Shown here: positions 1 to 64,000 of the stretch, piece after piece
How positions within the stretch are numbered: the first letter of the stretch is position 1
How the letters are laid out: each line of letters begins with the position of its first letter
NCBI GenBank assembly: GCA_046497465.1
Contig: JAWOFO010000043.1
Coordinates: 14,966 to 78,965, forward strand
Source of the DNA: Desulfobia sp.
GTDB lineage: Bacteria > Desulfobacterota > Desulfobulbia > Desulfobulbales > SURF-16
Reading direction: 5' to 3'
Length of the DNA stretch: 64,000 bases
Translations under genes and position numbers: made by a program
The notes under the pieces: generated by a model
Databases searched by the model: none
Told to the model about the DNA's origin: nothing
The model's input: only the letters and a program-made list of their open reading frames with translations

Positions 1-221
1 TCTGCCCCATACTCCCTGATAAGACGCCGCGCCTCATCCATGCCCCGTTCAAGAAAAGGGAAGAAAAGTATTTCCGAACCAATGTGACCTCCGTAACGAA
101 AAATTTTATCTATCGAGGATGTAGTGAAACCGGGATAACGACGCTCTTTCTCCTCATTTTCAATATAGGTGACAAGGTCTGCCGGCGTGCAGATCAAGGT
201 CGGGCTTGTCACGAGGGCCAT
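1..221 (-). CDS. hypothetical protein; the C-terminus lies beyond the window edge and only the first 73 codons are visible
   Basis: The minus-strand frame is open from ATG at 221-219 to position 1 (MALVTSPTLICTPADLVTYIENEEKERRYPGF...). The start overlaps the TGA of the upstream 209-859 ORF by 13 nt, which looks operon-like. No family recognised. Confidence 0.35.
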   Translation of the reverse strand, partial: MALVTSPTLICTPADLVTYIENEEKERRYPGFTTSSIDKIFRYGGHIGSEILFFPFLERGMDEARRLIREYGA

Positions 222-859
222 TCCGCCTTAACCCGGGTTATTATCTTTTCAATAAGAGGCAGTTTATCCGGAGGACAGACACCTATAAGAAGATCACCCC
301 GTTCAACCGTGACTCCGGGTTTAAAATAAACGGAATGAATAAGTCCTGGTGCACCTGTATAATATATCGGAGTATCCCTTTTCATCAGAGACATGGTAAA
401 TATCTCATCTCCCTCCTTAACAGATACGGAACGCTGTCCGAATTTCTCAATACGGGACTGTATATCAAGGGCAAAAAAGTACTTAGCTCGTTCCGGGGCC
501 CTGAAAAGAATAAGGACATTACGGAGAATCAGTTCAATAATCTCCATTTTTTTCAAAGGATGGCGGATGGTAATTATTTTTTCCCCGGCCTCGATAAACC
601 GACCTTCCAGTTCCCGGGCAACAAAGGAAACCACCCCGCTTGAAGGCGATAAAATAGGCTTGACATTACGTTCCCTGACAATATCACCCAGATGGGTCCC
701 TGGAATATGGTGCCATTTGCCGCTGAGTCCTTTGACCTCATTCCCCGGACTTACATGAAAATAAATCTCGCCGGTATGCTGGGAATAAAGATCAATATAA
801 CCGTAAGGATCATCCCGGTATCTGCTGAGAATTTTTTCGTAATCTATAGATTCAGACAT
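209..859 (-). CDS. biotin/lipoyl-attachment (BCCP-like) protein
   Basis: 216 aa. The C-terminal half resembles a biotinyl domain (GDEIFTMSLMKRDTPIYY...GDLLIGV, with SLMK where BCCP has EAMK). It lies directly downstream of the carboxyltransferase and biotin carboxylase genes on the same strand. Confidence 0.6.
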   Translation of the reverse strand: MSESIDYEKILSRYRDDPYGYIDLYSQHTGEIYFHVSPGNEVKGLSGKWHHIPGTHLGDIVRERNVKPILSPSSGVVSFVARELEGRFIEAGEKIITIRHPLKKMEIIELILRNVLILFRAPERAKYFFALDIQSRIEKFGQRSVSVKEGDEIFTMSLMKRDTPIYYTGAPGLIHSVYFKPGVTVERGDLLIGVCPPDKLPLIEKIITRVKAEWPS

Positions 860-875
860 ATTATGAATTATGTGA

Positions 876-3137
876 TTACCTGTAATATAAACTGGACCCG
901 CCCATAGTCATGAGGGCTTTATGGAGATTTACCCGAAACTCCCTTCTGTCCCAGATTCCATGGATATGGCCTCTTCTCAGGGCATTTCTGACACTGTGAT
1001 AATCAGGAGGTATATCCTCTCCAGTGGTATCCCTGATGACGCGGGGGCCGGCAAAACCTATCCTGCTTGACCGGATGGCAAACTGGTAGTGGGAACATCC
1101 AAGAAAACTGGCCACCGGTCCGGCATAAGAATTATTATCATAAACCACAATGTAGAGTCCGCCGGAATCCACATATTCCCTTACAGCCATAGTACATTTC
1201 GGCATCTGTACCACGCCGATGGTTCCTTCCTGGATACGGATACCACCGGTGGAATGGACATAGGCCAGCAGGGGCCGCCGTTTCAACATGGCCAGATCAC
1301 AGGCCCGGACAAACTTTTCACCTTCTGCCGATCCTACAGTACCGTTACGGAAATCACTGTAGAGAATAGCTACCACCAGCTCAATTCCCATAACCTTGGC
1401 CTCAAAGGTAATTATAGCGCTGTTGCGGCGGGTCCTTTCCTTGGCCTCCTGCAACCTCTTTTCAAAACCGGGTGATTGCAGAGGATTGCCCGAGGTAATT
1501 TCCCGGTTAAACTCACACACCGATCCCTGATCGAACAGGTGGGAAATATACCAGTGATATTCCAACGGAAAATGATGTCCGCAGTTTTCACAGACCCCGC
1601 AGAACTCTCCGTAAAGATCCGGTACCCACAGGTCGAGGCAGCCGTATTTTTCCGCTCTGGGACAGGTTATAGTGCGGTCTTCATTGGCCAGAGGACTGGT
1701 ATAAGTTTCTCCCAGTTCAGTTACCGCACTCCGGGAAATACTGTTACTGACAACAGGTTTTACCTCATCGCCTTTATCTTCACCTATACGGGCCAGAAAA
1801 TCATAAGCAGAAACCAGGGCACCGGAAATATGCTTCCAAAGCATTGACCCTTCTCCGGAGACATCCCTGATCACATGTCTGACCTGTTTCTGCTTACTGC
1901 GGAATAAATCATACCTCAGATTATAGTAAAAACTGTGAACTCCCTTCTGAAATCTCCGCCATTTAAGCTCCAGAGGGGACAGCTCTCCTCCGAAACCGGC
2001 AGTGGCAAGTTTACGGTATCTCTGGGAGCGAAGCTGAACTATTCTTTTAATTTCTCTCCGGTTGAGCTCCCAAGATAACTGCATCCTCTGCTCGTCAGCA
2101 CTCTCTTCCTCGTGTTTCCTCAATTTAACCGCATAAACCCGGAAAACCCGAAAGCTTTTGGCACTCAAAACTACTTCATCAGTGGCCCGGATCATCTCGA
2201 ACCTGAGCTTTTTAAAAAAGGCAAAATCATCCCGCCGGGCTCCCAGAACCGGCTCTTCTATGATCCGGTCGATATTGCCCAGTTCCAGATTATCCCGGGC
2301 AGTTATCTTCAGCCTGGCAGCACAGTCCTCAACAAGACCCCTTGGTATTTTATTACCTTCCCTGATCTTGCCTTCAATCGCTGCCGCTCCCTCAGGTGAA
2401 ATGACTGAATAGTAGCCGTGAGAAAACATCAAGCGGTAATCAGACAGGCCTATTGCTTCAGCCCCTCCTGATCCTCCCTCGGAGATCACCGAGATAATAG
2501 GGACTTTAAGTTTGGTCATGGTATAAAGATTGGCGGCAATCTGCTGAGCCGCCCCGGGATATTCTTCTATCGGAAAAGAACCAGGTGTAAATATATAGGA
2601 ATGGATTGGAATACCCTCGGTCTGGGCAACCTGCATAAAATGAAGGGCCTTGGCATTTCCCCAGGGTTTACTGGAACCGCCGTTACGATATTCTTCGCCA
2701 TGGCCTTTTTCATGTCCTATGACCATAACCTGCTGGGTATAGGAGCGATCCTTGACCCTTCTAATAATTGTGGCCTTGGCACAGACCATGGACGGATCAA
2801 TATTGGCTTCTTCCTCTCCCCCCAGTTCAGTATAATCCTCATAAACATTTTCCAGAATATCCTGGAGACTGAAACGAAGAGGACTACGTACAATGCTGAC
2901 CCTTTCCATGGGAGTCAGACTCTCTTCACAGCGTTGTTCAAGAAAACTTATACCATCTTCCAGGGTCCTTACTTCCTGTCTCAACTTCCTTTTGGAGAAG
3001 TCATACAGGCTATTATAGATATATCTCTGTTTATCCTGGAGCTGAACGAGGTTACCCCATTGCAGATCACCCTTGATCTGAATCAGATAATCGATCCGTT
3101 CTGCAGCTCTCAAAAGTCTTTTTCGTATATCTTCCAT
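876..3137 (-). CDS. acetyl-CoA-carboxylase-type carboxyltransferase; single polypeptide with an AccA-like N-terminal part and an AccD-like C-terminal part
   Basis: 753 aa. AccA-like block: VMVIGHEKGH...FIFTPGSFP...VISEGGSGGAEAIG...SVISPEGAAAIE. AccD-like block includes a Cys4 zinc ribbon (CPRAEKYGC...CENCGHHF) and GGIRIQEG. Confidence 0.8.
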   Translation of the reverse strand: MEDIRKRLLRAAERIDYLIQIKGDLQWGNLVQLQDKQRYIYNSLYDFSKRKLRQEVRTLEDGISFLEQRCEESLTPMERVSIVRSPLRFSLQDILENVYEDYTELGGEEEANIDPSMVCAKATIIRRVKDRSYTQQVMVIGHEKGHGEEYRNGGSSKPWGNAKALHFMQVAQTEGIPIHSYIFTPGSFPIEEYPGAAQQIAANLYTMTKLKVPIISVISEGGSGGAEAIGLSDYRLMFSHGYYSVISPEGAAAIEGKIREGNKIPRGLVEDCAARLKITARDNLELGNIDRIIEEPVLGARRDDFAFFKKLRFEMIRATDEVVLSAKSFRVFRVYAVKLRKHEEESADEQRMQLSWELNRREIKRIVQLRSQRYRKLATAGFGGELSPLELKWRRFQKGVHSFYYNLRYDLFRSKQKQVRHVIRDVSGEGSMLWKHISGALVSAYDFLARIGEDKGDEVKPVVSNSISRSAVTELGETYTSPLANEDRTITCPRAEKYGCLDLWVPDLYGEFCGVCENCGHHFPLEYHWYISHLFDQGSVCEFNREITSGNPLQSPGFEKRLQEAKERTRRNSAIITFEAKVMGIELVVAILYSDFRNGTVGSAEGEKFVRACDLAMLKRRPLLAYVHSTGGIRIQEGTIGVVQMPKCTMAVREYVDSGGLYIVVYDNNSYAGPVASFLGCSHYQFAIRSSRIGFAGPRVIRDTTGEDIPPDYHSVRNALRRGHIHGIWDRREFRVNLHKALMTMGGSSLYYR

Positions 3138-4555
3138 TAGAAAGTGAGCAGGTTGTCAATATTTTTCCGAAGGTAATCGATATTGGTCTGGATAGGCTCC
3201 CCTGCTCCGTTACTACCCATTATTTCTATCTCTGCTAAAAACTGGCGGCCCCTTTCCTTAGCACGATCCATAGATTCTCCCCAGACCACAACCAGTGCCA
3301 GGTTGGGATCATAGTCACTGGGTACCAGGTAAGGGCGGTCACAGGGTACATGGGTGTAAACTGCAGCCCAGTCAGCATCGGGAAAAGAAAAGCAGGAAAT
3401 AGTCCCTATCCAGGGGACAAAACCCTTATCAGGATTTTCCGCCACAATACGAAACTCTATGCTGGCACCGCGGAAATCTATGTGCTTTTGACTGTAACCA
3501 AGCTTATCTCCCAGAGCAAGTCTTATCTGCTCCTGTATCAGATTGGGCTGCCTGTTGTTGATATAACTTATCCTGGCGGAGACATCATTTTCCACTTGGA
3601 TTCTGGTGTTAACCTCGAGCAGATAGGGTTGGCCGTCACGACTGACAATCCACTCCCAGGTTCCCAGACTATCGTATTGCACATAATCAGCCAATTTCAG
3701 AGAATAGGCAATAATCTTCTCCAGTACCCGCTTGGCATCAAAGTCATAAGAAAAACAACTGCTGTCAAAACCGGGAGCCACTTCCAGCCTCTTCTGTCTT
3801 CCAGTACTCTGAATAGTACAGTTTCTGGTGCCGAAATGGACCCTTTCTCCGTGCTTGCTGCAGACCATTTGGACCTCGATATGATTGTAATCTCTAAGGC
3901 ACTGTTCAATAAGAACCCCGCCATCCCCAAACTGACGCTTGGCATAATTGGTTATCCGGCGGTAGGTCCGCCGGAACTGTTCAAGCTGAAAGACCTCTTC
4001 AATACCCATACCTCCGCCGCCGGCAGCAGCCTTGACAAGGATCGACGGCCTGTTTATTCCCTGATTGCGCTGAGCAGTCACCAGGCTATTAGCTATGACT
4101 TCGGCATCGAGTTCGTTGTAGATAGGTTCAGATGTTCCGGGAATAGTAGGTATATCCAACTGTTCGGCAATCTTTTTAGTATTGATTTTATCACCCAGGT
4201 CCTTGATAACTTCCCATTTAGGTCCAATAAAAGTTAAAGATCGATTTCTTGTGGTTACCCGTCTGGCAAACCTATAGTCTTCGGAAAAAAAACCGTAACC
4301 CGGATGAATTGCTGTACAGCCGGTATAATCTGCCACTGCGAGCAGATCATTAGGATCGGTGTAGCTGGCGACTTTCCATGCCTTTTTCTCTTCCCCTTCT
4401 TCATGTAGATAAGGATAGACATGTTCAGACTCTTTATCACCTTCGGTGTATATTACCACATAATCCAGACCCAATTGCCGACAGGCTCCGGCAATACGGA
4501 TGGATATCTCCCCCCGGTTGGCAATCAGGATCTTCTGTTTACGCTTTAAAACCAT
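3137..4555 (-). CDS. accC: biotin carboxylase
   Basis: 472 aa with ATP-grasp biotin carboxylase motifs (KILIANRGEISIRI, AAGGGGMGI, LEVNTRIQVE). Its stop overlaps the start of the carboxyltransferase gene. Confidence 0.9.
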   Translation of the reverse strand: MVLKRKQKILIANRGEISIRIAGACRQLGLDYVVIYTEGDKESEHVYPYLHEEGEEKKAWKVASYTDPNDLLAVADYTGCTAIHPGYGFFSEDYRFARRVTTRNRSLTFIGPKWEVIKDLGDKINTKKIAEQLDIPTIPGTSEPIYNELDAEVIANSLVTAQRNQGINRPSILVKAAAGGGGMGIEEVFQLEQFRRTYRRITNYAKRQFGDGGVLIEQCLRDYNHIEVQMVCSKHGERVHFGTRNCTIQSTGRQKRLEVAPGFDSSCFSYDFDAKRVLEKIIAYSLKLADYVQYDSLGTWEWIVSRDGQPYLLEVNTRIQVENDVSARISYINNRQPNLIQEQIRLALGDKLGYSQKHIDFRGASIEFRIVAENPDKGFVPWIGTISCFSFPDADWAAVYTHVPCDRPYLVPSDYDPNLALVVVWGESMDRAKERGRQFLAEIEIMGSNGAGEPIQTNIDYLRKNIDNLLTF

Positions 4556-4754
4556 GTACTTGTCCTGTTTATCGTTTCATCCGCTCGTAACAAGGATTTA
4601 TAAGTCATTTACCTTAACACCCCCAACTATGTTCTGCGGCACAGCTTCTTCAACTTGCTTAAACATTCATGATTTTCCGGCAGGTTAAACCCATGTCGGC
4701 AATATGTCCACCCGAAGTGCCGCTGTAATGTCAGCACTTGTCTATTCTTACAAA

Positions 4755-4784
4755 CTCAACCTTTCGACTTGAGAAAACTATTAT
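4755..4784 (-). mobile_element. family-A repeat; left fragment of a short copy split by insertion of the 4785-5067 copy
   Basis: CTCAACCTTTCGACTTGAGAAAACTATTAT matches the first 30 nt of the intact short copy at 16751 (CTCAACTTTCCGGCTTGAGAAAACTATTAC). Confidence 0.8.
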
Positions 4785-5067
4785 CTCAACTTTCCGACTT
4801 AATTTATCTATATGATACGACGTGAAAATTTCCCGTCAAACAGTGGAGTTTAGCGGTTGATATGTCTGTTCAGGAACATTGTGCAGTGTTTGTTAGTGGC
4901 TTTTGGCGAAGCGAAACGTTAAAAATTTCAACTGCCTGAGCGAGGCACGAGCGAATTTTGAAATTTTAGTGAAGCGAGCCTTAGAGCCACTCAAACACGA
5001 AGCCGTTCCTGAATGGACATGCCAACCTCATAAAATCCTGCTGTTTTTTTTAAGCCGGAAAGCTGAG
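4785..5067 (+). mobile_element. family-A MITE-like palindromic element, full-length copy A1 (283 bp); + means the long arm comes first
   Basis: Imperfect terminal inverted repeats CTCAACTTTCCGACTTAA / TTAAGCCGGAAAGCTGAG. Internal inverted repeat GTCTGTTCAGGAAC / GTTCCTGAATGGAC flanks a palindromic core of about 127 nt. Near-identical copies lie at 7349, 36041 and 62877. CTATTAT occurs on both flanks (4778-4784 and 5068-5074). Confidence 0.9.
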
Positions 5068-5090
5068 CTATTATGATTTCAGCTATCAAC
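5068..5090 (-). mobile_element. family-A repeat; right fragment of the disrupted short copy (degenerate beyond about 5082)
   Basis: CTATTATGATTTCAG continues the arm sequence ...AAACTATTA(T/C)GATTTCAGACGG seen at 16776-16793, 42108-42127 and 62897-62916. Confidence 0.6.
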
Positions 5091-5632
5091 CATTAATTAT
5101 CGTGGCATTCCACCCTACTGTATTGCACCCGGCCTTATAAAACCAGGTCAAACTGAACAATGGTCTTATAACAGAATGGTTTTGTAAGTAAAGCCGAAAT
5201 TTGCCAAAACAAGCCTTAAAAAACAACCAACTGCTTCAACTCCATTTAAAAAACTTCAGGCAGTCAAAATTGTTCCCGGTATGAATCAAAAAATGGTCAT
5301 TGATCCTGTCGACTTTATTGACTTATTATGCCACTTATTCTATGATACATAAAACCGTCAGGCTCCAAAATCGTCCATTTTCTGTCATGAATCTTTACAA
5401 GGCCATGGAACCCCCAAAAAGACAGCCCGCCTTTCTTAATCAAAATCCTTGTCTTTCCCGCGACCCGGCAGATTTCTCCTTGAATTCACTAATGACTGGT
5501 CACGAGAATTTCGGGATTGTCCCTTCTTACTGATATATCTGACAGCAAAACAGAAAAAATAAAATAATTCCCATATAACAGATTGATTCTATAAACAAAA
5601 GTTAAACTTTTTATGACCTCTTGCCTCATTAA

Positions 5633-7168
5633 ATGACCTTAACAGCCCCTTTTTTATCAGCCTTGCTCCTCTATCTCTCCTCTCCCGGGCCAGGATACTA
5701 TTTATGCGCCTGGTTCGCCCTCGTTCCTCTTTTCTGGATGTGCCAACAAACAGAACCTGTTAAAAGTTCACTGCTCGGCTTTCTGAGTGGTTTTTTTTAT
5801 TACACTTTAATGCTCCGATGGGTAACCATATCTCTGGAAAATTACGGTCATCTGCCCTGGTGGATTTCCTGGCCGGCCATGCTTCTTCTTGCCGCTTATA
5901 TGGGTCTTTACCTTGCTATTTTCTGCTGGATAATCAGCTGCTGGCTTAAAAGGTACACGCTAATCTGGGTAGCCCCTGTTATCTGGATATCCCTTGACTT
6001 TCTTCGTGGTTTTATGTTCAGCGGTTTTCCCTGGCAGGACCTGGGATACAGCCAATACTCAAATCCCCTGCTTATTCAGGTTGCTGACCTGGTAGGGTAT
6101 TACGGGGTAACTTTCCTCATTGTCCTGGTCAATACCGTCATTTTCTCCCTGCTTGCCGGCTTTGCCCCTTTTTTCAATATAGACAGCCTGAGGAGCAACC
6201 ACACTTACCCTTTTCGCCAATCAGCCCTGGCTCTTATGCTGATCAGCTCCGCCCTGGTTTATTCCTTTCACCAAAACAATCATTATCTATCAGTTGGAAA
6301 ACAGTCCGGAATAACAACTGCTATAATTCAAGGCAGTATAGACCAGGAAAAAAAGTGGCGCAGCGGTACCGCCTGTAAGACAATAGATAAATATATTGAC
6401 CTGAGCCGGCAGGCTGCGGAAAAAAGCGGCCTGGATCTCATGATCTGGCCTGAAACAGCAATTCCTTTCCTGTATCCCGAAAATTTTCTAATGAAAAAGG
6501 TTATCAGAGAGACCGTGAATAAAGGGGCTTACTCCCTGCTTACCGGAATTCCTTCCTATACGAATAATGGCGGTAAAATCAATTACTACAACTCTGCCCT
6601 TCTAATAAGATCCGGCCTCCAACTCTCCTTTTATCACAAACAACACCTGGTCCCCTTCGGGGAATATATCCCCTTTAAAGAGAAACTTAAGCTGCCCGGT
6701 CCACTGGTACAATCAATCGGCAACTTCAGTGCAGGGGAAAGCTCTGCCCCGCTGCCGGCCGGCCAGGCCAAGCTGGGAATAATGATCTGTTTTGAATCTA
6801 TTTTTCCGGAACTTGCCAGAAAGGAAGTCGCCAGCGGTGCGGACCTTTTGATTAATATCACCAATGACGCCTGGTTCGGCTATTCAGGTGCCCCTGTTCA
6901 ACATATGGCCATGGCGGTTTTCCGGGCCGTGGAAAACCGCCGCAGTCTGGCCCGGGCAGCCAATACCGGCATAAGCTGTTTCATCTCTCCTGCCGGGCAC
7001 ATAAAACAGAAGACCCCCCTTTTTAAACCTCTTTTTATCAGAACTGAACTTCCACTCCTGCAAAAGAGGACTGTTTACAACCTTTACGGCTACCTATTTC
7101 CGCTTATCTGCCTTGTCTTGTCCGGAATCATTCTCTTTTTCCTGGCAACCAACAGGGTGCACAGATAA
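5633..7168 (+). CDS. lnt: apolipoprotein N-acyltransferase
   Basis: 511 aa. Polytopic N-terminal membrane part plus a C-terminal CN-hydrolase domain (IWPETA, KLGIMICFESIFPE, NITNDAWFG). Confidence 0.9.
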   Translation: MTLTAPFLSALLLYLSSPGPGYYLCAWFALVPLFWMCQQTEPVKSSLLGFLSGFFYYTLMLRWVTISLENYGHLPWWISWPAMLLLAAYMGLYLAIFCWIISCWLKRYTLIWVAPVIWISLDFLRGFMFSGFPWQDLGYSQYSNPLLIQVADLVGYYGVTFLIVLVNTVIFSLLAGFAPFFNIDSLRSNHTYPFRQSALALMLISSALVYSFHQNNHYLSVGKQSGITTAIIQGSIDQEKKWRSGTACKTIDKYIDLSRQAAEKSGLDLMIWPETAIPFLYPENFLMKKVIRETVNKGAYSLLTGIPSYTNNGGKINYYNSALLIRSGLQLSFYHKQHLVPFGEYIPFKEKLKLPGPLVQSIGNFSAGESSAPLPAGQAKLGIMICFESIFPELARKEVASGADLLINITNDAWFGYSGAPVQHMAMAVFRAVENRRSLARAANTGISCFISPAGHIKQKTPLFKPLFIRTELPLLQKRTVYNLYGYLFPLICLVLSGIILFFLATNRVHR

Positions 7169-7348
7169 AGTTCAACGTTCAGATTATGGGCTATACCAGA
7201 TATCCGGGGTTAAAAAATTTTCTGATAATAACTGTAACAACTTTTACCGGTTTAACTGCCCTAATTTGTTTTTTTGGCCATTGCGTCTTTACTGCTATGG
7301 TTTTATATTATAATTAATTAAATCGACTTGAATTTTACAAAATAATAA

Positions 7349-7631
7349 CTCAACTTTCCTACTTAAGAAAAATAGCAGGATTTCATGAGGTTGGCATGTC
7401 TATTCAGGAACGGCTTCGTGTTTAAGTGGCTCTAAGGCTCGCTTCACTAAAATTTCAAAACTCGCTCGTACCTCGCTCAGACAGTTGAAATTTTTAACGT
7501 TTCGCTTCGCCAAAAGCCACTAACAAACACTGCACAATGTTCCTGAATAGACATATCCACCGCTAAATACCACTGTCTGACGGGAGATTTTCACGTTATA
7601 TCATATAAATAAATTAAGTCGGAAAGTTGAG
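7349..7631 (-). mobile_element. family-A element, full-length copy A2 (283 bp, inverted relative to A1)
   Basis: Its reverse complement aligns end to end with 4785-5067 and 36041-36323. It sits between the lnt stop and the prfB start. Flanked by TAATAA on both sides (7343-7348 and 7632-7637). Confidence 0.9.
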
Positions 7632-7699
7632 TAATAACTCTTTAACAGGAAATTATCCATAAATTCCAAAACTCACTTTTTAATGATTGAGGGAAAAAC

Positions 7700-8795
7700 A
7701 TGTCAGCAGAGCTTAAACAAAAAATTCAGGATATCCGGGATAGGCTGCTAGCCCTGAAGGAGCATCTTTGAATTATCTGATAAAGAAGAAAAACTGAAAA
7801 GGCTTGAAGCTGCCACCAGGCAACCCGGTTTCTGGAATAAGATTGATGAAGCGAAAAAGATCAATCAGGAGATCAGCAGGATCAAGGAAACCTTAGAGAA
7901 CTGGAACTCATTTCACAGCCATCTGGAAGACAGCGAGACCCTCCTGGAACTTGCTCTGGAAGAAGACGACCCAAATACCGTCAAAGAGGCTGAGACAGCC
8001 ATCAATAACCTGGAAAAACAGCTATCTTCTTTTGAGTTGAACTGTATGTTCACCGGCGAGCATGATGCCAATAATGCCATCCTGGCGATCAACGCCGGCG
8101 CTGGCGGGACCGAGGCTCAGGACTGGGTGGAAATACTGATGCGAATGTATCTCCGCTGGTCTGAAAACAAAGGGTTTAAGACGGATATACTCGATTATCT
8201 CCCCGGTGACGAGGCAGGTATAAAAGGAGTAACCATAATGGTCAAAGGGCATAATGGCTACGGACACCTGCGCTCAGAAATCGGTATTCATCGTTTGGTG
8301 CGTATTTCACCTTTTGATGCGGGAGGCCGCCGTCACACCTCATTCGCTTCTGTTTTCGTTTTCCCGGAACTGGACGATAGTATAAAAGTTGATATAAATG
8401 AGAAAGACTTGCGTATAGATACTTACAGGGCAAGCGGCGCTGGAGGCCAGCATGTCAACAAGACAAGTTCAGCCATCCGTATTACTCATATCCCTACCAA
8501 CATCGTAGTGCAATGCCAGAATGAACGTTCCCAGCACAGGAATAAAGACATGGCCCTGAAAATGTTAAAGGCCAGACTTTATGAAAAAGAACGGGAGGTC
8601 CAGCAGGAACAGCACCAGGAGCTTAAAGGTGAAAAAAAAAATATAGCCTGGGGGAGTCAGATCAGATCTTATATAATGCAGCCCTATCAGCTCATTAAGG
8701 ACCACCGCACCAACTTTGAAACAGGCAAAGTGGATCATGTCCTCAATGGGGATCTTGATCCTTTTATTAAAGAGTACCTGCTCTGGCAGAGCTGA
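7700..8795 (+). CDS. prfB: peptide chain release factor 2, requiring a programmed +1 frameshift at 7766-7771
   Basis: Frame 0 reads ATG 7700 ... AAG GAG CAT CTT TGA (stop at 7769-7771). The +1 frame from GAA 7770 (ELSDKEEKLKRLEAATRQPGFWN...) is in frame with track ORF 8037-8795, which carries the RF2 SPF and GGQ motifs (VRISPFDA, GAGGQHVNKT). Confidence 0.92.
7757..7772 (+). promoter_or_regulatory. prfB +1 frameshift site: internal SD-like AAGGAG, 3-nt spacer, slippery CTT, in-frame TGA
   Basis: AAGGAG CAT CTT TGA A has the same geometry as the E. coli prfB site AGGGGG TAT CTT TGA C. Confidence 0.85.
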
Positions 8796-8846
8796 ATATG
8801 AATTACAAAGTTAGCTGTCCTTTTCACCAGGGACTGTAGAGACTTA

Positions 8847-8939
8847 TTCAACTTTCCGGATTGATTTATCTGTATGATATAACGTGTATATTTTTAGTGA
8901 GGCAGGGGTATTTGACGGTTGGTATGTTTATTCAGGAAC
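8847..8939 (+). mobile_element. family-A repeat, half element (one arm only, ending exactly at the TTCAGGAAC motif)
   Basis: TTCAACTTTCCGGATTGATTTATCTGTATGATATAACGTG...GACGGTTGGTATGTTTATTCAGGAAC is the reverse complement of the right arm of the copy at 42088-42234. Confidence 0.8.
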
Positions 8940-8964
8940 AGCGACTTAATAAATCCCTTTGCTG

Positions 8965-9528
8965 TTACTTATTTCTTGGTGGCAGGTCATCCTCCATGGA
9001 CTCGAGCTGGTTCTTGAGCTCGCAGGTAAAACCCTTGCTCAGGCCCCGGCATTTTTCAGGCTTGAAACCGTGAACGCGGTACTCCTCAAAATTCTGAAGC
9101 CAACTCTCCCCCGCCCGCGGGCACTCCTGGACAAAGGCCATAAAATCGGTAAGACTGTCCAGGGTAGCCTCGCCTAGTGTATGCTCCATTTTACAGGCCT
9201 CTTCATCCGCCACCTGGCTGTCAATTTTTAAGATGTCCGTCAAAAATCGAAATAGGATCCCATGCCGCCGCCGCATTTCCCGGCCCACATTAGAACCCTC
9301 GCGAGTCAACTCCACATATTCATACTTTTCATAGTGGACCAGTCCTCTTTTGCTCAATGTTTTAAGCATGCTCGTCACTGTGGGCATCTTAACATCAAGC
9401 CGCCCGGCGATATCCTTGACCCTAACCACCTTTTTCTCTTTATCAAGATCGAAAATGGCCTCCAGATAATCTTCCATTACTGGAGTCAAAGGTTTTTCTC
9501 CGTTATCCTGTGCTTTCGGGGCGGTCAA
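8965..9528 (-). CDS. DtxR/MntR-family metal-dependent transcriptional regulator
   Basis: 187 aa with an N-terminal wHTH and a DtxR-type core (TPVMEDYLEAIFDL, VRVKDIAGRLDVKMPTVTSMLKTL, ELTREG). The longest frame starts with TTG at 9528. An alternative start is ATG at 9480. Confidence 0.8.
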   Translation of the reverse strand: MTAPKAQDNGEKPLTPVMEDYLEAIFDLDKEKKVVRVKDIAGRLDVKMPTVTSMLKTLSKRGLVHYEKYEYVELTREGSNVGREMRRRHGILFRFLTDILKIDSQVADEEACKMEHTLGEATLDSLTDFMAFVQECPRAGESWLQNFEEYRVHGFKPEKCRGLSKGFTCELKNQLESMEDDLPPRNK

Positions 9529-9545
9529 TTTTGTCTTGTTTCATT

Positions 9546-9561
9546 GTTAGGAATATCTAAC
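9546..9561. promoter_or_regulatory. candidate DtxR-family operator (imperfect dyad GTTAGGAATATCTAAC)
   Basis: The TTAGG...CTAAC half-sites resemble the DtxR/IdeR box TTAGGTTAGCCTAACCTAA. The site lies 18 nt upstream of the regulator start, in the divergent intergenic region. Confidence 0.3.
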
Positions 9562-9770
9562 TTTTATCATTAATACTATTAACGTTGCTGATAACAGTTG
9601 TCAAGTATTTTTTGCACCCGGACATATGCAGCATATCTGATTTGACTTAACAGATTGTCTAGTGCTGTCCGACTTGTCAATATCCTTATCTTGCTTAAAT
9701 AACCGGCATATAGTAGTGTAAACGGCCTGTAATTCTAACGCTTACCTGATCTCCAATTATAAAAAAAATC

Positions 9771-10967
9771 GTGACTGATTACGGCACAGCTGAGACAAAA
9801 TGTGTTAAATGCGGGGCCTGCACTTCAGTATGTCCCGTATACCAGGTTACTGGCAAAGAATCACTTACCGCCCGCGGGAGGTTACATCTCATAGATAATC
9901 CTCCGGAAAGAATATCAGCCGTATATTCAGAAATATTTTCCCAGTGCCTTCTTTGCGGAGCCTGTGAAGACGCCTGTCCCAGGGGCATCAAAATAAGAGA
10001 TACTATTATTAAAACCCGAACGGATACAGTAGAAACCTGGAGTTACCTGCACATTAAACAACTAACAGCCCAAAAAACACTGGCTTCTCCCTTTCTGCTT
10101 AAGTACTTCGGCAACATCACAAAAAAACTGACCGAGTTACCACAAGAAAGCGGCCTATTGCAAAAACTGACTGTTTTTACTCCTAAACTGCCATCGCTTT
10201 CCCAGCCTGCTGGCCAACCCGGACCGGCTAATAAAAAAAAAGGAGAAATCAATTACTTCAGCGGCTGTCTGGCAAATTATCTGGTACCGGATATAAAAGA
10301 AGCAACCATAAATCTGGTAAGACAGGCAGGCCGATACGGCTGCCGGACCAATGAGGGCCAGACATGCTGCGGCCTTGTCTCCTATACCGCCGGCAGGATT
10401 GAACAGGCACAAAAGACAGCCAGACTTAACATTGAGGCTTTTGAAGACAATAACTACCCTATTCTCACCTCTTGCGCTTCCTGTTACTTCCACCTGAGAA
10501 GCTATCCGGATATACTCTCAGGTGATCCTGTCTGGGTAAAAAAGGCCCGGCTGTTCAGTGAGAGACTCCGGGAACTTTCATGCTTTATGGTTGAGGAGAT
10601 TCCGGAAAACTTCAGTCCACGCAAAGGAGAGAGAATCCGGGTCGCCATTCATGACCCCTGTCATCTACGCTTTGGTAGAGAGAAAATAACTGAACCACCC
10701 CGCCAACTGATCAGAAAAGCAGGTAATATTACACTGCTGGAAATTCCTGAACGCTGCTGTGGACACGGCGGTCTTTTCCAAATGAAATACCCCGAACTCT
10801 CCCATAAAATAGCTGACAAAAAAATAAAGGATTTGTCGACAGCTCTCCCTCACTACCTGCTCACTACCTGCAGCGGCTGCCTTCTGCAATTAAACAGAGC
10901 TGCGGTAAGATCAGGATTACCAATAAAAACTTGCCATCTTTCTGTCTTTATCAATCACTTTCTGTAA
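9771..10967 (+). CDS. (Fe-S)-binding oxidoreductase of the GlcF/HdrD type (2x[4Fe-4S] plus two CCG domains)
   Basis: 398 aa with CVKCGACTSVCP and CLLCGACEDACP ferredoxin motifs and two cysteine-rich CCG motifs (QTCCGLVSY, RCCGHGGLF). GTG start. Confidence 0.75.
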   Translation: MTDYGTAETKCVKCGACTSVCPVYQVTGKESLTARGRLHLIDNPPERISAVYSEIFSQCLLCGACEDACPRGIKIRDTIIKTRTDTVETWSYLHIKQLTAQKTLASPFLLKYFGNITKKLTELPQESGLLQKLTVFTPKLPSLSQPAGQPGPANKKKGEINYFSGCLANYLVPDIKEATINLVRQAGRYGCRTNEGQTCCGLVSYTAGRIEQAQKTARLNIEAFEDNNYPILTSCASCYFHLRSYPDILSGDPVWVKKARLFSERLRELSCFMVEEIPENFSPRKGERIRVAIHDPCHLRFGREKITEPPRQLIRKAGNITLLEIPERCCGHGGLFQMKYPELSHKIADKKIKDLSTALPHYLLTTCSGCLLQLNRAAVRSGLPIKTCHLSVFINHFL

Positions 10968-11004
10968 TCGTCAAGACCCAGGATCCCGAATTCAGATAGT
11001 CATA

Positions 11005-11094
11005 TTCAACCAGTATCTTTCTAAAAACCTGTATGATATAACTCGCAAACTTTTTAGTGAAATCATAATAGTTTTCTCAAGTCGAAAAGTTGAG
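11005..11094 (+). mobile_element. family-A repeat, minimal copy of about 90 bp (degenerate left terminus)
   Basis: ...CTGTATGATATAACTCGCAAACTTTTTAGTGAAATCATAATAGTTTTCTCAAGTCGAAAAGTTGAG joins the two arm ends directly, with no core. Confidence 0.7.
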
Positions 11095-11302
11095 GTCTTA
11101 ATTTATGCCTTGAAGTTTTCAGTGCCAAATTTTAAAATCAATGGTTAAAACAGGTCAAATTGAATTAAGTTAATCAGATATTTTTTCTTGCAAAACAAAA
11201 GATTTTATAGAACCTTTTAGGCAAAAGTAGTCAAGAAAGAAACAATGATTGACCAAATCCTTAAGATGTATTTTTTTTATTTTTGTTATAAATCAGAAAA
11301 AG

Positions 11303-11356
11303 ACGTGCAAATTTTTTAGTTATATCATAATAGTTTTCTCAAGCCGGAAAGTTGAA
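11303..11356 (+). mobile_element. family-A repeat, partial copy (right end only)
   Basis: ACGTGCAAATTTTTTAGTTATATCATAATAGTTTTCTCAAGCCGGAAAGTTGAA ends 21 nt before the ATG at 11378. Confidence 0.7.
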
Positions 11357-11377
11357 ATCTTACAACAAGGTATACCC

Positions 11378-12319
11378 ATGAGAAAATATAAAATGAGCGA
11401 TTCAGGCATTTTTACAGCCATAACCTACCACCATGCATGGCCATACGCCATTCTGGCCTTCCTTTTTATTGTCTTTTCCGCCTTAACGACCCAAGCTGAA
11501 ATTAGCATTACCAAAAGCAAGTCGTTCAAAGTGAATGAAAACATAATCGACCTTGCCAGCTCAGTTGACGGCAAGTATATCTTTGTTCTCAGCCGTGGCA
11601 AAATTCAAATTTTTGATAGTGAAGGCAATAAAAGTGGCACTTTGAAAGTAGACCCCTGCATGACCGATATTGCTGTTTCTGGCCTCTCTGCCGCCAAAAT
11701 AGAGAATAAAATATTTTTAAGCAGTGTAAAAACCGGCATGATCAAAGAAATCAAATACTCTTTTATAGCCGAGATTGACACTGAAGGCTCTCCTTTCCTG
11801 GGAACCACTGATGCCCCGGTCTCTATAGTTCTATTCAGTGACTTCCAGTGTCCTTACTGTTCCCGCCTGCACTCTCTGTTGGAAAAACTTGTAGAAGAGA
11901 ATCAAGGCAAGGTTAAAGTAGTTTACAAGCATTTCCCTCTAAGGACGCACAAGAAAGCCAAGTTTGCCGCTCTTGCCGCTATAGCAGCCCATAACCAGGG
12001 TAAGTTCTGGACCTACCATGACAAACTCTTCCAGAACAGCAGCTCACTCAACCCGGCAACCTTTAAAAAAATAGCCGAAGAGTTAAACCTGGATCTCAAA
12101 CAATTCAAAGAAGATTATCAAAGCCTGGAAACCAGAAAAAAGGTGGAACAGGATATAAAAAGCGGTCATGAAGCCGGAGTCAGAGGTACCCCCACTCTTT
12201 TTGTCAACGGCAGAAAAGTCCAAAACCGCACTTTCCAGGGCATACAGGATATGATTAATGAAGAACTGGCGACTGAGCAGAAAAATAGCTCAACTCAGGC
12301 TAACAGCAAGAAAAATTGA
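11378..12319 (+). CDS. DsbA-family thiol:disulfide oxidoreductase with an N-terminal membrane anchor and an extra domain
   Basis: Thioredoxin-fold motif FSDFQCPYCSRL. The track ORF starts at 11249, but its first 43 codons lie inside a repeat copy, so the start is reassigned to ATG 11378 (MRKYKMSD...). Confidence 0.7.
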   Translation: MRKYKMSDSGIFTAITYHHAWPYAILAFLFIVFSALTTQAEISITKSKSFKVNENIIDLASSVDGKYIFVLSRGKIQIFDSEGNKSGTLKVDPCMTDIAVSGLSAAKIENKIFLSSVKTGMIKEIKYSFIAEIDTEGSPFLGTTDAPVSIVLFSDFQCPYCSRLHSLLEKLVEENQGKVKVVYKHFPLRTHKKAKFAALAAIAAHNQGKFWTYHDKLFQNSSSLNPATFKKIAEELNLDLKQFKEDYQSLETRKKVEQDIKSGHEAGVRGTPTLFVNGRKVQNRTFQGIQDMINEELATEQKNSSTQANSKKN

Positions 12320-13305
12320 AACAAAAAGAAACAGTCCTAACCACCCAAAAGGAGCTTAGCTTTCCTGATAATGAAACAGCAAGCCGCCTTTATGGCGAGC
12401 TCAACAGTAATCTTAAGGTCATAGAAAAAAGTGCTGAGGTGACCCTGCAGACAAGGGGAACTGATATAAGCATAAGTGGCCGGGAGGATGATGTTGAACT
12501 AGCCGCTGCTACCCTGAAACAGCTTTATAACCTGATCGAAGCAGGATACCCCCTTTATGCGGCGGATATAGCTTACGCTTTGAAGGTTATGGAACGTTCT
12601 CTCAGTACGGACCTCAAAAAGATCTTTCTGGATAAAGTCTATATTACCGCCAGCAACCAGGTTATCTCGCCCAAAAGTATCAACCAGAAGAAGTATATCG
12701 ACATCATCAGAACCCATGACATCGTTTTCGGAATAGGGCCTGCCGGTACCGGCAAAACCTATCTCGGGGTTGCCATGGCTATAGCAGCCTTCAGCAGTGA
12801 TCAGGTAAGGTCTATCATTCTGGCACGACCAGCGATTGAGGCAGGTGAAAAACTGGGGTTTCTGCCGGGAGATATGGCGGAAAAGGTAAACCCCTACTTA
12901 CGTCCTCTGCACGACGCCTTAAATGATATGCTGAGGCGGGAAAAAACCCTTTCTCTCCTGGAGAGCGGACATATAGAAATCGCTCCCCTTGCCTTTATGA
13001 GAGGCAGAACGCTTAACAATGCCTTTGTAATCCTTGATGAAGCCCAGAACACCACACCGGAACAGATGAAGATGTTTCTTACCAGGCTCGGATTTAACTC
13101 CAAGGCTGTAATAACCGGAGATGTCACCCAGACTGACCTGCCTCCTTCCCAGATTTCAGGGCTTGACCATGCGAACCGTATCCTGAAGGAAGTCAAGGGG
13201 ATAGCATCATGCTATTTTAACCATAAGGATGTGGTCAGACATCCCCTGGTTCAAAAGATTATCAAGGCCTACGAAACCAAGACCCGAACAGACGATAATA
13301 AATGA
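12316..13305 (+). CDS. phoH: PhoH-family ATPase
   Basis: 329 aa with Walker A GPAGTGKTYLGVAMA and LDEAQN. Its start overlaps the upstream stop. Confidence 0.9.
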   Translation: MKQKETVLTTQKELSFPDNETASRLYGELNSNLKVIEKSAEVTLQTRGTDISISGREDDVELAAATLKQLYNLIEAGYPLYAADIAYALKVMERSLSTDLKKIFLDKVYITASNQVISPKSINQKKYIDIIRTHDIVFGIGPAGTGKTYLGVAMAIAAFSSDQVRSIILARPAIEAGEKLGFLPGDMAEKVNPYLRPLHDALNDMLRREKTLSLLESGHIEIAPLAFMRGRTLNNAFVILDEAQNTTPEQMKMFLTRLGFNSKAVITGDVTQTDLPPSQISGLDHANRILKEVKGIASCYFNHKDVVRHPLVQKIIKAYETKTRTDDNK

Positions 13306-13793
13306 CTGTTTTACTGAACAACCAGTCTACCGATCAACATGTGGAAACCGAGCAGATCAGAAAGACAGCGGAGCACCTTTTAAAATATACGGGACAGAAC
13401 GACAGTGAACTGAGCATCCTGCTGACCGATGACTCCCGTATCACCGAACTTAACAACACTTACCGACAAAAAGACAGATCGACAAATGTCCTGTCCTTTC
13501 CCCTGTTTGAACCCGAAACTCCGGGAATGCCTGTTCTCCTGGGAGATATTGTCATTTCTGTAGAAAGCGCAGCCAGAGAAGCCCGACTGCAGGGGATAGA
13601 CATCAACGACTATTTAAATATCCTCCTGGTGCATGGCCTTGTCCATATTCTGGGTTACGATCATGAAAAGGGGGAAAGGGAGACCGAGGAAATGGCGGTA
13701 CAGGAAAAAAAACTTCTGGAAAAATTACAACAGGATAAATTGATCAACCTTAAAGTGGATAACCCGGCCTCAGTTATTGGAAATTGGGACTGA
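13302..13793 (+). CDS. ybeY: rRNA maturation endoribonuclease YbeY
   Basis: 163 aa with the zinc motif HGLVHILGYDH and the conserved phoH-ybeY order. Confidence 0.9.
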   Translation: MTVLLNNQSTDQHVETEQIRKTAEHLLKYTGQNDSELSILLTDDSRITELNNTYRQKDRSTNVLSFPLFEPETPGMPVLLGDIVISVESAAREARLQGIDINDYLNILLVHGLVHILGYDHEKGERETEEMAVQEKKLLEKLQQDKLINLKVDNPASVIGNWD

Positions 13794-13891
13794 CAACTTT
13801 CTCCAGGAATCAAAGCAGTTATGTAAATATCAGGTATGGTAAAAACAGGCTGTTGTTTTTTATAAAAAATTCAACTTTATCTAGAAATTTG

Positions 13892-14076
13892 GTAAGTTCT
13901 CAATAAGTCCTAACTCAATAAGTCCTAACTACAAATATATACTGAACAAACGGTACTCAATACTAAGGAACGCCATAAACCTGTCCCTGGGGGCTTGACT
14001 GCAGCCGTCCTGGCTGCAGACACACCCTCGTAAAAAGACCGTTTGTTCCTGTTACCCTCAATTTTTGAAAAATTAC
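13892..14076 (+). repeat. family-B structured repeat, copy B1 (185 bp)
   Basis: GTAAGTTCTCAATAAGTCC...GGGGGCTTGACTGCAGCCGTCCTGGCTGCAGACAC...TTCCTGTTACCCTCAATTTTTGAAAAATTAC is the reverse complement of 16375-16601, apart from a block of about 50 nt present only in B2 and small indels elsewhere. It contains the hairpin TGCAGCC-GTCCT-GGCTGCA and a tandem 15-nt duplication (TCAATAAGTCCTAAC x2). Confidence 0.85.
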
Positions 14077-14112
14077 AGAATTTATAATCCTGTCAAAAAT
14101 TGGGGAAAAATA

Positions 14113-14850
14113 ATGAAACAAGGAACAACAATGATAAAACTTGCCATAAACGTTGATCATGTAGCCACCCTGCGTCAGGCCCGGGGTACAACCGAACCTG
14201 ACCCGGTCCTGGCCGCAGGAATTTGTGAATTGGCCGGAGCCGCAGGGATAGTAGTCCATCTCAGAGAAGACCGGCGCCATATCCAGGACAGAGATCTAAG
14301 GGTACTGAAAGATACGGTAAAAACCAGACTGAATCTGGAAATGGGAGCGGCTGAAGAAATTGTCAAAATTGCCCTTGAGCTTAAACCGGACCTGGTAACC
14401 CTGGTTCCGGAGAAACGGCAGGAGCTGACCACTGAGGGAGGGCTGGACGTAGCCGGGCAAAAAGAACATTTAACCGGAATTATAGCCAGAATGGCCGAAG
14501 CAGAAATTCCGGTAAGCCTTTTTATCGATCCTGTTTCAGAACAGATTGCCGCCTCAAGGGAGGTCAAGGCTGCCTTTGTTGAGATACATACGGGAAAGTA
14601 CAGTGATGCTGTCAGCGAGGAGGGAAAAAACGAAGAATTTGAACTCATTGCCCGCTCAGTGCAGGAGGCCCATGCTTCTGGATTAAGGATTAATGGCGGC
14701 CACGGCTTGAACTATCGAAATACTGCCCGAATAGCCGCTCTACCTCATATCGAAGAACTGAGTATAGGACATGCTGTCATGGCCCGGGCAATCCTGGTAG
14801 GCCTTGACCAGGCGGTCAGGGAAATGCTTGCCATAATCCAGGACAAGTGA
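14113..14850 (+). CDS. pdxJ: pyridoxine 5'-phosphate synthase
   Basis: LAINVDHVATLRQARG and the remaining PdxJ TIM-barrel sequence. The start is ATG 14113, or ATG 14131 (MIKLAINV...). The track TTG start at 14065 lies inside repeat B1. Confidence 0.9.
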   Translation: MKQGTTMIKLAINVDHVATLRQARGTTEPDPVLAAGICELAGAAGIVVHLREDRRHIQDRDLRVLKDTVKTRLNLEMGAAEEIVKIALELKPDLVTLVPEKRQELTTEGGLDVAGQKEHLTGIIARMAEAEIPVSLFIDPVSEQIAASREVKAAFVEIHTGKYSDAVSEEGKNEEFELIARSVQEAHASGLRINGGHGLNYRNTARIAALPHIEELSIGHAVMARAILVGLDQAVREMLAIIQDK

Positions 14851-14873
14851 GTCACCACCAGGATTGCGGTTCT

Positions 14874-16331
14874 CTATGATACATCAGGAATCTTTCTTTG
14901 TTTCTCTTCGTCGGTCAGAGGACGGATATGAATCTTCTGTTGTTTTTTCATGTACTCCAGAACAACAGAGCTTTCCATACTATCAATTACCCGGGAGACA
15001 TTAGCTATAGTTACTTTTACCCCTGGGTAAAGAATGCCGAAAACATAGACACGCTGATTCAGACCCTTTTTAATATCCTGTTCAAGCTCTTCTTCTTTTT
15101 CACAGAGAGCACTGTCCTTATCCGTCAATTTGGGCAGTATCTTATTCATGCTGGCCAAGGCCCGGGCGTTGTCCTCCGTAAAAGCTTTGCCCTGTTCTTT
15201 TTTCATCTCCGACAAGGTATTAATGCTTTTCAAGTACTCGTTCAGCTTTGGTCGAAGCGTTTTTCTGATCTGTTCAATCTTGGCCTTCCGTTTCTCAATT
15301 ACAGTGTTCATCCCTGCCGTAACCCGGGTAACAGCCTCTCCATCTGATCCCAGCTCCAGAGAATAAATACTGCCACCAGCTATACAGTCTCCGCCAATAA
15401 TAGCCCCTTTACCCTGAAGAGCCTTGATATCACGTCCTACCCTGACATGTCCCTGAACAATAAAGTCGGTTAGTTCCAGATCGCCCTTGGTCTCCAGCAG
15501 GCCTGTATTCTCGCAGAAATCAACTTTTATACTCTCCAGCGCCTTTATAACACTGTCGCTTCCCACCACGCCGCCATTAATAGTGACAGATTTATCTGAA
15601 ATGACAGTGGCATTATTAACCCCTTGGCCAATTGTTATACTGCCCAGACATTCCACCCTGAAGCCGGGCAGAATCTGTCCGCTAATCCGAAGAAAAACTC
15701 CGGAAAACCTTACATTGCCCGTACTTAAATCTATATCACCATTGATCTCATGTTCCTCGTAGACAAAAGGCTTTTTATCATTTAAAATAAATTCCCCTTG
15801 GACTGCAGCCCTTGCCTCCATCCCATCCTCAGAAAGTTCTACCCCCTTACCGGCTTTAAGACGGCGATCTTTACCCTTTTTGACCTTAATTTCATTACCA
15901 AAAACATCCTTGCCCGGTTCCCCTTCGGTGGCTACAATCTTTTTTAAAAGAAGCTGCCCTTTCCGGACATTGACAATGTGACCAAGTTCCCTATGATCAA
16001 CCCTGCTATCTGTCTTTTTCCCGTCATTACTGACATTGCTGCCTGTCCCGGTTTTGACAACAATCTGGAAAAAGGCATCTTTCCCTGATTCAGGAGGCTT
16101 ACCCCTGGCAATCAATACCGTCTTGGCATCAACCTGTTCAGGCTCCTCCAGCAAACCGTAAACCACCCCCTGCTCCCTGACTTTATTCCAGAGCTCAGGC
16201 CAGTTCAGTGAATCAAATGAAGATTCTTCCCCTGCTAGACTGATAAAAGCCTGCAGCTTATCATCACTGATGACAAGATCAGATTCGCCCTCGTCCAGGG
16301 CAACCTTTTTACCGGCAAGAAAATTTTCCAT
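14874..16331 (-). CDS. FapA/DUF342-family protein
   Basis: 485 aa with a beta-helix-like repetitive middle (GDIDLSTGNVRFSGVFLRISGQILPG..., GSITIGQGVNNATV...) and a C-terminal coiled coil, as recalled for DUF342. Confidence 0.7.
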   Translation of the reverse strand: MENFLAGKKVALDEGESDLVISDDKLQAFISLAGEESSFDSLNWPELWNKVREQGVVYGLLEEPEQVDAKTVLIARGKPPESGKDAFFQIVVKTGTGSNVSNDGKKTDSRVDHRELGHIVNVRKGQLLLKKIVATEGEPGKDVFGNEIKVKKGKDRRLKAGKGVELSEDGMEARAAVQGEFILNDKKPFVYEEHEINGDIDLSTGNVRFSGVFLRISGQILPGFRVECLGSITIGQGVNNATVISDKSVTINGGVVGSDSVIKALESIKVDFCENTGLLETKGDLELTDFIVQGHVRVGRDIKALQGKGAIIGGDCIAGGSIYSLELGSDGEAVTRVTAGMNTVIEKRKAKIEQIRKTLRPKLNEYLKSINTLSEMKKEQGKAFTEDNARALASMNKILPKLTDKDSALCEKEEELEQDIKKGLNQRVYVFGILYPGVKVTIANVSRVIDSMESSVVLEYMKKQQKIHIRPLTDEEKQRKIPDVS

Positions 16332-16374
16332 AATTTACCTATCGAAAAAAAACCATTTTTATTGAATATTTTTC

Positions 16375-16601
16375 GTAAGTTCTCAAAAATCGAGGACAAC
16401 AGGAACTAATGGATGATTCGTCACCTTCCTTACCATAACGTACCGGAGGTACGGTCAACGGTGCCGGGTACGAGAGTGTCTGCAGCCAGGACGGCTGCAT
16501 CAAGCCCCCAGGGACGGATTTATGGCGTCCCTCGTACCCGGTACCGCTTGTTCAGTATAAATTTGTATGCCAGGACTTATTGAGAACTTACTATTTTTCA
16601 G
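16375..16601 (-). repeat. family-B structured repeat, copy B2 (227 bp, inverted relative to B1)
   Basis: Terminal inverted repeats GTAAGTTCTCAA / TTGAGAACTTAC. Internal nested stems: CCGGGTACGAG...CTCGTACCCGG encloses TGCAGCC-AGGAC-GGCTGCA and GGGACG-GATTTATGG-CGTCCC. Confidence 0.85.
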
Positions 16602-16750
16602 GCTTGCAACCGCTGATCTTATAACAAACCAATTTGATAAATAATAAATCATTTAACCAGAAAAAATTAAACAAACCCTAATAAAAAATAAGCTGCAGAC
16701 ATCGATTCTACTTCATCTCTTTTTAATTCAACTGCAAAAATATTATCTAA

Positions 16751-16875
16751 CTCAACTTTCCGGCTTGAGAAAACTATTACGATTTCAGACGGTTGGCATG
16801 TTTATCAAGTACTCTTGCCTCACTAAAAAATTTGCAAGTTATATCATACCAGATAAATCAATCCGGAAAGTTGAA
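16751..16875 (-). mobile_element. family-A repeat, intact short copy (125 bp) with an 8-9 bp direct flank duplication
   Basis: CTCAACTTTCCGGCTTGAGAAAACTATTACGATTTCAGACGGTTGGCATG...ATAAATCAATCCGGAAAGTTGAA. TTATCTAA occurs at 16743-16750 and again at 16876-16883. Confidence 0.85.
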
Positions 16876-17096
16876 TTATCTAAAATGATTTACAAAAACG
16901 TGGCAAATATCTTGCATAATTCTATAATAAAAAAAACTGCAGAATCAAGTTTTTCACAATAAGTTATTATACTTTATATAGATAACCAAAAATTATGAAC
17001 CACGATTATGATTAATGCCGCAACAGTTAAATGACGATAAAACGTATAAATCAATATCATATGTAATTCTGCCCTTAAAACGGTAAGGGGGTTACA

Positions 17097-17234
17097 ATGA
17101 CCAAAAAAACCGCTATCAAAATCCTGATGATGAGCCCCATCTACTTCCGTTTGAATATTAAAGAGAGAATGAAACTCGTCCAGGAGTTCCTAAGGCTTAA
17201 CAGTGCCACTCTCACCTCTGAAGAGATTGACTGA
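17097..17234 (+). CDS. small hypothetical protein (45 aa)
   Basis: ATG preceded by AAGGGGG at a spacing of 6 nt. Sequence: MTKKTAIKILMMSPIYFRLNIKERMKLVQEFLRLNSATLTSEEID. Too short for the ORF track, and no family recognised. Confidence 0.3.
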   Translation: MTKKTAIKILMMSPIYFRLNIKERMKLVQEFLRLNSATLTSEEID

Positions 17235-17375
17235 AATGCTCTAACATCGACACTCCCGGGGCAGTATAGTATAAGAAAAAATTTCCTATGGAAATAAAGT
17301 CCCATATCGTATATAGTCATCTCCTTAATAGACTAATTTCTTTTAAAAAAGAATAATATTTTAAGGAGAGGAACT

Positions 17376-18053
17376 ATGAACATTCTTATTTTTGGGCCGA
17401 ATGGTAGCGGTAAAGGCACTCAGGGTGCCAAAATTCATGAAAAGTATCAAATCCCCCATATCGAATCCGGAGCAATTTTCCGCCAGAATATAAAAGGCGG
17501 CACCGATCTGGGAAAAAAGGCTAAAGAGTATATCGACCGGGGTGACCTTGTCCCTGACGATATCACTATTCCCATGATCCTTAACCGTTTAAAGGAAAAC
17601 GACTGCAAAAAAGGCTGGCTCCTTGACGGTTTTCCCCGCAATAAAGTTCAGGCAGAATCTCTTGACAAAGGCCTGAAAAATGAAAACATGGCTCTCGACT
17701 ATGTTATAGAAATCAAGCTTGACCGCCAAATCGCCAAAAAGAGAATCATGGGACGCCGGCTTTGTGCCAACGACAACAACCACCCAAATCATATAGCCTT
17801 TGACGCCATCAAACCGGCAGAAAAAGACGGCAGACTGGTGTGCCGGGTCTGCGGCGGTGAATTGAGCACCAGGGCGGACGATCAGGATGAAAATGCCATC
17901 GATAAAAGACACAACATCTACTATGATGACAAAACCGGGACTGTGGCAGCTATCAATTACTTTAAGAACATCGACGGACCCAAAGTTATATCCGTGGACG
18001 GGACACCTTCCATAGATGAAGTCCGTGACTCCATTATGAAAGAACTTCCTTAG
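17376..18053 (+). CDS. adk: adenylate kinase (long LID variant)
   Basis: 225 aa with P-loop FGPNGSGKGTQ. The LID carries C-x2-D ... C-x2-C (CAND...CRVC). RBS AAGGAGAGG lies upstream. Confidence 0.92.
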   Translation: MNILIFGPNGSGKGTQGAKIHEKYQIPHIESGAIFRQNIKGGTDLGKKAKEYIDRGDLVPDDITIPMILNRLKENDCKKGWLLDGFPRNKVQAESLDKGLKNENMALDYVIEIKLDRQIAKKRIMGRRLCANDNNHPNHIAFDAIKPAEKDGRLVCRVCGGELSTRADDQDENAIDKRHNIYYDDKTGTVAAINYFKNIDGPKVISVDGTPSIDEVRDSIMKELP

Positions 18054-18073
18054 GAAACTCTCAAAGGCCGAAG

Positions 18074-18143
18074 TCGAACAGGGAATTTCAAATTATGAGG
18101 TATAAAACCATACCATCACATACCTGTAAAATTCCCTGTTCGA
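18074..18143. terminator. 15-bp perfect inverted repeat between the convergent adk and DUF374 genes; a possible bidirectional terminator
   Basis: TCGAACAGGGAATTT (18074-18088) pairs with AAATTCCCTGTTCGA (18129-18143). The 40-nt loop contains its own AGGTAT/ATACCT stem. There is no clear U-tract. Confidence 0.4.
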
Positions 18144-18272
18144 TAAGTACACCATAAGGATTACACTCTTCGCCCACAGGTTGGGCTCCTCAGGGATCTG
18201 CTTTCAACCCTGTATTTTTAGGGAGGGGAATTTTTCACGTATTATCATTCGAAATTCAATATTCAACATACC

Positions 18273-18917
18273 CTAATGCTCCTTCCTGCCATACTCCTGC
18301 CAATTTTTTTCATACAGCTCATTCAACCTTTTTTCAAGTTCCAGGCGATAGTACTCCACCCCATCACTATCAAGCTTGGCCGGGATATAAAAAGGCTCAT
18401 CGTACCTCATGGTTATAGTAGAGAAAGGCAGAGGCAAGGCAGTCCTGTCCCAGCTGCGGAAATACTTATAACGACTGGCCGACCACCCGATTGGGATAAT
18501 AGGTTTCCCTGTAATACTCGCCAGAAGCACAGCGCCGGGCTGGGCCTGGCGAGCCGGGCCCTGGGAGCCATCCGCCACCATTACTGCCACCCGGCCCTTT
18601 CTGACCTGACGCAGAAGACCCTTAACAGCGCTTACCCCGCCTTTGTTCCGGGACCCGCGAACTGTGGCAAATCCTTTGGACTTCAATAACTTTGCCAATA
18701 TATTACCATCCTTGCTGCTGCTGACCATGGCGGTATAGGGCAGACTTTTAGCGCTGTGGACTATATAGATTACTCCATAATGCCAGAAACTGACAATAAA
18801 GGGTTCACCTGATTCAGCCAGCCTGCGGAAATGTTCATATCCCCTCCTTTTGAGCCTGCAGGTCGAAAACCAGAGGAAAAGAAAAGCGCGGATGAGATAG
18901 GCTAATATTACATCCAT
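18273..18917 (-). CDS. DUF374-domain protein (lysophospholipid acyltransferase-like)
   Basis: 214 aa. An N-terminal hydrophobic segment and FWHYG...[22 protein letters not shown] match my recollection of DUF374. It overlaps the uvrB stop by 10 nt. Confidence 0.65.
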
Positions 18918-20908
18918 TGGAGCTCCCTGTTTTTGAGTACCTGTATTCTATCTCTGAGTTCAGCCGCTTTCTCAAAGGCAAGATCGTCGGCCTGTCTCTT
19001 CATCTCCGCTTCGAGTTCGCTGATTTGCTTCCTGAGTTCCTGCAGGCTCTTATACTCTCTGTTATCCTCAGCGGCCTGCAGCATATCAGAGCTCACCTCT
19101 TCAAACTCCTTTTGATAAACCGTTCCCGCCACATCTTTAACGGTGGAACGAATGGTCCTGGGTTCAATATTGTGTTTCCTGTTAAATTCCTTCTGCAGGC
19201 ATCGCCGGCGTTCTGTCTCTTCAACAGTGTGTTGCATGGAACCGGTAATCTTGTCACCGTACATGATGACCAGGCCGTTGACGTTTCTGGCTGCCCGGCC
19301 GCAGGTCTGAATGAGAGAGCGTTTACTGCGCAGGAAACCCTCCTTGTCTGCATCGAGCACGGCAACCAGTGAGACCTCGGGAATATCAAGACCCTCCCGC
19401 AGGAGATTTATACCCACCAGGACCTGGAATTCCCGCCGGCGCAGTCTCCTGATCAGTTCAATCCGGTCCAGGGTCTTGATATCAGAATGAAGGTACTCAA
19501 CCTTTATACCTAAATTCTGATAGTACTCCTGCAGGTCTTCAGCCATTCTCTTGGTTAAAGTGGTTACCAGCACCCCTTCTCCTGTCTTCTCTCTTTTTCT
19601 GATCTCCTCCAGGAGATCATCAACCTGATTACCGGCCGGCCGGATTTCAACAGCAGGATCAAGCAGGCCGGTGGGCCGGATAATCTGCTCGACTATTCTT
19701 CCTCCGCTAAGCTCTAGTTCCTTGTCTCCCGGAGTAGCAGAAACATAAATAGCCTGGTTGATTCTCTCTTCAAACTCCTCGAACTTCAAGGGCCGATTAT
19801 CAAGGGCCGAAGGCAGCCGGAAACCGTAATCCACCAGGGTCTGTTTCCGGGAGCGGTCGCCATTGTACATTCCCCCTATCTGGGGAATAGTGATATGGCT
19901 CTCATCCGCAAAAAGGACAAAATCATCAGAAAAATAATCCAGTAAGGTCGGGGGCGGAGATCCGGGGCTACGACCGGTGAGATGGCGGCTGTAATTCTCA
20001 ATACCGTTACAGTATCCCAACTCACTTATCATCTCCAGGTCAAACATCGTCCTCTGCTCAAGTCGCTGGGCCTCAAGAAGCCTGTTCTCTTCCCGCAGCC
20101 GGACAAGCCTTTCCCTGAGCTCCTCTTTAATAGTCTCAATAGCCCGGTTAAGCCTTTCCCTGGAAGTCACAAAATGGCTGCCCGGATATACGGTATACTC
20201 CTCCATCCTCTCCAAAACCCGACCCCGCAAAGGATCAACCAGGGATATAGCCTCAATCGTCTCTCCGAAAAACTCGAGCCGAAGAGCCATATCCTCTTCA
20301 TAAACCGGAAAAATATCAACAACATCCCCCCGGACACGAAACGTCCCCCGATGAAAGGAGAAATCGTTACGTTCATAAAGCATATAGACCAGGCGTCTCT
20401 GTAGCTCCTCCAAGGGATACTCCATATCTACCCGGAAAAAAACGTGCATACTCTCATATTCATCCGGAGAACCCAGCCCGTAGATACAGGAGACACTGGC
20501 AACAATCAGCACGTCCCGTCTAGTCAGCAGAGAACGCGTGGCAGAATGACGCATCTTGTCTATGACATCATTTATAGATGAATCTTTTTCAATGTAGGTA
20601 TCTGATTGGGGAATATAGGCTTCAGGCTGATAGTAATCATAGTAACTTACAAAATATTCTACCGCATTCTCAGGAAAAAATTCCTTGAATTCAGCAAATA
20701 GCTGGGCGGCCAAGGTCTTGTTAGGAGCCATGACCAAAGCAGGCCTGTTGGTGGCAGCTATTATCCGGGCCATGGTATGGGTTTTACCTGAACCGGTGAC
20801 TCCCAGGAGGACCTGATCTCTGGTCCCCTTGTTAATACCGCGGCTCAGGATCTCGATAGCCCCGGCTTGATCACCTGCAGGATCAAACGGTGAATGGATT
20901 CTAAACAT
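18908..20908 (-). CDS. uvrB: excinuclease ABC subunit B
   Basis: 666 aa with GVTGSGKT, helicase motifs, and a C-terminal UVR domain (AAELRDRI). Confidence 0.95.
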
Positions 20909-20962
20909 AAAAAAGGCTCAAAGTTCGGAAGTTAGGATCTATGGCATCTTAAACCTTACGTC

Positions 20963-21937
20963 TTACCTGTGTTCATAGCCCTGAAAGGTTATATCCTGAC
21001 GATTCTCTCCGTCACACAAAATCACTCCGGAGCCTTTTACCATCCGGCCCACCGGATACAGAGTTCTGTGACTGCCAACAGCCAGTCTTGTCACTGCCTC
21101 CCGGTTTTCCGGGTCAGTCGTAAAAAGGAGCTGATAGTCTCCCCCCCCTTTTAAGGCCCAATCAAAAGCGCTAAGGCCAAGCTCCCGGGCCAGACCGGTG
21201 AATTCTCTGGTAAAAGGTATATCCTTCTGAAATACTTCGGCCCCAACTCCGCTGGCCCCGCAAATATGAGCAAGATCGGTAGCCAGACCATCCGAGAGAT
21301 CAATCATGGCATGAACCAGACCGCTTCGGGCCAGAAGACCACCCAGTTCCAAGCGGGGCTCAGGAGAAAGATGGGCACTGACAAGAGAGGGATAGCTGTT
21401 CTTAAGACCGGGGGCGTTACGGCAGATCTCCAGACCGGCGGCAGCCTCTCCCAGCGGACCGCTGACCCAGACAAGATCCCCTTCCCTGGCCCCGGAACGA
21501 TAGCAGACCTTATCTTTATCCATCTCACCAATAACAGTAACGGTTATCATAAAACCGCCCTTGCTGTTTACCGTATCTCCCCCTATCAGCCTCACCTGAT
21601 AGTCCTGAAGCCTTTCCTCGAATCCCTGAAGAAAGGAATCGAGCCAATTTTCGCAACCCCGGGAAAGTCCCAACGCCAGAAGGGCAAACCTGGGCTGCCC
21701 TCCCATGGCGGCAATATCACTGACATTAACACTCACCGCTTTAGCTCCCAGAAGTTCAGGAGGATGCCAGCTGAGATCAAAATGCACTGACTCTATCAGG
21801 CTATCGCAGGTAATTAACTGCACCTTATTGTCCGAAGGCCTTAAAACCGCACAGTCATCCCCTATACCGGCAAAAAGATCCGCGGTTTTCTTTTCCTCAT
21901 GTCTTTTGATACAAGCTATGATATCCCTTTCAGTCAT
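20963..21937 (-). CDS. thiL: thiamine-monophosphate kinase
   Basis: AIR-synthase-like fold with GIGDDCAVL, NVSDIAAMGG and IDLSDGLATDL. The start is moved to ATG 21937 (MTERDIIACI...). The upstream 47 codons of the track ORF overlap the neighbouring gene. Confidence 0.85.
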   Translation of the reverse strand: MTERDIIACIKRHEEKKTADLFAGIGDDCAVLRPSDNKVQLITCDSLIESVHFDLSWHPPELLGAKAVSVNVSDIAAMGGQPRFALLALGLSRGCENWLDSFLQGFEERLQDYQVRLIGGDTVNSKGGFMITVTVIGEMDKDKVCYRSGAREGDLVWVSGPLGEAAAGLEICRNAPGLKNSYPSLVSAHLSPEPRLELGGLLARSGLVHAMIDLSDGLATDLAHICGASGVGAEVFQKDIPFTREFTGLARELGLSAFDWALKGGGDYQLLFTTDPENREAVTRLAVGSHRTLYPVGRMVKGSGVILCDGENRQDITFQGYEHR

Positions 21938-21956
21938 TCTTCCGGACCCCTGATTC

Positions 21957-22334
21957 CTATTTAATAACCCGTAATCTTGCTTTACCACTATACTCATCCT
22001 TATCAGGATTATCAGAAGATGGTGGAGGGAGATCAGGGTCTTCAAAAAAATCAACTGCCTTGATGTAATGTTTAACACCTCCCATAGTAAAAATTTCCTG
22101 ACCGGTAAACTGGGGCAAACGCAGAGTCCAGGTCACCTTCTGCGGAGGAATGGAAAGCAGCTGCATGGTAAGGTGCCACCATTCCTCTTTTTTTACAGTA
22201 TCACACTGAAAACCGATGACTAAAGCATAAATAAGCGACTGAGGATTTTCCATGACTATGACAACAATGTCGCCGATATCGGTCGTCTCCTTGAATTTAA
22301 AGAGCTTATGAAGCTCCCTGATCATTTCATCCAT
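21957..22334 (-). CDS. hypothetical protein (125 aa)
   Basis: ATG-initiated ORF in the same direction as, and immediately upstream of, thiL. The coding frame is clean and no motif was recognised. Confidence 0.5.
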   Translation of the reverse strand: MDEMIRELHKLFKFKETTDIGDIVVIVMENPQSLIYALVIGFQCDTVKKEEWWHLTMQLLSIPPQKVTWTLRLPQFTGQEIFTMGGVKHYIKAVDFFEDPDLPPPSSDNPDKDEYSGKARLRVIK

Positions 22335-22451
22335 TTTTGTATTCCCAATATTGATATTTTAGACCTAAAAGTTTAGGTTTTAATCTTGTAAAGTAATTTC
22401 CTGAATGGTCTATTATATAATACTCCCTAATGGTCATTTCTTAAAATTACT

Positions 22452-22480
22452 GGAACTTTTCAAACAGAAAATATATCTAA
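22452..22480 (+). promoter_or_regulatory. candidate ECF-sigma (RpoE-type) autoregulated promoter
   Basis: GGAACTT (22452-22458), a 17-nt spacer, then TCTAA (22476-22480), 86 nt upstream of the ECF sigma ATG. Confidence 0.45.
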
Positions 22481-22565
22481 AAAACAATAATAAATAAATG
22501 GGTCGCCTTAAAATAAACGACTTTCATTATCCCTTCCGGTCTAATCATTCTTCTGCTGGTGTACC

Positions 22566-23147
22566 ATGACCGACAACAGCAGTACAGAGAACACCGGTGA
22601 GCTGGTAAGGTCATTCAGATCGGGAGATATACAGGCTTTTAACAGACTGGTACTTATATATCAAAACAGGATATACAACCTGGCATTGAACTATGTCAAA
22701 AATCCTGAAGAAGCAAAAGACCTTACCCAGGATATATTTGTCAACGTTTACCTTGCCATACATAGTCTGCGGGAGGATAATAAGTTTTCAGCCTGGCTTT
22801 ACAGAATTGCTGTAAACAAATGCCGTAATCACTATAACAGACTGAACCGGCGTGGTTTTTTCCTTAATAAATCACTTGATGACGAAAATACCGGCATACA
22901 GTTAAAAGGTGAAAAAGGTCCTGAACTGGCTTTAGAGAAAGAAGATTTAACTAACCAGGTGAGAACAGGAATAAATTCATTAAAAAAAAACGAACGGGAT
23001 ATCCTGGTCCTAAGAGATTTGCAGGGTCTGTCTTATGAAGAAATAAGCACCATTCTGAAAATGCCGCTCGGAACAGTTAAATCAAAACTGAACCGGGCCA
23101 GGGCAGCCTTGAAAAAACAACTAAAGTCAATTTATAAAGAGTTATGA
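22566..23147 (+). CDS. ECF-family RNA polymerase sigma factor
   Basis: 193 aa with sigma-70 region 2 (DLTQDIFVNVY...WLYRIAVNKCRNH) and region 4 (LRDLQGLSYEEISTILKMPLGTVKSKLNRAR). Confidence 0.9.
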   Translation: MTDNSSTENTGELVRSFRSGDIQAFNRLVLIYQNRIYNLALNYVKNPEEAKDLTQDIFVNVYLAIHSLREDNKFSAWLYRIAVNKCRNHYNRLNRRGFFLNKSLDDENTGIQLKGEKGPELALEKEDLTNQVRTGINSLKKNERDILVLRDLQGLSYEEISTILKMPLGTVKSKLNRARAALKKQLKSIYKEL

Positions 23148-24076
23148 AAGCCATTAGCTGTCAAAAATGCCAAAAACTACTTTCACTCTATATTGACTCC
23201 GCCCTTGATCCGAAAAGCAACAGCAGGGTAGAGGCCCATATCAAGGAGTGCAGCAAATGCGCTGAGGAATGGCGGCTCATGAACAGGACTGTTCAACTTC
23301 TCCACAATATGCCGAAGACAAAGGCACCGGCCTCCCTGGTCCACGATATTCACCTTAAACTGGAAAAAAGAAGTTATCTTGACTTAATCAGAAACCGTGT
23401 TAACGTCCTTCCTCTTAAAAGAACATTTTACGGGGCAGTCAGTCTGATTTTTATCGGAGTTGCCACCGCCGTCCTGATACAGAATATTAAATATCCTCAT
23501 TCCGATTCGATTCAGCTTGCAGGAAACCAGGAAGAAAAAGAGAATATCGTTTCACTCCGGGATAAAAAAACAGGATCAACAGTGCTGGCTAAAAATGGTG
23601 ATATCTCTTCGAAAGAGCATTATCCTGATATTCCGCCTCTTTCCGAATACAAACCGGGAATGAGGCTGCCTTATGCCTATGATTACAGCAGATTGAGCCT
23701 GTCAGGCAGTAAAACCAGATCAAATGGGGTTGATCTGGTCTCCTCCGGTAATTATTACCAGCAGAATCGATACCACTCCCTTTTCTTAACCAACTTTCCT
23801 GATTTAAAGAATGAACAAACAGGACCTGACCTGCGGATAATATTATTCCCGCAAAGTGAAAAAGAAAAAAACCGGCAGATAAACAGGCTGGCTCATTCTT
23901 CTGCCTGGCAGACCAGGGATCGCAGGAACAATAGCCTGCTGCTCTTGGTTCCCGCTGAAAATCTTGACCTGCTCGCTTCGCTATGTTCCCAGTATAAGGG
24001 CTACTCATTTCAAAGCCTGCAGGGCAAAGGGAAGCAAGGCCGAAGACGCCACCTTGTTTCCGTGCACTGGCATTAA
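23144..24076 (+). CDS. anti-sigma factor (zf-HC2 type, single-pass membrane)
   Basis: N-terminal C-x2-C ... H-x3-C-x2-C motif (CQKCQKLL...HIKECSKCAEEW) and one TM segment (AVSLIFIGVATAVLI). Translationally coupled to the sigma gene. Confidence 0.7.
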   Translation: MKAISCQKCQKLLSLYIDSALDPKSNSRVEAHIKECSKCAEEWRLMNRTVQLLHNMPKTKAPASLVHDIHLKLEKRSYLDLIRNRVNVLPLKRTFYGAVSLIFIGVATAVLIQNIKYPHSDSIQLAGNQEEKENIVSLRDKKTGSTVLAKNGDISSKEHYPDIPPLSEYKPGMRLPYAYDYSRLSLSGSKTRSNGVDLVSSGNYYQQNRYHSLFLTNFPDLKNEQTGPDLRIILFPQSEKEKNRQINRLAHSSAWQTRDRRNNSLLLLVPAENLDLLASLCSQYKGYSFQSLQGKGKQGRRRHLVSVHWH

Positions 24077-24153
24077 ATACATTTGCTGGTTTGACTGATA
24101 AAAAACAGGGCTGACAAAACCGATTAAACCAAAACCAAAAAGGATTACTCATC

Positions 24154-25560
24154 ATGCAACTGAAAAAAAGAAAAATCTTGCTAATGACTATATTAACAGG
24201 CCTGACTTTCTTATTTATCAGCAGTCAATCCCTGGCTGCCAGACTTAGTTCTTTTGCCGACCTGGTTGACAAGTATGGCCCGACAGTGGTCAATATTTAT
24301 ACCACTCAGACGGTGGAAACACCCCTCCACCAGTTCCCTTTCCCGGAACACTCCGAGATACCCGAGTTTTTCAAACATTTCTTTGACTATCCTGATCTCA
24401 ATGGAAAGAAAAGATCCCGTAAACACAAAAGGACCAGTCTCGGTTCAGGGGTGATCATCTCAAAAGACGGCTATATCATGACCAATCATCACGTAATAGA
24501 AAATGCGGATGAGGTACATGTCCGTTTTGCCGACCACAGAGAACTAAATGCTGAAATTATCGGTACGGATAAAAAAAGCGACCTCGCTCTTATCAAGATC
24601 GAGCCGGATGAAGAACTGCCGGCTGTCACCTTTGGGAACTCTGACAATCTGCGGGTCGGGGACTGGGTAGTCGCCATAGGTAACCCTTTCGGTCTTGAAC
24701 AGACTGTCACCGCAGGTATTGTCAGCGGTAAGGGCAGAACGCTGGGAGCAAATTCATATGAAAACTTCATTCAAACTGACGCTTCAATAAACCCCGGTAA
24801 CTCAGGCGGCCCGCTTTTCACCCCCGAGGGCGAGATGGTTGGTATTAACACCGCGATATACAGCCGCACAGGAGGCAACATAGGCATAGGCTTTGCCGTA
24901 CCGGTAAACAATGCGAAATACGTAGTTGAGCAATTGAAAGAACACCATGAGGTAATTCGGGGTTGGCTGGGAGTGATGATCCAGACGGTCAACCAGGATA
25001 TAGCTGACCAGTTCGGACTGCAAGAGCCTAAAGGCGCGCTGGTTGGAGAAGTAGTGTCAGGAAGTCCGGCTGACAAGGCAGGGATCAAGCCCGGAGATAT
25101 TATAACCTGTTTTAACGGCCATGAAATAGAAGAGATGCGGACACTGCCCAATAAGGTTGCCCAGACCCCGGTAGGTAAAGATGTCCAGATAACTGTCTTC
25201 AGGGACGGTAAAGAGAAAAAATTTTCAGTAACCGTCGGCAAACTTGAGGATAAAGAGCTGAGCCGGGAAGCAGAGACTAAAACCACCGAGATGGGCCTGA
25301 GTCTCCAGAAACTTACCCCTGAACTGGCTCAATCTCTTAATGTTGATGAGACAGAAGGTATAATTATCACTGATGTAAAACGAGGCTCTACCGGCCATCT
25401 GGCAGGCCTGCGCCGGGGTGATATAATCCTGGAAATAAACCGTAAGGAAGTAAAGAATCTGAAAGATTTCAGTAAGGCAATTGAAGAAAGCGGCGGAAGT
25501 ATCCTGATGTTAATCAAGAGAGATGACCATACCCGCTTTGTGGTAATAAGGCAGAATTAA
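24154..25560 (+). CDS. periplasmic serine endoprotease of the DegP/HtrA family (two PDZ domains)
   Basis: 468 aa with a signal peptide, catalytic TNHHV, DLALIK and GNSGGPL, and two PDZ-like regions. Confidence 0.9.
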   Translation: MQLKKRKILLMTILTGLTFLFISSQSLAARLSSFADLVDKYGPTVVNIYTTQTVETPLHQFPFPEHSEIPEFFKHFFDYPDLNGKKRSRKHKRTSLGSGVIISKDGYIMTNHHVIENADEVHVRFADHRELNAEIIGTDKKSDLALIKIEPDEELPAVTFGNSDNLRVGDWVVAIGNPFGLEQTVTAGIVSGKGRTLGANSYENFIQTDASINPGNSGGPLFTPEGEMVGINTAIYSRTGGNIGIGFAVPVNNAKYVVEQLKEHHEVIRGWLGVMIQTVNQDIADQFGLQEPKGALVGEVVSGSPADKAGIKPGDIITCFNGHEIEEMRTLPNKVAQTPVGKDVQITVFRDGKEKKFSVTVGKLEDKELSREAETKTTEMGLSLQKLTPELAQSLNVDETEGIIITDVKRGSTGHLAGLRRGDIILEINRKEVKNLKDFSKAIEESGGSILMLIKRDDHTRFVVIRQN

Positions 25561-25610
25561 ACCTGCCGCCAAGGTTGGGCTGAATACCCCCCTATTAAAG
25601 ATTGAAAACC

Positions 25611-25641
25611 GCCGGAGGGAGATAACTTCATCCCCTCCGGC
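25611..25641 (+). terminator. stem-loop downstream of the htrA-like gene
   Basis: GCCGGAGGG (25611-25619) pairs with CCCTCCGGC (25633-25641) across a 13-nt loop. It is not followed by a T-tract. Confidence 0.35.
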
Positions 25642-25706
25642 CTGGCAGGCAGTTCAAACTCACCAGCAGGTGAGCGGCCAGGAATCCCCGAAAAAAGTGG
25701 TAAATA

Positions 25707-26447
25707 ATGACCCTTATTGCAATCAACTTCCATGGTGACCTGGGCAGCCTGCTCAACAGAAAATGGCGGGAAAAATCTACTGTTGCTTACCGCCTTGAGC
25801 GCCGGGCCTCTATCAAGGACATTATCGAATCTCTAGGCATTCCCCATACTGAAATAGATCGATTGATCACCGGCAACAGGGCAATCGATTTCCACCATAT
25901 CCCGGAAACAGAAGAAAACATCTCGGTTTTTCCGGTATCAGAGCAAACCGATTTCTTCAGCCCTAGCCTTTTACGTCCCATCCCCTTACCCGGACTGCGT
26001 TTTATTGCTGACGTAAATACAGGCAAACTGGCCAAGAATTTAAGACTCCTGGGCTTTGACACTCTCTACGGCAAGAACCTGACTGATAATTTACTGGCAG
26101 AAACCGCCGCCCGTGAAAAACGTATAGTCTTGAGTAAGGATAAGGGGGTCTTAATGCGGAAAACGGTAATCTGGGGACACCTGGTCAGAAGCGATGAACC
26201 TGAAAAACAACTGACTGAAACCATCCGCTTATTCAGACTCAAGGAAGCAGTTGACCCCTTTACCAGATGCCAGCACTGTAACTGCAGGCTGACTCCTGTT
26301 GCCAAAAAAAGTATTTACCACCTTCTCGAACCCTTAACCCAAAAGTACTACCACAGTTTCCAGATCTGTGAAAATTGCGGCCAGATCTACTGGGCTGGCT
26401 CACACCGGCAGAAAATGGATGAAAAGTTCAGCAAGATACTCTCATAA
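25707..26447 (+). CDS. Mut7-C (DUF82) PIN-like RNase-domain protein with a C-terminal zinc ribbon
   Basis: 246 aa with FIADVNTGKLAKNLRLLGFD, LSKDKG, and CQHCNCRL...CENCGQIYW. Confidence 0.65.
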   Translation: MTLIAINFHGDLGSLLNRKWREKSTVAYRLERRASIKDIIESLGIPHTEIDRLITGNRAIDFHHIPETEENISVFPVSEQTDFFSPSLLRPIPLPGLRFIADVNTGKLAKNLRLLGFDTLYGKNLTDNLLAETAAREKRIVLSKDKGVLMRKTVIWGHLVRSDEPEKQLTETIRLFRLKEAVDPFTRCQHCNCRLTPVAKKSIYHLLEPLTQKYYHSFQICENCGQIYWAGSHRQKMDEKFSKILS

Positions 26448-26690
26448 TCAGCTCGGGCATCTCAACTCCGGCATGTTTTATTAATTTTTCAAGCAGGGTG
26501 TTCCAGGCTCATAAACTGTTTTTTTAGTTGTTATCGCCTAATTAACTTGATATCCTGAGAATCTACTGAGAAGATAAAAAATCTTATAATCCCCGGAACT
26601 CTCTGTTAATTAAATCCCAGACAGAGAAGGAGGAGAACATAGTATGAAAGCAGCAGTGGTGCATTCAAGCCTGCTGGAGGAGTTAAAGAT

Positions 26691-27200
26691 TTGCGCAGAA
26701 TAAAAGGGGACCTGGGATTAATGGAACTTTCCGAACTTCTGCAATGGGCGGAAATGGGACAAAAATACGGTACTCTGACTGTTGTCTCGCAGGAAATTTA
26801 CAAACACTTTTTCTTTCAGCAGGGCGAATTGATCTACCTCTGTTCCCGAAAGAGAGGGGAACAGCTGGGAGAATTTCTTCTGGCAGGCAACTATCTCACC
26901 AGAACCCAACTCTCTGAAGCCCTCAAAAAGAGCCGGGAACTCGGCATTACCTTTGTGGCCTACATGATCTCTAATAAGTTTCTAAGTAAAGATCAGGCTA
27001 CTCAGGCCATGAAAAATCTGGCCCTGACTTCCATTACTGATGCCCTCAAATGGCAAACCGGCCTCTTTGAATTTATGGAAGAAATTCCCGAATCGGTTCT
27101 AAAGGGTCCTATAAAACTCAATGCCAGCCAACTGCTTATGCTGTCGGCAGTACAGTATGACCACGAATTGTTATCAACCGAATCCTGGCATTCAAGGTAA
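26691..27200 (+). CDS. DUF4388-domain protein
   Basis: 169 aa. IKGDLGLMELSELLQWAEMGQKYGTLTV fits the DUF4388 N-terminal signature as I recall it. The start is TTG 26691, and an ATG at 26721 would truncate the domain. Confidence 0.55.
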   Translation: MRRIKGDLGLMELSELLQWAEMGQKYGTLTVVSQEIYKHFFFQQGELIYLCSRKRGEQLGEFLLAGNYLTRTQLSEALKKSRELGITFVAYMISNKFLSKDQATQAMKNLALTSITDALKWQTGLFEFMEEIPESVLKGPIKLNASQLLMLSAVQYDHELLSTESWHSR

Positions 27201-27255
27201 ATCCTAAAAGTATTCAGAGCTAGAAAGGGTGGTCAGATTTCCAGATGCGGCTCTT

Positions 27256-27516
27256 TTAACCAACAGAAATCCTGCTTTTTGCCTTTTCAATCAAATCCAG
27301 CAAGGTGGTCATCTTGGCATCCGGCCTTTTAAAAATCTGCTCCTGTTCCTCCATAGAGTAATGGTAGTTGATATAATCCTGTACAGGTATCTTTTCGAAC
27401 CAGCAGTCAAGAATTCTGAAGCAGGGAAAACCACCCTGAACCGTCCTGCAGTAGGAAAACGGTACCTCATGACCAAGCATTCGGCAGTATACGGATTGCG
27501 AATCAAATCGTTTCAT
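27256..27516 (-). CDS. small Cys-containing hypothetical protein (86 aa)
   Basis: ATG-initiated and 41 nt downstream of the trpB2 stop on the same strand. It has four Cys (C-x11-C-x8-C-x5-C). Two competing overlapping ORFs look less protein-like. Confidence 0.4.
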   Translation of the reverse strand: MKRFDSQSVYCRMLGHEVPFSYCRTVQGGFPCFRILDCWFEKIPVQDYINYHYSMEEQEQIFKRPDAKMTTLLDLIEKAKSRISVG

Positions 27517-27557
27517 TGTTCTTCAAGACTATCAATTGTAAAAACTGAAAAATCTTT

Positions 27558-28931
27558 TTACAGTACAGGTACAGGATGACCTTTAATGCTTCTATCCAGA
27601 GTTTCCTCCAACTCCTGCTGTGATAGTTCCGAATTGGTCAGTTCTCCCGCCATATATTTACTGTAGCCACTGAGATCCATCAGGCCGTGACCGCTCAGGT
27701 TAAACATAATGACCTTCTCCCTGCCCTCTTCCCTTGCCTCAACTGCCTTCTGAATGGTGGCGGCAATGGCATGACTGGTTTCAGGTGCCACAATCATGCC
27801 TTCGGTTCTGGCAAAGATCATTGCAGCCTTGTAGCACTCCAGCTGTTTAAGAGATAAGGGGCTCATCAATCCCTGGGCAACGGCATGGGAAACCAGAGGA
27901 GACATGCCGTGGTAACGGAGACCTCCAGCATGAATGGGAGCCGGAATAAAGTCATGTCCCAGGGAATACATGGCCAGCATAGGGGTCATTTTAGCAACAT
28001 CCCCATGGTCATAAGCGTAAGGACCCCGGGTCAATGTGGGACATGATGCGGGCTCCACAGGAATTATTTCTATATCATCCCCGTTAATCTTATCCAGAGT
28101 AAAGGGGAAGGCAAGACCGGCAAAATTGCTGCCGCCTCCTGCGCATCCTATGATGGTATCTACCTTTTTAATACCTGCCTTTTCAAGCTGTTTTTTTGCT
28201 TCAAGCCCAATAATGGTCTGATGCAGCATTACATGATTCAGCACACTGCCCAGGGCATACCGCGTCTGCCCGGTTTCATCGGCAACAGCCGCCTCCACAG
28301 CCTCGCTTATAGCAATACCGAGGCTTCCCGGCGTATCCGGAGATTTTGCGAGAATCTCGCGTCCGGCTATGGTTTCGTTGGAAGGACTTGCCACACAGTT
28401 CCCTCCCCAGATTTCCATCATGGTCTTTCTTAATGGTTTCTGATCAAAACTGATTCTTACCATAAAAACCTTGCATTCAAGCCCCAACAGGGAACAGGCA
28501 TAAGAGAGAGCACAGCCCCATTGACCTGCCCCGGTTTCAGTGGTCAGCTTTTTAATACCGAATTCTTTATTATACCAGGCTTGGGCTACCGCGGTATTGG
28601 GTTTATGGCTGCCGGCATGAGAAACACTTTCGTCTTTATAAAAAATTTTTGCCGGTGTATTCAGATATCTCTCAAGATAGACGGCCCTCCTCAGTGGGGA
28701 CGGACGCCATCGGTACAACAGATCCAGAATTCCTTCAGGAATATCAATCCAGCGCTCCTGACTCACCTCCTGCTCAATAAGGTTCATGGGAAAGACAGGT
28801 GCCAGCATCTCGGGTCCAACAGGATTGCCATCAGGTCCTATGGGAGGGTTGATTGTGCCGGGAAGGTCGGCAACAATATTGTACCACTGTCTCGGGATCT
28901 CGTCTTCATTTAAAAACACCTTCACAGCCAT
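27558..28931 (-). CDS. trpB: TrpB2-type tryptophan synthase beta-like PLP enzyme
   Basis: 457 aa with the PLP-lysine context GSHKPNTA, GGGSNFAG, and the long N-terminal extension typical of TrpB2. Confidence 0.85.
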   Translation of the reverse strand: MAVKVFLNEDEIPRQWYNIVADLPGTINPPIGPDGNPVGPEMLAPVFPMNLIEQEVSQERWIDIPEGILDLLYRWRPSPLRRAVYLERYLNTPAKIFYKDESVSHAGSHKPNTAVAQAWYNKEFGIKKLTTETGAGQWGCALSYACSLLGLECKVFMVRISFDQKPLRKTMMEIWGGNCVASPSNETIAGREILAKSPDTPGSLGIAISEAVEAAVADETGQTRYALGSVLNHVMLHQTIIGLEAKKQLEKAGIKKVDTIIGCAGGGSNFAGLAFPFTLDKINGDDIEIIPVEPASCPTLTRGPYAYDHGDVAKMTPMLAMYSLGHDFIPAPIHAGGLRYHGMSPLVSHAVAQGLMSPLSLKQLECYKAAMIFARTEGMIVAPETSHAIAATIQKAVEAREEGREKVIMFNLSGHGLMDLSGYSKYMAGELTNSELSQQELEETLDRSIKGHPVPVL

Positions 28932-29084
28932 GGCAATTCTATCTCCTTTTTATTAATAAAAATAAAACTTTACTTTTTAGGTTCGTGTTGATAAGAACAA
29001 TATCTCAATTGTTTTCATTTTGTCAAGATGATTTAATTTTTTTTAAACCAATTACAAAAAGTTAATCTTAAAGGAGAAAACCAG

Positions 29085-30044
29085 ATGAAACGAACTGTTT
29101 TGACATTGAGTCTGATTTTGTCATTTATCGCGTTACCGGGTATATCAAGCCATGCCTATGACTTACCCAGTGTAAACCTGGGCTTCACCAGTTTTCTTGA
29201 CGGAGGCCCGCCTGCCGGTCCGGGATTCTATTTTACCCAGTACCTCCAGTACTGGAAATCCGACAACTTCACCAATGCCAAGGGGAAAGCCCTGCTTCCC
29301 GATTCTGCCGATGAAGATCTGTCCGCCTGGATCGGTCTGACCCAGTTCATCTATCAGTCAGACAAGGAGTTTCTGCTCGGAGGAAAATGGGGCCTCGATG
29401 TTATTGTACCGGTGGTGGAACTGGATATGACTTACGGCACCGACAATCCCGCCTTCCCCCAGGACCACGGCAGCGGTATGGGCGACCTCCTGGTGGGTCC
29501 TTTCCTTCAGTGGGATCCGATAATGGGGGAAAACGGCCCGATTTTTATGCACAGACTGGAACTCCAGATGATATTCCCGACCGGAGCGTACAGCGACAAC
29601 AAAGAGTTGAACACGGGCAGCAACTTTTTTTCATTCAATCCCTACTGGGCAGCCACTCTTTTCCTGAGTCCCAGACTGACTGCGTCCACCCGTATCCATT
29701 ATCTCTGGAATGAAAAAAACAACGATCCCAACCGCAATTTCCCTGGTGCTGATGATACCCAGGCGGGTCAGGCAATCCATGCCAACTTTACTATGGCCTA
29801 TGAAATCATTCCAAAACAGTTAAGGGCGGGAATCAACGGCTATTATCTAAAACAGATTACAGATACCGAAATGGATGGAGAAGATGTATCTGACAGTAAA
29901 GAGCAGGTGCTGGGCCTTGGTCCGGGCATGGTGTATCATCTGTCACGGGACAATCACCTCTTCTTTAATGCCTATTTTGAATCTTCAGCGGAAAATCGTC
30001 CTGAAGGAGAACGGTTCAATCTTAGGTGGGTTCACCATTTTTAA
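29085..30044 (+). CDS. outer-membrane beta-barrel channel (transporter family, 'MetA-pathway of phenol degradation'-like)
   Basis: 319 aa with a signal peptide (…ALPGISSHA), alternating beta-strand pattern, and a C-terminal aromatic residue (…RWVHHF). Confidence 0.6.
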
Positions 30045-30049
30045 TAGTA

Positions 30050-30080
30050 TCTGTCCAGAAATAAATAATTTCAGGACAGA
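30050..30080 (+). terminator. stem-loop just after the OMP gene stop
   Basis: TCTGTCC (30050-30056) pairs with GGACAGA (30074-30080) across an AT-rich loop. The T-tract is weak. Confidence 0.35.
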
Positions 30081-30225
30081 GTCTTCAGCAGTCAGCGAAA
30101 AGCGCTTAGCTCAAGTCTCATGTACCCCTTTTCCTGCTGATTGCTGAAGACTGTTTGGCACATTTTTAAAGACGAACAGATATGGGGAAACCTCGAGTTC
30201 GGGTTTCCTTATCTCGAGGAGTGCC

Positions 30226-30287
30226 GTTCCTGAATGACTATACCAACCGTCTGAAATCATAATAGTTTTCTCAACTGTAGAGTAGAG
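30226..30287 (+). mobile_element. family-A repeat, half element starting at the GTTCCTGAA motif, with a degenerate terminus
   Basis: GTTCCTGAATGACTATACCAACCGTCTGAAATCATAATAGTTTTCTCAAC is the reverse complement of the left arm of the 16751 and 42088 copies. Confidence 0.7.
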
Positions 30288-30328
30288 TTAAAAACATTCT
30301 AGAATAATCCGGGGACAGGAAATTGCAA

Positions 30329-32308
30329 TCACCCTGATTCTGAACAAAATTGATAATCACCACGCCCTGTCTTTTTTACTTTATACATTGCTTTATCAGC
30401 TTGGTGCAGGAGGATTCCGGCAGATTTGCCATCATCCGGAAAGATACTTATACCGATGCTGGCTCCCAACTGACAGCAGGCAATTTCAAGATGGACAGGT
30501 GTGGAAATACTCACCAGTATCCTTTCGGCAATCTCCTCTACTTCCCTCCTGTGGTTAAATTCAGGCAGTAAAATGGCAAACTCGTCACCCCCTACACGAG
30601 CCACCACATCCATTTCCCGGATGGAATTTTTCAGACGCTCAGCCACCTTCTGCAGGACCTTGTCACCGAAGGCATGACCTAACCGGTCATTGACGGGCTT
30701 AAAACCATCCAGGTCAAAATAAAGGAGAGCAAGTTGAGACCCCTTTCTCTTAGCTCTGTTCAAGCTTTTTTTAAAATGGTCCATAAAAGAAATCCGATTA
30801 TAGAGACCGGTCAGGGCATCGTGGAGGGCGAAAAATTCTATTTTTCTTTCCTGTTTTTTTCTTTCTGTAATATCTTCTTTCACTGCTATATAATAGAGGG
30901 GATTACCCCAATAATCAGTTAATAAGGATATTGAGGCTCTTTCCCAGAATTTCCGGCCGAATTTATCAAGATTGCAGAATTCTCCCTGCCATTCCTTACC
31001 GGCTGAGATAGTTTCCCACAATTCTTTATAAAAGCCCGGCCTCTGCTGGCCGGACTTTAACATCCTGGGATTCTTACCTATTACTTCTTCCCTGGTATAA
31101 CCCGAAATCTGGCTGAACTTAGGATTTACATAAACGATCCTGCCGTCCAGATCAGTGATCATCACAGAAACCGGGCTTTGCTCCACGGCCCGGGAAAGAA
31201 TCGCAATCTGTTCCATAATCTCCCTGCGTCTGGTTATATCCTGAACAATTCCTAACATCCGAATTGCCTGACCAGACTGATCAACTATTGTCATACCGTT
31301 CTCTCTCAGCCAGCGGATTGAACCGTCAGGCAAAATTATTCTGTGCTCCAGATTATAGTCTCCAGCCTTTTTAAGGATATTATTAACCGCAGTCTCAAAA
31401 TAGTCCCTGTCATCAGGATGAACCAATTCCAGGAAAGCAGCAAAATCCCCTTTAAACGTCCCTTTCTCCAGCCCCAGCATAGATTCAATGTTATCCGACC
31501 AGTACATGTGGTCATTCCGGACATCCCAATCCCAGCTTCCTATATTGGCGGCCTTCTGGGTCAGGGAGTACATCTCTACATTCCTTCTTAAAGCCAGGTC
31601 TGAATTAACCCGCTCACTGATATCCATGCTGTAGATATTAAAGTAATCTTCTCCGCTGACAGCCTGGATGGCAAACTGATAAGTTTTTTCTTTTATGGAG
31701 ATTTCCAGGTATTTTGTTGCACTTCCGTTACCCAATTCCAACAACGGGTCACGGAATAAGGGGGGAAGAGACTGCCCTTCCCCGGTCTGCCAGTATTCAA
31801 GAAGTTCCCGGCCCGCCTGGTTGGCATACATTACAGCCCCGTCCCGGTTAACCCTGAAAACAGGATTGGGATCCTGATCCGGAAATCCGGAGATTCTTTC
31901 CAGTTCCCTTTCATACTCTTTTTTCTTAGTAATATTACGAAATATTCCCAGGACAACTTTTTTACCCTCCAGTTCAAGAAACCTGGTCTTGATGGCTGCA
32001 TCAAAAACAGTACCATCTTTTTTCACTACCCGGGCCTCCAGGTAATCATCAATCCCGGGACCTGTACCTTTATTATGCCTTCTGGGGGAAAAATCTATAT
32101 CTTCCTGGGATGGCTGCAGGAATGTCTGATGCCGACCGATCAACTCATCTTTTTGCCAACCCAGAACTCCAGAGGCAGCCTTATTACAGTTGACAATCAT
32201 ACCGGTTTCCAGATCGAAGACAAAAATCATATCCGGGGCTTCATCAAAAATCTTCTTATAGTTATTATCCAGAGATTCGGCCATATCAAAACCTGCCACG
32301 GTATTCAT
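30329..32308 (-). CDS. multi-PAS/PAC sensor diguanylate cyclase (GGDEF)
   Basis: 659 aa. Three PAS/PAC-like modules are followed by a GGDEF domain (RVGGDEFAILL). No EAL domain. Confidence 0.9.
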   Translation of the reverse strand: MNTVAGFDMAESLDNNYKKIFDEAPDMIFVFDLETGMIVNCNKAASGVLGWQKDELIGRHQTFLQPSQEDIDFSPRRHNKGTGPGIDDYLEARVVKKDGTVFDAAIKTRFLELEGKKVVLGIFRNITKKKEYERELERISGFPDQDPNPVFRVNRDGAVMYANQAGRELLEYWQTGEGQSLPPLFRDPLLELGNGSATKYLEISIKEKTYQFAIQAVSGEDYFNIYSMDISERVNSDLALRRNVEMYSLTQKAANIGSWDWDVRNDHMYWSDNIESMLGLEKGTFKGDFAAFLELVHPDDRDYFETAVNNILKKAGDYNLEHRIILPDGSIRWLRENGMTIVDQSGQAIRMLGIVQDITRRREIMEQIAILSRAVEQSPVSVMITDLDGRIVYVNPKFSQISGYTREEVIGKNPRMLKSGQQRPGFYKELWETISAGKEWQGEFCNLDKFGRKFWERASISLLTDYWGNPLYYIAVKEDITERKKQERKIEFFALHDALTGLYNRISFMDHFKKSLNRAKRKGSQLALLYFDLDGFKPVNDRLGHAFGDKVLQKVAERLKNSIREMDVVARVGGDEFAILLPEFNHRREVEEIAERILVSISTPVHLEIACCQLGASIGISIFPDDGKSAGILLHQADKAMYKVKKTGRGDYQFCSESG

Positions 32309-32543
32309 TAATCACCTGCCCATATAACTGAAAAACAGAATGATAAGTCTAACTGACTAAATATATAAAAACAATATCACAAAATAAGACCAGGGATGAA
32401 GGGCAATAAAAAAATAAAGTATTAACGCCCTGAAGAATTGGTTTTTTAAAGATAAAAAAACACAAATTGCCTTGCCGTATTCCTGTTCCCCCGGATTTAT
32501 CGTTTTTTTTTGAGGCTTATGGAGCTTGCCGGCCTGGACTGCC

Positions 32544-32684
32544 TTATGCTTTTAGATCCAGCTTTTGGGCAATTCCGGTAATGTCCTCCCCCTTGTCAAG
32601 CAAGCCCTGGACTTTCTCTGTGACCTCTGGAGTTAATACCGCCGGCCCCCGGAGCGTCTGGGTTCTTCAAAAAAAACCGGCCAT
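32544..32684 (-). pseudogene. relic of a recombinase/transposase-type helix-turn-helix, with an in-frame TGA at codon 6
   Basis: ATG GCC GGT TTT TTT TGA then RTQTLRGPAVLTPEVTEKVQGLLDKGEDITGIAQKLDLKA*. The (G)RPxxLTPE...G.S...IA..LG pattern is typical of resolvase/IS HTH domains. No catalytic domain is adjacent. Confidence 0.3.
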
Positions 32685-32887
32685 ACCTTTTTCCCGGTAC
32701 AATAATTATCAATAGGAAATTTAAAAATTACATGGGCACATATGCAAAAAATATATGCTGAAAAACTCTTTTAAAACAAATGGTTATATGCTAAAATGTT
32801 GATTAATTAGACGTAACTTCGGTTTAATATGGCTTCTTGGTGATGATCCATACCAGGAAGTATAATACAACTGCTATCTAAAAGCTA

Positions 32888-32903
32888 TCCGCCTAAAGGC
32901 GGA
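32888..32903 (-). terminator. probable intrinsic terminator of the thioesterase gene
   Basis: The minus strand reads TCCGCC-TTTA-GGCGGA followed by TAGCTTTTAG, about 95 nt after the stop at 32999. Confidence 0.45.
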
Positions 32904-32998
32904 GGTTTAAACCTTGAAAACGGACGAATGAAGAGATGAACAAATACAGAATACCAACAGGTTCTTACAATAACCTGGAAAAATGGCAATAATGAGGA

Positions 32999-33445
32999 CT
33001 AAGGCTGAAGGTTGTCTGAAGTTTTTTTTAATTGACTGAGGATATCTCTGTTCATGCGGGTAATTCTTCCCTGACGATTTACTGAGACATGCACTGTAAA
33101 CCCCTTAACTAGAAGCTTCTCATCCCGGGCTCGCAAGATATGATGGTTGAAACGCCAACTTATCCGGGAAAGCTCCTGAATTGAGGTCCTGATAAGGAGA
33201 AGATCATCATAGCAGGCTGGGGCCTTGTACCTGAGATAACTCTCCACCACTGGGAGAATATAACCCTGGTCTTCTAGCTCCCGGTAAGAAATAGCATGCT
33301 CCCGCATGAACTCTGTTCTGCCTTTTTCAAAATATCGCTGGTAATTGGCATAGTAGACCACCCCACCGGCATCCGTATCTCCATAAAGAGTCCTGTGCCT
33401 GATTTCATGAACAGGTGCAGCTAATTCAATTTTAAAATTTATCAA
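32999..33445 (-). CDS. acyl-CoA thioesterase, YbgC/4HBT hot-dog family
   Basis: 148 aa with the YGDTDAGGVVYYANYQRYFE signature. Confidence 0.8.
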   Translation of the reverse strand: MINFKIELAAPVHEIRHRTLYGDTDAGGVVYYANYQRYFEKGRTEFMREHAISYRELEDQGYILPVVESYLRYKAPACYDDLLLIRTSIQELSRISWRFNHHILRARDEKLLVKGFTVHVSVNRQGRITRMNRDILSQLKKTSDNLQP

Positions 33446-33479
33446 TAGTCCCTAATTTAAGATTTAAATAATTCGCCTT

Positions 33480-34694
33480 TCAACTTTTCAGGCCTGCATA
33501 GAGAAAATAGCGGAAAAATTCTTCACCGTTTGCAAATCGCAGGCCGGAAACTTCCCCATTCCTTTCAGAAAAAGTAAGACCATTATCCCTCTCCTGTTTT
33601 CCGGAATCAAAAAGGGCGAAAGCTACCGGATGAGAGGTGTGAGTCTTGAGACTCACCGGGGTAAGATGATCCATGCAGACCATAATACGGCAACCATGGC
33701 CTGTATTCTCCAGTATCGGCTTAACCACCTGCCTATCAAAAGCCTCTATCGCCTTGATCTTGTCATCTATTGACCCCTGATGACCGGTTTCGTCAGGGGC
33801 CTCAATATGGAGAAAAACAAAATCATCATTTTCCAGGGCCTTAAGAGCAGCAGAGACCTTCCCTTGATAATTGGTATCAAGATAACCGGTGGCTCCTTTA
33901 ATGTCAGGGGCGTTAAGTCCCGCATAGACAGCTATGCCCTTGAGCAGATCAACGGCAGATATAAGGGTCCCACTGATCCCGTATTTCTCCCTGAGTGTCG
34001 ACATAGCAGGAGAAACCCCCTCACCCCAAAGCCATACTCCATTGGCAGGCAGAAGACCTGCCTCCTGCCGTTTCCGGTTAACAGGATGGGTAGCCAAAAC
34101 AGACCTGCTGGCCTCCATGAACTCATTTATCTCTGGAACTGTCCGATATCCACGCCAGAGTTCATCTACATACTGACCGGTATAGTCATGGGGGGGAAAG
34201 GTATTCAGCCCTGTTATCTTTCCGCGGTAGACCAAAAGATGACGATAACTGACCCCGGGATACAACTTAATTTTTTCATTACCGAACCGCCTCTCCAGTT
34301 CGCCTATAAGCTCTGCCGCCTCTGCTGTACTGATATGGCCGCCGCAATAGTCCTGCATCAGCAAGCCGTCCGGATCATTTTTCAAGGTCACCAGATTACA
34401 GCGAAAGGAGATCTCCCCGTCCCGCAGTTCAACTCCCAAACTGGCCGCTTCCAGAGGAGAACGGCCACTGTAGAACTCTTCGGGGCGATAACCGAGAAGT
34501 GAAAGATTGGCCACATCACTGCCCGGAGAAAAACCTGCGGGAATGGTCTGTACCAGTCCTAACTGCCCGTGGCCGGCAATGTAATCCATAGCAGGAGTAT
34601 CTGCAGCTTCCAGGGGGGTTCTGTTCCCCAATTCCGGCAAAGGAAAATCTCCCATGCCGTCTCCTACTAATACTATGAATTTAGACTTACTCAT
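33480..34694 (-). CDS. ApgM-family (archaeal-type cofactor-independent phosphoglycerate mutase-like) metalloenzyme
   Basis: MSKSKFIVLVGDGMGD..., HIEAPDETGHQG. The start is reassigned to ATG 34694, which overlaps the hom stop by 8 nt. The track ORF extends to 34796 inside hom. Confidence 0.8.
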   Translation of the reverse strand: MSKSKFIVLVGDGMGDFPLPELGNRTPLEAADTPAMDYIAGHGQLGLVQTIPAGFSPGSDVANLSLLGYRPEEFYSGRSPLEAASLGVELRDGEISFRCNLVTLKNDPDGLLMQDYCGGHISTAEAAELIGELERRFGNEKIKLYPGVSYRHLLVYRGKITGLNTFPPHDYTGQYVDELWRGYRTVPEINEFMEASRSVLATHPVNRKRQEAGLLPANGVWLWGEGVSPAMSTLREKYGISGTLISAVDLLKGIAVYAGLNAPDIKGATGYLDTNYQGKVSAALKALENDDFVFLHIEAPDETGHQGSIDDKIKAIEAFDRQVVKPILENTGHGCRIMVCMDHLTPVSLKTHTSHPVAFALFDSGKQERDNGLTFSERNGEVSGLRFANGEEFFRYFLYAGLKS

Positions 34695-35997
34695 GCTTCT
34701 CCACCAGTATCCTGATTTTAACAGCCTTATCAGTGGTGATATCCAGACTGTCAATCTCGGCCAGGGCCTTATTGACAGACTCTTCACTGGCTTCATAAGT
34801 AGACATGACTATAGGAACAGAATCCTCTGTCTCACTGCCTTTCTGGATAACCGATTCTATACTTATACCGTTATCGCCAAGGATACCGGCTATACGAGAC
34901 AAGACTTTTGTTTTATCCAGGGTGCTGAACCTTATATAAAAGGGGCAACGAAGGTTGGCCATGGGACTAATTTGTCTATCTTTGATATACTCAGGCAAAT
35001 AAGACAGACTCGGCACCCGGTTGATAAAACCTGACATAATATTACGGGAAATATCTATAATATCTGCCACCACGGCGCTGCCGGTAGCCATCATTCCAGC
35101 TCCATGGCCGTATAGGAGGATATTCCCCACCATATCCCCGCTGAAACAGACCCCGTTATAGGTGCCGTTTATACTGGCCAGCATATGTTCCTTAGGGACA
35201 AGAGTGGGATGAACCCTGGCTTCGACATGGTCGCCATAATTATGGCTGATCGCCAGAAGTTTAAGACGGTATCCCATTTCCTTGGCATAGTCGATATCAA
35301 TAGGCTCCAGGCGGCTGATACCTTCACAGGTAACATCGGCAAGGTCCATCTTCATACCATAGGCCATGGACATAAGAATAACCAGCTTATGAGCCGTATC
35401 TATTCCCTCTATGTCATAGCCGGGATCAGCCTCGGCATAACCCTTATCCTGAGCCTCCTGAAGTGCTTCACTGAATAAAAGACCATAATCCGACATCTTA
35501 CTAAGGATATAATTGGCTGTCCCGTTCAGTATGCCTATGATAGAATCAATCCGGTTGGCAACCAATCCCTCTTTAAGTGATTTGATGATGGGTATGCCTC
35601 CCCCGACACTGGCTTCAAAACCTATTTCCACATTCTTTTCTGCAGCAAGGACAAATATCTCCGTCCCATGCTGGGAAAGGAGGGCCTTATTGGCAGTCAC
35701 TACATGCTTGCCGTTTTCAATAGCCTTCAGGATGTATGTCCGGGCAAGTGTAGTCCCGCCGATGAGCTCCACCACAATATCGATTGCCGGATCATCAAGA
35801 ATATCATTGGCATCCCTGGTCAGGGTTATCCCCTCAAGATGGGAAGGTAAACTCTCTACATTGATGTCGGCAACGGCCTTAAGCAAAACATGGCCGCCTC
35901 CCCGTCTTTTCAAACGGTCAGCCTGCTCATAAAGGACGCGGGCAGTCCCCCGGCCCACGGTTCCAAAACCTATTAAGCCTATTTTAACATCTCGCAT
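34687..35997 (-). CDS. hom: homoserine dehydrogenase with a C-terminal ACT domain
   Basis: 436 aa with IGLIGFGTVGRG and VTANKALL. Confidence 0.9.
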   Translation of the reverse strand: MRDVKIGLIGFGTVGRGTARVLYEQADRLKRRGGGHVLLKAVADINVESLPSHLEGITLTRDANDILDDPAIDIVVELIGGTTLARTYILKAIENGKHVVTANKALLSQHGTEIFVLAAEKNVEIGFEASVGGGIPIIKSLKEGLVANRIDSIIGILNGTANYILSKMSDYGLLFSEALQEAQDKGYAEADPGYDIEGIDTAHKLVILMSMAYGMKMDLADVTCEGISRLEPIDIDYAKEMGYRLKLLAISHNYGDHVEARVHPTLVPKEHMLASINGTYNGVCFSGDMVGNILLYGHGAGMMATGSAVVADIIDISRNIMSGFINRVPSLSYLPEYIKDRQISPMANLRCPFYIRFSTLDKTKVLSRIAGILGDNGISIESVIQKGSETEDSVPIVMSTYEASEESVNKALAEIDSLDITTDKAVKIRILVEKHE

Positions 35998-36040
35998 AAA
36001 AGTCCTGTTACGGTTGTTTATTTATCAGTATTGCAATAAT

Positions 36041-36323
36041 CTCAACTTTCCGGCTTAATTTATTTATATGATATAACGTGAAAATCTCCCGTCAGACAGT
36101 GGTATTTAGCGGTGGATATGTCTATTCAGGAACATTGTGCAGTGTTTGCTAGTGGTTTTTGGCGAAGCGAAACGTTAAAAATTTCAACTGTCTGAGCGAG
36201 GTACGAGCGAGTTTTGCAATTTTAGTGAAGCGAGCCTTAGAGCCACTCAAACACGAAGCCGTTCCTGAATAGACATGCCAACCTCATGAAATCCTGCTAT
36301 TTTTCTTAAGTCGGAAAGTTGAG
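36041..36323 (+). mobile_element. family-A element, full-length copy A3 (283 bp)
   Basis: Collinear with 4785-5067, with 6 mismatches in the 127-nt core. It lies between the hom start and the stop of the mqnB-like gene. Confidence 0.9.
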
Positions 36324-36340
36324 AATAAACGTTTACAGAT

Positions 36341-37033
36341 TCAGCAGGAAGATTTCAGCAAGTCAAGTACCAGGCTGCACATGTAACGTCCTCCAAGATC
36401 ACAGGCCTCGTTAATACGCCACTTCCTGCCGCTAACCCGGTCTTCCACCATATTACTAATAGTGCGCAGTTCAAGAAAATCGACAACAAATCCCGTGCAG
36501 ACCCGGGCCAGGGCAGCCCCTTCCATATTCTCACAAAGAGCCTGATGTTTATCCCGGAAAAATTCACCCCTTGAGGCAGTGCCGCTGGCACAATTCAGGG
36601 TGACAAAGCCCCCCTCCCGAAAAGGGATCTTTTCTTCGGTCAGTAAGTGGACTGCCCTTTTAAAAATAGACTGGCTGTTAAGCCTGAAATCCTGCTTTAT
36701 ATCCAGGATTGGATCAGCCGGTACATTAACAACCCCGGAGTCGCATACTCCCAGATCAGCTATAACTTCCCTGGTGGCCAGACAAAAATCGAGAATATCA
36801 ATACCGGTTCCCGGATATGCCCCTCCAATTCCAAAATTAATAACTCCGGAAGGCAGGTTTTCATGCTGCTCCGCTAGATAGCGGCAGAGATTATAAGCGG
36901 CCTCAACAGGTCCCACTCCGCAACGCAGTAGTGCTAAACGGGGAATACCATCTAATTCACGCCGGATAAATGACAGTTCTTTGTCAGTGGAGGCAACGAG
37001 GAGGTAGTTATCCTTCATCCTTGACAGACCCAC
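36341..37033 (-). CDS. mqnB: futalosine hydrolase-like nucleosidase (PNP/UDP family)
   Basis: 230 aa with CGVGPVEAAY, FGIGGAY and ENMEGAALA, typical of MTA/SAH-nucleosidase/MqnB proteins. The subfamily assignment is tentative. Confidence 0.55.
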   Translation of the reverse strand: MGLSRMKDNYLLVASTDKELSFIRRELDGIPRLALLRCGVGPVEAAYNLCRYLAEQHENLPSGVINFGIGGAYPGTGIDILDFCLATREVIADLGVCDSGVVNVPADPILDIKQDFRLNSQSIFKRAVHLLTEEKIPFREGGFVTLNCASGTASRGEFFRDKHQALCENMEGAALARVCTGFVVDFLELRTISNMVEDRVSGRKWRINEACDLGGRYMCSLVLDLLKSSC

Positions 37034-37050
37034 TTTACCATAATGTGCCT

Positions 37051-37425
37051 TCAGTTACGATTAAAGAGATTATCCCCGTTTTTTATACGATTATTACTGT
37101 CAAGAGTTACAAGTTTTGGCTCATATACCTTTAAAGCCTCCCTAGAATAAAGACCGAAACTCACTATAATAATCAAGTCCCCGACAAGTCCTTTCCTGGC
37201 TGCTGCTCCGTTTAAGCCTATAACACCGGAACCCGCCGGTCCCTCAATGGCGTAGGTATCAAACCGGGCGCCATTGTTAATATTGTAAACCTTGACATGT
37301 TCATAAGGATAGAGATCAACTGCTGCCAGCAAATCGCTGTCAATAGTAATACTTCCTTCATACATCAGTTCAGAATGGGTGATCGTGGCTTGATGTATTT
37401 TGGATTTAAGCATTTTGCGCATCAT
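37051..37425 (-). CDS. panD: aspartate 1-decarboxylase
   Basis: 124 aa with MLKSKIHQATIT and the self-processing YEGSITID site. Confidence 0.92.
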   Translation of the reverse strand: MMRKMLKSKIHQATITHSELMYEGSITIDSDLLAAVDLYPYEHVKVYNINNGARFDTYAIEGPAGSGVIGLNGAAARKGLVGDLIIIVSFGLYSREALKVYEPKLVTLDSNNRIKNGDNLFNRN

Positions 37426-37463
37426 GAATCTGTTTAACTCCGACTTTCATTTTCCACTGCCCG

Positions 37464-38309
37464 CTACCTGAGCAGTAACCTGTTATCAATCAATCTGACC
37501 CCGTCAACTTTCACAGCAAGGGCCATAAGTGAATTATCATCTATTGTCCGGGATTTCTCCAGATTATCCTTGTCAACGATATCAGCATACTCCACCTCCA
37601 CCCCGCCATACTCATCCAACCTCTTTCTAACCACATCTTCAAGCCCCCGAGCTTCTGTCACTCCTGCCCTGGCCTGTTGTGCCGCAAATTCCAAAGCATT
37701 AAAAAGGCCAAGGGCCTTCCTTCGTCCCTGTTCATCAAGATAACTGTTCCGCGAGCTGAGAGCCAATCCACTGCTTTCCCTGACTATCGGATGCCCGACT
37801 ATTTCAATATCCCAGTTAAGATCTGTAACCATCCTTCTTATTACTGCCAACTGTTGAAAATCCTTTTCTCCAAAAACAGCAACCTGCGGTTTTACCAGAT
37901 TAAACAGCTTGGCCACTACTGTGGTTACCCCGTCAAAATGGCCGGGACGACGTGCACCGCACAAGGGATCAGTAAGAGAGGCGACCTTGACTTCGGTCTG
38001 AAACCCCGGAGGATAAAGTTCATCCTGATCGGGGATAAAAAGGACCTTAACCCCCGTCTCCCGGGCCAAACGGATGTCTCTTTTATGATCCCGGGGATAG
38101 TTGGCAAAATCTTCCCCGGGACCGAATTGTCTGGGATTAACAAACAGGGATACAACCAGATTGTCTGCAAGCTTGCCGCCTTGCCGCATCAGGGCCAGAT
38201 GGCCTTCATGGAAGAACCCCATAGTGGGTACCAGGCAGATAATTTCCTTATTATTCAGCCGGCTGTTAGACCACTCAACCATGGCGCGGCAGGACTCTAT
38301 AATCTTCAT
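37464..38309 (-). CDS. panC: pantoate-beta-alanine ligase
   Basis: 281 aa with PTMGFFHEGHLALM and FGEKDFQQ. Confidence 0.92.
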   Translation of the reverse strand: MKIIESCRAMVEWSNSRLNNKEIICLVPTMGFFHEGHLALMRQGGKLADNLVVSLFVNPRQFGPGEDFANYPRDHKRDIRLARETGVKVLFIPDQDELYPPGFQTEVKVASLTDPLCGARRPGHFDGVTTVVAKLFNLVKPQVAVFGEKDFQQLAVIRRMVTDLNWDIEIVGHPIVRESSGLALSSRNSYLDEQGRRKALGLFNALEFAAQQARAGVTEARGLEDVVRKRLDEYGGVEVEYADIVDKDNLEKSRTIDDNSLMALAVKVDGVRLIDNRLLLR

Positions 38310-38378
38310 AGTCCTAAAAGGATCTGAATAAAACGCCCGGAACTCAGAAAAACTTATACCTTACACCTTAAGCCTTTT

Positions 38379-39053
38379 TTAAATGGTGGACAGTTTGTAA
38401 TCGATAAACTGTTTTTCAGAAGATGAGACTCCTTCCCCGGATTTGGCTTTTTTGTAGTTTTCCCGGGCTACGGCCATCCGGCCGAGGGCTTCCTGGTTGC
38501 GGGCTAGACCAAAACAGGCAATAGAAACAAAACCCGGTTTATCCTGCAGGATTTTGTAATGATCAATGGCCTTATTGTACTGCCTGGAGGATTCGCATGC
38601 TAAAGCGAGCCCGTATTCCAGAAGAGGATAAAGAGGAGTGTTATCACCTTCTTCACTGATTACAGCTCTATATTGCTTTATAGCCTCATCGTAATTATTA
38701 TCAGCCATTTGTTGCCGGGCTATAATCACCCTGCTCCATACTGCTGCTCCTGTTGATGGGTATTTCTGTCTCAGTTTATCCATCAACTGCTGACCGGCCG
38801 AGGAATTTCTTTGATTCACGGCCTTAAACAGCATTGCGCTTGCCTGCTCTTTCTGTTTGGTGGTATAATAATCATAAAAACTCCAGGCTGCCACCAAAAC
38901 TATAACAATAAACAGACCAGCCTTTATATAATTGCTGTTTTTCTCCAAAAATGATCTTACCCTGGAAGGTAGATTCAGTTCATCCAGAAATCTTCTCTGA
39001 GAAGGAGTTACTTCTTCTATATGTCGTTTATTAAAAGGATTCTGCTCGGTCAT
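38379..39053 (-). CDS. membrane-anchored TPR-repeat protein (YfgM-like)
   Basis: 224 aa with one TM (GLFIVIVLVAAW) and TPR-like helical repeats. Confidence 0.55.
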   Translation of the reverse strand: MTEQNPFNKRHIEEVTPSQRRFLDELNLPSRVRSFLEKNSNYIKAGLFIVIVLVAAWSFYDYYTTKQKEQASAMLFKAVNQRNSSAGQQLMDKLRQKYPSTGAAVWSRVIIARQQMADNNYDEAIKQYRAVISEEGDNTPLYPLLEYGLALACESSRQYNKAIDHYKILQDKPGFVSIACFGLARNQEALGRMAVARENYKKAKSGEGVSSSEKQFIDYKLSTI

Positions 39054-39366
39054 TATTGGTATCCTTGATCGTGATTAAACAGGGAACCGGCCGGATTCAA
39101 TCTTATTTACCCGGCGTTTATCTCCTCAAAACCGTTTCTCTCGCAAAGAGACCCGGTAAAGACAAACTCTTCCTGAAAAACAAGCTGCTATCTTAACCGT
39201 ACCGATACTCATCCAACTGTCCCCCGATTTATGGCAGAAGATTGGAAAAATCAAACCTTGAAACTTGAAGGAAACATTTGCGAAGGCCTTAAGATAAGGC
39301 TAATATACATGGATAATTTCAAAAAATCAACTTTGTTGGTTTCTGCCTTTTGATTAATGTGCCCAA

Positions 39367-40770
39367 ATGATTTTAACAGATTACAGCACAAAAATACAAA
39401 GTGTCACCGAGCTGAGCCGTTCCATTCGCGGTCTTCTGGAAACAGAATTTCCTTTTGTTTCTGTCAGAGGTGAAATTTCCAACCTGAAAAAACCATATTC
39501 CGGTCATATCTACTGCACCCTTAAAGACCAGGGCGCCCAGATAAGAACCGTGCTTTTCAAATCCCAGCAGCGCTGGCTCTCCTTTACCCCGGAAGAAGGG
39601 ATAGGGGTGATCTGCAGGGGACGTCTATCAGTATATGAACCCAGAGGTGAATACCAAATTATTGTAGATACTCTGGAAAAAGAAGGGGCCGGCCAACTAC
39701 AGATCGCCTTTGAAGAACTGAAAAAAAAACTGGAGGCCGAGGGCCTCTTTTCTGCAACCCGTAAAAAAGAACTTCCGTTTTTTCCTGAAAAAATATCACT
39801 GATCACCTCACCCCATGGTGCAGCACTGTATGATTTTCTGCGACTTGCCCGGCAGCGTTTTCCGGGAGCGTCCATCGACATATTTCCAGTCAAAGTCCAG
39901 GGCGATGGCGCAGCCCGGGAAATAATAACAGCCCTTGAACTCTTAAACAAAAGAGCAGTAAACAACAAGGATGCCGCAGACCAGGTTATCGTTCTCTGCC
40001 GGGGCGGAGGGTCCATTGAAGATTTATGGACTTTTAATGAAGAAAAACTGGCCCGGGCAATTACCGCTTCTGCCATACCTGTAATCTCTGCTGTTGGACA
40101 TGAAATTGACTTCACCATTGCCGACTTTGCAGCTGATCACAGGTCCGCCACCCCGACAGCCGCAGCCCGGGAAATTCTGCCTAACAGATCAGTCTTAAAA
40201 CAGGACCTGCTGAAACTAAAAAAAAGATCGACTACTGCCGTCATCCGGAAAATTGAGACCCTTAGACAGCATCTGCTTTTTCAGCGCAGACGGCTTGGCG
40301 ACCCTCTTTCCCTGCTCAGCCATTTTAGCCTCCGGCTTGACAATCTCCACTCAAAACTGAATACAGGAATCAAAACTTTTATAAACTACAAGAGGTACCG
40401 CTATCACGGGGTACTCTCCAGATTTAAGGGACAAAAACCAGACGTTCAGATCGCCCGCCAAAAAATGGAACTCAGAGCAAAGACAGAAAGGCTGACCATC
40501 TTTATGCAGCGACAACTCGAAAACAAAATAAACCGACTAGCCTGTACAGCCTCCCGACTGGAGTCGGTAAGCCCTCTTGCTGTTCTGGAAAGAGGGTATG
40601 CAATAGTCCGCAAACTCCCCGGCCGTGAAGTTATTAATGACAGCAGACAAATAAAAAAAGGAGACAGAATTGAGATCAAGCTGCATAAAGGACTAATTAA
40701 AGGCAGATTAACCGGAATAACTAAGTATAATGAAAATCAGGGCACAGATACTAAGGAGCAACTGAAATGA
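39367..40770 (+). CDS. xseA: exodeoxyribonuclease VII large subunit
   Basis: 467 aa with an OB-fold N-terminus (VSVRGEISNLKKPYSGHIYCTLKD), RGGGSIEDLW and a coiled-coil tail. Confidence 0.9.
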   Translation: MILTDYSTKIQSVTELSRSIRGLLETEFPFVSVRGEISNLKKPYSGHIYCTLKDQGAQIRTVLFKSQQRWLSFTPEEGIGVICRGRLSVYEPRGEYQIIVDTLEKEGAGQLQIAFEELKKKLEAEGLFSATRKKELPFFPEKISLITSPHGAALYDFLRLARQRFPGASIDIFPVKVQGDGAAREIITALELLNKRAVNNKDAADQVIVLCRGGGSIEDLWTFNEEKLARAITASAIPVISAVGHEIDFTIADFAADHRSATPTAAAREILPNRSVLKQDLLKLKKRSTTAVIRKIETLRQHLLFQRRRLGDPLSLLSHFSLRLDNLHSKLNTGIKTFINYKRYRYHGVLSRFKGQKPDVQIARQKMELRAKTERLTIFMQRQLENKINRLACTASRLESVSPLAVLERGYAIVRKLPGREVINDSRQIKKGDRIEIKLHKGLIKGRLTGITKYNENQGTDTKEQLK

Positions 40771-41435
40771 TAGACCTGCACAGCCATTGCATACTGAGTG
40801 ACGGAGCCTTAATACCCGCCGAACATCTGCGGAGAGTGGAAAACATGGGTTATGAGGCAATAGCCATCACCGACCATGGCGACTCAGCCAATCTTGACCA
40901 TATCATTCCTCGGTTGATCAAGGCGGCTGAAGAGCTTAATCCTTTCTGCTCAACCCTGCTACTGCCCGGCATCGAACTCACCCACATCCCTCCTGCCCTG
41001 ATCGGCACACTTACTGACCGGGCAAGAAAGCTGGGGGCGCTTCTGGTGGTTGTTCACGGGGAAACCATAGTAGAACCGGTCAAAAAAGGTACAAACCGGG
41101 CCGCGCTTGAGGCAGGCGTTGATATTCTCGCCCATCCCGGTTTCATAACTAAAGAAGAGGCGTCCCTGGCCGCGGAAAAAGGGATTTTCTTGGAAATCTC
41201 CGGACGAAAGGGGCACTCCCTGACCAACGGTCATGTAGCAAAAGTGGCTGAAAATACAGGGGCAAAATTGGCGGTCAACAGTGATGCCCACAGCCCCGAG
41301 GATTTCCTGAGCCGGGAGATGGCCAGGAAGATCGCCCTAGGGGCCGGGCTCTCCGAGAACCATTATAAGAAGATCAAAAAAGATATGCAAAACCTGGTGG
41401 AAAAAATTAGGATTCAAAAGTCTCTAAATTTATAA
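40767..41435 (+). CDS. PHP-domain phosphoesterase (histidinol-phosphatase-like)
   Basis: 222 aa with MIDLHSHCILSDG and AITDHGD. Its start overlaps the xseA stop. Confidence 0.7.
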   Translation: MIDLHSHCILSDGALIPAEHLRRVENMGYEAIAITDHGDSANLDHIIPRLIKAAEELNPFCSTLLLPGIELTHIPPALIGTLTDRARKLGALLVVVHGETIVEPVKKGTNRAALEAGVDILAHPGFITKEEASLAAEKGIFLEISGRKGHSLTNGHVAKVAENTGAKLAVNSDAHSPEDFLSREMARKIALGAGLSENHYKKIKKDMQNLVEKIRIQKSLNL

Positions 41436-41462
41436 TCCTGCAAGCTCTCAATAACTCGAGGC

Positions 41463-42059
41463 TTATCCAATTTTTATAGCTTTTCCCACTTTCTGATCAA
41501 TAACTTCCGCCAAGTGATCAGCGCTGTAATCATTATCCTGGCGCAGAACAATACTGGCTTTGCCGAAGCCCATTCTCAATTTCTTGCTTTGAACCAGTTC
41601 CAGGGCCTTATTAACCCTGTCCTGCACCTCCTGCTTATCCAGTCCTTCGGCGTAGCCCAGAGGCCCCAGTTCCTTGATCCTGGCCGTAAATTCCGTTATC
41701 AACTTCACAAACCTGGGTGCCTCAGCGGCAGAGGCCCATTGAAGATTATACCTGTCCCGGTTTATTCCTACTTCACCAAGTATCTTGTGAATCAGGGTAT
41801 TTACTCCCATGGCATCGTAATTACCTAACTGGTAATGACATTCGCCTAACTGTCAGCCCCCGGTAAAGATGCCTGCCGCACCTTGGGCAAATCCCTGGAG
41901 AATAAAGGAAGGGTCAACGCGGCCGGTACACATCACCCTTATAGTCCGGAGATTGGGAGGATACTGGTAACGGGCCACACCGGCGGCATCGGCCGCGGCA
42001 TAACAGCACCAATTACAGAGAAATCCCAGTATCCTGGGATTATAATTTTCCTGACTCAT
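41463..42059 (-). CDS. mvhD: MvhD-like (methyl-viologen-reducing hydrogenase delta subunit family) selenoprotein; TGA at 41853-41855 read as Sec
   Basis: Track ORFs 41853-42059 and 41463-41810 are in the same frame. Read-through gives ...GAAGIFTGG-U-QLGECHYQLGNYDAMGVN..., matching the MvhD GGCHxGDCHY motif with U at the first Cys. Confidence 0.8.
41820..41836 (-). promoter_or_regulatory. candidate SECIS hairpin for mvhD
   Basis: On the mRNA, AUUACC-AGUUA-GGUAAU starts 16 nt after the UGA and has GU in the loop. Confidence 0.45.
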
Positions 42060-42087
42060 ATAATAACACCTGTATAAAAAAATTTAA

Positions 42088-42234
42088 CTCAACTTTCCGG
42101 CTTAAGAGAACTGTTATGATTTCAGACGGTCGGTACAGCCGTTCCTGAATAAACATACCAACCGTCAAGTATCCCTGCCTCACTAAAAAATTTGTACGTT
42201 ATATCATACAAATAAATCAATCCGGAAAGTTGAA
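42088..42234 (-). mobile_element. family-A repeat, intact short copy (147 bp) inside the hdrA-mvhD intergenic spacer
   Basis: CTCAACTTTCCGGCTTAAGAGAACTGTTATGATTTCAGACGGTCGGTACAGCCGTTCCTGAATAAACATACCAACCGTC...AATCCGGAAAGTTGAA fills most of the 178-nt gap between the two genes. Confidence 0.85.
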
Positions 42235-42237
42235 GGT

Positions 42238-45200
42238 TTAAAATTCAGGAGATAAGGCCTTAATCTGGGCCTGAATCTGTTCGCCGGTAAATCCTCCCAT
42301 GGAGATGGCAAAACTCGGGCAACGGGAAGCACAGATACCACAACCCTTACAGGAGGCAACAATAGTCTCGGCTTTGGGCTTCTTGCCCTCCTTGATCATC
42401 TGAATGGCATTATAGGGACATAATTTTGCACAGATAGAACAGCCGATACACTTCTCTTTATCAATAACAGCGACAACAGGGGGTACTGCGACCTTTCCCT
42501 TGTAAAGGGGAATAGCAGCCTTACCGGCAGCAGCCTGGGCCTGGGCAATAATCTCATCCACGGGTTTGGGTGAATGAGCCAGACCACAGACATAAACACC
42601 ATCCACCGACATTTCTACAGGACGGAGTTTGACATGGGCCTCCATATAAAACTGGTTTTCATTAATCGAGAGCTTGAGTTTTTTGCCCAACTCCCGGGTT
42701 TCTTCCGGCACTATCCCCACACTGAGTACTATAATCTCCGGATTGAAAGTAACATCTTCGCCAAGGATGGGATCAAGCCAGGTGACATCGATAGAGTTAC
42801 CCTTCTTAGCCACAACCGGCCGTTGCCCTGGTTCATAGGGAATGAAAACAACTCCCTTTTCCCTGGCTTTCTTATAGGCATCCTCAGCATAACCATAGGT
42901 CCGCATATCGCGGTAAAGCACCATCACCTGGGAATCAGGATTTATCTCTTTGATCTTCAAGGCATTTTTTACAGCGTTACCACAGCATACCTTGCTGCAG
43001 TAAGTAAGATCCTCTCCCCTTGATCCGGCACACTGAATCATGACCACTGAATCGGGGGCCCTTTTCCTGGCTTTGCCCGCCAGCCTGATTTCCAGCTCTT
43101 TCTGAGTGATTACCTTTTTGGTCTTGCCCAGCATGTAGAGATCAGGCCGGTATTCTCTGCCTCCGGTAGCCAGAATAATTACCCCGTGTTCAATGGTACG
43201 CTCCGTTTCTTTTTTACCGGCAGCAGTTTTGATAACCGAGGAGAAATTGCCTATAAAACCGGAAACCTCCTGCAATTTACTGGAAGTTAAGACCTCAATA
43301 TTTCTGTTCTTCTTCACCCGGTCTATAATTTCCCTGATAACAGGGCCCGTACTTTCCCCTGCCAGGGTCCACTTCATCTCGGCAAGGTGCCCCCCCAGGG
43401 AACTGTTTTTTTCCACCAGGGTACATTTAAAACCTTGGTCGGCAAGGCTCTCGGCACTGGTCAGACCGGCAATCCCGCCACCGATTATCAGGGCTCCCGG
43501 GTGGACCGGAACAGTCTGTTCTTCCAGGGAAGTGATATGACGGGCTTTGGCCACAGCCATTCGGACCAGGTCCTTGGATTTATCAGTTGCCTTTTCCGGC
43601 TCATTGGCATGAACCCAGGAACATTGGTCCCGGATATTGACCATCTCAAAAAGACACCGGTTAAGACCAGCATCCCTGAGGGTCTCCTGGAAAAGCGGTT
43701 CATGGGTACGCGGAGAACAGGCCGCCATAACCACCCTGTTCAGGTTATGCTCTTTTATCTTTTCCTTGAGCATTTCCTGAGCATCCTGCGAACAGCTGTA
43801 TATACTGGTTGTACAGTAGACCACCTTATCCATACCCCGGGCGTATTCGGCAACCTGGTCAACATCTACCGTCTTGGCGATGTTGATCCCGCAGTTACAG
43901 ACAAAAACCCCGATACGCGGTTCTTCTTCCTCTAAAACCTCCTGTTCTTCAGGATATGTCCTGGTCACATAGTCTGTCCCCCGGACCTCTTTCAGCAGAG
44001 AAGAGACAGCACCGGCAGTACCGCTGGCTTGGGTAACCGATTCCGGAATATCCATGGGCCCCTTAAAGGCTCCGGCAACATATACCCCTTCCCTGGAGGT
44101 ATTTAAAGGGGTAAAGTCATTGGTTCGGCAAAATTCGTATTTATTGAGTTCAATATCAGCCAGCCTGGCCAGATCCCTGGCTCCGGCCGGAGAATCAAGC
44201 CCTACTGAAAGTACCACCATATCAAATGATTCAAAATGATGGGACCTGTTCATGGTTGAATAAGTCAGTTTCAATCTGTTCTTCCAGGGCATTACTTCGG
44301 CAACCCTGGCCCGGGTAAACTTTATCCCGAACTCTTGCTCGGCCCGGATACGGGCGGCATCAAAGTCTTTACCTTGGGTCCGCATATCTATATAAAAAAT
44401 GGTTATTTCACAATCCGGATCATGCTCTTTAGCTACCATAGCCTCCTTGATGGCATACATGCAGCAGACTGATGAACAGTAGCCATTATCACACCCCAGA
44501 TCGCGGGAACCAACGCACTGAATAAAGGCAATCTTCCGGGGATGCCGTTTATCTGAAAAACAACTGAACTCGCCTTCCGCCGGACCTGAAGGATTAAGAA
44601 GACGTTCAAACTCAAGGCTGGTGAGGATATCGGGATGCTTACCGTAAGCAAATTTTTCCAGCGCCTCATCAGGCACTCGACCAAAACCCGGGGACAGAAC
44701 TACAGCCCCGACTTTAAGCTCTTTCTCTTCAGGAGTTTGAGTAAAATCAATGGCATGACTGCGACATACCGGTACACATATCTGACAGGTTCCATGTTTG
44801 AGATACAGGCAGGCCTCAGGATCTATATAATAAGTGGCAGGTACGGCCTGGGGATAATCAATATGAATGGGTCTAGTTATGGCCAGCCCTTCATTATAGT
44901 CATCATATGAATGCCGAGGGCAATAAGTTGTACACAGACCACAGGCCGTACATTTATCCGGATCAATATAACGGGGGCGCTGATTCAGCCTTGCGGTAAA
45001 ATCGCCGGCCTCTCCGGTAAGAGAAAGGAGATCAGTGTTGGTCAAGATTTCAATATTAGGAGACCGACCGGCCTCTACCAGCTTTGGCGCCAGTATTCAG
45101 AGAGAACAGTCATTGGTCGGAAATGTCTTGTCAAGCTGAGCCATCACTCCACCAATGGACGGCGCTTTTTCTACCAGATAGACATAATAACCCAGCTCGG

Positions 45201-45285
45201 TCAAATCAAGGGCGGTCTGGACACCGGCGATGCCGCCGCCGACAACCATAACAGAGCCCGAATTATTTTTATCTGTACTTGCCAT
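42238..45285 (-). CDS. hdrA: large HdrA-like flavoprotein (two tandem HdrA modules) selenoprotein; TGA at 45097-45099 read as Sec
   Basis: ORFs 45097-45285 and 42238-45045 are in one frame. Read-through gives [33 protein letters not shown]. There are two Rossmann motifs ([24 protein letters not shown]), two QC(V/A)GSR...YCS.VCC signatures, and several 4Fe-4S motifs. Confidence 0.85.
45060..45075 (-). promoter_or_regulatory. candidate SECIS hairpin for hdrA
   Basis: On the mRNA, GAGGCC-GGUC-GGUCUC (one G.U pair) starts 21 nt after the UGA. The GGUC loop matches the apical loop recalled for the E. coli fdhF SECIS. Confidence 0.4.
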
Positions 45286-45436
45286 GATAACTCCAATTAT
45301 GAATTACGAATCAAATAATATATAACCTTTCACCAAGGTTATTATTTTATAAAAAATCTGTCCAGTAGCCTTTCATCACCTGGATAACTCCCTACACCAT
45401 ATACCCCGCATTTTATACCTCAAAACCTGTATACCC

Positions 45437-48400
45437 TTATACTTCATACCTTTCAACTTTAACCGCGCATACTTTGTACTCGGGACTTCGGGACAGGCGA
45501 TCAAGATTATTAAAAGTCAAGAGATTTATTGGGGCCTCAGCAAAGTGATAAGGGACAAAAACGGTTCCTGGCTGGGAACGTCCGGTAACTTTGGCTCTTA
45601 TGTTTACAGTGCCCCGCCGGGAGGTGAGCCTCAGCCAGTCCCCGTCTTCCAGATTCAGCTTTTCGGCATCTGCCGGATTTATTTCCGCGAACCCTTCCGG
45701 GCATAATTCCTCAATAGCCTTGGTTTTCCGGCTCATGCTACCGAAGTTATACTGGGCCAGCTCCCGACCGGTGGTAAGTATATAAGTATACTCCTCGTCA
45801 GGTAATTCTCCCGGGCCTAGATAATCCTCTGGCATGAACATCCCTCTGCCCCGGGTAAATTCACCTGTATGAAGGACTGGCGTACCGGGATGTTCCTTAT
45901 CAGGACAGGGCCACTGTATCCCTTCTCTTTCCAGACGGTTGTAGGATATACCGGCATATTGGGGCACCAGTGCAGATATCTCGTCAAAAATCTCCTCAGC
46001 CGAATTATACTGCATACTGTACCCCATCTTTCGGGCCAGGCGACAAAGAATCATCCAGTCCGGCATAGCCTGCCCCGGAGGTTCAACAGCTTTTCTGACT
46101 CTCTGGACTCTTCTTTCCGTACTGGTAAAGGTCCCGTTTTTTTCAGCAAAACATACGGCAGGCAGAACAACATCTGCCATTCTGGCAGTATCGGTTAAAA
46201 AAATATCCTGTACCAGAAGAAAATCAAGCTCCTTGATAGCCCGAGCAGCATAGCCGGCATTGGGGTCTGCCAGAACAGGATCTTCCCCCATTATATAAAG
46301 ACCTTTTATATTACCGTTAATTATATTGTCCCAGACTTCAGTAGCCGCCGTGCCCGGCCTCCGGGGTAGCCTGATTCCCCACATATTTTCATAGCGGTCA
46401 AAAATCTCGTCGCTGCCGAGCCCGGAATAACCGGGAAGGGTATTAAATAATGCCCCCATATCACAGGCACCCTGGACATTGTTCTGTCCCCTCAGGGGAT
46501 TAACCCCGTTACCTGGCTTGCCCAGCTTACCGCAGAGCATGGCCAGGTTGGCAACAGATTTAACGTTGTCCGTCCCCACCGCGTAGTGGGCCAGTCCCAT
46601 GCCGAAAAAGATGGCTGAATTTTTGCCCGGACTGGCATACAATCTGGCTGCCCTGCGCAGTTCATCTTCCCCGATACCTGTTATCCGGGAAACATACTTC
46701 GGGGTATACTTGGCAACTGCTGTCTTGAGGTCTTCAAAATTTTCGGTCCGCTCCCTGACAAAATCCCGGTCCCAGAGATCTTCCTCCAGAATAAGATTAC
46801 ACATACCATTTAACAGGGCGACATCGCTACCCGGTTTATTGGAAAGCCAGATATCAGCAGATCTTGCCAGATCCGTGCCCCGTGGATCTACAACTATCAG
46901 TTTTGCGCCATTATCCACCGCCTGATGAATCCGGAGCCCGATAGTGGGATGACAGGGATCGGGGTTTGAACCGATAATCATTATCACATCGGCCTCTTTT
47001 ATATCCCCGATAGAATTGGTCATTGCTCCGCTGCCGAACGAAATGGCCAAACTGGCCACAGTGGGGGCGTGTCAGAGCCGGGCACAGTGATCTATATTGT
47101 TGGTCCCCAGAACTGTCCTCATGAACTTCTGCATGAGGAAATTCTCTTCATTCGTGGCCTTGGAACAGGAAAAACCGGCAATGGAATCGGAACCGAACAT
47201 CACCTTCATGTCAAAGAAATTACAGGCAACAATTTCCAGGGCATCATCCCAGCTGGTCGGCACCAGCCTGCCCCCCCTGCGGACCAGAGGCGTGGTCAGC
47301 CGACTTTTGTCCCTGACAAAATCATGACCGAAACGGCCCTTAACACAAAGAGCACCATAGTTGGGGACCTGATCATTATCAGCAGTAGCCTCAATTATGG
47401 TATTTCCCTTCACCCGCAAAATAATCTGACATCCGGCTCCACAGTAAGGGCAGGTAGTCCTGATGTTGTCCACCTGTTCATCAATAACAGGTACAATCGC
47501 AGCCTTCTTGGTCAGGGCCCCGGTAGGACAATGGTCCACGCACCTGCCGCAGGAAACACAGTTATCGTTGAATCTAAAGGTTAAACCAAAAGGGTTTCCC
47601 TGATCATCCACCTTTTCACAGCTCAGATCAACAGCCCCATACTCACAGACATGCAGACATCTCTGGCAGTATATACACTTGTTAAGATCAACTTCTATAG
47701 CAGGATGGGAAGTAACCACAGGATAAACCGGCTTCCTGCCCATCCCTGTCCTGTTGAGGTTGATCTTATGGTCAATATTGAGATCCTTGAATTCACAGTG
47801 CTCAAAAGCCTTACATCCACAGGAAAGACATCTCTCAGCCTCCTTCCGGGCCGTTTTCTCATTAAAACCGAATCTGACCTCATCAAAGTCTTGAATAGCC
47901 CTTTCCGGCGGACGAGCCGGCATCTTTTCCCGGAGTTTGACAGCGATGCCGTCAAAATTGGCCAGGTCAACATCGTCAAACGAGCTGCCCCGGCTGAAGT
48001 TAAAGCGGCTCGGGGCCGACATTTTTGGAGTCCCCGTTATATAGGCATCTATATTATCAGCCGCTCTCCGACCGGAGACAACCGCCTGGATAACACTCCT
48101 GGTACCGCTGGCAGCATCACCTGCTGCAAAGACACCGGGGACTGAAGTAGCGGAATCCCTCGGAGATGCCTCGATTATATTGCCGGCTTTTAACTTCAGC
48201 CGGCCTTCCAGTTTACCATCATACCCTTGTTCGCTTATAGCCATCTGGCCCTGAGATGAGACCAGGGTATCAACCCTAAGGGTCTGTGATGTCCCTGGTA
48301 CCGCCTCAAAAAACCGCCTACCACGCTCATCAGGTTCACCGTAACGCATACGGACCAGCTCTACCTCCAGAAAACCCTGGGAATTTTCCTGGATCTTTAC

Positions 48401-49555
48401 CGGTGTAGCCATCAGGAGAAACTGGACCCCCTCCTCTTCTGCCTCTCTGATATTACGCTGGTTGGCAGGCATCTCTTCCCTACCCCGGAAATAGACAACT
48501 GTTACACTTTCTACATTACATCTTAAAAGGCATCTGGCAGTTTCCATGGCGATATTATTGCCGCCTATTACAACCGCCTTCCAGCCGCAGTTTTTTTTTC
48601 TACCGGTGGCAACCTGCTTAAGAAACTGGGTGGCATTCAATACCCTGGGATGAGTCGAACCCTCAATCTCAAGGGGTTTGTCAACCCCTGCACCTATGGT
48701 AATCAGAACAGCATCATAGCCCTGATCCTTGAGATCCTGGAGACTAAAGTCAGAACCCCATCTCTGGCTCAAGCGGACAGAAATCCCAAGCCGGAGTATA
48801 ATCTCCAGTTCATAGTCCAGTACATCCCGAGGAATTTTATATTCAGGATGTCCGTAACGCAACATCCCCCCAAGTTTGGGATTAGCCTCAAAAACGGTAA
48901 CATCATGGCCTTTTCTTGACAAATAAAAAGCACTGGTCATTCCGGCCGGACCTCCGCCGATAATGGCAACTTTCCTGCCGCTGGGTTCAGGCCTGTCAAA
49001 GCTGATATCAATCCCGGCTGACATACACCAGTCAGCCACAAACCTTTTAAGATGATTAATGGCAATAGAATCATCAACCAGCAGCCGCCGGCACCTGGTT
49101 TCACAGAAACGGGGACAGACCCGGCCCACAGAAAAAGGAAAGGGGTTTTTCTCCATAATGAGCCGGAAAGACTCTTCATATTCGCCTTTGCGAATATGAG
49201 CTATATAGCCCTGGATATTTATCTGACCGGGACAGGTTAGATTACAGGGCGCCTTACAGTCACCGAAATGGACGGATGACATAACTGCAAGCCGGGAGGC
49301 CCTCATCTCCCTGAGATGCTCATTATCAGTGACAATTTTCATGCCATCCCCGGCAGGAGTCTGACAGGCAAGGACCGGCTCGCTGTAACCCTCTACTTCA
49401 ACAAGACAGAGCCGACATGGTACATCGCTTGTTTTTCCATTAATAGTACACAGCGCAGGTACATTGATTCCGGCTCTGCGGGCTATATCAAGGACAGTCA
49501 GACCTTTTTCAGCGATTATCTCCGAGCCGTTGATCTCCAGAGTGATTGCAGACAT
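45437..49555 (-). CDS. fdhA: formate dehydrogenase alpha-subunit fusion selenoprotein (2Fe-2S + GltD-like NAD(P)H/FAD module + 2x4Fe-4S + Mo/W-bisPGD catalytic domain); TGA at 47072-47074 read as Sec
   Basis: ORFs 47072-49555 and 45437-47059 are in one frame. Read-through gives [30 protein letters not shown], the classic FDH Sec motif. N-terminal motifs include VAIIGGGPAGM...GGMLRYG, CIYCQRCLHVC, and TTCPYCGAGC. Confidence 0.9.
47043..47059 (-). promoter_or_regulatory. candidate SECIS hairpin for fdhA
   Basis: On the mRNA, GUGGCCA-GUU-UGGCCAU starts 12 nt after the UGA. The geometry is comparable to the E. coli fdhF SECIS. Confidence 0.5.
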
Positions 49556-49656
49556 TATCGAGGTTTAAGGTGTAAGTTTCAGGATTCAGGGCCGGGTCTC
49601 TTAAGGCGCAGGGCGCGGCTTAAACCTTACACCTCACGCCTTATTAAACCTTAAAT

Positions 49657-51012
49657 CTACTCGCTCGGCTGCCATTCTTTAAGAAAGGCGGGAATATGAC
49701 CGGCCTCCCGAGGACCAATAATTATATTCCACTCAGGCAGTTCCTCTTCAAGCTCCCCCTTCATGCTGGCAAGATAACCGGGAATAATTAAGTCCCGATG
49801 CTTCACCTTCTCCTCGATACCTGATTTCTTAATAAACTGAGCAATAAGATCAGCCCCGAACTTGCCAGCCGCCCAGGCGGTCAATACGGAAAGCCCCTCG
49901 GTGTCCTTGACAATCAACCAGGAAGGGACCTTGCTGCCCTCGATTTCACCGGATACAATAAAATAAGTAAGGGAGAAGTTGCAGGTAACCAGGACCGGTG
50001 AATCCTCACCCGGCCCGTTGATATTATAGAGGTCTTCCTTCTGGACCATGGGCCGCTGGGGATCAGTAAACAGATTCAACTGTTCCAGTAAAAGAGGAAA
50101 AAGGGTGTCACCCTGCAGATCAGAAAGAACAACAATGCCGGCATACTTGGCTATGAGCACTGAAGCAACCATGGCCTCCATCAACGGATCATCGGTCATT
50201 TCACAGGGAAAGGTTATGGTCGGAAATCCCAGAGGCTTATATTTGGCCTTAATCGCTGAACTTCTGACCACCACACTGTCTTCAAAAGAGGCCCGCGGTG
50301 TTCTGGCGCCGGTATCAATCACTATATCCTTAAAACCTTTTTCCTGGAGTTTTTCAGATATAGTCACCGTATCATCAAGATTTATGCCTTTAATCCCCAG
50401 AGGGCAACCTGTTTCATTGGCAATAGAAACCATATCATCAGAGTTTTCAGCGGTAACTCCATAAAGGAGGGGCTTACGGTCGCCGCACAGCTCAGCGCCT
50501 TCCTTGAGATTTTCAACCTTATCACTAATCAGGATGAGAGACGCATCTCCGGTAGACTCCAGGACCCCTTTGACAAGAGCGGTAAACTTCTCCTTATCTC
50601 CGCCTGTATCCTTGACAGCAATAAGCTGGGCCCTCATCATAACTCCCACTCTTTCATAACGGAGAGTCTTGAATCTTTCTAGACGACCATCTATGTTTTC
50701 ATCAGACATGTCCGTACTAACCAATACCGCCAAACCCGCTGGATTTTCAAAACGTTTCTCATGCCTGAACAGACAGATCTCTCCACCCATTGTGAATGCA
50801 CTTTCACCTGCACCTAATCTAACAGTACGAATCGGCGGCGCTGAGGCTTCACCAATAGTCTCTTTGGCTTCATCAGAGGCATAAGGGCATTTTTCAACCT
50901 CCATCTGCCCAGCAGCAACCTTCATCGCAAAAGCAAGACAGGTCGGAATTCCACACTCCCCACAATTTGTTTTGGGCAGCATCTTAAGTATCTGAATACC
51001 TGTTAAGGCCAT
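49657..51012 (-). CDS. acsC: corrinoid iron-sulfur protein large subunit (AcsC / CdhE)
   Basis: 451 aa with the N-terminal 4Fe-4S motif TNCGECGIPTCLAFAMKV and a C-terminal corrinoid-binding region. Confidence 0.85.
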   Translation of the reverse strand: MALTGIQILKMLPKTNCGECGIPTCLAFAMKVAAGQMEVEKCPYASDEAKETIGEASAPPIRTVRLGAGESAFTMGGEICLFRHEKRFENPAGLAVLVSTDMSDENIDGRLERFKTLRYERVGVMMRAQLIAVKDTGGDKEKFTALVKGVLESTGDASLILISDKVENLKEGAELCGDRKPLLYGVTAENSDDMVSIANETGCPLGIKGINLDDTVTISEKLQEKGFKDIVIDTGARTPRASFEDSVVVRSSAIKAKYKPLGFPTITFPCEMTDDPLMEAMVASVLIAKYAGIVVLSDLQGDTLFPLLLEQLNLFTDPQRPMVQKEDLYNINGPGEDSPVLVTCNFSLTYFIVSGEIEGSKVPSWLIVKDTEGLSVLTAWAAGKFGADLIAQFIKKSGIEEKVKHRDLIIPGYLASMKGELEEELPEWNIIIGPREAGHIPAFLKEWQPSE

Positions 51013-51120
51013 TATTTTCTCTCCTCTTTCTTATAAATTAATAAAGGCGAAGGGTACAAGGCTCAGGCCACAATACACCTTCCACCTTTCACCTTGGGCC
51101 TTAGGCCTTAAGCCCTTATT

Positions 51121-53325
51121 CTACATTACGGTCTCCATTTCCAAGGCCGGATGTCCCTTCTCTTTAAGAAACGGCAGGATTTCCTCCTCAGTGATCCCGA
51201 CTTCCTCGTCAGCAATCATATCGAAAAATTCGGGCATACCAAGTTCCTGACAGCGAGCTACCAGTTTATCCCTGAGCTCTTCCTTCAAGATTCTGGGAAG
51301 CCAGATCACTCTTTTCAGGCCGCCTTCAGCCATAAACAACTTGCGGCTGGTCAGATAATGTTTACTTATTCCCATAAAACCGGGAGTCTGGGCACCGCCA
51401 CCGGCCATACCGGCCAGAGAGGTAAACTTCATACCACTGGGTGTCATGCCCATGTAGTCCCTGTTGACAACCATTATGCCGTTACACTGGGGCAACATGG
51501 CAGCAATACACTCAAAACAGCCACAGGCAGTCATAGGGTTAATCATCAAGGAATAGCAGCTTACCTCGGTTACGGCACCCCGGGAAGCCCGACTGACAAA
51601 CTCATTAACACCTGTAAAGTTTCCAAGTACAGGGTCGGTACATGTACCTTTCTCAATGGGCTGGTTGGGTCCGGTGGGATTAATCTGATAAGATGCCTTA
51701 CCATCAAGCCAGTTATAAGCGCCACACATGCCAACCCTTTCCGGTGTAATTACACAGACATGGCTGGGAGCAAAAGACTGGCACAAGGTACAGGAATAAA
51801 AAATGTCCTCGGATTCGTCTGTCATATCTCCCAACCTGCGATCTCTCTCTTCATATACCTTCTTGGCGAGTTCATTAACTTCCCGAACCTTTTCCAGCTC
51901 GGTATATATCTTCACCTGGACTTTATCCACGATACTGCCGAAATCCTGATGAAGTTTGCCGTGAAGAACCTTGCCGATATGCCTGAAAGAGAAACCTTTT
52001 TCCACAGCAGCCTTACCGATCCGGATCCACATTATATTACGCTGGCCGATATGCATTATCCCCTGGGTATAGTTGATCAGATGGTGGAACTGCCTCTCCA
52101 GAATCGGTTCAAAATCTGACTGCATCTCCCGGCCGGCAACTTCCACCAGGATAGCCAGAGGCAGGTTTTCCCCCTCACTGATATCCGGGACATCCTTACC
52201 TTCCAGAATGATCTCCTCATCAGTGACCTCGTCTACATCCTTGGAAATAAGAAGCTCCACAGCCTCAGTGCGGCCACCGCCGCATTCCATAAAGAGATCA
52301 TCTTTCCGGATTCGTTCTCCCTCAAAGGCAGGGCCAAAAGACATGGGGATATCTATCTTGGTCACACTTACCTTAAGCCCCCGGACCTCGATAGCTTTCT
52401 GAACAATTTCCTCATGAGGTACATTGCTTACCACATGTTCATAGGTGCAGATCCCGGTGGGAAGAACTTCGGGTATCTCGTAATCAGAGATGGTGGGAAA
52501 GCCCCAGTTTATGGCTCCGGCGGCATTGGCATACCACTCGTCACTAACCGGACCAAAAGGCATGACAAAGGCAAAGGTCCGGTTCTTGTTATAGATCAGA
52601 TTTTCACGATAGTCCCCGGGCTTAACTCCACCAAAAGCCAAGGCAACCCTGCAGGCAAAACCGATAGAGAAAACCGCGGTTGTATAGGATTTGCCAAAGG
52701 GGACAAGCCGGGTACCCCAGCCTACCTGCACGTCATTATTTACCAGCTGCTCGGGCATAGACAGACCGTCGGTCTGATCATGCATAAAGATATAAAGATT
52801 TTTTTCCTGGAGCTCCAGGGCAATCTTGCTTGCCATCTCTTTATCTGCCGGAGAACCCATGATAGCGGCAAAACCCGGGGCGGTACCATCGACAAACTCT
52901 ACGCCCCTTTTCCTGAAAATTAAATCATCAGCCGCTCCCAGCCATAGATTTTCTTCAGTCGGATCTTCGGTCTTAGTGTAAAAATCAGGATATTCCAGGT
53001 ACTTTATGACCTCATACATTTCCTCTGCAAAAAAAGTGGCCATTCCGGCATCCAGGGCTGGCGCCAGATAGGGAAGCCATTTATTTTCAGTTACTTGTTC
53101 AGGAAGAAGTCTGCGGCATTCCCGGAAAATATCCTTCATATCGCCAAGTTTCTCAACTTTGGCGCCAAGCATACTGTAAATAATGGGAAGAAAGTAGGCC
53201 GTATTTGGAAAAAAGATCTCCTGCTCCGGCCCATAATCCTTCAGAACAGCTTCAAACTTGCCCTCAGCCATATCAACAATTTTATGTGCTCCTCTGATCG
53301 CGGCTGAACAGATTATTTTAGACAT
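51121..53325 (-). CDS. acsB: acetyl-CoA synthase catalytic subunit (AcsB / CdhC, A-cluster)
   Basis: 734 aa with CTLCQSFAPSHVCVITPERVGMCGA and ACGCFECI A-cluster ligand motifs. Confidence 0.9.
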   Translation of the reverse strand: MSKIICSAAIRGAHKIVDMAEGKFEAVLKDYGPEQEIFFPNTAYFLPIIYSMLGAKVEKLGDMKDIFRECRRLLPEQVTENKWLPYLAPALDAGMATFFAEEMYEVIKYLEYPDFYTKTEDPTEENLWLGAADDLIFRKRGVEFVDGTAPGFAAIMGSPADKEMASKIALELQEKNLYIFMHDQTDGLSMPEQLVNNDVQVGWGTRLVPFGKSYTTAVFSIGFACRVALAFGGVKPGDYRENLIYNKNRTFAFVMPFGPVSDEWYANAAGAINWGFPTISDYEIPEVLPTGICTYEHVVSNVPHEEIVQKAIEVRGLKVSVTKIDIPMSFGPAFEGERIRKDDLFMECGGGRTEAVELLISKDVDEVTDEEIILEGKDVPDISEGENLPLAILVEVAGREMQSDFEPILERQFHHLINYTQGIMHIGQRNIMWIRIGKAAVEKGFSFRHIGKVLHGKLHQDFGSIVDKVQVKIYTELEKVREVNELAKKVYEERDRRLGDMTDESEDIFYSCTLCQSFAPSHVCVITPERVGMCGAYNWLDGKASYQINPTGPNQPIEKGTCTDPVLGNFTGVNEFVSRASRGAVTEVSCYSLMINPMTACGCFECIAAMLPQCNGIMVVNRDYMGMTPSGMKFTSLAGMAGGGAQTPGFMGISKHYLTSRKLFMAEGGLKRVIWLPRILKEELRDKLVARCQELGMPEFFDMIADEEVGITEEEILPFLKEKGHPALEMETVM

Positions 53326-53461
53326 ACGCTTGGCTCCTGTTTAATTCTGTGGGCATAAATTCTACCCCCACAAAGACATTAAGAATAGTAACTGCATAAA
53401 ATCCTTAATGGTTACCCATCACGGTATTATAAAAATGTCTCTGTAGTATTAATTTGGAATT

Positions 53462-56104
53462 CTAGTTTAACAGACCTTTAATCAGGGACTTAGTGAGATT
53501 AATGGCCCTGGGATGTCTCATAATAAGAACATCACCGCCTGCCAGCAGCATACAGACAGCTGTTATCGCCTCTATCATGACACCCCGTCTTTCCATATCA
53601 CCCATCATATCATCGGTTGGCAGCTTACATTCCTTGGCCTTCCATACCTGGACTCCCAGGTTGCAAACCATGCTGTTCTGCAGTTTTTCATCCTCCTGGG
53701 TAAGAGCGGCAAGTCTTATTCTCTCCATAACTGAATAGGTATACTCTATACCATAGCCCAGAGCACCTATGGATGGATCCATCAAAACAGTATCAAGAGA
53801 TACCCCCAGATTTTCCAGAAGGATATTCAACTGTTTGGCCAGATTGACATCAATAGGTGAAGAAGCGACCAACGGATACTGAAAAGCCATGGCCGTAGCC
53901 CCTAATGATTTATAGTTGGTATCCTCCAAGGGGGCCAGACAGACCTTTTTATCTCCAATCTGGGCGGTTATCTCCCGCAGGCTTTCCGTATCTCTTTCAG
54001 AATTACCGCATCCCCAGACAATAATGGGAATATCAATACTGTTAATCACCTGGGCCGCATCCCTGGCCGCTTCCGACGCTGGCCTGTTCATTCCATTGGG
54101 ATCAGTACTGCCCAGAGACAGACTGATGGCTTCAGCTTTATAGTCGTTGATACACTTCTGGGCCCAGGCCAGGGGATTCTCCAGGACATCCTCAAAATGA
54201 CGGGTAAGAGATTCAGGCCATTCTTCCGGCTTGATATCCGGCACTTCCATGGCGATAAGAGGTTTATTGGGCATACTGCCCTCAAACCCATGAAAAGGCA
54301 GGACCTCCTCACCTCCGATCTTTACCTGGTTATCTCCATAACCGAGAACAGTCTCCCTGATCCGTCCGGTATATTTCATCATATAAGAATCTGGTGGCAC
54401 TTTGGAGGCCCTTTCACTCAAAGAAGTTTTTTCCGGGGCCAATTCGGCGGCTGAGAGTTCTTCACTGACCGGAGGGCTTGCCTTTTTTTCGGTTTTTGAA
54501 ACCGTCTCTTCGGCCTTTTTGACCTTCTCTGATTTCTTAACTCTCTCCTCCTTAACCGCCTCCGCCTTTCCGGCCTCCTCGGCTTTTTTAACCTCTTCCG
54601 CCTTTCTGGCTTCCTCGGCCTTTCTGGCTTCTTCGACTTTCCTGGCCTCCTCGGCTTTCCTGGCCTCCTCGGCTTTTTTAACCTCTTCCGCCTTTCTGGC
54701 TTCCTCGGCTTTTCTGGCTTCTTCGACTTTCCTGGCCTCCTCGGCTTCTCGGGTCTCTTCAGCCTTCTTCGCCTCCTCGGTTTTCCCGGCTTCTTCGGCC
54801 GCACTTTTCCTGAAAGGAGTTGTATCGGCACTGGTCCTGAAAGACTCCCTTTTTAAGACAGCTTCAGCCCCTGCAAAATTAACAAGGGCTTCAAACTGAT
54901 CATCACTCAGATTCAAGGATTTCTTCAATGCCTTAAGACCATTATTGACTGCTTCCAACGCCAATCGACGTTCTCTTTCATTCATCTCCTGTGCTCCTGC
55001 ATCGTCTCCAACTAAAAACTCCTCTTTCCGTTTGACCTGTTCCCGGGCAGTATCTACTATTTCCGCCGCCTCAGCTCTGGCCTCGGCAAGGATGCGTTCC
55101 CTCTCCTCGTCCGCCTCTTCATCTAAGGACCCGGTTACCATGACAGCTTCCCTGCCGGCCTGCCCTGCCAAGACTTCCGGAACCTCTACCACGGGACGTT
55201 CCTCAAGACCCGCCCGCCTGACAATTTCCCGGACAGCCTCTTCCCATTCAATAGCCATTATGTGGACACCTGCCAGACCTTCAATTTCCTTCAGCTGACC
55301 GATTATATCAACACAAATATTTATACCTTCGTCAGCTTTATCAGAGGCACCTTTCAGCCTTTCTATAACATCGTCAGTAACATCCAGACCTGGGACATTC
55401 TTTTTCATATACCTTGCCATACCCAGAGATTTAGGAGGAGTAACCCCGGCCAGGATATAGGCTTTTTCATGTACACCCAGATCACGTACCATTTCCATAA
55501 ATTTCCTGAATTTATCAATATTATAAACGATCTGGGTCTGAACAAAATCTGCCCCATTGGCAACTTTTTTTGCCAGCCGGGGAGCCCTGAACTCAAAGGG
55601 ATCGGCAAAGGGATTGGCGGCACAGCCGAGGAACAGTTCAGGTACACCTGTCTTTATCTCTTCCCCGCACTGAAACTCCTTATTATCCCGCATGCCCCTC
55701 ATCATTCCCAGCATCTGTATGGAATCCATATCAAAAACCCCTTTGGAACCGGGATGATTACCAAACTTCTGATGATCTCCAGTCAGGCAGAGAAGATTCT
55801 TGAGACCCAAAGCAGAAGCTCCAAGTATATCGCTTTGCATCCCAATACGATTTCTGTCCCGGCAGGTCATCTGGATTACAGGTTCAATACCTTCCTGTAA
55901 GGCAAGCAGGCCGGCACCTATACTGGACATTCTGACAATTGCGGTCTGGCAGTCGGTTATATTAACTGCATCCACATGGCCTTTAAGCAGCCCGGCCTTC
56001 TTTCTGACCACCTCTGGATCACCACTTTTAGGCGGTCCTAGTTCTCCGGTAACGGTGAATTCACCCGAGGTGAGAATTTTTTCTAGTCGGCTTCCAGATT
56101 TCAT
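53462..56104 (-). CDS. fusion protein: N-terminal methylene-THF reductase (MetF-like), a charged repeat linker, and C-terminal corrinoid Fe-S protein small subunit (AcsD / CdhD)
   Basis: 880 aa. The N-terminal part of about 300 aa has VDAVNITDCQTAIVRMSS...CLTGDH...FVQTQIVYN (MTHFR family). The middle has (KAEEAR)n. The C-terminal part of about 310 aa has VKIGGEEVLPFHGFEG...IIVWGCGN...MDPSIGALGYGIEYTYS (AcsD family). Confidence 0.8.
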   Translation of the reverse strand: MKSGSRLEKILTSGEFTVTGELGPPKSGDPEVVRKKAGLLKGHVDAVNITDCQTAIVRMSSIGAGLLALQEGIEPVIQMTCRDRNRIGMQSDILGASALGLKNLLCLTGDHQKFGNHPGSKGVFDMDSIQMLGMMRGMRDNKEFQCGEEIKTGVPELFLGCAANPFADPFEFRAPRLAKKVANGADFVQTQIVYNIDKFRKFMEMVRDLGVHEKAYILAGVTPPKSLGMARYMKKNVPGLDVTDDVIERLKGASDKADEGINICVDIIGQLKEIEGLAGVHIMAIEWEEAVREIVRRAGLEERPVVEVPEVLAGQAGREAVMVTGSLDEEADEERERILAEARAEAAEIVDTAREQVKRKEEFLVGDDAGAQEMNERERRLALEAVNNGLKALKKSLNLSDDQFEALVNFAGAEAVLKRESFRTSADTTPFRKSAAEEAGKTEEAKKAEETREAEEARKVEEARKAEEARKAEEVKKAEEARKAEEARKVEEARKAEEARKAEEVKKAEEAGKAEAVKEERVKKSEKVKKAEETVSKTEKKASPPVSEELSAAELAPEKTSLSERASKVPPDSYMMKYTGRIRETVLGYGDNQVKIGGEEVLPFHGFEGSMPNKPLIAMEVPDIKPEEWPESLTRHFEDVLENPLAWAQKCINDYKAEAISLSLGSTDPNGMNRPASEAARDAAQVINSIDIPIIVWGCGNSERDTESLREITAQIGDKKVCLAPLEDTNYKSLGATAMAFQYPLVASSPIDVNLAKQLNILLENLGVSLDTVLMDPSIGALGYGIEYTYSVMERIRLAALTQEDEKLQNSMVCNLGVQVWKAKECKLPTDDMMGDMERRGVMIEAITAVCMLLAGGDVLIMRHPRAINLTKSLIKGLLN
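54540..54800. repeat. 18-bp-periodic coding tandem repeat with a superimposed 90-bp duplication
   Basis: GGCTTTTTTAACCTCTTCCGCCTTTCTGGCTTCCTCGGC... recurs at 54581 and 54671. It encodes EEARKVEEARKAEEARKAEEVKKAEEARKA twice. Confidence 0.85.
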
Positions 56105-56204
56105 ATATTTCCTGTAAGTTATCTGTTAGTATCTCAAGTTTCAGTAACCATTCACCAAGGCCCGGGATATTCATGCCCGGGGCGGCCGATTATACCGGTT
56201 CTAT

Positions 56205-58193
56205 TTACACAGGTCCTTGACATCCAGCATCCTTTAAATTTGAATCTGTCATACCACGCCGCATCTCCATGTCAAAAAGCACCCTTTCTTTCTGCTTGTC
56301 AATTCCCAGCTCCCTGCGTTTATCATCAATATTGGCAATCATCCTATGGGCCAATTTTACGGGATCTTCTTCGATATCCCAGCACCCGCCGTAAATATCA
56401 TTGATTCCCTGAGTCAAGAAGCTACTGAAGTTTCCGGCTCCGGTGACAGGCAGACTCTGAAAAATCACATAACAACCGCTGGCAACAAAATACTGGCCGA
56501 TAGATACCGCCTTTTCACTCATCCAGCTCGGGGCGGTGCCGGCCATGGGTAATTCGGAGATATCATCCCCCAGCCCTCCTTCCCGGACCATTTCGGTCGC
56601 TGCAATCAGAAGCCTGCTGTTATCCACGCAGGAGCCGCAGTGAAGTACCGGCGGCATCCCGACAGCCTCACAGACTTCGGCCAGGCCGGATCCGGCCTCC
56701 CTGTAAGCTTCCGGACGGAGAAGGCCCGCCCGGCCCAGACCTGTGGCAGCACAACCCGTGGCCAGAACCAAGACATCGTTTTTAATCAGTTCACGGGCTA
56801 CAATCTCATGACGATTATCCATCATCTTGTAATTATCGCAACCGACTATGGCACCAACCCCTCTTATCCTGCCGTTGATGATATTATCATTCAAAGGACG
56901 GTAGCTGGCCCGGAACCTGCCGCCAAGGATATAGTTAATGGTCTCATGGCTGAAACCCACCACTGCATCAAATTTTGACTCTTCAGGGATATAATAATCC
57001 CCCCTGTTTTTGTAGTTGGCTATCGCCTTTTTCAGGATTTTTTTGGCACTTCCCAGAGGATCTTCCTCCTCAAACTGAATATGGATCGATTCAGGCATCT
57101 TGGCCCGGTAATTAGTGGTAATTATATCGGTATGGAAAGATCTGGCCACCTCGGAAACCGACTGCATTATACACTGGACATCAACCACCATTGCCTCGAT
57201 GACGCCTGTAGCCAAGGCCATTTCCTGTTGAATAAAACTGGCAGCCACCGGGATTCCCCGTCGCATCAGAATCTCATTACCAGTACAGCAGATTCCGGTC
57301 AGATTAAGCCCGCTGGCACCCGCTTTTTTGACCAGAGCCAGAATGTCTTCATCCTGGGCTGCGAGGCATAAGGATTCCGCCAAAAGCGGCTCATGACCAT
57401 GAACAGTTACATTAACCTGGTCAGATTTTAATACCCCGAGATCTACAGTCGCCCGTATCGGTACAGGAGTGCCAAACATTATGTCGGTCAGCTCAGTGGA
57501 AATCATGGAAGAACCCCAGCCGTCAGCCAGGGCACAACGACACCCCTGAAGCATCAGGTTATGATACTCCTGGTCAACTCCCATATGGGTCCGGTGCATT
57601 ATCTCCACGATCTCCCGGTCGATACCCCGGGGTTCAACCGTCATTCGCCTCCAGAGTTCCTGGCGTTTCCGGGGGGCCCGCTTCAGCATGGTTATAGGAA
57701 GATCGCTCTGTTTGCCGAAATCAGCCAAGGCTTTTTCGCCTACCTCCAGGGCAATATCTTCCTTTGATTTTCCCTCGGTCTCAACCTCAAAGACCCCGGC
57801 CAGCATGGCCAGCTTATCTTCATCCTTAATGGAATGCGGGCCACGGCCTTTAGCCGCATCTATAAACCCTTTAACCATCTCCCTGGCATGATCAGTATGA
57901 GCAGCTGCCCCGCCTGCTATTTTTCTGATGAAATTACGGGCGGCTACAGTATCGGCAGTTGCGCCGCATACACCTATCATATCCGGCACGCCATCTATAA
58001 TCTGACAAGGTCCCATATTACATATACAGCAACAGGTACCTCCGGAACCAAAAAGACAGGCCGACATGCCTCTGGCCTCTATCCGGTCATAGGCAGTAGT
58101 TACATTTTTAGAGATATCCCGGTCCAGGACATCCCGGGTCGACTTGCAGGTTATATCGTTACATACTTCACAACCGATAGGTGATTTCGCCAT
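56205..58193 (-). CDS. cooS: anaerobic carbon-monoxide dehydrogenase catalytic subunit
   Basis: 662 aa with N-terminal Cys clusters (CEVCNDITC, CCCICNMGPC) and C-cluster region motifs (HGHEPL, GCDNY, HCGSCVDNSR). Confidence 0.9.
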   Translation of the reverse strand: MAKSPIGCEVCNDITCKSTRDVLDRDISKNVTTAYDRIEARGMSACLFGSGGTCCCICNMGPCQIIDGVPDMIGVCGATADTVAARNFIRKIAGGAAAHTDHAREMVKGFIDAAKGRGPHSIKDEDKLAMLAGVFEVETEGKSKEDIALEVGEKALADFGKQSDLPITMLKRAPRKRQELWRRMTVEPRGIDREIVEIMHRTHMGVDQEYHNLMLQGCRCALADGWGSSMISTELTDIMFGTPVPIRATVDLGVLKSDQVNVTVHGHEPLLAESLCLAAQDEDILALVKKAGASGLNLTGICCTGNEILMRRGIPVAASFIQQEMALATGVIEAMVVDVQCIMQSVSEVARSFHTDIITTNYRAKMPESIHIQFEEEDPLGSAKKILKKAIANYKNRGDYYIPEESKFDAVVGFSHETINYILGGRFRASYRPLNDNIINGRIRGVGAIVGCDNYKMMDNRHEIVARELIKNDVLVLATGCAATGLGRAGLLRPEAYREAGSGLAEVCEAVGMPPVLHCGSCVDNSRLLIAATEMVREGGLGDDISELPMAGTAPSWMSEKAVSIGQYFVASGCYVIFQSLPVTGAGNFSSFLTQGINDIYGGCWDIEEDPVKLAHRMIANIDDKRRELGIDKQKERVLFDMEMRRGMTDSNLKDAGCQGPV

Positions 58194-58220
58194 GATAAGT
58201 TTCCTCGGATTACAAGACTA

Positions 58221-59102
58221 TTACAGTCCAGCAGCCTGCCTTGCGGACTGAACAGTATTTTTCATCAACATAGTTATAGTCATCGGACCGACTCCCCCGG
58301 GGACCGGAGTAATAGCAGAAGCCTTTTCTTTTATAGCATCAAAGTCGGCATCACCGGCCAGAATGGCTTTTCCCGCATCAGTCATTCCTATGCGGTTGAC
58401 TCCTACATCGATTACCACTACCCCTTCTTTTACCATATCAGCAGTAAGCATTTTGGGCACTCCGGCTGCAACAATAATGATGTCCGCCCTTCTGGTATGA
58501 ACGGACATATCCCTGGTCCGGGTATGACAGACAGTCACAGTGGCATTGCCGCCTTTTCTCTTCTGGAGCATAAGGTTGGTTATAGGTTTACCAACAATAT
58601 TGCTCCTCCCTATTATTACTACTTCAGCTCCGCTTGTCTCCACGCCGCTTCTGGAGAGAAGCTCAAGGATACCATGGGGAGTGCAGGGCAGAAAACACTG
58701 TTCTCCCAGCACCATCCTGCCGACATTTTCGGGATGAAAACCGTCAACATCCTTATCCGGACTAATGGCACTCAGTACTTTACCGTCATTGATATGTTCA
58801 GGTAACGGAAGTTGCACCAGAATACCATGGAACTTATCGTCCTTATTATACTTCTCTATCAGATCAAGCAGTTCCTTTTCAGTGGTACTCTCATCCAGAT
58901 TGATCTGTTGCGAATTGATTCCCAGGTTGTGGGCTGTTTTGTTCTTGGCATTGACATAGGACTGGGAGGCAGGATCCTCGCCTACCAGAATAGTGACCAG
59001 ACCGGGAACAACACCTTTCTCCTTAAGTTCGGCAACCTCTGCCCCCAATTCTTCCCTTATAACCTGAGCGTTTTCTTTACCACTAATAATTTTTGCACTC
59101 AT
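58221..59102 (-). CDS. folD: bifunctional methylene-THF dehydrogenase/methenyl-THF cyclohydrolase
   Basis: 293 aa with VGEDPASQSYV, LQLPLP, GRSNIVGKP and PVPGGVGPMT. Confidence 0.92.
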   Translation of the reverse strand: MSAKIISGKENAQVIREELGAEVAELKEKGVVPGLVTILVGEDPASQSYVNAKNKTAHNLGINSQQINLDESTTEKELLDLIEKYNKDDKFHGILVQLPLPEHINDGKVLSAISPDKDVDGFHPENVGRMVLGEQCFLPCTPHGILELLSRSGVETSGAEVVIIGRSNIVGKPITNLMLQKRKGGNATVTVCHTRTRDMSVHTRRADIIIVAAGVPKMLTADMVKEGVVVIDVGVNRIGMTDAGKAILAGDADFDAIKEKASAITPVPGGVGPMTITMLMKNTVQSARQAAGL

Positions 59103-59463
59103 TATGATCTCCTTGGCCGCTATGCTTTTACAGACAATACTTCTAAGTCCCTATAAACCCGGTAGAAAAATAAATACAGTCAACAATACTCAGAAAACCA
59201 GTTGTAATTTAAATAAAAACCCGGACAGGCAGATACTTTCAAATAAAAACGCAACTGATTAATTTATAAAAAATTTCAACTTTTCGCAATAAATTATTCT
59301 GTTTATAATGAATTTCAAGGGAGGTACAGTTTAGCTCATTGTTTAAAAAGCTTTTATACATGATAACTTGGAAGTGTAGAGTGAGGTCTTGTCGTCCCTT
59401 AGATCTGTTATAGACAAAAAAGGTCTTTTATTATCCTATAACTTTTCTGTATTACGGCCGAAA

Positions 59464-61677
59464 TTATCTTCTTTTGGCGAGATTGATCAGCACCTGGTTA
59501 GATTGGGAGAGCCGATTGACCAGCGTTCTGAAAAGATGTTTTGCTACCTTTGGGTGTTTTTCTATGATTTCCATCATCTTATCTCCCGGAAATCTTTTTA
59601 TTCGGGTACGGCCTTTGGATATAATAGAAGCCGAACGTGGTTCTCCGGAAATAGCTGACATCTCACCAAAGTATTCATGAGGTTCAGTAATTTCTGCTAT
59701 TTTATTCCCGTCTCTTACCACCATCAATGTTCCCTGAATAAGCTGAAAAAAATCAATATCTTTATTACCCTGATGAATTATAACATCACCATCCTCATAG
59801 TTTTCAATATCCGGATTAACAAGATAAGCAGGCAGACTCTCCTCCGTAATTACTGTTCGTTTCAAAACTTCGTCAAGGCTTGTTACCCCTTTTATAGCCT
59901 TTTGTATCGCTGCCCTGCGCAACGGCTTCATTCCCGACTGAATAGCCACTTTCCTGAGCTGATCTTCAGGGACTTCGGCATTAATCGCCTGAGCTACTTC
60001 ATCTGTCACTTCCATCAATTCAAAAAAACCCACCCTGCCTCTATATCCGGTACCGCGGCATTTGGGGCACCCTACCGGGCCATACAGGGTAAGCCCTTCC
60101 AGCTCTTCTTCTTCAAATCCGTAACTAAGGAGTTCCTCCCGGTCAGGAAGGGTTATAGGTTTCCGGCATTCAGTACAAAGCCTTCTTCCCAGCCTCTGGG
60201 ACTGAACCATAGTAAGGGAAGCGGAAAGCATGTAGGAGGGCACACCTATATCTATCAAACGAGCAATTGTGGCGGGGCTGTCATTGGTGTGGAGGGTGGA
60301 GAAAACCAGATGGCCGGTCATTGCGGCCTTAATGGCAATCTCGGCGGTTTCTATATCTCTTATCTCCCCGACCATGATTATATCCGGATCCTGGCGAAGA
60401 AAGGCTTTCAGTGCTGCGGCAAAAGTCATTCCCACTTCATCCCGGACATTGACCTGATTTATACCCTTGAAGTTGAACTCCACCGGATCTTCTGCAGTCA
60501 GCAGCTTGTTATCTTCAGTATTAAGAGAGTTAAGGGCAGAGTAAAGGGTTACAGTCTTACCGCTGCCGGTAGGGCCGGTAACCAGGAGCAGCCCCTGCGG
60601 TATATTAAGGCAGCGCTTCAGGGCGACATAAGTATCTTCTTCAAAACCCAGTTTAGTCAAATCAACATTAAGAGAACTTTTGTCCAGAATACGGAGAACT
60701 ATACTCTCTCCCCATAAAGTAGGCAGAGTAGAGACCCGGAAATCAACCATCTTGGTCTTACCTACCCTCATTTTAATCCTGCCGTCCTGGGGAATACGAC
60801 GTTCAGTTATATCCAGATTGGCCAGGATCTTTAACCTGGAAATCAAGGCATTTTTTATGGAGAGAGGCAGATTCATGGCCCGGAAAAGTGCGCCGTCAAG
60901 ACGATAACGTACCTGGAGATTCTTCTCATAAGGCTCAATATGAATATCACTTACATCATCTTTAACCGCCTTGACCAGGATACCATTAACCAGCTTGATT
61001 ATGGGAGCATCGCCAAAAGAAAACTCCTCTGCTTCTTCTTCGCCCTCTTCCAGCTCAAGGGCAACTTCATCCGCAGCTTCCGAGGCAAGTGAGCCGAAAT
61101 CATCAATACTGATTATCTCTTCTTCATCTTCGGACTCGGCCCTCTCTCCTCCGAGCAGATTATTATAATCTTCATCAGTGATCTTGTAGTACTTTTTATA
61201 GGAATCCAGGATCTCTCTTTCAGTAGAAACGCCTACGGACAAAGTCATTTTCAATTCCGACTGAAACTCTTCCACTGCGGAAGTATCGGTAGGTTCAGCC
61301 ATAGTGACATATAGGATATCGTCTTTTATCCGCAAGGGCAGGGCACAGTATTTCTTAACCTTTTCATAGGGAATGTTCTTAAGGACCTGAGGAGTTGGAG
61401 ACTCCCGGGAGAGATCAACAGCCTTATAATTATGAAGACGGCTCAATACCTTGACAACCGTATCCTCATCTATGTAACCCTGCTGTACCAGAATGCTGCT
61501 CAACCGTTGGCCGGTTTTTTTCTGGATCTTTTTAGCACTCTTCAGTTGACTGGTAAGGATCTGCCCTTCCTTGCGCAGGATTTCACCAATCTTGGTCTTA
61601 CCCGCACCTGACTGATCCTTGACAGTTGATCTCAAAGAAGTCTGCTGCTTAGTTGTTTTTTTTGCGGCCTGGTTCAT
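59464..61677 (-). CDS. GspE/PilB-family secretion ATPase with an N-terminal MshEN-like domain and a C-terminal cyclic-nucleotide-binding-like domain
   Basis: 737 aa with Walker A GPTGSGKT, an Asp box, Walker B (IIMVGEIRD), a His box (TGHLVFSTLHTN), and the tetracysteine CTECR...CPKC. The last 120 aa or so resemble a cNMP-binding beta-barrel (FGEMSAISGEPRSASI). Confidence 0.8.
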   Translation of the reverse strand: MNQAAKKTTKQQTSLRSTVKDQSGAGKTKIGEILRKEGQILTSQLKSAKKIQKKTGQRLSSILVQQGYIDEDTVVKVLSRLHNYKAVDLSRESPTPQVLKNIPYEKVKKYCALPLRIKDDILYVTMAEPTDTSAVEEFQSELKMTLSVGVSTEREILDSYKKYYKITDEDYNNLLGGERAESEDEEEIISIDDFGSLASEAADEVALELEEGEEEAEEFSFGDAPIIKLVNGILVKAVKDDVSDIHIEPYEKNLQVRYRLDGALFRAMNLPLSIKNALISRLKILANLDITERRIPQDGRIKMRVGKTKMVDFRVSTLPTLWGESIVLRILDKSSLNVDLTKLGFEEDTYVALKRCLNIPQGLLLVTGPTGSGKTVTLYSALNSLNTEDNKLLTAEDPVEFNFKGINQVNVRDEVGMTFAAALKAFLRQDPDIIMVGEIRDIETAEIAIKAAMTGHLVFSTLHTNDSPATIARLIDIGVPSYMLSASLTMVQSQRLGRRLCTECRKPITLPDREELLSYGFEEEELEGLTLYGPVGCPKCRGTGYRGRVGFFELMEVTDEVAQAINAEVPEDQLRKVAIQSGMKPLRRAAIQKAIKGVTSLDEVLKRTVITEESLPAYLVNPDIENYEDGDVIIHQGNKDIDFFQLIQGTLMVVRDGNKIAEITEPHEYFGEMSAISGEPRSASIISKGRTRIKRFPGDKMMEIIEKHPKVAKHLFRTLVNRLSQSNQVLINLAKRR

Positions 61678-61741
61678 TCTTCTGAAAGTTTATAAAAGTT
61701 TAGAGTTCAAGGATTCAACCTATATCCTGAGTCTTTATTTG

Positions 61742-62755
61742 TCAACATATCCTGGGCAGAGGCTCACCGGCAAGGGGTGTTATCAGGCGTCTACCTCCTA
61801 TGCCGGTCACCATTTCAACCTTATCGGGAGATCCTCCTGTTACCGAACCAATAATAGCGGCGTCCCTGCCTTCAGGACGTCTCCGCATAATCTTTAGGGC
61901 CTCATCAGCCATTCCTGCTTCCACCAATACCAAACACTTCCCTTCATTGGCAATGTATAAAGGATCCAGGCCCAGGATCTCGCAGGCCGAACTTACCCCG
62001 GGCTTAACAGGCAAAGCCCTTTCTTCGATAGTTATCCCAACTCCGCTGCTGCCAGCAATTTCACACAAAGAAGTGGCCAGCCCTCCCCGGGTCGGATCCC
62101 TGAGGGTATGAAGTCCTTCGCCCAGAAAGTCACCTAATTCCCGGACCAGGAAATGCAAGGGCATACTGTCGCTAACAAAATCTCCCTCCAGTTCAAGCCC
62201 TGACCGCTGGGTCAGAATGGTTATCCCGTGATCGGCTAAAGTGCCGGAAAGGATGATCTGGTCTCCGGTTCTGGCCCGGGAAGCAGAAATATTAAGATCA
62301 ACAGCAAGGAAACCCAGCCCCGAAGTATTAATAAAAATACCATCGCCTTTTCCCCTGGGAACAACCTTTGTATCACCGGCAGCTACAACAACACCCGCCT
62401 TTTCGCAGGCCCGGGCTATTGAAGAAACAATCCGTTCAAGATCAAAGAGAGCAAATCCTTCTTCAAGGATAAAGCCCAGACTCAAACATACGGGGCTGGC
62501 TCCTCTCATGGCCAAATCATTGATCGTCCCGTATACGGACAGACTGCCTATATCCCCTCCAGGGAAAAAAAGAGGATCGACCACATAACTGTCTGTAGTA
62601 AAAACAAGCCGACCCCCTATTTCTCCGATAACAGCGCTGTCTTCGAGATCAGCAAGGAAAGGGTTATCCAGATGTTTCAAAAAAATATCACGAATCAAAT
62701 CCTGGCTGGCGAGACCACCACTGCCATGATCCAGGAGTACTTTGTCTTTGAACAT
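61742..62755 (-). CDS. hypE: hydrogenase maturation carbamoyl dehydratase HypE
   Basis: 337 aa with the AIR-synthase fold, LDHGSGG, and the C-terminal PRIC motif. Confidence 0.92.
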   Translation of the reverse strand: MFKDKVLLDHGSGGLASQDLIRDIFLKHLDNPFLADLEDSAVIGEIGGRLVFTTDSYVVDPLFFPGGDIGSLSVYGTINDLAMRGASPVCLSLGFILEEGFALFDLERIVSSIARACEKAGVVVAAGDTKVVPRGKGDGIFINTSGLGFLAVDLNISASRARTGDQIILSGTLADHGITILTQRSGLELEGDFVSDSMPLHFLVRELGDFLGEGLHTLRDPTRGGLATSLCEIAGSSGVGITIEERALPVKPGVSSACEILGLDPLYIANEGKCLVLVEAGMADEALKIMRRRPEGRDAAIIGSVTGGSPDKVEMVTGIGGRRLITPLAGEPLPRIC

Positions 62756-62876
62756 TATCGACTTAAAGTCCCGAGTTGTGTAAAAGAAAAATCCATTTTA
62801 AAAAGCCTCGTTACGTTTTTTGGCCAACATTCCGCCATGCTGGCCATGAAATCCTACCACTATTTAAAATAAAGAT

Positions 62877-63155
62877 CTCAACTTTCCGATTTGAGTAAAC
62901 TATTATGATTTCAGACGGTTGGTATAACCATTCAGGAACAGTTTCGTGTTTGAGTGGCTCTAAGGCTCACTTCACTAAAATTTCAAAACTCGCTCGTACC
63001 TCGCTCAGGCAGTTGAAATTTTTAACGTTTCGCTTCGCCAAAAGCCACTAACAAACACTGCACAATGTTCCTAGACATATCGACCGCTAAACACCACTGT
63101 CTGACGGGAAATTTTCACGTCGTATCATACAGATAAATTAAGCGGGAAAGTTGAG
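62877..63155 (-). mobile_element. family-A element, full-length copy A4 (279 bp; chimeric left arm of the short-copy type)
   Basis: The left arm CTCAACTTTCCGATTTGAGTAAACTATTATGATTTCAGACGGTTGG matches the short copies. The core and right arm match A2. It lies between hypD and hypE. Confidence 0.9.
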
Positions 63156-63196
63156 TTAAATAAAAATATTGTTGTCGTCTCCTGAATCCATTATGA

Positions 63197-64000
63197 TCAG
63201 CCATTCTGTAATTCGTGATCCATAATTTTCCCTTCCCGAACCGTGCCGTAACGATAATAGGCGGCACAGCTGCCCTCACTTGACACCATACATGGTCCTA
63301 CCGGATTGAGGGGGGTACATCTCCCAGCAAATAAAGGGCAGTCAGGTGGAGTACAGATACCTTTTAAAATAGAACCACAGCGACAGCCGGTAGGCTCATC
63401 AACCTCTTTGGAGACAATATTCAACCTCTTCTCTGCATTATACAGATCAAACTCAGGCCGAATTGCCAGCCCGCTTGCCGGGATGACTCCAAATCCCCGC
63501 CAGGAGGTGTCACAAACTTGGAAAACAGAATCAAGCATCTCCAGGGCATTCTTATTTCCCTCCCAGGTCACCACCCTGGGATAAGCATTCTCGACTATAG
63601 ATCGACAACAGCGCTTCTGGCGGGCCAGCATAATTATCCCCTGTAAAATATCAGCCGGTTCAAAACCGGTAACTACACAGGGTAAAGAGTAATTATCAGC
63701 CAGATGTTCATATGCCGAGACCCCTATGATTGCACTTACATGACCCGGGCATAGAAGTCCATCAATTCTCAGAGAGAAATCAGAAAACAGGGCTTCCAGA
63801 GCAGGCGGCATAAGTTTGTGGGTTGAGAAAACCGCAAAATTATCAACTTTATTCCGGGCAGCCTCCTGAATGGTGGCAGCTACTCCAGGTACGGTGGTCT
63901 CGAAACCTATTCCCAAAAAAACAACAAGCTCAGAAGGATTATCCTTCGCTTTCTGAAGGGCATCCACAGGAGAATAGACTATATCCACTCTGCCTCCACA
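63197..64000 (-). CDS. hypD: hydrogenase maturation protein HypD; the N-terminus lies beyond the window edge
   Basis: GIGFETT and CPGHVSAIIG motifs. The frame stays open upstream of the track GTG (…CGGRVDIVYSP) to position 64000. Confidence 0.9.
   Translation of the reverse strand, partial: CGGRVDIVYSPVDALQKAKDNPSELVVFLGIGFETTVPGVAATIQEAARNKVDNFAVFSTHKLMPPALEALFSDFSLRIDGLLCPGHVSAIIGVSAYEHLADNYSLPCVVTGFEPADILQGIIMLARQKRCCRSIVENAYPRVVTWEGNKNALEMLDSVFQVCDTSWRGFGVIPASGLAIRPEFDLYNAEKRLNIVSKEVDEPTGCRCGSILKGICTPPDCPLFAGRCTPLNPVGPCMVSSEGSCAAYYRYGTVREGKIMDHELQNG

What the first reader, a model, noticed from the sequence alone, without database searches (positions are those of the whole stretch)
4755..5090. 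One family-A element inserted into another, with a 7-bp target-site duplication
The 283-bp copy at 4785-5067 is bounded by CTCAACTTTCCGACTT... and ...AAGCCGGAAAGCTGAG. Its left flank (4755-4784, CTCAACCTTTCGACTTGAGAAAACTATTAT) and right flank (5068-5082, CTATTATGATTTCAG) reconstitute the uninterrupted arm CTCAACTTTCCGGCTTGAGAAAACTATTACGATTTCAG seen at 16751-16788, provided one copy of CTATTAT is removed. A nested insertion flanked by a direct duplication is the classic footprint of transposition. This argues that the family is, or recently was, mobile rather than a conserved regulatory site. No transposase is encoded in the window, so it behaves as a non-autonomous MITE.
Basis: seen in the sequence. 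Interest (0 to 1): 0.7.

Follow-up and report, generated by a model that had tools for sequence, protein, structure and literature searches.

The report
Small transposon nested inside another copy
A 283-bp non-coding mobile element (a MITE that uses the ends of an IS4-family insertion sequence) has jumped into the tip of an older, now truncated copy of its own family and duplicated 7 bp of it; this is a textbook transposition footprint and ordinary biology.

Summary
A complete 283-bp element (4785-5067) has 16-18-bp terminal inverted repeats and is flanked on both sides by CTATTAT. Removing it and one CTATTAT restores a 38-nt piece of the family's other end (34/38 identical to 16751-16788, 36/38 to 11058-11094). 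Both junctions recur in independent assemblies. The host copy is only this 38-bp remnant.

The same termini (CTCAACTTTCCG...) bound 21 full-length 1.5-kb insertion sequences in Desulfobulbales, Desulfatiglandales and Desulfuromusa MAGs and sediment metagenomes. These encode a 461-474-aa IS4-family DDE transposase. Seven of the 21 have perfect 7-bp target duplications, against 1 of 420 mismatched flank pairs. Ends, size, 7-8-bp duplication and AT-rich targets all match the published ISPepr1 subgroup of IS4.

The window encodes no transposase. The element is non-coding, folds as a long hairpin and is about 20-90x over-represented in the source metagenomes. It is therefore a non-autonomous MITE mobilised in trans.

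Three things are not shown: an autonomous partner in the same genome, an empty site, and current activity. This is a new member of a known kind and of low interest.

The parts
4755..4784 (+). Host (outer) remnant, left part: positions 1-30 of the family's A end, with a degenerate terminal repeat CTCAACCTTTCGACTT followed by GAGAAAACTATTAT
   Evidence: 26/29 identical to 16751-16779. I22 pairs it with 11065-11101 at 89%.
4778..4784 (.). Target-site duplication, left copy, CTATTAT (positions 24-30 of the host A end)
   Evidence: 7/7 identical to 5068-5074.
4785..5067 (+). Inserted 283-bp MITE, complete, long form: B end on the left, palindromic core, A' end on the right
   Evidence: 92-93% identical over 283 bp to 36041-36323 and 7349-7631; folds as one long hairpin, -55.9 kcal/mol, z -7.7; no ORF longer than 57 aa and no protein homologue.
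4785..4802 (+). Left terminal inverted repeat, CTCAACTTTCCGACTTAA
   Evidence: Fits the ISPepr1-subgroup end consensus YT-AA-YTT---A.
5050..5067 (-). Right terminal inverted repeat, CTCAGCTTTCCGGCTTAA on the minus strand, 16/18 identical to the left repeat
5068..5074 (.). Target-site duplication, right copy, CTATTAT
5075..5082 (+). Host (outer) remnant, right part: GATTTCAG, positions 31-38 of the A end. The host copy is truncated here.
   Evidence: 5068-5082 matches positions 24-38 of the 62877 copy 15/15. There is no further family similarity up to 5640.
7349..7631 (-). Sister long-form copy, 283 bp, 98% identical to 36041-36323, flanked by TAATAA on both sides
   Evidence: (I1, I2).
36041..36323 (+). 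Sister long-form copy, 283 bp; flanks AATAAT / AATAAA
62877..63155 (-). Long-form copy, 279 bp, with a short-form-type A end (chimeric) and no flanking duplication
16751..16875 (-).
42088..42234 (-). Short-form copy, 147 bp; flanks AATTTAA / GGTTTAA (5/7)
8847..8942 (+). Truncated copy: B end plus the inner arm only
   Evidence: (D5, I9, I12).
11005..11094 (+). Mini-copy of about 90 bp with a decayed B-end repeat and an A end; closest relative of the host remnant
11303..11356 (+). Half copy with an A-end terminus
   Evidence: (D6).
30223..30274 (+). A-end fragment lacking the terminal 14 nt
   Evidence: (I10, I23).

Best explanation
The 283-bp sequence at 4785-5067 is a non-autonomous MITE. 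Its 17-19-bp termini are those of a group of 1.5-kb insertion sequences of the IS4 family that fit the ISPepr1 subgroup.

Inferred mechanism: a transposase of that group, encoded elsewhere, bound the two terminal inverted repeats and cut the element out. By analogy with IS10/IS50, excision would go through hairpin intermediates. The transposase then joined the element to a 7-bp staggered cut in the AT-rich sequence CTATTAT. That sequence happened to lie at positions 24-30 of the A end of an older family copy. Gap repair duplicated the 7 bp.

The host copy is now only a 38-bp remnant, truncated after position 38 either before or after the insertion.

What is shown:
- the exact structure and junctions;
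- the family's copy number;
- the lack of coding capacity;
- identical termini on full-length transposase-bearing elements that make 7-bp duplications.

What is inferred:
- mobilisation in trans;
- the cut-and-paste chemistry;
- the timing.
For: - **Structure and the 7/7 duplication:**
- **Continuity of the host arm:** 15/15 match after the insert, overlapping the left part by exactly 7 nt.
- **Repeat family in the window:** 19 terminus matches against 0.57 expected; six complete copies and five fragments in 64 kb.
- **Abundance:** depth over the element is about 20-90x the flanks in four metagenome runs.
- **Recent duplication:** two copies are 98% identical (I1).
- **Other duplications in the window:** TTATCTAA 8/8 at 16751 and TAATAA 6/6 at 7349.
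- **Full-length relatives:** 1516-1550-bp elements with CTCAACTTTCCG termini and a 461-474-aa ORF.
- **Transposase identity:** NCBIfam NF049925, IS4 family transposase, 553 bits against a cut-off of 250; Pfam DDE_5 and DDE_Tnp_1. The YREK motif is visible as YGKRWDIEVFFKMMK.
- **Duplications made by those relatives:** 7/21 perfect and 3/21 with 6 of 7, against 1/420 and 16/420 in non-cognate flank pairs.
- **Published ISPepr1 features:** 1500-1600 bp, ends YT-AA-YTT---A, duplication of 7-8 bp, AT-rich targets (PMC2266710).
- **No transposase in the window:**
- **Junctions confirmed in independent assemblies:**
Against: - Only 1 of the 6 complete window copies has a perfect 7-bp duplication in register. 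The others show 8, 6, 5/6, 5/7 and none. The family footprint inside this genome therefore rests on few, partly decayed cases.
- No empty site or presence/absence polymorphism was seen in the available contigs.
- No autonomous element could be assigned to the source genome. Transposase-like contigs about 80% identical to a relative exist in the same metagenomes at similar depth, but they are unlinked.
- Beyond about 20-25 nt the MITE ends resemble the sampled IS ends only weakly.
- The inner copy is 7-8% diverged from its sisters and has a mutated right repeat (CTCAGC), so the event is not very recent.
Confidence: 0.88

Rival explanations
1. The two family pieces are merely adjacent, or were joined by recombination between copies. 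On this view the shared CTATTAT is a chance match in AT-rich spacer DNA, and there was no insertion into a resident copy.
For: - AT-rich flanks make short matches common: 16/420 non-cognate flank pairs match 6 of 7.
- Recombination or chimerism between copies does occur. The 62877 copy has a different type of A end and no duplication.
- A MAG contig switches copies inside the core.
Against: - The sequence after the insert continues the host arm 15/15, in exact register with a 7-nt overlap.
- The insert is a complete unit with both termini.
- A perfect 7/7 match occurs in only 1/420 non-cognate pairs.
- 7 bp is the duplication length made by full-length elements with these termini.
Confidence: 0.04
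2. The nested arrangement is an assembly artefact produced by collapsing or mis-joining a high-copy repeat.
For: - Short-read assemblies of this organism break at these repeats.
- One MAG contig is joined to another locus through the element.
Against: - The left junction (host remnant plus 30 to about 180 nt of the insert) is identical in four independent assemblies.
- The right junction (insert end, CTATTAT, GATTTCAG, lnt) is present in another MAG contig and in Logan contigs, at depths equal to the unique flanks.
Confidence: 0.02
3. The repeats are host-maintained functional sites, such as regulatory hairpins, small RNAs or outward promoters, and spread by means other than transposition.
For: - Strong hairpin fold, z -7.7.
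- All copies are intergenic.
- A sigma-70-like site lies in the B end facing outward.
- In 3 of 4 long copies the B end faces the start of the neighbouring gene.
Against: - No Rfam family was matched.
- The promoter-like count is not above shuffles (4 against 2.2 +/- 1.8).
- The termini are those of transposase-bearing insertion sequences, and flanking duplications are present.
- Many copies are truncated or decayed.
- Later co-option is compatible with a MITE origin and does not replace it.
Confidence: 0.05
4. The element is a MITE but is moved by a transposase of a different family, and the resemblance of its ends to the IS4/ISPepr1-like elements is coincidental.
For: - The partner in the same genome was not found.
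- Similarity to the sampled IS ends fades after about 20-25 nt.
Against: - The outer 12-19 nt are identical to the ends of 21 full-length elements from related bacteria.
- Duplication length and AT-rich target preference are the same.
- The left and right IS ends correspond to the A and B ends respectively: 19/19 and 21/25 with L117.
Confidence: 0.04

Closest known systems
ISPepr1 subgroup of the IS4 family (De Palmenaer et al. 2008, PMC2266710)
   Same: - Terminal sequence fits YT-AA-YTT---A (CTCAACTTTCCGA).
- Ends begin 5'-CT.
- Target duplication is 7-8 bp.
- Targets are AT-rich.
- Full-length relatives are 1516-1550 bp with one DDE/YREK transposase.
   Different: The window element is 283 bp and has no transposase. 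It shares only the ends.
Bacterial MITEs in general, for example Correia elements of Neisseria or RUP of Streptococcus pneumoniae (own knowledge; general definition as in PMC4596501)
   Same: Small, non-coding and AT-rich, with terminal inverted repeats, flanking target duplications, a hairpin-forming sequence, many intergenic copies and dependence on a transposase supplied in trans.
   Different: - It derives from a different parent IS family: an IS4/ISPepr1-like group with a 7-bp duplication, rather than the TA targets of Correia and IS630-derived elements.
- Its density is unusually high: 11 copies or fragments in 64 kb, and about 20-90x depth.
Nested MITE insertions described in plant genomes (own knowledge: Jiang and Wessler 2001, analysis of nested maize and rice MITEs)
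   Same: One MITE sits inside another with an intact target duplication. This arrangement has been used as proof of transposition and to read target preference.
   Different: This is a bacterial host with a different superfamily, and the host copy here is only a 38-bp remnant.
IS10/IS50 (Tn10/Tn5) cut-and-paste transposition (own knowledge)
   Same: Same IS family. The transposase recognises roughly 19-23-bp ends. Excision through hairpin intermediates is the presumed mechanism, and staggered target cuts give short duplications.
   Different: Tn10 and Tn5 make 9-bp duplications, whereas this group makes 7. The chemistry has not been studied for the ISPepr1 group.

Membership tests
MITE (non-autonomous miniature inverted-repeat transposable element) | Short (about 50-1000 bp) with no transposase gene | tested here: met
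   The element is 283 bp and its longest ORF is 57 aa with no homologue. tblastn with the cognate transposases found no hit.
MITE (non-autonomous miniature inverted-repeat transposable element) | Terminal inverted repeats | tested here: met
   CTCAACTTTCCGACTTAA and CTCAGCTTTCCGGCTTAA match at 16/18.
MITE (non-autonomous miniature inverted-repeat transposable element) | Flanking target-site duplications of a characteristic length | tested here: met
   CTATTAT 7/7 here; TTATCTAA 8/8 at 16751; TAATAA 6/6 at 7349; weaker or absent at three others. The sample is small.
MITE (non-autonomous miniature inverted-repeat transposable element) | Multiple dispersed copies | tested here: met
   Six complete copies and five partial copies in 64 kb. 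Depth is about 20-90x the flanks.
MITE (non-autonomous miniature inverted-repeat transposable element) | A cognate autonomous element with the same ends | tested here: met
   Twenty-one full-length IS copies in other genomes and metagenomes share the ends. Presence in the same genome could not be tested; only unlinked transposase-like contigs were seen in the same samples.
MITE (non-autonomous miniature inverted-repeat transposable element) | Presence/absence polymorphism (empty sites) | tested here: inconclusive
   No joint skipping a copy was found in Logan contigs of four or five runs. Contigs drop minority variants and break in the repeat.
IS4 family, ISPepr1 subgroup | Conserved ends YT-AA-YTT---A | tested here: met
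   The window copies and all 21 full-length relatives begin CTCAACTTTCCG(A/G). The consensus is from PMC2266710 Table 1.
IS4 family, ISPepr1 subgroup | Direct repeats of 7-8 bp in AT-rich targets | tested here: met
   Seven of 21 full-length copies have perfect 7-bp repeats. The targets are T/A-rich and mostly start YTA. The window shows 7-bp and 8-bp cases.
IS4 family, ISPepr1 subgroup | Element of 1500-1600 bp encoding a DDE transposase with the YREK motif | tested here: met
   Met for the relatives only: 1516-1550 bp; NF049925 at 553 bits; Pfam DDE_Tnp_1; Y-x2-R-x3-E-x6-K in YGKRWDIEVFFKMMK. The window element itself has no transposase.
IS4 family, ISPepr1 subgroup | Transposase clusters with ISPepr1 reference proteins | not tested
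   No ISfinder reference sequences were available in the tools.

The most novel reading that the evidence does not exclude
The family may be more than passive debris. The long form carries a conserved palindromic core of about 125 bp. That core is 3-4 times more abundant in the metagenomes than this copy's own ends, and elsewhere it is itself hit by a second repeat family. The B end carries an outward-facing promoter-like site that faces the adjacent gene in 3 of 4 long copies. The genome could therefore be in a MITE burst with preferential self-nesting, in which some copies have been co-opted as mobile promoters or regulatory hairpins for core genes (accC, prfB, hom).
Probability: 0.1. Interest if true: 0.45.

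Novelty: new member of a known kind. Interest (0 to 1): 0.22.

Why it matters
The nested copy is a clean natural record of one transposition event. It fixes the element's exact ends and its 7-bp target duplication, and so ties an unannotated high-copy repeat of an uncultured Desulfobulbales-like sediment bacterium to a specific transposase group (IS4, ISPepr1-like).

In practice these repeats explain why short-read MAGs of this organism shatter every few kilobases. They also explain why at least one public contig is joined to the wrong locus through a repeat. Beyond that, it is expected behaviour for a bacterial MITE.

Tried and rejected
- **Exact 16-mer scan of genome contigs:** almost all of the 113 hits were chance. 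Only L012 (a full-length IS) and L034 (a 164-bp MITE-like element) were real.
- **32-nt degenerate B-end pattern:** 0 hits in genome contigs and 0 in JGI metagenomes. The source genome and close relatives are not in those collections, so genome-wide copies could not be collected.
- **Lnt as a probe for syntenic empty sites:** only a 32%-identical hit.
- **First transposase homology search:** timed out.
- **NCBI-sourced transposase relatives P0077, P0092 and P0003:** these come from other assemblies, not from the source MAGs.
- **Laying metagenome contigs on a related IS:** found transposase-like contigs of about 1.4-1.5 kb at depths similar to the host genome, but nothing links them to it.
- **MITE-encoded pseudo-ORFs as handles to fetch more copies:** no such proteins are on record.
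- **Search for empty-site joints:** only repeat-to-repeat joints were found.
- **Rfam at gathering threshold:** nothing.
- **Terminator scan of the spacer:** none.
- **Idea that the long-form core is a separate nested element:** considered and left open. The higher depth of the core can also be explained by subfamily divergence of the ends.

Full report
**1. Observation**

Reading the sequence confirms every coordinate in the finding:
- 4755-4784 is CTCAACCTTTCGACTTGAGAAAACTATTAT.
- 4785-5067 is a 283-bp unit that starts CTCAACTTTCCGACTT and ends AAGCCGGAAAGCTGAG. Its terminal inverted repeats match at 16/18.
- 5068-5082 is CTATTATGATTTCAG.

The 16-nt terminus occurs 19 times in the window at up to 3 mismatches, against 0.57 expected from shuffles. 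The unit is 92-93% identical over its whole length to 36041-36323 and 7349-7631, and those two copies are 98% identical to each other.

Sequences 4755-4784 and 5068-5082 correspond to positions 1-30 and 24-38 of the family's 'A end', with a 15/15 match for the second piece. They overlap by exactly CTATTAT. Removing the insert and one CTATTAT gives a 38-mer that is 34/38 identical to 16751-16788 and 36/38 to the copy at 11058-11094.

CTATTAT, or CTATTAC / CTGTTAT, is the normal sequence at that position in uninterrupted A ends. It does not flank other copies. It is therefore duplicated target sequence and not part of the element's termini. Nothing downstream of 5082 resembles the family, so the host copy is a 38-bp remnant.

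**2. Is it real DNA?**

Short-read assemblies of this organism break inside these repeats, but both junctions recur independently.

Left junction:
- a contig of NCBI MAG GCA_041686435.1 (L227);
- a contig of GCA_051748965.1 (L228);
- two Logan runs (L229, L230).

All four carry the host remnant followed by 30 to about 180 nt or more of the insert, at 99.65-100% identity over the matched stretch.

Right junction:
- a second contig of GCA_041686435.1 (L115) carries the insert's end, CTATTAT, GATTTCAG and lnt at 99.96% identity;
- Logan contigs do the same, at the depth of the unique flanks.

**3. Anatomy of the family**

The window holds four long copies (283, 283, 283 and 279 bp), two short copies (125 and 147 bp) and five fragments. 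All are intergenic, among housekeeping and Wood-Ljungdahl genes.

Each element has two non-identical ends:
- A end: CTCAACTTTCCGGCTTGAGAAAACTATTATGATTTCAGACGGTTGG...
- B end: TTCAACTTTCCGGATTGATTTATCTGTATGATATAACG...

It also has a second internal inverted repeat (GGTATGTTTATTCAGGAAC / GTTCCTGAATA...ACC). The long form additionally has a palindromic core of about 125 bp.

The inner copy folds as one long hairpin (-55.9 kcal/mol, z -7.7). It has no ORF above 57 aa and no protein homologue. Rfam has no match.

Depth over the element in four metagenome runs is roughly 20-90 times that of the unique flanks.

**4. Which transposase?**

An exact search for the terminus mostly returned chance hits. 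One locus was real: L012, from a Desulfatiglandales MAG, contains a 1549-bp element bounded by the same termini. It encodes a 461-aa protein that scores 553 bits on NCBIfam NF049925 (IS4 family transposase, cut-off 250) and hits Pfam DDE_5 and DDE_Tnp_1. It carries the motif Y-x2-R-x3-E-x6-K (YGKRWDIEVFFKMMK).

Relatives at 74-84% amino-acid identity occur in Desulfocapsaceae, Desulfopila, Desulfocapsa, Desulfosediminicola and Desulfuromusa genomes. More than 4,400 proteins in the large database match at E <= 1e-50.

In 21 full-length copies (1516-1550 bp) the termini are CTCAACTTTCCG... on both sides. Seven have perfect 7-bp flanking duplications:
- TTAAAAA
- TTATTTA
- ACGGTTA
- CTGTAAT
- TTACCAT
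- TTATTAA
- TTCTTGA

Three more match 6 of 7. Among 420 mismatched left/right flank pairs, only 1 matches 7 of 7 and 16 match 6 of 7.

The L012 left end shares 19/19 nt with the MITE A end, and its right end shares 21/25 with the B end. Further inside, similarity is weak.

De Palmenaer et al. 2008 (PMC2266710, Table 1 and text) define the ISPepr1 subgroup of IS4 by four features:
- 1500-1600 bp in length;
- ends YT-AA-YTT---A;
- YREK motif present;
- direct repeats of 7-8 bp, with a preference for AT-rich targets.

All four fit.

**5. Duplications of the other window copies**

| Copy | Flanks | Match |
|---|---|---|
| 16751 | TTATCTAA on both sides | 8/8 |
| 7349 | TAATAA on both sides | 6/6 (7/7 if the terminal C is counted as target) |
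| 36041 | AATAAT / AATAAA | 5/6 |
| 42088 | AATTTAA / GGTTTAA | 5/7 |
| 62877 | none | - |

The 62877 copy is also chimeric in its A end, which is consistent with recombination between copies. The nested copy is therefore the cleanest footprint in the window. The family-level argument leans on the full-length relatives.

**6. Mechanism**

Shown:
- a complete unit with the termini of an IS4/ISPepr1-like group sits inside a family end with a 7-bp duplication;
- the window has no transposase.

Inferred:
- a transposase of that group, supplied in trans, recognised the ends of about 19 bp;
- it excised the element, by hairpin chemistry if it behaves like IS10/IS50 (established knowledge for those elements only);
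- it integrated the element at a 7-bp staggered cut.

The host copy was truncated after position 38 at an unknown time. The 7-8% divergence of the inner copy from its sisters, and its mutated right repeat (CTCAGC), suggest the event is not very recent. The 98%-identical pair suggests that some family members moved more recently.

**7. What could not be shown**

The source genome is absent from the searchable collections, so no genome-wide copy set was available. Its nearest UvrB relatives are 70-76% identical Desulfobulbales-type MAGs.

No empty-site joint was seen. Contigs about 80% identical to a related transposase gene exist in the same samples at depths similar to the host genome, but they are not linked to it.

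**8. Verdict**

This is a non-autonomous derivative of an ISPepr1-like IS4-family insertion sequence, nested in a remnant of its own family. It is a new member of a known kind. It is useful for annotation and for understanding why MAGs of this organism fragment, but it is not surprising.

Noticed in passing
window 16408-16560 and 13930-14040 (opposite orientation): A second, unrelated, G+C-richer repeat family with several short hairpins (for example CTGCAGCCAGGACGGCTGCAG and GGGACGGATTTATGGCGTCCC). Contig depth reaches about 800 against about 16 for the flanks, and assemblies break here. Loose ends at 4915 and 4934-4937 show that, elsewhere in the genome, this family is inserted inside cores of the first family.
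   Followed up: partly
L227 (GCA_041686435.1, JAWLDV010000020.1), corresponding to window 4955-5078 and beyond: This public MAG contig follows the window through accC, the host remnant and the left half of the insert. Inside the core it switches to another copy, and it exits into a different locus (flank TAATAAGATT..., a 204-aa ORF, cobD). The true right junction lies on another contig of the same MAG. This is either a repeat-mediated assembly chimera or a real recombinant.
   Followed up: partly
window 4839-4812 (minus strand), inside the B end of the insert: A sigma-70-like site (TTGACG, 16-nt spacer, TATCAT) reads outward through the B-end terminus toward accC. In 3 of 4 long copies the B end faces the start of the neighbouring gene (accC, prfB, hom). 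The count of promoter-like sites is not above the shuffles.
   Followed up: no
window 11045-11100 and 11307-11362: Two A-end termini lie in the same orientation 262 bp apart. Each is followed by a similar flank (GTCTTA / ATCTTA). This looks like a local duplication that includes flank, just upstream of a DsbA-like gene (D6, 59).
   Followed up: no
window 47072-47074 (minus strand): An in-frame TGA lies between ORFs 47072-49555 and 45437-47059, within the formate-dehydrogenase motif ...IDHCARL*HAPTV.... It is most likely a selenocysteine codon in one long fused NAD(P)-oxidoreductase/FdhA gene.
   Followed up: partly
window 7766-7771: A CTTTGA programmed +1 frameshift site of release factor 2 (prfB). 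The N-terminal part is in another frame upstream of the listed ORF 8037-8795. This is ordinary.
   Followed up: partly
window 54516-54817: About 17 tandem copies of an 18-bp unit (61-88% identical to the reference copy) lie inside the 880-aa MTHFR/CdhD fusion ORF on the minus strand. They would encode a hexapeptide-repeat linker (D1, 45).
   Followed up: no
L034 3384-3547 (Desulfurivibrionaceae MAG): A 164-bp element has the same CTCAACTTTCCG termini but an unrelated interior, with flanks matching 5 of 7. This suggests that independent MITE families arose from the same IS group in other Desulfobulbales.
   Followed up: no

What the first reader, a model, noticed from the sequence alone, without database searches (positions are those of the whole stretch)
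36041..36323. Four near-identical elements of about 283 bp with three nested levels of dyad symmetry and a 127-nt AGCGA-rich core
The copies lie at 4785-5067 (+), 7349-7631 (-), 36041-36323 (+) and 62877-63155 (-). Each has outer TIRs (CTCAACTTTCCGR / YCGGAAAGTTGAG) and an inner inverted repeat of about 22 bp (GGTGGATATGTCTATTCAGGAAC / GTTCCTGAATAGACATGCCAACC). Each also has a core that is itself an imperfect palindrome with arms of about 45 nt (GTGTTTG.TAGTGG.TTTTGGCGAAGCGAAACGTTAAAAATTTCAA versus TTG.AATTTTAGTGAAGCGAGCCTTAGAGCCACTCAAACAC). The core carries AGCGA four times and differs at only about 5 percent of positions between copies, by my hand alignment. The short family members (16751, 42088, 11005) lack the core, so it looks like a separately acquired module. 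There is no credible ORF. At least 11 family members in 64 kb is a very high density. Transcribed copies would fold into long hairpins of more than 100 nt, so effects on termination, RNase III processing or mRNA stability are plausible, as recalled for Neisseria Correia elements. I do not recognise this family.
Basis: seen in the sequence. Interest (0 to 1): 0.65.

Follow-up and report, generated by a model that had tools for sequence, protein, structure and literature searches.

The report
New high-copy MITE family in Desulfobulbales
The four 283-bp repeats are copies of a previously undescribed miniature transposable element, present in tens of copies in an uncultured sulfate-reducing bacterium, and are ordinary in kind except for a well conserved centre flanked by a stem that keeps its pairing while its sequence changes.

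Summary
Four 283-bp (one 279-bp) copies lie at the stated coordinates, 88-98% identical, with 18-22-bp terminal inverted repeats, a 23-bp inner inverted repeat and a 127-nt core carrying AGCGA four times on one strand. The third level of dyad symmetry, the core as a palindrome, is not above chance.

It is a MITE: a non-coding, non-autonomous cut/copy-and-paste element.
- Copy 4785-5067 is inserted into the right arm of an older family member. Removing it and one 7-bp duplication restores that arm.
- Two short members have perfect 8-bp target duplications.
- All members are intergenic.
- Relatives with about 85% identical proteins have an empty site upstream of hom.
- Metagenome depth indicates tens of copies per genome.

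The host is GTDB genus JAWLDV01 (family SURF-16, also called Seep-DBB; Desulfobulbales). Nothing matched in Rfam, the plasmid or phage collections, the genome, metagenome or viral collections, or the literature. No transposase partner was found.

Short members look like internal-deletion derivatives, so the core as a separately acquired module is not shown. However, across copies and metagenomes the core is the most conserved part, and the inner stem shows 4-5 compensatory changes between subfamilies. Element sequence occurs in metatranscriptome assemblies, and one contig joins a copy to the prfB leader.

Verdict: a new member of a known kind, of modest interest.

The parts
36041..36323 (+). 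Full-length 283-bp element (the finding). It lies between the stop of the PNP_UDP_1 (futalosine-hydrolase-like) gene at 36341 and the start of hom at 35997, both on the - strand.
   Evidence: The same locus is 99.98% identical in GCA_041686435.1. The intergenic space is 343 bp here and 77-132 bp in relatives with 85% identical proteins, which lack the element.
36041..36058 (+). Left terminal inverted repeat (CTCAACTTTCCGGCTTAA).
36306..36323 (+). Right terminal inverted repeat (TTAAGTCGGAAAGTTGAG).
36111..36133 (+). Left arm of the inner inverted repeat. Its inner 10 nt (ATTCAGGAAC) are invariant in all types; its outer 14 nt differ between subfamilies with matching changes on the partner arm.
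36261..36283 (+). Right arm of the inner inverted repeat.
36134..36260 (+). 127-nt core. It is the most conserved and most deeply covered part of the family and carries AGCGA at 36166, 36195, 36206 and 36229 on this strand only. Its own fold is not better than chance.
4785..5067 (+). Full copy, inserted into an older family fragment. The 7-bp target duplication CTATTAT lies at 4778-4784 and 5068-5074.
4755..4784 (-). Distal 30 nt (including the terminal repeat) of the right arm of an older short-type member, split by the insertion at 4785-5067.
   Evidence: The reconstructed arm matches the fragment at 11057-11094 at 40 of 41 aligned columns.
5068..5082 (-). Proximal part (CTGAAATCATAATAG) of the same older right arm, on the other side of the insertion.
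7349..7631 (-). Full copy, 69 nt upstream of the prfB start codon (7701). It is flanked by TTATTA on both sides. A metatranscriptome contig runs from 7524 to 7733 without a mismatch.
62877..63155 (-). 279-bp hybrid copy: long-type left arm and core joined to a short-type right arm, with no target duplication.
16751..16875 (-). Complete short member (125 bp, no core) with a perfect 8-bp target duplication TTAGATAA.
42088..42234 (-). Complete short member (147 bp, no core), ending 3 nt from the stop of the 935-aa gene.
8848..8942 (+). Left-half fragment of a short-type member.
11057..11094 (+). Right-end fragment.
11322..11355 (+). Terminal fragment.
30223..30285 (+). Right-arm fragment of a short-type member.

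Best explanation
The 283-bp repeats are a family of miniature inverted-repeat transposable elements (MITEs): non-coding, non-autonomous derivatives of a DDE-type insertion sequence. A transposase encoded elsewhere in the genome (not in this window, not identified) is inferred to bind the 18-22-bp terminal inverted repeats. It inserts the element into A/T-rich intergenic DNA with a staggered cut that leaves a 6-8-bp target duplication.

The host is an uncultured sulfate reducer of GTDB genus JAWLDV01 (family SURF-16, also called Seep-DBB; order Desulfobulbales). The family has amplified to tens of copies per genome and exists as several subfamilies. The 283-bp form amplified recently. The short forms are older and are mostly internal-deletion derivatives. 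Copies also recombine with each other, giving hybrid arms and, possibly, rearranged flanks.

When a copy lies inside a transcription unit it is transcribed passively, and the RNA can fold into one long hairpin. Any effect on processing or stability of the neighbouring mRNA is inferred, not shown.

The central 127 nt and the complementarity of the inner stem are maintained more strictly than the rest. I take this to mean they matter in cis for propagation of the element, for example as a folded or protein-bound form during transposition, or that hairpin-templated repair homogenises the arms. This last step is inference.
For: Mobility is shown directly:
- Deleting 4785-5067 plus one copy of CTATTAT restores an uninterrupted short-type right arm, CTGAAATCATAATAGTTTTCTCAAGTCGAAAGGTTGAG, which matches other members at 34-40 of 38-41 aligned columns.
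- There are perfect 8-bp duplications at 16751-16875 (TTAGATAA) and at the short copy L092:10427-10584 (ATATAAAT). Copy 7349 has 6 bp, and copy 36041 has 5 of 6.

Other MITE features:
- Terminal repeats are far above chance.
- There is no conserved ORF and no protein match.
- All 10 loci are intergenic among housekeeping genes whose order is conserved in relatives.
- The orthologous PNP-hom spacer is 77-132 bp without the element in relatives with 85% identical proteins. A profile finds no member in 1.34 Mb of other Desulfobacterota loci.

Copy number and spread:
- In run X1 the flanks have depth 10-14 and the element 330-1070. In X3 the figures are about 4 against 76-136, and in X14 about 3 against 54-244.
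- Short-read contigs break inside the element.

History of the copies:
- Deletion origin of short forms: many different joints, some retaining core edges.
- Recombination: copy 62877 has a short-type right arm and no duplication. The core is uniformly 94.5-96.9% identical while the arms range from 71 to 99%.

Host identity.
Against: - No autonomous partner with the same terminal repeats was found, so the transposase family is unknown. The window has no transposase, and the public collections gave no relative.
- The target-duplication length varies from 6 to 8 bp, and one full copy has none.
- In a purely selfish MITE one expects the termini, not the centre, to be the best conserved part. Here the core is the most conserved part across subfamilies and species, and the inner stem covaries. 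This leaves room for a function beyond mobility.
Confidence: 0.82

Rival explanations
1. The element, or at least its 127-nt core with the flanking covarying stem, is a functional structured RNA (or single-stranded DNA) module spread by the MITE frame. It would act on neighbouring genes as a processing or stability hairpin, a protein-binding site (AGCGA repeats in internal loops) or a source of transcription.
For: - The core is the most conserved part. It is 94.5-96.9% identical where the arms are 71-99%, and depth peaks at 36201-36240 in every run.
- The type-X subfamily shares the core at about 97-98% identity, but the outer 14 bp of its inner stem differs at 7-8 positions per arm.
- 4 pairs (5 if pair 14/39, which passes through U-G, is counted) changed on both sides with pairing kept; 1 of 500 shuffles reaches this.
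- AGCGA occurs 4 times on one strand only.
- The forward strand folds 18 kcal/mol better than the reverse because of G-U pairs. One-sided changes keep G-U on the forward strand in 13 columns, against 4 A-C columns.
- Element sequence is in metatranscriptomes, and one perfect contig joins copy 7349 to the prfB leader while the upstream lnt gene has depth 0.
Against: - No Rfam match, even at E <= 10.
- The core alone has no fold better than chance.
- No compensatory change among the four window copies.
- Copies lie in both orientations relative to neighbouring genes.
- AGCGA is not invariant: 36170 A>G is common.
- The covariation rests on one contig whose sequence I reconstructed from a table. 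It can also arise from repair within a DNA hairpin.
- The RNA data are unstranded contigs, and multi-copy DNA carry-over cannot be excluded.
- The promoter-like site is at chance level.
Confidence: 0.1
2. The core is a second, independent small mobile element that inserted into the loop of a short MITE, after which the composite amplified.
For: - Short members lack the core.
- The core combines with at least three different arm types.
- A further insertion of about 47 nt at 36171 exists in a subfamily, so the centre does accept insertions.
Against: - No target duplication at the core or inner-repeat boundaries (reading).
- No solo core in the window.
- No loose ends at 36134 or 36260 among those listed.
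- No short member has the precise 36133/36261 junction, and several keep core edges.
- The core has weak dyad symmetry and no terminal repeats of its own.
Confidence: 0.06
3. The repeats are recombination sites or host-maintained palindromes rather than transposons. Candidates are integron attC sites, because the termini CTCAAC...GTTGAG fit the RYYYAAC/GTTRRRY boxes and attC sites conserve structure rather than sequence, or REP/REPIN-type elements moved by a Y1 (RAYT) enzyme.
For: - The termini fit the attC core motifs at 6 of 7 positions (the attC consensus is from my own knowledge).
- The stem pairing is conserved while the sequence changes.
Against: - Perfect 7- and 8-bp target duplications and a nested insertion. 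Neither attC recombination nor RAYT-type movement produces these.
- Copies lie singly, in both orientations, between conserved housekeeping genes. They do not form a one-directional cassette array.
- At 283 bp the element is far longer than attC (57-141 bp) or REP (20-40 nt) sites.
Confidence: 0.02

Closest known systems
Correia elements (CREE/NEMIS) of Neisseria
   Same: Both are small, non-coding, bounded by terminal inverted repeats, present at high copy and intergenic. Both are often co-transcribed with neighbours into hairpin RNAs, and both have full-length and internally deleted size classes. The Correia features are from my own knowledge; the features of this family are.
   Different: There is no sequence similarity. 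The target duplication is 6-8 bp and A/T-rich here, not TA. This element is about twice as long, at 283 bp against 100-155 bp. No IHF site, RNase III cleavage or outward promoter has been shown. The host phylum is different.
REPINs (REP doublets mobilised by RAYT transposases)
   Same: Both are hairpin-forming miniature mobile DNA in which stem pairing is preserved by compensatory changes (here; REPIN behaviour is from my own knowledge of Bertels and Rainey 2011).
   Different: REPINs have no terminal inverted repeats of the IS type and make no target duplication. Here 7-8-bp duplications are clear. No RAYT gene was seen.
ERIC/IRU and BOX elements of enterobacteria and pneumococci
   Same: Both are modular intergenic repeats with a conserved central region, size variants caused by internal insertions or deletions at particular points, and transcription with neighbouring genes (from my own knowledge). 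Here there are deletion variants and a subfamily with an insertion of about 47 nt at 36171.
   Different: There is no sequence similarity and no Rfam hit. This family has clear evidence of recent transposition and target duplications.
Integron attC sites
   Same: The terminal motifs resemble RYYYAAC / GTTRRRY, and both are imperfect palindromes in which structure is conserved more than sequence.
   Different: This family makes target duplications, shows a nested insertion, has scattered copies in both orientations, sits in no cassette array and is twice the maximal attC length.

Membership tests
MITE (non-autonomous DDE-transposon derivative) | Terminal inverted repeats at sharp element boundaries | tested here: met
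   The arms are 18-22 bp and 91% complementary, and similarity between copies stops exactly there. The motif occurs 16 times against 1.8 expected.
MITE (non-autonomous DDE-transposon derivative) | Direct duplication of the target site | tested here: met
   The 7-bp CTATTAT duplication comes with a reconstructed empty site. There are perfect 8-bp duplications at 16751-16875 and in the short copy in L092, and 6 bp at copy 7349. One hybrid copy has none.
MITE (non-autonomous DDE-transposon derivative) | Small size and no coding capacity | tested here: met
   Members are 125-283 bp. The longest ORF is 37-57 aa, is not conserved, and has a stop codon in copy 62877. There is no protein in 5.8 billion clusters matching any of the six frames.
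MITE (non-autonomous DDE-transposon derivative) | Many dispersed copies, with filled and empty sites | tested here: met
   There are 10 loci in 64 kb. Depth is about 20-80 times that of the flanks in three metagenomes. The site upstream of hom is empty in relatives.
MITE (non-autonomous DDE-transposon derivative) | An autonomous IS with the same terminal repeats that supplies the transposase | not testable with these tools
   There is no transposase in the window, and the rest of the genome is not readable here. Collection scans found no relative. ISfinder is not available.
Correia element (Neisseria) | Family-specific 26-bp terminal repeat, TA target duplication, IHF site | tested here: not met
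   The terminal repeats and the 6-8-bp duplication differ. The Correia consensus is recalled from my own knowledge and was not aligned.
Any Rfam RNA family | Score at or above the family's gathering threshold | tested here: not met
   There are 0 hits in the whole window. At E <= 10 the only hit is a spurious one of 12 bits.
Integron attC site | Position at the 3' end of cassettes in a one-directional array next to intI; insertion without target duplication | tested here: not met
   Copies lie in both orientations between housekeeping genes, and target duplications are present.
REP/REPIN (RAYT-mobilised) | 20-40-nt palindromes or doublets, no IS-type terminal repeats, no target duplication | tested here: not met
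   Terminal repeats and target duplications are present, and the element is 283 bp long.

The most novel reading that the evidence does not exclude
The conserved 127-nt AGCGA-bearing core, held at the tip of a stem whose pairing is kept through compensatory changes, is a strand-specific functional module: a structured RNA or a protein-binding single-stranded element. The MITE frame would distribute it to dozens of intergenic sites, coupling many housekeeping operons (hom, prfB and others) to one regulator or RNase in this halophilic sulfate reducer.
Probability: 0.1. Interest if true: 0.6.

Novelty: new member of a known kind. Interest (0 to 1): 0.3.

Why it matters
**Practical:** this repeat fragments short-read assemblies of the SURF-16/Seep-DBB lineage. 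Contigs end inside it, and one MAG contig carries a different flank at a copy. Knowing its sequence helps in assembling and curating genomes of a group now discussed as a partner of methane-oxidising archaea.

**Biological:** it adds a MITE family from a poorly sampled phylum, with direct evidence of recent transposition and of recombination between copies. Its centre is better conserved than its arms, and one stem covaries. If that reflects function, it would be a case of a mobile element spreading a structured module through housekeeping operons. If not, it is a clean example of concerted evolution of palindrome arms.

Tried and rejected
**Known families and collections**
- Known RNA family: Rfam gave nothing at gathering threshold on 64 kb or at E <= 10 on the element.
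- Known plasmid or phage sequence: blastn of the whole element found nothing. A 62-nt end query gave only chance hits, none at IS ends.
- Relatives in public collections:
  - Core 28-mer and 25-mer: 0 hits in the genome, metagenome and viral collections.
  - Terminal 22-mer: one chance hit inside an unrelated sequence and 0 viral hits.
- Literature: no paper contains the terminal or core strings in a relevant context, and none links MITEs to this lineage.

**Attempts to find more copies or the transposase**
- Recovering more copies through mis-called ORFs: six exact look-ups and a six-frame pseudo-protein search both returned nothing.
- Finding the transposase: there is none among the window's ORFs or next to the copy in L092.

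**Alternative readings of the element**
- Coding core: rejected. It has a TTG start, no conservation, and a stop codon in one copy.
- Nested MITE-in-MITE origin of the three symmetry levels: there are no duplications at the inner boundaries and no solo inner units.
- Promoter or terminator carried by the element: one conserved CTGACG-16-TATCAT site points out over the left end, but this equals the chance expectation. No terminator was found.
- Hammerhead-like or sigma-54-like motifs in the core: I checked these by eye and the spacing does not fit.

**Tests that did not work**
- Simple half-against-half alignment to count G-T versus A-C mismatches: the arms are offset, so the alignment was not usable.
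- Strand bias of wobble-preserving changes: suggestive (13 columns against 4; 7 against 1 in the X1 variants) but not significant once unpaired sites are used as control.

Full report
**1. The observation**

The sequence at 36041-36323 is as described. Aligning the four stated intervals with 20-nt flanks gives 91% mean column identity. Similarity starts and stops exactly at CTCAACTTTCC and GGAAAGTTGAG. BLAST and a profile HMM of the four copies recover them at full length, 88-98% identical. They also recover two complete short members (16751-16875, 42088-42234) and four fragments (8848-8942, 11057-11094, 11322-11355, 30223-30285).

The terminal 11-mer occurs 16 times with at most one mismatch, against 1.8 expected. 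The extra hit at 40247 lies inside the xseA gene and is chance.

The repeat finder gives three relevant results:
- an outer inverted repeat of 22 nt, 91% complementary;
- an inner one of 23 nt, 87% complementary, separated by exactly 127 nt;
- short direct repeats, AGTGGTATTTAGCG / AGTGGTTTTTGGCG and TTTTGGCGAAGCGA / TTTTAGTGAAGCGA.

AGCGA occurs four times in the core on one strand and never on the other, with 0.06 expected. The core differs by 3-5.5% between copies.

The whole element folds into one hairpin of 96 predicted pairs, z = -6.9 on the + strand and -5.2 on the - strand.

The claimed third level of symmetry does not hold up. The core alone folds no better than shuffles as RNA on either strand or as DNA. 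Its self-complementarity score lies within the shuffle distribution.

**2. Where it is and whose genome this is**

All neighbours are housekeeping genes: biotin carboxylase, lnt, prfB, an iron-dependent repressor, adk, panC, panD, a PNP_UDP_1 nucleosidase, hom, xseA and a purM-like gene. There is no transposase in the window. All family members are intergenic.

The hom locus is 99.98% identical to contig JAWLDV010000081.1 of GCA_041686435.1. JAWLDV01 is the GTDB genus name used for a halophilic member of family SURF-16 (Seep-DBB), order Desulfobulbales, in a 2026 preprint on the Orca Basin (10.64898/2026.02.09.704686). The best species representatives in the genome collection reach only 64% identity for Hom.

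**3. It moves, and how**

The decisive case is copy 4785-5067. Its two flanks are the two halves of the right arm of an older, short-type family member. Removing the 283 bp and one copy of CTATTAT gives CTGAAATCATAATAGTTTTCTCAAGTCGAAAGGTTGAG. This matches other members' right arms at 34-40 of 38-41 aligned columns. It is a nested insertion with a 7-bp target duplication and a known pre-insertion sequence.

Other target duplications:
- The short member at 16751-16875 has a perfect 8-bp duplication, TTAGATAA.
- A further short member just outside the window (L092:10427-10584) has ATATAAAT on both sides.
- Copy 7349 has TTATTA on both sides, and copy 36041 has AATAAT / AATAAA.

Targets are A/T-rich.

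In relatives whose Hom is 85% identical, gene order is the same, but the PNP-hom spacer is 77-132 bp without the element, against 343 bp here. A profile search of 1.34 Mb from other Desulfobacterota, including about 55 kb from those relatives, finds no member.

Terminal inverted repeats, staggered-cut duplications, small size, lack of coding capacity, high copy number and filled/empty sites together define a MITE. The one defining feature I could not test is the autonomous partner. Which IS family supplies the transposase is therefore unknown.

**4. Copy number and spread**

Depth of the element against its flanks in three metagenomes:

| Run | Organism in the run | Flank or gene depth | Element depth |
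|---|---|---|---|
| X1 | same species | 10-14 | 330-1070 (about 55-fold) |
| X3 | same species, genes identical | about 4 | 76-136 |
| X14 (salt lake) | relative, genes about 90% identical | 2-5 | 54-244 |

A brine run (X16) holds a more distant relative, with genes 81-87% identical, and one core-bearing contig at single-copy depth.

Short-read contigs of three assemblies end inside the element. The family is therefore neither confined to the window nor to one species. It was absent from the genome, JGI-metagenome, viral, plasmid and phage collections as searched.

**5. History of the parts**

*Short members.* They do not share one junction. The window copies and the metagenome contigs show at least a dozen different internal joints, skipping 99-207 nt. 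Some short forms keep core edges. The L092 short copy retains CACGAAGCC, the last 9 nt of the core. An RNA contig retains its first 28 nt. None shows a clean loss of exactly the 127 nt. This fits internal deletion of longer elements better than acquisition of the core by a short one.

*Evidence that the core has its own history:*
- Copy 62877 joins a long-type left arm and core to a short-type right arm and has no target duplication. That is expected after recombination between two copies.
- Core identity is flat at 94.5-96.9%, whether the arms are 99% or 71% identical.
- In every run, depth is highest over 36201-36240 and lowest over the left arm. Many copies therefore have arms less than 85% like this one but a core that still matches.
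- A subfamily I call type X is dominant in X14, present in the X16 contig and at about 10-15% in X1.
  - Left arm: CAGATGGTGTGCCC|ATTCAGGAAC.
  - Right arm: GTTCCTGAAT|GGGTACACCATCTG.
  - Pairing: 23 of 24 Watson-Crick pairs.
  - Window type for comparison: CGGTGGATATGTCT / AGACATGCCAACCT.
  - Its core differs from the window consensus at only about 2-4 of 127 positions.

*Covariation.* Counting pairs on an alignment of the three distinct window versions and the X16 version gives 4 pairs changed on both sides with pairing kept. A fifth pair passes through a U-G intermediate. Only 1 of 500 shuffles is as high, and slid controls collapse. The X16 row was reconstructed by me from the difference table, and it is a single contig. 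Among the four window copies alone there is no compensatory change.

*Further variation.* A subfamily with an insertion of about 47 nt at 36171 also exists.

**6. Transcription**

Element words are in several metatranscriptome assemblies; run X6 holds 93% of them. One X6 contig matches 7524-7733 without a mismatch. It joins the interior of copy 7349 to the unique prfB leader (prfB ATG at 7701), at the same depth as a prfB contig. The upstream lnt gene has depth 0. The contig stops at the first base where copies differ, so its end is an assembly break and not an RNA end.

This indicates that at least this copy is part of an mRNA leader. Three limits apply:
- the data are unstranded contigs;
- per-copy depth is low;
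- carry-over of multi-copy DNA cannot be excluded.

One conserved promoter-like site points outward over the left end, toward hom and toward prfB in those two copies. Such a site is expected by chance in a stretch of this size. No terminator-like site was found. Copies lie in both orientations relative to neighbouring genes.

**7. Interpretation**

The best explanation is a new MITE family (confidence about 0.8). It is mobilised in trans, was recently active, recombines between copies, and is passively transcribed into long hairpins.

The unexpectedly conserved centre and the covarying inner stem have three possible causes:
- a cis requirement for transposition;
- repair within an extruded DNA hairpin that keeps the arms complementary;
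- a host-level RNA function.

I give the third about 0.1. Readings as attC or REPIN elements are excluded by the target duplications.

**8. Novelty and score**

I found no description of this family, but ISfinder and Dfam could not be searched. In kind it is a MITE, comparable to Correia, ERIC or REPIN elements in behaviour without belonging to any of them. Interest is modest (0.3). It is useful for assembling and annotating SURF-16/Seep-DBB genomes, and the core and stem conservation is worth a proper test once closed genomes and stranded RNA data are at hand.

Noticed in passing
window 7701-8795: prfB (RF2) has the classical programmed +1 frameshift. The ATG is at 7701, then ...AGG AGC ATC TTT GAA..., with CTT TGA at 7767-7772 preceded by a Shine-Dalgarno-like AGGAGC. 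The rest of the protein continues in the +1 frame (PCRF and RF-1 domains).
   Followed up: partly
L092 (JAWLDV010000020.1) 1-3877 versus window 5068 onward: In the public MAG, the copy corresponding to 4785-5067 has the same acc-side flank as the window. On the other side it is followed by a hypothetical gene, cobD and feoB instead of lnt, and the sequence diverges right at the element end. This is either a real rearrangement by recombination between copies or a chimeric assembly across the repeat.
   Followed up: partly
window 11352: A metatranscriptome contig (X6, 161 nt) starts exactly at 11352, inside the terminal-repeat remnant at 11346-11356. It is preceded by an Illumina adapter sequence (GACGTGTGCTCTTCCGATCT), so this is a genuine cDNA fragment end. 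It could be a transcript start or a cleavage site at a MITE end, but it is a single contig.
   Followed up: no
window 36171 (and the equivalent place in other copies): In four metagenomes, a subset of copies carries an extra insertion of about 47 nt right after the first AGCGA (TGGATGATTCGTCAC...ACCGGAGGTACGGTC). None of the window copies has it.
   Followed up: no
window 36067/36275 joint, seen in runs X6 and X3: A very short family variant, joining the first 27 nt to the last 49 nt, is the element-related contig with the highest depth (21.9) in the metatranscriptome X6. It may sit in a highly expressed transcript.
   Followed up: no
window 33480-38309 and loci L086, L090: The gene order panC-panD-PNP_UDP_1 nucleosidase-hom-apgM-thioesterase is conserved with relatives that have 85% identical proteins. 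The hom and apgM-like ORFs overlap in all of them.
   Followed up: partly
window 36098-36111, 36151-36164, 36157-36170, 36220-36233: A motif AGTGGT(A/T)TTT(A/G)GCG recurs as direct repeats in the left arm and in the core, and TTTT(G/A)G(C/T)GAAGCGA occurs twice 63 nt apart. This suggests stepwise internal duplications or repeated protein-binding sites.
   Followed up: no
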